Positions 1 to 23,747 of a stretch of DNA of 23,747 bases are shown piece after piece. The position numbers and the translations under genes were made by a program. This DNA comes from Geosiphon pyriformis uo1 (lineage: Eukaryota > Fungi > Glomeromycota): NCBI GenBank assembly GCA_016748015.1, contig JAAOMT010000755.1, forward strand, positions 86,946 to 110,692, given 5' to 3'. Under the pieces are notes generated by a model that had not been told where the DNA came from, searched no databases, and was given only the letters and a program-made list of their open reading frames with translations. The stretch's first letter is position 1. Every line of letters begins with the position of its first letter.

Positions 1-3000
1 TTAAAAGTTATTTTACAAGGCAAGCTATTTATTTGCTCAATCGAGATTTAAAAGAATATCAAACTTAGTCATTATATAATTTCTCCTAAAATCTCAAATT
101 CAATTGGACTCAAATGATATTTAATGATAATAATAAAACTATTGCATTTGAGAAATAATTTTTCCCAATTCCATAGCTTTCCCGCATAAAATCACTCAAG
201 TATCCCTAAAATTTATCATAGCAATATTTGTATAAAAGTCAAGGACTTTTTAAATCTTTAATTTACCATAAAAATATTCTGAATTAAAATTTTAAACTGT
301 TATTAAATTTAAATTTTATGTGTTTATATATATAGAAGATCCTTAATTTCAAAACTTAATTAAAAAATTATAATACTGTTCAAAAAATAGTCTTAATACT
401 CAGAAACTTATAAAAAATTATAAATTTTAATATATTTAATATTTAGTTTATATAATATTTTTTAATATTTGTTAAATAAATCTAAAAGATTTGCTTAACA
501 ATTTTGTATGTTTAAAATACTATTTCTTACTAATTAAATTAAAAATATATATTAATTGCAAAAATTAACAAACACCAAAAAAAGTGCTTACAAATATTAA
601 CTAAGGATGTTATCTAACAAAAAGAAATATGAATTTTACAAATTTATATTTATCTTTTGCTTAAAATTATAAGCCTAAATAATTGATTTTTTGATTTATT
701 TGCATTTATAAAAGTAATAATAAAAATATTATTCAAAAGTTTGTATATTATTAAGAGCATAAAATGTGCTAATAAAATTAACTATTATATAGTAAAGTAA
801 TTCAAAATATAACCAGTATTATTTTTTAGACAGTTTTTTTGTAAATTATCAAACAAAATTAACACTTCACTATTAAATCAATTTTTATTATAATTATTTT
901 TTAAAACTTTCAACATCCTCTGAACTTTTTGTACTGTTTTTTGAATTGCTTTAAATTTAACAAAATTATTAAAAACTTTCAATTAGTTCTAATTAAGCTA
1001 AAAATCCAAGAACATATTAATAAATTCAATAAAACTTTTTTTTATGTTACTGCTTTATTTTTTCTAGTATTTAAAGACATCTTTTCACAAAAAATTCAAA
1101 GTTTTTTTTCAAGTCTCCATATTTAGGTATTAAAAAACTCTTATAAAGTAGTGTACAAAGAGATCTAATAAACATTATAAAACAAGTAATATGTAAACAT
1201 ATCTATTTTTAGAATTCTAATGGTTTTATCTCTATAAACTTGGTTGGATTAGTTTTTTTTGTAAATCATAATAAGATAATACTTTTATGATAGATAGCAT
1301 ATAAAAATATATTGTAATTATAGAAATATATTTCCTTCTTTTAAGGCTTAGCAAAATTTTTTATATTGTTTAATATGTAAAAAAAAAACTTATCTAAAAT
1401 TTTTGCAACAAATATGCAATAGCTTGCTTAACAAATTTTACTTAAATGCTCAACTATAAATTCAAAACACTTGTGAGGATTAAAGATTTTATACCAAAAA
1501 TTAAAAATAAAGTCATTTTTGATTCTGTTAATAGCAATAAAAGTCGAGAGCTCTATAGCTTTCAAATGAAGTTTGTTGAAAGTACACATATGTACTCGTC
1601 TTATTTAATAAATTTATAATAAATAATGAAGAAAATTACACATAAAAACTTATTTAATTTTTATGTGTAAAAACAAATATATATTGAAAATTATTCAAAA
1701 TATTTTTTATATTTACATAAAAGCTAGAAAACAGATTTTTTAAAATATAAATACATTTGAATATAAATTTAATAGTGTATTTTGCCAAAACATGAACTTA
1801 TCCAAATAGTGTTAAGCATTGCTATTGATAAATTAATCTATAATTTGACAATGTAAAAATATTATAAAAATGATTTAAAAATATTTTATTTATGTTTTTA
1901 ACTTTCATTTTATTTTAATAAAAGCTCATATATTTGTATATATTTTTATTTTTTGTTAAATAAGATCTAAGCCTTAAAATTTTTTCTATATTTAAATAGT
2001 TTTTCTTTTTGTATAAAATTTATTTTAAATTATATTAACTATATATTAATTACTATTACATACTTTTACCACTTTATTTTTAGCATTAGTTATTACTATT
2101 TTTATTGATTTGATTTATAACTTGATTATAAACTTAGCTATTAATTATATTTTTACCTCAATTGTTAATTTAATTATTGACTAAACCATTGATTTAATTG
2201 TTAACTTGGCTATTTATTATTTTTAGAAAACATATAAATAAGACTTTTCAAAACTATAAAAAAGTATTTAACTATCTAAATATTAGCAATTTAATTTACT
2301 TTTATTAATATTATATTTGATTTGAGCATTAAAAAAATCACTTTTGCATAAATAAATAAAAATCCATAATTAATTGAAACGAAACTTAATTTAAAAGATT
2401 TAGATATTAGATTTTATATAACAATAAAACTCTCGTCTATTTGACCCAAAAATATCCTAAAATATATCAAAGTCATTTGAGGATCGATAACTCCCAAGTA
2501 ATAAATCAAGATTTTCACATATTTATGATAAAAATATATTGAATGACCAGACTGAACATGATTTTTAGCAAGTAGTTTTACTCATTGTTTTTTTTCAAAA
2601 ATGCTAAATTTTTCATTCATAGTTGATCAAATTAATACATTTTGATAGCAAAAGCAGAGAGTTTTTGTTTTACATAGTAAAAAAGTATATTAAGTATGCT
2701 CAATATTGCCTAAATTTTAATATTTAAATTCAAACTTGTGTAAAAAAGGTCTCAAGGATATTTAACCAGTTGTTTAAAAATAAACTTATTATTGCTTGGA
2801 CTTAAGCCAATATTAGCAATTCTTAAAGTTATTACTGAACTATTATCATTTAAAAATAGTTATATTAATTACAATAGTTTATTATACATTAGGTTTCTTA
2901 AATATTTTATATCGATCATTTCAAATTTCTGAATTAAATTTCAATAGGCTTAAACAATAAACAGTAAATAACAAGAATTTATTAAAATTAGCAATAGGTG

Positions 3001-3056
3001 AACAATTTTTTTATATAAACTAGATGGATATAGAAAAAGTAATTGACAAATGTGGC

Positions 3057-3171
3057 TACTTCTTTCTGTTCTTTACTCTTGTAAGAAATTTTAAACTAAA
3101 ACTACTCCCTCCCACTTTTCATTCTTGTAAGAAATCTTAAACTACCTCCCTCCTACTTTTTATTCTTGCAA
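3057..3171. repeat. Minisatellite, ~41-46 bp unit, ~2.7 copies
   Basis: The unit (a)ctactccctcccacttttcattcttgtaagaaatcttaa recurs three times with variation. Confidence 0.8.
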
Positions 3172-3278
3172 GGCATAAATAACAGATTATCAATTATCAA
3201 TTTTTTATCATCTAATTCTAAAATTTAATTTAGTTATTTAATAATTGATTGTTTATGAATTTCTATTTCGTATTCATT

Positions 3279-3727
3279 GGCTATTCAAATGTTGAATTGC
3301 GAATTACTGGTGAGTATGGTAATTCAAATATTGAGATACGAATTATTTGTGGATGATGATTATTTGAATGTTGAATTGCGAATTATTGGTGGGTCATGAT
3401 TATTTAAATGTTGAATTCATGCATTTTTGGTAAGTGGTAGTTATCGAATGTTGAGTTGAATTATTGGTGGGTAGTGGTTATATTTGAATGTTTAATTTGT
3501 GCATTTTTGATGACCAATAGTTATTTGAATGTTGAGTTGCAAAATATTGATGGATAGTTATATTTAAATGTTGAATCACAAATTATTGGTGGGTAATGGT
3601 TATTCAAATGTTGAATTTGTACATTTTTGGTGGGTGGTAGTTATTCAAATATTGAGTTGTGAATTATTAGTGGATGATGGTTATTCAAATTTTGAATTCA
3701 CAAATTATTGGTAAGCAGTAGTTATCT
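3279..3727. repeat. Minisatellite, ~40 bp unit, ~11 copies
   Basis: Consensus is about ggttattcaaatgttgaattgcgaattattggtgggtagt, with units of ~37-43 bp. A 'catttttg' variant occurs in units 4, 6 and 9. Confidence 0.92.
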
Positions 3728-3854
3728 AACAATTGTTGGTATCAAATTAGAGTCAAGCTTAATAGAATTTTTTTTTTCTACCAACTTTGCCAAACCTGTT
3801 TTGTTGACTGTAGTTTTACTAAATAGTAGATAAGAATAGTTTAATTCATAATAC

Positions 3855-4113
3855 ACATCAATAATTATAAATGAAAACAGACATTTAGCTAGAATGCAGC
3901 AAACACAAAGATTAAATAACAATTCATATCATTGATCATAAGTGGAAGCAGATATTCAACAGAATAAGCATATGCAAAAAGATATAACAATTCATGTTAT
4001 TAACTATCTATAGAAGTAGACATTTAGCAGAATGAGTACATATACAGAGGTACAACAATTCATGTCATAGACCATAAGTGAAAACAGACATTTGGCAGAA
4101 TGGGTGCATGTAT
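3855..4113. repeat. Minisatellite, 68 bp unit, ~3.7 copies
   Basis: AACAATTCAT occurs at 3918, 3986 and 4054. AGA(C/T)ATT occurs at 3879, 3950, 4018 and 4086. A period of 68 is not a multiple of 3, so it is unlikely to be coding. Confidence 0.88.
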
Positions 4114-6039
4114 AATAGTTAAAAAACACCACATTTGGTAATATAAAAGAGTTGAAAACCCCATGCTTGGTTAAGTTTCTTTGGTTAAGATTAGAGTTTT
4201 TTCTAGTAAAAAATGTCTTCCTTTTTCACTCAATACTTAAAGCTAAAAAGGATATATTAATACTCCTATCTGAATTGTTTTATTAACTAAAGATTTTTAA
4301 TTTTTAAGACCTGCTGTGGTTATTGATATAACTGGACACAAAAATAAACCTCTTAAATATTTTTAGTGTTCTTTGAATTCATGAGTTGTTAGTCATACTG
4401 GTTATAGCTGTTGGATTTATAAGTTGGTAAATGCCAGTAATTTGTTGCTAATAAAGATAAGAGTAATTTTATATAGAATAAAATTTTGTTTAAAGACAAA
4501 AAACACCTCTTTATATGTTACTATCTTTAAGTTGTTGATTTTGAAATCAAAAATTACACATTTGTTTTTCATGCAAAAACAAAAATACAAAAGTGGGTTA
4601 ACTAATATGTAGTAATTAAAAACAAAGTGTCACTTTTTGAAACTTTGGTACTTTCTGAAAAATTTTTAAATTATTATGCAGATTCTCATAACTCATGTAA
4701 TATTAAGCAAATTTTTATAACTCATTTTTTTGACTCTGTTATCTTAAAATGGCTAAATATAATCAGTATGAAAATCAAATTTACATTCTCCTTAAAACTG
4801 TAGGATTCATTATAATGTTTAATTTAACTTTTCTTTTTGTCTAAAAAAACAATATAAATGGTCGCAGATGAATTAGTTATTAAAAACATATCTTATATCC
4901 GAAAAAAAAATTAATATACTAGACTGAATAATATAAAAAAAATGGAAAACCACTAAATATAGCCAATATAAGTACTCTCTGTTGTAACATAGGATCTGAA
5001 AACATGACTGTTTACTTAAAACACAGCCTCCAAAACATTCAAAAAATTTCAAAACAAGTTTAATGTTCATTATTATCATATCTCGATCAAAATTACAATA
5101 ACAGTTTAGTTTCAGCATTAAATACTAAAAAAATTAGGAATTTGGCAATAGACAACAAATAACAAAGAATTGAAAAAGTATTGACAATAATAAATAATTA
5201 AATATTTAATTTAAAGACCTGAATAAAATCAAGCACATTATTTTAAATTAATTCTATTCTATGGAAGCATATTTCTGCTTTAATTTACATAATGAAAAGT
5301 TCAAATGTCAGTAAATATTTATATTTTTAGATGGGTGATTAATTTAATTTACTTAATTTAATCTACTTAAACAGATTTACTGGGTGATTGATTTATTATA
5401 CTTAAACAGACTAATTTTTCAAAAAGTTCTTGGTTAATTTTACAAGAGATTATTAAAGATAATTAGACTTAATAGAAATTTTTTTATATTATTTCTATTA
5501 GCTTAAAAAAAAGACATAGATCAGAATAGTAATGTATTTAAAGTACTATTTTCCGAAATCTAATACCTAATAGCCAGATAAAAACCAAAAGATATGAATT
5601 GGAGCTTTTATTAGATGAGTTAATAAAAAGATTAAGTAAAATTGAAAATATTCAGAAAATTCAAAATAATCTATAATATTCATGGTATTTATTACTAAAA
5701 ATTAATTATATAAACATTAATTATTTCCAGAATATACTATTTTGCAATATTATAACTTAACATTTTTAATATACCTGAACTATTAAAACAAATTTTACAT
5801 TTTTTAGCAAAAAATAAATTACTTTACCCAACTCTTTTCATTAATAAACTTTAATAATATTCTTTTGTTTTAATTCTATGATAACATATTAAGTTTTTCA
5901 TAGATCATCGGAACCAATTTAATAAAAAAATGTCTTAAGTTTTTACTTGGCAGTTAATAAACTTTAAAAGAGTTATGTGTAGAATAATAAAGCTATTCAA
6001 TTGCTTCAAGATAGTATATTTTTGATTAGAAGATTTAAA

Positions 6040-7430
6040 AAATTTCAGATGCATTGATCAGTGCAATTCTGTGTTTATGCCCAGATATACACTTTCTTAT
6101 ATTTGATGTTTATTCACAAATTTTAGCAGCAAAATCACCATATTTTGTCATAATGCTCTTTAAAAATTGGGTTAAAAAAGTAAATAATACCATTATCTTT
6201 GCTAAACCTAATATTTTTCTTAATATTTTTGAATTAATTATCAGGTAAGGTTTTCTTTTACTTCAAAGTATTTAACAAACATCAATTTTTATGTTTTATT
6301 TTTTTGTAAATACATTTATAATGGTGAGATCTCTTTTGATAAACATAGAATACCTATTATTTTAGAATTGCTTATTGCCATTAACAAACTTATTCTAGAA
6401 AATCTTATTGATTATCTTGAAGACTATTTAATTGAACACTATACAAAAAAGTTAGAAGAGAATTTTGCCACTTTATAGAAAACTTCATTATGCACCAAAA
6501 TAGCTGCTAACAATCCAGCTATAGTCTTCAACTCACAAGATTTCATCTTCCTTAGTGAAAATGCTTTTTCTTTAGTTTTAACTCGAAATAACTTAAATAT
6601 AGAAGAATCTAAGATCTGGGAAAAGATTGTGAAATGAGAAGTTGCTAAATTAGATAACAATATTTAGTTGAAAAAAGTTTTACTGGACAGATGAAAACTT
6701 TAATGCTTTTAAGAAATCTATTGAAATGCTTTTACCTTTAATATGCTTTAATATATCTTCAGTTAACTACTATCACAGAGTAAAACCATTTGTGAGAATC
6801 TTACTTGGAACTCTATATGAAGATCTTTTACATTATTATCTTATACTGAGTAGTCATCAAAAGTCTATAGACACTTAGTATTATGATTAAATATTAAAGC
6901 TTTTTCAATCACATAATATAAAACAGATAGATCATTGGATTCAAGACAAAGACAAAAATACTATTTTTGGAGATTAAGTTGAAAATAATTTTAAATTGTT
7001 ACTTCAAAGCAGTTGAAATGGATTTACTCTAGCTGATTTTCATCGATTATGCGATGGTAAAAAAGCAACAGTTAGCGTAATCAAAGTAAAAGGAACTGAT
7101 TAGCTAATTGGTGGCTATAACTCACACTCGTGGTATTCTAAGGATGAATTTTTGAAGGGAAAAGGAAGTTTTATTTTTTTCCTTAGAGATGGCAAAGCTG
7201 GAAATGCTCAACTTGGCAAATTTGTTGACAAATTTGGACCTTATGGTGGGCTAGACTATGGGCTCATGTTTGAAATGAATTTTATATTACATGGCAATGA
7301 TTTTTAAAATAGTTTAGGGTGGTATTGTGCAAATAAAAGAAACTATAAGCATGTTGTAATGTCTGGGTCAGAAGATCACGGGGATTTCTTTGTCAAGGAG
7401 TATGAGGTTTTTTAAATCATAAAAAAATAA
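6040..7430 (+). pseudogene. BTB/POZ-BACK-TLDc protein pseudogene, copy A (more degraded; 5' boundary approximate)
   Basis: BTB segment reads VYSQILAAKSPYF..IIFAKPNI..IFELIIR/YIYNGEI. Intron at 6245-6309 has a GT donor but the acceptor has mutated to AA. BACK-like segment reads VFNSQDF..NLNIEESKIWEKIVK. TLDc segment reads NFKLLLQSS..DFHRLCD..IKVKGT..IGGYN..EYEVF. There are many stops and frameshifts, and it is collinear with 10195-11645 (-). Confidence 0.9.
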
Positions 7431-8719
7431 AATTGGTTTTATTTAATTTGATATATATTTTTCAAAAGTTATGCACCCTATTCTGGAAATTTCCATCAAC
7501 AGAATATTCTATATCTTACTGCTTTAAGACGCAAAATAAATTTAAAAAACGATAACAAGTTTTAGAAAAAACTTTAAAATTTATAATTATTTTAATAAAA
7601 AGTAATTGTTAAAGTGAAGGTTTTTATCATAGGCTAAAACCAAAAAATGCTCGTTAGCACTCTTATTCCCGTGGAACGCCTCATAAATAATATAATCTAC
7701 TTTCAATCTACTTATCAATTCAAAAGAAATGCTATTTAAGCTTTATAATCTTTATTATGGCAAGCAATAGTATGTTTTTGTGTTTAAAGACTGCTCGAAT
7801 TTTACATGTGTAAAGGTAATTCCCATATTATACAAACTCCCAATTTTCAATACATGATTCACCAAATGTTATGAATTCAATTTAGGATTTGAGACTTAAT
7901 AGAAAAATAATTAATTAATTCAGGATTTTTAAGGTGGCATAGATTATTGTGTGAATTTGAGAAAAAGATTTTATTGAATTTTGATGGTCAAATAAAAAAT
8001 TTTAAGAAAATCTAGTTCGATACAAACTGGTCCCAGATTCATATCTAATAGCTCAATATTTCGAATATCAGTTAGCTTAATGGCTTGTAAAATTAAATAT
8101 ATCATTCTAAAAAAAGTGTTTTTGTATCTTTCCAAAAATTATTTTATAGACTTTCACCTCTTTGGTATATTGATATTCGAAAGTTAGCTTCCGAGTCTAT
8201 TGATTTTTCATGAACCATAAAATTATTTTGAATCTGATCACTTTTATCGCAACTTTAATAGAAAAGTTTTTTCGATAACCTAAAAACCTTCTAATAATGC
8301 ATTAACGAAATTTGATAGATTTTACCATATCATATTTCAAACAATAAGATTTTATTGCATACCATGCATATTTTTGAAAAATCTTTTGTGTATTATCTAT
8401 GACTCTGTCTACTTTCTGAGAAAATATAATTTTCCAGTCTAACATATTTTATCATGTTTAATATGAGAGAATCTATGAGATTTTCAATATATTTCAATAA
8501 AATTGTAAAATTTCTTAAGATATTTGGAGTTTCTGTGATTGTTTTCGGGTCTCGAAGGGTACAAATATGAAAGAGAAAATTAGGCTCTGTGAAGATTTAT
8601 ATAAAATTTGATACTAAAAGCTTCTTCAAAAATATGTCTTGTATGGGAAATTAGCCTATTCTTTAGAAAATTCATTATAGATATGCTAATATATAAATAT
8701 CATTAATCGCAAAGATTTT

Positions 8720-9297
8720 TTATTATTAATCATTATTTTGGTTTTGACTTAAATCAAAGAATACTGTTCAAGTTTTTTCTATATCTATTATATGCAAAAG
8801 CAAAAGTGATAAATATTTTTGGGATCAATACCGGCATTTTCATTATCATTTTTCAAGTATCCTTGAAGAAATAGAAAAATAAAGATTCAATGCTATTGTT
8901 GCAGCAATTTTCGTGGTACATGGAATGGGTGCCGTGATTTATTATTTTGATGATTTCTAAATATTTTTTTCAAGCTCAAATTTGCTTTTTTTTACCTTTA
9001 TAGTCTATACAGCATTTGCTGCTCATGAGTTTTATCAATTTAAATGAACACCGCATATTTCATTATAGCTATTTACTTATGACCAGCAAAGAATTAGGAA
9101 GTTGACATTTTTCTCGAGCTTTGGATGAAAGAACGAATATATATGCTCGAGTTACTTACGCAAATGATATGTTGGTAAATCTTTCAAATGATGGTCTACA
9201 CCAAAAACGAAGATTATTTGCGAAATATTGGATTAAGCCAGATAATTGCGTCTATTATAAGAATAAAGATCTTCTTGACAAGACAATCATTTATTAA
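8720..9297 (+). pseudogene. Class 3 lipase-like (alpha/beta hydrolase) pseudogene; may extend upstream to ~7920
   Basis: Motifs occur in Lipase_3 order: AKV/DKYFWDQY (cf. AKVHxGF); IFVVHGMGA at 8907-8933 (nucleophile-elbow position); intron ~8934-9003; VYTAFAAHEF; LFTYDQQRIRKLTF (cf. TYGQPRVGNxxF); YARVTYANDM (cf. RVTxxNDIV); KYWIKPD (cf. EYWI). It carries stops and frameshifts. Confidence 0.7.
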
Positions 9298-10194
9298 TTT
9301 CATAAAAGAATAAAGTAAATTGAATGTGTAAGAAACATATTTTAATGTGATCAGTTTTAAAATCACAGTTCCTAATACTTTCAGAAATATTTAAAAGTAA
9401 AGAAATAGTTTGTTATAATTCTATGTCTTGATTAATGCTCTTAAAATTTAATAGCAGGTCTAAAACTTAAAAAGACATGAAATTTTACAGCTTTATTTTA
9501 ATTTATAAATACCAATTTTAAAAAATTTGTAAAATAATAAGACAAAAATTTTTTAAAATAAAAATTTTTGAAGCCAAATATAAAAATTTGATATTTGTAA
9601 TTTATCATAATATTGATAGAATGCATATAATTTTTTTTATAAGTTATTTATTACTTGAATGATTGATATTATAAATTTTTAGTAGTCATTTAAATCTTAG
9701 ACATTTAATAAAAAAGCATCAACATTTAAGAATTTAATTTTTTGCTAGAATTTTATTCTTTTGTCGTCATTATCAATGAATATTAAATTTCTCATTTCTG
9801 ATTTTCACTTTAGTTTAAAATTCTATATATTACATAGCTACCAACTATAATCAAGCAAAAACTATGCATTTCAAGGCTATACCTAAAATAAGTTTTATTT
9901 CTAATGCTTTTTACCTAATTCTAAGCAATTGTGGAAATTCGAAAATTCTACAATTTTTACCTACAATAAAATATATCACAAAGCTAAAAGAGCGTTTGTT
10001 TGAATAAATTTATGTAAATAATGCTTTATCTTGTTTAAAGCTCTCTGAAATTTCTTTTAAAAAAAGACATTCTCAAATAATATCTACTGAGAATGTAGTG
10101 ACTATAAAATTTCATGAAATAATATTTAATAAAAATTCATGTTAGATTTAATAAAAAATATGAAACTTAATTCGATTAAATAATAAAACTAAAT

Positions 10195-11645
10195 TTATCT
10201 TTTTCTGATTTGAAAAACTTCATAGTCCTCGGAAGAGAAATTCACCATTTGATCTTCCGATCCAGGCATTATAGCATGCTCATAATCTGTTGTCTTTTAA
10301 CAAGAGCACCATGAATCACTTTTAAAGTTGCCAATCAGCCGAATATTGTCATTTCCAAAAGAGGGCTTATGATTTGGCCCATCATAAGGTCCATATCTGC
10401 TAGCACATTTGCTAAGTTTAGCATTTCCAGCTTTGCCAGCTCCAAGGGAAAAAATAAAGCTTCCTTTTCCCCCCAAAAATTCATCCCTAGTATGCCACAA
10501 TTGTGGATTATAGCCACCAATTAGCTGACCAGTTCCTTTCACTTTGATTAAGGTAACTGTTGCTCCTTTATCATCGCATAATCGATGAAAATCGGCTGGA
10601 GTGAATCCGTCTCGACTGCTTTGAAGTAACAATTTAAAATTATTTTCAACTTAATCTCCAAAAAGAGTATTTTTGTCTTTGTCTTGAATCCAATGATCTA
10701 TCTGTTTTATATTATGTGATTGAAGAAGCTTTGAATCAATATTTAATCATAATGGCTGAGTGTCTACAGACTTTTGATGACTACTCGGTATGAGATAATG
10801 ATGTAAAAGATCTTCATATAGAGTTCCAAGTAAGATTCTCACAAATGGTTTTACTTTGTGATAGAAGTCAACTGAAGATATGTTAAAGAACCGGATTAAA
10901 GGTAGAAGTCTTTCAATGGATTCTTTAAAGGCGTGGAAGTTTTCATCTGTCCAGTAAAGAACGTTCTTCGTCTGAATATTGTTATCCAATTTAGCAACTC
11001 CCCATTCAACAATTTTTTCCCATATTTCAGATTCTTCTATATTTAGGTCATCCCGAGTTAAAATTAAGGAAAGAGCATTTTCAGTAAGGGAGGTAAAATC
11101 TTCTGAGTTGAAGACTATAGCTGAAAGAATCATGCATAAATGAAGTTTTCTGCAAAATGGCGAAATTTTTTTCAAGCTCTTTTGCATGATGTTTAATCAA
11201 ATAGTCTTCAAGGTGATCAATAAGATTCTCTAGAATAAGTTCGTCAGCAGTAAGAAGCAATTCTAAAACGGTAGATACTTTATGTTTATCAAGAGAAATC
11301 TCGCCATTATAAATATATCTGTGCGGGAAAATAAAACATAGGAATTTGTGTTGGCAAAAATACTTTAAAGCAAATGAAAACCTTTACATCAGAATTATCT
11401 CAAAAATTTTGGGTGAAATATTAGGTTTAGCGAAAATAATAGCATTATTTTCTCTTTTAATCCCATTACTAGAAAGTGCTACAGCAAAAATATGGAGATC
11501 GTGCTGCTAAAATTGGTAAATGAGCGTAAAAAGTTCTAATATTAGGCACTTCTTCAATAACAATTCTAACATCAGAAAAATTCTGGCTATCCAGTATATT
11601 TCCAAAATCATCGGACAAAGCCTGAGAGAATTGCTGGGGTGCCAT
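10195..11645 (-). pseudogene. BTB/POZ-BACK-TLDc protein pseudogene, copy B (full length)
   Basis: ATG at 11645 gives MAPQQFSQALSDDFGNILDSQNFSDVRIV..FYAHLPILAARSPYF. Lesions: +1 frameshift ~11487, deletion/frameshift ~11125, stops at 10747-49 (TGA), 10651-53 (TAA) and 10297-99 (TAA). Intron 11387-11319 is GT..CAG. TLDc reads SRDGFTPADFHRLCDDKGATVTLIKVKGTGQLIGGYNP..DYEVFQ, with the natural stop at 10195-97. Confidence 0.93.
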
Positions 11646-11729
11646 TGATAAAAGGTATAAAAGCTTTGAAATATTGATATTTCAATCTGCAGTCTTTAAG
11701 GCATTTTTACAGCACTGAGTTTTACACTG

Positions 11730-11750
11730 CATGTGATCGACAGGTGATCG
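11730..11750. promoter_or_regulatory. Tandem E-box-like pair CA(T/G)GTGATCG upstream of copy B
   Basis: CATGTGATCG (11730-39) and CAGGTGATCG (11741-50) repeat at an 11-bp period, 85-105 bp upstream of the ATG at 11645. Function is inferred only. Confidence 0.3.
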
Positions 11751-13627
11751 GATATTATTTTAAATAAAAATTCTAACCATTTGAATTTGAGCATTAAATT
11801 AAAATTAGTTTATTTAAAAATATTAGGTTTTGACCGTAAATATATATATTTATGATCAAAATAACTACTTTTTAAATTGCAAAAATTTCAGAATTTTTAG
11901 AAAAAGATATTAAAACCAGTTTTTAAATATGCTTTTGAATAAATGTATACAGTAAGTTTTGATAGTTAATGATAACAGATAACTAATAATAGATTATTTT
12001 TCAAAAATTATCAGTCACATAAATTAGGAATTTGAATTTTAAGCTCTAAAGTGATTGATGAAATTGAAATTTTTTAATGTAGAATATAGTAATAAGATAA
12101 TATAAAACTGGCCATTTTAGACATTAGATATATGAAACAAATTATTATTTTTAGCTTTAAGTACTTATACCTAAGCTTCCAAGTTCATTGGAAAGATTGA
12201 ATTACAAAGATTTTTCTAATAAATATCTTGTTGATATTTCAAATAAATAATTCAAACTGTTATAATTATTTTACTAAATTTATTATGCAACTCTTGGTGA
12301 AATTTTTCTATTCAATACATGATATTTGTTTCGATGCTATATATTTTTTCTATTATTAACAAGCTAATTATCGATCTTATTAATAATAATATTTTTAATA
12401 CAAAAGATTTCTATCTATTTGAGTCAAATTTTTTTTTTGAAATTAAAAAGATAAATTGCATTGAAATATAATTTATAGACCGAAAAAATAATTAGATTTA
12501 TACTGAAAGTTCCTAAAATTTATTCAAAGATAAAGCCGCATTATATTTTAAATGTGATTTCGTAAATAATCAATCAAGAATTTTTTAATTCATTTTTTTC
12601 CTTTGAATTTTTTTGCATATGTAGCACATAATCTCTTTGTTTTACCTTAAAAGGAATCTTGAATTTAAAAGTTTCGGTTTTTATCAATGATAATTAGACT
12701 TCTCATTTCACAAAAATTCCAACCACTTTTCACAAAAAAGCCTTCATTTTTTTGATTAAAAATTTATGCAAATAGGTTACCACCAAATATTTTATATTGT
12801 TAATAATCATACTTTTATGATTTGATGCGACTATGCTATAGCACTTATTCCAAAAGTAAAATTAAAACTCCTGTAACTATTAAAACTTTGAATTTTTTTC
12901 AGTTTGGTAAAGGCAATAGTTTAATTAATTTCTTTTATTTAAAAACTCTGTTTTTTTCTTAAAAAAATTAACAAAATTATAAATATTTAACCATTAGAAT
13001 ACTGAAAACTAATTTATTATTCAGCTTATTGACATTATTGTTTAAATTACAAATGGTAATTAAAATTATACATATAGTATATGAAAACAAGAATAAATGT
13101 GGATTAAAAAATTACAATACTTGAAAAGAATTTAATAAAAATCTAAATGATCAAAGCAATAATCTAACTGTTATTCTTTTTCAACTAAAAATTGTAATTT
13201 TTACAAACATATTTTTAATCTTTTTTATAGTAATTTCTTAAATGACTTCGTATATTGTTCTCAAAAAAAGCTTTTTTTCATTGATCCAATTTTTATAATA
13301 AATATTATACTTTTTTTTGTTGATATAATTAAAAGTTTTCATATACAAGAAAATTTGAATAATAAACTAAGATCATGTTTCTAAGTTTTCCAACTAAAAA
13401 GAAATGGTTATGTTTTCATTAAGAAATGGAGATTTTTTAAAAAAAATTTGTAAATTATTTATAGAATAAATTCTCCAAGTCATTCGCTTCTATGCCAAAT
13501 TGTTAATTTAATATTAATAACAGGTTGTATTTCGAAAATAATTTGTTAAGCTAAATGTCACTTGAGTTTGAGATTATTTGGCTTAATATAAAAATCCTTC
13601 TTTCTCTATAAATTTTTTTTTAAAACC

Positions 13628-16127
13628 ATGTCTTCCACTTTGCCAATTGAAATTACAATTTCATCTCCCAACTGTCTTAAAGGAGCTTTCAGTGTTATTA
13701 AAGAAATTCTAGCCATTTTTCCAAAAAAATGTCTTAAGCGCAATCAAAAAAAATGAGGGAAAAGCTTTTAAACGCTATTTCAAAGCAGCAAAGGCAGGAG
13801 ATTTAAATGCACAATACAATCTTGGATAGTGTTATGCTAATAGAGAAGGAACGACCAAAAATTTAGAAGAATCATTTGAACTCTTTTCGAAAGCAGCAAA
13901 GGCTGGACATTTAAATTCAACATTCAATCTTGGATAGTGTTATGCTAATGGAGAAGGAACGACAAAAAATTCAAAAAAAGGATTTGAACTCTATTCAAAT
14001 GCAGCAGAGGGGGGAGATTTAGATGCACAATGCAATCATTCACTTTGTTATTTAAATGGAGAAGGAATGACAGAAAATTCAGAAAAAGCATTTGAACTCT
14101 ATTCAAAAGCAGCAGAGACGGGACATTTAAGTGCACAATACAATCTTGCATTTTGCTACGATAATAGAAGAGGAATGACAAAAAATTCCAAAAATGCGTT
14201 TGAACTCTATTCAAAAGCAGCAGAGAGGGGAGATTTAAATGCACAATGCAATCTTGCACTTTTTATTTAAATGGAGAAGGGACGACAAAAAATTTAGAAA
14301 AAGCATTTAAACTCTTTTCAGAAGCAGCAGAGGTGGGACATTTAGTTGGAGGAGTAGGTGTTAGAGCATATCAATTGGAAACAGCGGAAAATCTGGGAAA
14401 AGGGGAAAATTCGAGATCACAAACCAGTATTGGCACGTATTATTGAAATGGAATAGTGAAGAATTTAGAAGAAATATTTCAATTTTATTCAAGAGCAGTA
14501 GAGGCAGGAAATTAAAATGCACAATATAACCTTGGATGGTGTTATCAAAATGGATGGGGAACCACAAAAATTTAAAAAAAGCATTTGAACTGTATTTAAA
14601 AGCAGCAGAAGCAAATAACTTATGTTATCAAAGTGATTTTTTTGATTTGCATGTCCATGACCTTACTTTAAAAGAACAAGAAAATTTGGAATATACCATT
14701 TTACAATTCCGAAAGCTAGACTTCAAATACCTAGATTATTTGAAAGGAGAATTTTTAGATTTTGAAGCTTTCTTTGACCAGCTTTCAGATGAATTTAAGT
14801 GTCTTAAATGTGGCAACTTGGGTACAATCATTAGTGGATCTCCTATATGTCCATTTTGCGATACTGATAAAAGGGATAATATTAGGTTGCCGAAATGCCT
14901 AGAGTGCGATGGAACATTAAAAAATTCACTTTGGTGTAAATCTTGTAAATATCTACGATTGTTAAAAAGTTGCGGAACATGGAACAGTGGAAACGATAAT
15001 ATTGATCAGTATATAAATCATACACAAAAGATTTCTGAAAGCTGCGGGGGATTTTTGGAATGGATTTCTCCTGACGAGATCACATTTTTAGATAGGGTGG
15101 GAACAGGGGGATTTGGTATTGTTAAAGAAGGTAGATAGGAGAGAGGCAGAATTCTATTTTGGGATAAGAAAAATCAAAAATATGAACGAACTGGGGTTAC
15201 TAAAGTTGCTTTAAAATGTCTTAAAGGCAACCAAAATATGGAATGTATCAATTCAGATAAGGTATTTTCTTTTAAGTAATCTATGTAATTTTTATTATCC
15301 CTATTTTTTCTCTAACACCAAAAAATGCATTAAAATAGTTTCTTGTGCATCTTACAAGTGCATCTTGCAAATATATCCTTGAATGCTATGGAATAACCAA
15401 AGATGTTACAAATAATGAATTTGTTATGGTTTTACCATTTGCGGAACATGGGGACCTCAAAGCTTTTCTTAAGTCAAACAAAGATATTCTCACTTAGGAC
15501 ATGTTTCTTCGTATTCTTTTTCAAATCGCTGGTGGCCTAAGATTTATACATGAATCAAAACTGGTGCATGGGGACTTGCATCCTGAAAATATCCTTGCTT
15601 TGAAAACAACACCCTTAAAAGTTGTCATTTCTGATCTTGGACTCTGTCATCCTGCAGATGACACTCCACAGTTTGGAAAAATTTATGGTGTTCTTGAGTA
15701 TCTTGCACCAAAAATTTTCGAGGAGGATTCTCATACTAAGTATAGCAATATATACTGCTTTGCTATCATTTAATGTGAAATTATATCGGGAGAAAGACCT
15801 TTTAATAATACAGATCCTATCAACGTGGTACATAATGTGATTAAGGGAAAGCGTCCTACAATCAAGAAACATACACCTCAATGTATTCAGGAAATAATTA
15901 AAAAAAATTGGCATTGTAATCCGCAATACCGTAACACTGCAGAACAACTTCAACAAAGAGTTATTGCTGCTCATTATAACTGTAACTTAAATGAACTTGT
16001 CTATGAGAAAAGATTTTATTCTGAAGAGATAAAAGATGCTCAACATGATGAAACAAGATATAAAAGTCAACATATCTCAAACTTTACATGTTCAATGAGT
16101 GGTGAGACTTTCATTTATAATATTTAA
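13628..16127 (+). pseudogene. Sel1-repeat / CxxC / tyrosine-kinase-like protein kinase pseudogene
   Basis: ATG at 13628, then ~8 Sel1 repeats, four CxxC motifs (CLKC, CPFC, CLEC, CKSC) and a WNSGNDNID..LEWI linker. Kinase motifs are GTGGFG, VALK, HGDLHPENIL, DLG, GVLEYLAPK and GERPF. Intron 15262-15338 has GT, a CTAAC branch site and AG. Stops at 13827, 13935, 14444, ~14512, 15136, 15495 and 15771; frameshifts at ~13750, ~14262 and ~14568. Small 3' exons beyond 16102 are possible. Confidence 0.92.
13760..14610 (+). repeat. 108-bp Sel1-coding tandem array
   Basis: (K/N/E)AA codons start at 13782, 13890, 13998, 14106, 14214 and 14321 (period 108, one 1-bp loss). An irregular unit and further units follow to ~14610. 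Confidence 0.93.
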
Positions 16128-17527
16128 TGTTTAAGAATTTTTCTGATTTAAGCGTCTTTTTTTCATATCTGGATTGTTCTACTAGCATTAGTCATACGAA
16201 TAAAGACACACTTGACCAAATCAGTAAGCACTTTCAATTTATTTTAAAAATGATATTAATTGTTTTTTATCAATATTTAACTATAAAATGATTTGAAACA
16301 GATACATATGAACGAAATTTATAAAAATTATTATAAATGGTTTTATTAGTTAAGGGAATTGAAAAAGTATTTTTTCTAATTCACCTACCACATTTTTAAA
16401 TATGAAGCTAATATTAGATAATCAGAAGATCAGTAAAACACACGGATTAAATGTTCAATTTTTATTATTATAATAGTTGAATAGATTGTTGATCAAACTG
16501 TAATAAATTTTTTTGAATACTTTTTTAAATATCATAAAAAAAAATTATTCATTTGAAATAAAACATTTTTAAATTAGCTTTTTTAAACTAATACTATGCA
16601 ATGACAGAAAAACTTAATATTAAAAGAAAAACTTTACTCGTTTTACTAACATTTTTTTAATAGTATATTAATAAGTTAATTTGGCATATGAGAATCAACA
16701 GCTCATGAAATTTTGAAAAGAAGAAATAAATTTCTCAGCAAAAATTTATACCCCACACCAAATAGATGAATAGTGTTTAAAAATGTAATATTTTATATAA
16801 ATGTAAATTTTGTAGTACAGCCCAAAATACATCAGTTGGATCATTTCTCAAAGCCAAACAACAATTGAGAAAAATTATTCAAAAATATTTAAACAATATA
16901 ATTAAAACAATTTTGTATTGTATAACTTCAAACCAAAAATTGATATCAAAATCTCGCTCTGGTATAAAAAAAGTAACTTATTTTTTGTTTTTGTTTTAAT
17001 AAGACAAAAAATTTATATTACTGAAAATTCTTATTAAGATAAAACATGTACTGCTATTCAATTGGTTTTTATGTAAAAATTTACATAGTGAAAATAATTT
17101 AAGCGAAGAAAAAAATTATTCATAGTCTATTTTAAAATCAAAAAAAAATTATAAATCACAATATAGTTAAGAGACATAGAAACTTTAAAAATAATAATAA
17201 ATATAATTAAAAAAGTCACGAGTCCATAAAATCAATTGTATATATATTTAAATTAAATTAAGGTATTTCTATAACCAGTAATATAATAAATTATAATTAT
17301 TTAATTAATTTACAAAATTTTTAAATATATTTTATATTAAGATTGTTATCTTTAAACCAAAAACCAAAACTAGATTTTTAACATTATAACATGATTGTAT
17401 TTTTGGAATAATTAATCAACATGAAAAAATTTTATTTAAAGTTAAATCATCAGATTGACTTTCTTTTGCAGAACTTTTTTTGAGTAAATTACAGAAAAAA
17501 AGATTGACAAAAAATTCAAATCATGTA

Positions 17528-17990
17528 CTGTCACTTCGGAAAGTAACGCCCGAATTTCTTTATTAAATAACAATTGAAATATATACATAAATTATTTCTT
17601 CTTTTATTTTGCGTATAAAATTTTTATAAATTATGTTAATATCTGTTAGCTCTCTATTTACATCCAAACTCTTTTAATTCTTCGCGGGATTGAGTTTACA
17701 ACTCAAGGTATTAAAATTAGATTTTAGATTCTCTTACAGTTTTCGGGACATCATTACATTTTTGAATATTATTATTCATTAATTTTCAGATGTTTTTTAC
17801 AGATTAAAGTCGAGTGAGATTGGTGACCAAACTATAGTTTTAGTTTTGTTTGCAGAATTCTTATACAATTTCATTTGCAGTATGAAGGGATGCATTATCT
17901 TGTTAAAACACTAAAATTTTCTTTATCAATTAATATGTTGCTCGACATTGTCTTTTGCAATTAGTTTGAGATATTTTAAGTTTAATTTTA
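17528..17990 (-). mobile_element. Degraded Tc1/mariner 3' fragment
   Basis: With frameshifts the minus strand reads F*QDNASLHTA (17902-17891 = QDNA), IVWSPISLDFNL (cf. WPPxSPDLNP), NI*KLMNNNIQK..PKTVRE and VNSIPRRIK, ending ..Y* at 17636-38. TA|CTGTCACTTCGGAAAGT at 17526 is a possible terminal inverted repeat end. Confidence 0.75.
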
Positions 17991-18672
17991 AAATGCAATT
18001 GGCAAAAAATAGTATTAATGTAACTTGATAAATTAGATACAATAATTAAATATACAAAAATAGATGGTAAATAAACCAAAATCATAATTATGGCAACAAT
18101 TAAATTCTATAAATTTTATGTTATTACAAAATATTATTTATAAAATATTTTATATTTTTCAATTTTTTGTACTGATTGACCCATATTTTATACTTATTAT
18201 TTTCAATATATATATATATATCGAAAATTTATAGTGATTTAAAATATTTATTAATTTGGTTATTTAACCCATATTATTATTATATTATTATATTAAAAAT
18301 AAAGTAAGTATTTCAAAATACTTGTGGAATCATTCCATATATTTTGTTTATTTTGCTGCTTTTCTGGTTGTTTGTAAGTTGACATTTCCAATATTTACAA
18401 TATTTCTAATAAATTATAAAATAATGTCTGAATATAGGTCACAAAAAATTATACTAGATGAAGGAATTTCTGTAAACTAAGTAGCTGTATTATATGCAAT
18501 CCTTAATTTATAAGACCAACTTGTAGAATGAAAATTTGTTGATTCAGCGTTTGTATAATTCTATTGATTAAAGTGACATAATCTAAATAACCACCACCAT
18601 TATTAATAAACATACTTTTGAATATTTAAGTATTAACACATGTAAAAAGGATAAATTAAGTAAATAGATAAC

Positions 18673-18704
<32 letters not shown>
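18673..18704. repeat. (TAA)10 microsatellite
   Basis: Perfect trinucleotide run, read directly. Confidence 0.95.
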
Positions 18705-19402
18705 TTGCTTACTTCTTTAAAAACATTTTTGAACTGTTTTTTATAAATTTTATTGCTACTTCGGTTTATTTTCTCTTTTATATTTCATTAAACCATCAAA
18801 CATGATTATTTTATATATTATACTGAATCTTTTTCTATTAATTTTGTTGATATTTAACAAATGCTTGTATGAAATAGTAATATGTTTAAGATAATATGAA
18901 TTAATAAACATCAAAAAAAAATTATGTGATTAAATAGTATATGTATAAATAATATTTATTTTATGTTATATAAAATACATCAAGGCCTAATTACTAATAT
19001 AAATCAGAAAACAAAAATTGGTCTTTTTAAACTTGCAAATAATAACAGTTTTTGTTTTTTTTAGAAGATGTTTATACTTTATTTTGGGTGGAACATAGCA
19101 TTCAACTATGTTATAAAAGACATTTTACAAAAAAAAAAGTGGATTAAAAGAAAAATCGAAATTTATTTTATTAATATATATCTTATAATTAGAATATATA
19201 TTCTTCGTAAAATTCAATTTTAAATACAGATTTGTGAACTGGTCTTGCCTGACAGAAGGCCTTGAAATTGGTTAAACAGATGAAATTAACTGAGCTTTAA
19301 TTCTTGTCTTAGACTGGTTAAATAATAAGTTATACATGTATCCAAATAAAAAAAAGTTATTTATATAATATATAACATACTTTATTAAAGCTATTGTCAG
19401 AT

Positions 19403-19429
19403 TTATTATTATTATTATTATTATTATTA
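19403..19429. repeat. (TTA)9 microsatellite
   Basis: Perfect trinucleotide run, read directly. Confidence 0.95.
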
Positions 19430-19985
19430 GACTTATTTAAAACTGGGTTTGCTTTGGCTTTTAAAATTTTGTTTTTTTTTAGTTGAATAATATGTGATAA
19501 AATTTCTACTATAAGTTTTTCATTTTTGAAAATTGATTATTTGGAATTAATTTTGACTTGAATATTATATTAGAATTTAAGAAAAAAAATAAAGAGAACA
19601 AATAATAGCAAAGAAGAAAATAATGACAAAAAAGTTAAATAGTGGCAAAAAGAAGAAATAATAATGAGAAGAAATAGTAGTAAAAAAAAAATAGGGCAAA
19701 AAGAAAAAATAATAGTGAAAAGAACAAATAGTAATAAAAAAAATGAAAAAAAAACAAATAATAGAGAAAATAACATTAATAATAAAATTATTCAAGTCAT
19801 AATAAAGTTATTATCTCTTTCCATATGTATGATAATAACAAAATGATATATCCAAATTATTACTATTTACATGAACAATAAAGTCATTGCTTTTTTTATA
19901 TAATATAAATTATGAAATAATCAAAATTATATTCTTTTATTTTGTTAAAATTAGGGCTTAAATATTAATTCAAACTATTTAAAAT

Positions 19986-22408
19986 AAGACTAAGCAAATT
20001 TTTTGTGCTTGTGCAAAATATCAGAAAAATGATATAAAAAACTTAAGATATTAATTACAAAATTCACAAAAATTAGACATCACAAAAGAAAACATAAACA
20101 AAACAACTTGGATTTAAAAAGTTGCTTAAGTTTGAGTGTTTTTGATATTGAAGAAAGTTCAGACAATAATTCTGAAATTTTAATTATTGGGTATGTTTAT
20201 ATAAAGTCTATTTTTATTTCTTTAACATATTTTAACATTAAGTACAATAATTCAAAGATCTAAAAATTGTATTATAAATAAAAATTGTATGAACATAATC
20301 GATAAAAGTCATTTGGAAAGTGGTTATTTTAACATAGAGTCTGAATTGATTTCAAATTCTGAAATTATGAATTATTCAAATATTAAGCACAAATTGTCTT
20401 TGAATTCTCAAATTATTAATTATTTGAATATTAAGCACAAATTGTTTTCGAATTCTGGAATTAATGATTCAATTGACTCAGACAAATTATCTGATAATAT
20501 TTTTGATATGAAAATTTGGTATTTACAGTTACTTAAAAAATTTCTTATTCTTTTATCTTAAAACTAATTTGATAATTCCATTTATATTAGATATTAAATA
20601 AGAAAGAAAATTATTTAGTAAATTGGCTTGTATACTTAGATTATTCAAGGTTAAGTTTTGTTTTAACAAATTATGATAGCAGTTAATAATAATGTTTTTA
20701 ATCTATATTAAGCAAAAAAGATAGTATTTATAAAACCAATATAAGTTGATATTTATATTAAATTCTGTTATACATATACTAAAAAGTACAAAAATTATAA
20801 TGAATATAATATCTGTTAGATACCAAAATTCTGAGAAAAAAAACGTGTTTCTTAATGTCAAATAGCTTATTTCTCTATCAAAGATCATTTTTGAATTTAG
20901 TATCAAGATTCAAAACACTCCGAAATCATAAGATATTGTACACAATTAAAGATAAATTTGATGATATAAAATACAAAAAACTTGTGTCTAAAAGCTTTTT
21001 TTAAGATAATTAAAATATGGTATTGACAAGTTTTATTGATAATTATTAAATATTTCGACAAAAAACAGACAATTACTAGATAGTTTTAATAATCAATGCC
21101 AATATTTGTCTATAGAATATGTCGAAAAAAAATTTAATAATAACAACTATTATGTCTAGTTCAAAGAAATCTAAGAATTTTAATTCAAAAATATTTCTTA
21201 AAAAATTGAAAAAGTTAAAAAATAATATTCTAAATATCTTATTTAACAGACTATTAATTATATATATTAATTTTATTATTTAATATGTATCTAGTTAGAA
21301 TTGACTGCTATGATGGATTTAAAAAAAAGTCTTTTTTGTAACATGTTTATGTCTTATTATAGTTAAGTAATATGCTTGGTTTAAAAAAATTAATGTGTTT
21401 TATAAAATTTATACAAATAATGTTATTTTTGTAATATCTATGAACTTTATACAAATTATATATATTTTGTAATATTATTATCTATTAAAAAAAAGAATTA
21501 GTATCAAACATATGATCTAGATAATTTACTTTTGCAAATTTATAAATAATTTAAAAATTAAATCTTTCAAATAAAAACAGCCAGTTCAGAAAAAAACAAA
21601 AGAGAATTAATATTAGAATTTAGTATGTTTTTATTATTAATGTTTTACATTAATTGTTTTTATTAATATTTATTTTTTTTATAATAATAATAATAAAAAA
21701 TCAAAGTATATTATTTTATTTGAAAGTAATCTATTTTTCAGATTTTTTTAATTAATATAATGTATCTTATTTATAAAAACATTGCTGAATACATGTTTAA
21801 ACATTAAACAGATAATTTTTTTCAAAAAAAAAGTGGTTAGAATAATAAAAATTATGTATTCAACAAAAATACATGGAAAGAAATAAAAGTTGAAATAAGT
21901 TATTATTGAACAATACTGCCTATTTTATTTAGATAATTTTTACATAATATTGTTTTTTATTATAATAAATATAAGACTAAAGAATAGGTTTTATGAATCA
22001 CAATATATTTTTTGCCTTTTTTAAAAAGCAAATTTTACAAAGACACTATAAAAAATAAACAACTTTTATTAAAGCTGTATGCTTGTGTCAAAAGTTAATA
22101 TTAACTGCACAAGATATAGATTATATTTAATTATTATTTGGTTTTTTATAACTTATAAAAGGTAAATAAATACTTATTGCTTTATTAATTTAATATAAAG
22201 TATTTACAAAAGTAATTAATTTTTTTTACAAATATTATTACTGTAATCAAGAGAAATAATATAATACAATAAAATTATGTTTTCATAATTTTTTATATAT
22301 TGTAGATAGTATTAAAAAAACTGGTCTATGTTGAACCACTTAGCATTTTCTTATGGAATAAATATGTAAAATGCTTGTTTTTTTAGTCTAATCATATTTT
22401 TATTTATA
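19986..22408 (+). mobile_element. Hypermutated CACTA/EnSpm (CMC; tnp2/Transposase_21 plus DUF4218-like) transposase relic, interrupted by a Tc1 insertion
   Basis: Decayed motifs occur in family order: FCACAK..TKIRHHK; PI*VDIYIKFCYTYT (cf. PIWxDMCINSCCAFT); QIAYFSIKDHF*I*YQD; SFIDNY*IFRQKTDNY*IVLIINANI at ~21030-21105 (cf. GSxDGYQIFRQKTDDCWxVxxINAN); MSSSKKSKNFNS (cf. PGPKEPKDFNS); SNMLGLKKLMC; CYFCNI; INIMYL/FYKNIA (cf. IDIMHLFYENIA); YKTKE*VL*ITIYFLP (cf. YKAEEWxxWITxYSLP); FIKAVCLCQK; TGLC*TT*HFLME*ICKML (cf. TGPCWxTWQFPMERxCGML). Confidence 0.88.
20355..20466 (+). repeat. In-frame 48-bp tandem repeat (~2.3 copies) in the CACTA N-terminal low-complexity region
   Basis: AATTCT occurs at 20355, 20403 and 20451, translating as NSEIMNYSNIKHKLSL / NSQIINYLNIKHKLFS / NSGIN. 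Confidence 0.85.
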
Positions 22409-22518
22409 CAGAGGGTGTCCAAAAGTTTCCGAACAAACTTTGGAGTAACATTCCACATGCTTGAATAATTAGGAAAGCACGAGTTTATTACTAAATTAAG
22501 TTAGTTAATTATTTAATA

Positions 22519-22621
22519 ACGCGTTTTTTATTTTTTAAACACGCGTGTATAATGTTTTTTCGCGACGCGCATAATCGATTTTATTCATACTCGTTTTTTT
22601 ATAAAAATGAAATGTAACGCG
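22519..22621 (+). promoter_or_regulatory. Cluster of MCB/SCB-like boxes upstream of the Tc1 transposase
   Basis: ACGCGT at 22519 and 22541; TTTCGCG (reverse complement of CGCGAAA) at 22558; ACGCG at 22565 and 22617. Function is inferred only. Confidence 0.45.
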
Positions 22622-22657
22622 CATATAAGATTTTTTCGTCGTTTTTATTAAAACGAA

Positions 22658-23683
22658 ATGGGAGCAAAAAAAGAATTAACGATTGCTTAACGTAATACTA
22701 TATGCTTATTACAACAGTATGGCAAGAAATATCGTGATATTGCCAACATAGTCAATTGCAGCTTGACAACAGTTTTGGATACAATAAAACGATTTAAAGA
22801 AACTGGTTCAATTGATTCAAGGACGTCCACGTTTATTTACTCACCAAAAATATCGCCGAATTAACGTTTAGTAACACTTAATGGAAAAAATCGTCGTTTA
22901 TGTATTGCAAATATACGAACTCTTTGGAAACGAAAAACAAAGCAAACTATTTCTCTTAGAACTCTTCGGCGTGCTCTTAAATTGGTTGGATTACGAAATC
23001 GTTATGCAAGAAGGAAACCTTTAATCTCACCAGCAAATGTAGCAGCACGTCTTGCTTGGTGTATTAAACATCAAAATTGGACAAATCGAAAATGGGCAAG
23101 AGTATTATGGAGTGACGAATCAACTTTCTCTCAATTTCAACACAATCGGTCTAGTAAAGTATGGCGTGAACCATCTGAAGAATGGCAATTGTCTTGTGTA
23201 TCAGCAACAGTCAAACATAGTCCAAGTCGAATGTATTGGGCTTGTTTTTCACGACAAAACATTGGACCAATTGTACCATTATATCAAACGGTAAATGGTA
23301 CTAGACATGTTGAAATTCTTAACCATTATGCCTTACCAACTTTACAACGCATGTTTCCTAAAAACAATGGATGGTTTCAAGAAGATAATGCTACCCCTCA
23401 TCGATCAAAAACTGCCAAAGAATTTCATAGCAAAAACAAGTTACGTATTCTTTCTTGGCCTCCTCAAAGTCCAGATCTCAATCCAATTGAAAATTTATGG
23501 GCTATAGTAAAATGTAATATTCGTAAAAAAGAAAAACCGCCAACTACTCTTAAAAAACTTGATAAGTATGTTAAAGAAGCTTGGAAAGCAATTCCTAAAT
23601 CAACGATTATAAAATTAGTTGATAGTATGCCTCGACGTATTCAAGCAGTAATTATAGCACAAGGAGGACCAACAAAGTATTAA
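22658..23683 (+). pseudogene. Tc1 transposase, DD34E; N-terminal HTH region disrupted, catalytic domain open
   Basis: ATG at 22658 gives MGAKKELTIA*RNTI..YRDIANIVNCSLTTV, with TAA at 22688 and 22862. The GRPR motif (22821) is in a shifted frame between compensating frameshifts. Catalytic region reads WSDES, FQEDNATPH, SPDLNPIENLW (34 residues between D and E) and ends GGPTKY. Confidence 0.93.
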
Positions 23684-23747
23684 AAGCTTAATAGAAAATT
23701 TAGAAAATTACTATAAAATTATAAATATGTTGTTTATTTTGTTTTAT

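Follow-up and report, generated by a model that had tools for sequence, protein, structure and literature searches.

Copy-specific C>T hypermutation of transposons in Geosiphon pyriformis, a RIP-like pattern with its own sequence preference

In the 23,747-nt stretch of the Geosiphon pyriformis uo1 genome analysed here (the window; contig JAAOMT010000755.1, positions 86,946 to 110,692), the reading frame of a tnp2-type DNA transposon was destroyed mainly by copy-specific C>T hypermutation on both strands and not by age. The same process acted on half of the sampled long Tc1/mariner copies, on one duplicated segment and on one gene-family pseudogene, and it spared copies of equal age, short derivatives and working genes. 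CpG was changed first, followed by cytosines preceded by T or C. These results come from a sample of two transposon families, the duplicated segment and the pseudogene, about 226 kb of genome in all. As the explanation we favour, with a probability of roughly 0.5, copy-specific C>T hypermutation in which the cytosine-methyltransferase and silencing machinery would have served as the mutator.

Results

The original prediction had read the AT-rich stretch at positions 19986-22408 (17.9% GC, six CpG) as the collinear remnants of a CACTA transposase. Comparison through the paralogue C589 and the full-length relative P0031 established that this DNA is decayed transposase and that the copy is wider than first described (18885-22410, about 18% GC; Table 1). 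It belongs to a tnp2-type family of four copies (the window copy, C702, C589 and C635) that are pairwise 77-83% identical. DNA comparison extended the three sister copies to approximately 5.5 kb; the window copy is truncated at its left (5') end with about 1.1 kb missing, a mariner insertion at 22410 interrupts its right side, and neither transposon end is present. The window copy had zero differences from public sequencing-run contigs, which represent one sample, probably the same as that of the assembly.

The window copy is beyond protein-level detection, with no Pfam match from its own open frames and no tblastn match with P0031. Its identity as a transposase follows from 79% DNA identity to C589 and from the collinearity of C589, the least damaged paralogue, with the 915-aa tnp2 transposase P0031 (tblastn E=1e-40, 9e-17 and 1e-12), which matches PF02992 (Transposase_21) at 8e-22 in Pfam. 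One motif piece of C589 (L017:663-845:-) matches PF02992 at E=2.5e-4, a fragmentary match below the cut-off. A PF02992 profile search of the whole genome returned no match, a null that we rejected as evidence of absence since the same search also missed the C589 remnants seen by Pfam and tblastn. The mariner cuts the window transposase at about residue 680 (P0031 numbering), leaving about 235 C-terminal residues unrepresented in the window. The C-terminal 101-aa frame of C589 had no Pfam match and 76 relatives in a large protein library, mostly Rhizophagus and Scutellospora fragments, plus the 915-aa Calcarisporiella protein.

The CACTA assignment held for the protein and not for the ends. Shared with En/Spm (CACTA) elements are the collinear Transposase_21 core, recovered through C589 and P0031, the PGPK.PKDFNS motif and the C-terminal region common to glomeromycete and Calcarisporiella proteins, but neither CACTA/G-beginning termini nor a 3-bp target-site duplication was found at the ends of the full-length copies. 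Instead, an inverted repeat of 12 bp (AGTAAAAAAAAG ... CTTTTTTTTACT) bounds these copies, no target duplication is evident beside it, and C>T decay may have altered the ends.

Table 1. Features of the window, with strand and supporting evidence
Feature	Position	Strand	Evidence
Stop-ridden BTB/BACK/TLDc gene-family copy	6102..7581	+	Three-way polarised comparison: 84 C>T vs 44 other changes, moderate excess
Intact-looking BTB/BACK/TLDc paralogue	10182..11646	-	Pfam BACK and TLDc; 22 C>T vs 62 other changes, no C>T excess
Decayed tnp2/CACTA-superfamily DNA transposon copy	18885..22410	+	DNA identity 77-80% to C702, C589 and C635
Transposase_21 (tnp2) core remnant, P0031 residues 169-435	20706..21489	+	P0031 vs C589 tblastn E=1e-40, mapped via four-copy alignment
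PGPK.PKDFNS motif remnant, reads MSSSKKSKNFNS	21152..21187	+	Codon view; comparison with paralogues and P0031
Remnant of P0031 residues 476-630	21693..22156	+	P0031 vs C589 tblastn E=9e-17, mapped via alignment
Start of the equivalent of P0031 residues 621-761 (weak DUF4218 match)	22218..22410	+	P0031 vs C589 tblastn, four-copy alignment
Tc1/mariner element, 1337 bp, open 233-aa DDE_3 frame	22411..23747	+	Pfam DDE_3 6.9e-15 and HTH_Tnp_Tc3_2

At the PGPK.PKDFNS motif, the codons that had been read in the window were confirmed, and the same positions read ISVSKKPKDFNS in C589, IFGSKKPKNFNL in C635 and VPGPRLPKDFNS in the family relative P0031. Six C>T/G>A reversions had been proposed for this motif. 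Three of them (S<-G, S<-P and N<-D) restore residues that persist in sister copies, while the other three occur in no copy and find their only support in P0031. Alignment of the paralogues bore out the remaining coding lesions that had been named, namely DGYQ>DNY* (DNY* in the window, NGYQ in C589), W>stop, R>stop and C>Y, and added Q>stop in the window copy.

Between 19986 and 22408 the window copy carries 324 G:C>A:T changes against 24 others, 12% at CpG and 88% outside it, and the central claim that a broad-context C>T/G>A hypermutation had erased the gene therefore stands. The polarised spectrum was neither confined to CpG nor like the background, the two patterns that had been named beforehand as pointing away from such a process. 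For all tnp2 copies, 86-88% of C>T changes fall outside CpG, the pairwise Ti/Tv ratios are 6.5-12.5, and the four-copy alignment holds 562 C/T or A/G columns versus about 76 transversion columns. Columns split 2:2 were spread over the three possible kinds (84, 72 and 52), which indicates independent G:C>A:T changes from a GC-richer ancestor rather than shared descent. With G/C given priority as the ancestral state at transition columns, a scheme that misses any site lost from every one of the four copies and yields only an upper bound for T>C, each copy has lost 20-75% of its detectable cytosines; private transversions amount to 0.5-1.0% per site. C702 and C589 have equal transversion loads and C>T loads that are 2.5-fold apart, and in the family as a whole G:C>A:T exceeds G:C>T:A by about 30-45 to 1.

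The mariner family served as a control. The window mariner, which is rich in CpG (observed/expected 1.97), has hardly been mutated, with 4 C>T changes among 439 G:C sites. Six copies have C>T counts versus all other changes of 106/5, 145/3, 120/5, 52/7, 40/3 and 29/8, a C>T share of 79-98%, and six others have 1-9 C>T and 0-8 other changes, with no difference in non-C>T load between the two sets. The loss of G:C pairs thus varies between 1% and 43% among copies whose background divergence is equal, and four full-length mariners of the same background age, 97-98% identical, were untouched. Together with the short copies, of which at least 23 were also untouched, they leave the description of the process as repeat-targeted unsupported. 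None of the 23 short (540-bp) derivatives was mutated, compared with 6 of the 12 copies of at least 770 bp (p=6e-4), and the private spectrum of the short copies was ordinary, with C>T making up 7 of 41 changes (~17%; Fisher p ~1e-17). A single mutated ancestor for the hypermutated mariners was considered and rejected: shared mutated sites equal the chance expectation, and the six copies must therefore have been mutated independently.

The two heaviest mariner copies have lost 61% of their CpG and 37% of their non-CpG cytosines, and all non-C>T substitutions in these copies affect 0.3-0.6% of sites, which corresponds to a rate difference of about 100-fold or more. Heavy mutation of mariners goes with CpG depletion in the flanking DNA (Spearman -0.64, p=0.035), but such a neighbourhood alone is insufficient: the window mariner, copy L031 and 10 of the 18 short derivatives are untouched despite CpG-depleted surroundings.

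Gene paralogues provided a further comparison. The stop-ridden BTB/BACK/TLDc copy (Table 1) sits inside a block at 1-7000 that is CpG-depleted by its CpG profile, and the intact-looking paralogue lies 3 kb from it in CpG-normal DNA. Another intact-looking copy had 29 C>T versus 96 other changes, gene paralogues at 77-80% identity had Ti/Tv ratios of 0.9-2.4, and more than 40 BTB/TLDc paralogues with 79-88% identity persist as genes in this genome.

Two preferences were evident in the sequence context of the C>T changes, with similar strength in the two transposon families. CpG was favoured over non-CpG with odds ratios of 3.4 and 2.2, and non-CpG cytosines after T or C were favoured over those after A or G with odds ratios of 2.3 and 2.0 (p=1e-9 and p=2e-24). 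In lightly mutated copies the CpG loss was 18-25% compared with 1-8% at other cytosines, and in heavily mutated copies the loss of non-CpG cytosines reached 31-47%. The view that the changes lie mostly in non-CpG contexts is accordingly right by count, as the 88% in the window copy attests, but not per site, where CpG is preferred and is changed 5-10 times more often in lightly mutated copies. ACG was changed as often as TCG. A CHG preference, as expected of a plant chromomethylase-like activity, was absent in both families; the CpA preference of classical RIP was absent in tnp2 and mariner copies, and the composite RIP index of the four tnp2 copies ranged from -0.05 to -0.62, not above 0 as in Neurospora-type RIP, which is also marked by high TpA/ApT and low (CpA+TpG)/(ApC+GpT) values. 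Strand coordination was likewise absent, with C>T and G>A changes interleaved (heterogeneity p=0.36, runs-test z -0.3 to -2.3), and strand-coordinated editing was rejected on these figures.

Profiles of C5-methyltransferases gave ten exon-level matches on six contigs of the genome, and the UDG family gave a single weak exon match. Genome profile searches with APOBEC_N (PF08210) and OTT_1508 (PF14441) gave no match, both being weak negatives because the same search missed the tnp2 remnants. Within the AMF clade, methyltransferases of the DNMT1, DNMT2, DNMT5, DIM-2 and RID types have been described (PMC8298701), so that RID and DIM-2 enzymes would not be out of place in this group. In R. irregularis, 32-49% of cytosines are methylated (PMC8298701) and transposons carry CG methylation (PMC8647823). 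The group has no known sexual stage (PMC8647823).

Discussion

One alternative is that the decayed copy is simply an old dead element shaped by AT-biased neutral drift. The non-coding DNA of the window has a similar GC content (16-21%), and loss of G:C would be expected of a dead sequence with 32% GC. We nevertheless regard drift as having a negligible chance of being correct, since transversion divergence is 1% or less, the number of C>T changes in a copy does not follow its number of other changes, C>T does not predominate in the background spectrum of short mariners or gene paralogues, and G:C>A:T is about 30-45 times as frequent as G:C>T:A. Passive decay, in which silenced copies are densely methylated and lose their cytosines through spontaneous deamination of 5mC and poor T:G repair with no dedicated mutator, is harder to dismiss but still unlikely. 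The mammalian CpG effect is approximately 10-15-fold, far below the ratio of 100 or more estimated here, and copies of equal age were either heavily mutated or not at all. In favour of passive decay are the early loss of CpG in lightly mutated copies, the solitary weak match to the UDG family in this genome, the very high total 5mC of R. irregularis and the CG methylation of its transposons (PMC8647823).

Editing of transposon DNA by a cytosine deaminase, whether AID/APOBEC or from a different deaminase family, would fit the roughly twofold higher change of non-CpG cytosines after T or C in two unrelated families. A 5' pyrimidine preference is typical of AID/APOBEC deaminases and not of known methyltransferases. 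We consider a deaminase improbable all the same, as CpG is the strongest target, the two profile searches for such enzymes found nothing (weakly negative as they are), and the interleaving of C>T with G>A and a strand split that is constant between copies are unlike the editing of single-stranded intermediates. Canonical RIP, in which a RID-type enzyme acts premeiotically on repeats recognised by homology above a threshold of length and identity, and in which patchiness would reflect rare sexual episodes, would account for several observations: the almost pure C>T changes on both strands that differ from copy to copy, the dependence on length, although many of the short copies lie in depleted DNA, and the damage to a gene-family pseudogene. 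A RID type is also reported for the AMF clade (PMC8298701). Against it stand the four untouched, nearly identical mariners of the same background age, the lack of CpA preference with composite indices that exceed 0 in no copy, the survival of the many BTB/TLDc paralogues as genes and the lack of a known sexual stage (PMC8647823), and for these reasons we hold canonical RIP to be quite unlikely.

Under the favoured explanation of copy-specific hypermutation by the methyltransferase and silencing machinery, a repeat copy would first be marked as silent chromatin. A C5-methyltransferase (of the DNMT1, DIM-2 or RID kind) would then act on its cytosines, either methylating or attacking them. These cytosines would be deaminated to T at about 100 times or more the rate of other substitutions, and this would continue until the copy had become AT-rich junk. 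Homology length, neighbourhood or a rare sexual episode are candidate triggers. The outcome would be RIP-like, with the heterochromatin-related DIM-2 branch as its closest counterpart, but would differ in sequence preference and in its incomplete recognition of repeats. The link to an enzyme is drawn from analogy and from a paper on another genus. We counted against the methyltransferase view the 5' pyrimidine preference, the insufficiency of a CpG-depleted neighbourhood and the small size of the sample.

Comparison with known systems places the Geosiphon pattern close to several of them and identical to none. Like RIP in Neurospora and other Pezizomycotina, it consists nearly exclusively of C>T/G>A changes (324 versus 24 in the window copy) that affect both strands, vary by copy and leave AT-rich, stop-filled transposon relics. 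Unlike Neurospora RIP, which targets CpA, mutates all duplicates above a threshold of length and identity and spares unique DNA, it targets CpG and then C after T or C, leaves the classical indices negative, spares many near-identical repeats and occurs outside Dikarya in a lineage with no known sexual stage; the spared 540-bp copies do fit a length threshold. TpCpG/CpG hypermutation of transposons occurs in Pucciniomycotina and other basidiomycetes, fungi that are said to lack RID and DIM-2, and was reportedly described for Microbotryum by Hood et al. in 2005. With this type Geosiphon shares CpG-centred targets and a 5' T preference, but it differs in its massive loss of non-CpG cytosines in heavily mutated copies and in changing ACG as often as TCG. 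The Dim2-dependent mutation of Zymoseptoria tritici is said to be mitotic with a CpA bias. A resemblance to Geosiphon lies in the gain of extra mutations by repeats, although Zymoseptoria is an ascomycete and the Geosiphon evidence is a sequence spectrum. The Zymoseptoria study reports a methyltransferase-dependent effect, with Dim2 raising the mutation rate in repeats (PMC8016269), and a preprint reports DIM-2 as able to drive C>T mutation via a heterochromatin-related pathway (bioRxiv 10.1101/115501). The DIM-2 branch of RIP further resembles Geosiphon in that it can reach non-transposon duplicates, here the gene-family pseudogene, and in that heavy mutation occurs in silent, CpG-depleted surroundings. 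Among early-diverging fungi outside Dikarya, RIP-like mutation has been claimed for Zoophthora radicans and other Entomophthorales from an index-based signal, with methyltransferases of RID-like domain layout (PMC11105155). The evidence there is a composite dinucleotide index, which is negative in Geosiphon, where the evidence is a polarised per-copy spectrum.

A RIP-like C>T process is not on record for Glomeromycotina, and our search found no published report of C>T hypermutation of transposons in this group. Tentatively, and at somewhat under even odds, we propose that Glomeromycotina possess an active defence in which longer transposon copies are destroyed by enzyme-driven C>T hypermutation with its own signature (CpG, then C after T or C), operating outside Dikarya and with no known sexual stage, and run by the RID-/DIM-2-type methyltransferases reported for the clade. 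If so, a RIP-type defence would either date back at least to the divergence of Mucoromycota from Dikarya or have arisen a second time independently. Were the process general, it would account for a large part of the strongly AT-rich DNA that this genome has derived from repeats and would give a concrete, testable function to the clade's unusually complete set of cytosine methyltransferases. Transposon 'ages' based on Kimura distance would then be badly inflated, with copies that look 16-23% diverged at transversions of 1% or less. A general process would also bear on the long-standing question of sex in these fungi, for if it were premeiotic, C>T footprints would record cryptic sex in Glomeromycotina.

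RIP goes entirely unmentioned in a transposon survey that covered 24 AMF genomes (PMC11952901), and the reason for such silence in AMF surveys may be that the classical indices, tuned to CpA>TpA, stay negative here. Where they do so, the per-copy polarised spectrum shows that as many as about half of all cytosines have been lost.

Identity and extent of the decayed element

The AT-rich stretch at 19986-22408, read in the original prediction as a CACTA transposase nearly erased by mutation, lies within a longer tnp2-type transposon repeat. In the source assembly (G000; 128.3 Mb, 792 contigs; the window is G000:C614:86946-110692), contigs C702, C589, and C635 carry three further copies, up to about 5.5 kb long and 77-83% identical to the window copy and among themselves, and contig C477 carries a partial fifth. 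The window copy is missing about 1.1 kb of the left end that full-length copies have, and its right end is interrupted at 22410 by a Tc1/mariner element that occupies the remainder of the window. Contigs from a public run, probably of the same sample, showed zero differences from the window copy, which is therefore not an assembly artefact. The GC content of the window was 16-21% in non-coding DNA and about 32-34% in genes, which include members of the BTB/BACK/TLDc and Sel1-like families. The full-length copies terminate in a 12-bp inverted repeat (AGTAAAAAAAAG ... CTTTTTTTTACT); CACTA termini were not found at these ends, so the superfamily label derives solely from the transposase, and no clear target-site duplication was seen there.

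The window copy itself gave no Pfam or tblastn match. C589, the least damaged copy (24% GC), still yielded protein matches: its piece at the predicted motif matched Transposase_21 (tnp2; E=2.5e-4), and an open frame of 101 aa at the 3' end of this copy had 76 relatives in a large protein library. By protein comparison, the element's closest relatives came from Rhizophagus irregularis and Scutellospora calospora, which, like the gene families of the window, points to Glomeromycotina. Another relative, P0031 from Calcarisporiella thermophila (915 aa; Transposase_21 at 8e-22 and a weak DUF4218 match), was collinear with C589 over residues 169-435 (1e-40), 476-630, 621-761, and 811-903, and its residues 169 to about 680 correspond, through the DNA alignment, to window 20706-22410. 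The motif reads MSSSKKSKNFNS in the window, ISVSKKPKDFNS in C589, and VPGPRLPKDFNS in P0031, with the G retained in C635. Of the six proposed reversions, three are kept in sister copies and three draw their support only from the family relative P0031; the changes DGYQ to DNY*, W, Q, and R to stop, and C to Y were all seen against paralogues. The reading as a decayed transposase with collinear motifs is thus borne out by the sister copies and P0031.

Coordinates of the features discussed (G000, source assembly; L numbers, genomic loci examined as copies or comparators)
Feature	Position	Strand	Remarks
tnp2-type transposon repeat, window copy	window 18885-22410		encloses 19986-22408
Ends of full-length copy	G000:C702:2076816 and 2082360		same ends in C589, C635
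Tc1/mariner element	window 22411-23747; family loci L025-L053		exactly 1337 bp; open 233-aa DDE_3 frame in window copy
BTB/BACK/TLDc paralogue, left of pair	window 6102-7581	+	stop-ridden, C>T-enriched
BTB/BACK/TLDc paralogue, right of pair	window 10182-11646	-	intact-looking
Duplicated segment of about 3.4 kb including a mariner copy	G000:C635 about 79650-82670 vs L030:331-3736		87-90% identity, Ti/Tv 15-20
Sel1-like gene	window 13750-14609		108-bp tandem repeats inside the gene (Ti/Tv about 0.9)
Sel1-like paralogue	L033:42-1497 and 2610-3395		split point = window 15372/15373
Repeat, partly tandem	window 2857-4001 vs L050:3-1387		
C5 methyltransferase matches	G000:C657:788280-789372 and 820713-821336; C702:1327528-1327926; C371:423510-423692; C666:681025-681548; C646:684535-685894; C692:422414-422635		

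Substitution spectrum and sequence signature

Pairwise transition/transversion ratios (Ti/Tv) between the four copies were 6.5-12.5. Among the 2289 alignment columns with a base in all four, 562 were C/T or A/G mixtures, about 76 held a transversion, and only 121 were invariant G or C. The three possible kinds of 2:2 split occurred 84, 72, and 52 times, and G/C retention at split columns tracked the overall retention of each copy, not a tree; with homoplasy this high, each copy must have lost G:C independently from a shared ancestor with at least 32% GC. Expressed relative to cytosines that can still be recognised in one or more copies, loss by context was 20-46% in C589, 38-54% in the window copy, 30-56% in C635, and 51-75% in C702. 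Within 19986-22408, the window copy showed 324 G:C>A:T changes versus 24 others, and 40 of the 324 (12%) were at ancestral CpG, in agreement with the predicted C>T hypermutation of broad context.

The signature was identical in the tnp2-element and mariner families. CpG was lost fastest, at 18-25% versus 1-8% for other cytosines in lightly hit mariners and about 60% versus 31-47% in heavily hit ones, and non-CpG cytosines were mutated about twice as often after T or C as after A or G (odds ratios 2.3 and 2.0, p=1e-9 and p=2e-24, for the two families). A CHG preference was tested for and was absent, and C>T and G>A were interleaved at about equal frequency. The classical RIP composite index of the four copies was -0.05 to -0.62, and index-based scans would report "no RIP" for them.

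Evidence against plain drift

Four independent lines argue against plain drift, which we consider extremely improbable: transversion load, long mariner copies, short mariner derivatives, and gene paralogues. Private transversions in the four tnp2-type copies amounted to only 0.5-1.0% per site, and C702 and C589 had equal transversion loads with a 2.5-fold difference in C>T load. Because many near-identical copies reveal its ancestor, the mariner family provides a natural experiment. Six long copies had 1-9 C>T and 0-8 other changes, whereas six others, mutated independently of one another, had 29/8, 40/3, 52/7, 106/5, 120/5, and 145/3 (C>T/all others), having lost 7-43% of their G:C pairs at the same background divergence as the unhit copies. 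The private changes of 23 short derivatives (C>T 7, C>A 10, C>G 4, T>C 10, T>A 7, T>G 3) form an ordinary spectrum. Gene-family paralogues of similar overall identity had Ti/Tv of 0.9-2.4; two intact-looking BTB/TLDc copies had 22/62 and 29/96 C>T versus other changes, and the stop-ridden copy, which is located in a CpG-depleted block, had 84 versus 44. Both outcomes named beforehand as contrary to the prediction, a CpG-only spectrum and the same rate and context in unique neutral DNA, are excluded, with repeats and gene paralogues, not truly unique neutral DNA, as the polarised comparators.

The mariner family has a CpG observed/expected ratio near 2 and copies of up to 98% identity, and includes 30 or more non-autonomous derivatives, each only about 540 bp long (positions 1-479 + 1277-1337); it is young and may still be active. 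The two BTB/BACK/TLDc paralogues of the window are inverted to each other and belong to a family of more than 40 genomic copies at 79-88% identity.

Which copies are hit, and possible mechanisms

Among long mariners, heavier mutation accompanied CpG-depleted flanks (Spearman -0.64, p=0.035). One hit mariner is nested in a larger duplicated segment (C635/L030), itself diverged by transitions only, so that hypermutation has struck whole nested blocks together. A CpG-depleted neighbourhood alone is not sufficient: untouched copies in depleted DNA include 10 of the 18 short derivatives, L031, and the mariner of the window itself (CpG observed/expected 1.97, directly beside the erased transposon). 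Length also had an effect: hits fell on 6 of 12 long copies but on none of the 23 short ones (p=6e-4). Homology alone is not sufficient either, four full-length mariners at 97-98% identity having been spared; this counts against canonical homology-triggered RIP, which we regard as doubtful. "RIP-like" and "repeat-targeted" hold as descriptions of the outcome, but not as a demonstrated mechanism. Candidate triggers are a length threshold, silent chromatin, and a rare episode, acting singly or in combination.

The best explanation, to which we assign a probability of roughly one half, holds that cytosine deamination, coupled to methyltransferases and silencing, would convert C to T. The assembly contains ten exon-level matches to the C5-methyltransferase domain on six contigs, several with stop codons (introns or wrecks). 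The arbuscular mycorrhizal (AMF) clade is reported to have DNMT1, DNMT2, DNMT5, DIM-2, and RID types (PMC8298701), and a preprint on Neurospora indicates that DIM-2 can drive C>T mutation via a heterochromatin-related pathway (bioRxiv 10.1101/115501), as an article on Zymoseptoria indicates that Dim2 increases the mutation rate in repeats (PMC8016269). In R. irregularis, 32-49% of cytosines are methylated (PMC8298701) and transposons carry CG methylation (PMC8647823); RIP signatures are said not to have been detected in AMF (PMC8647823). Passive decay of 5-methylcytosine is an unlikely account, if slightly less so than canonical RIP. The action of another deaminase seems less probable than either. 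Our literature search found no published report of such hypermutation in Glomeromycotina. Two further cases of G/C loss were noted. The locus L033 paralogue of the window's Sel1-like gene is interrupted by a hypermutated mariner and shows G/C loss when compared with the window gene. In the CpG-depleted block (1-7000) that also holds the BTB pseudogene lies the window copy of a partly tandem repeat shared with locus L050; compared with the L050 copy, it shows G/C loss at about 5:1 (16/85 and 20/108).
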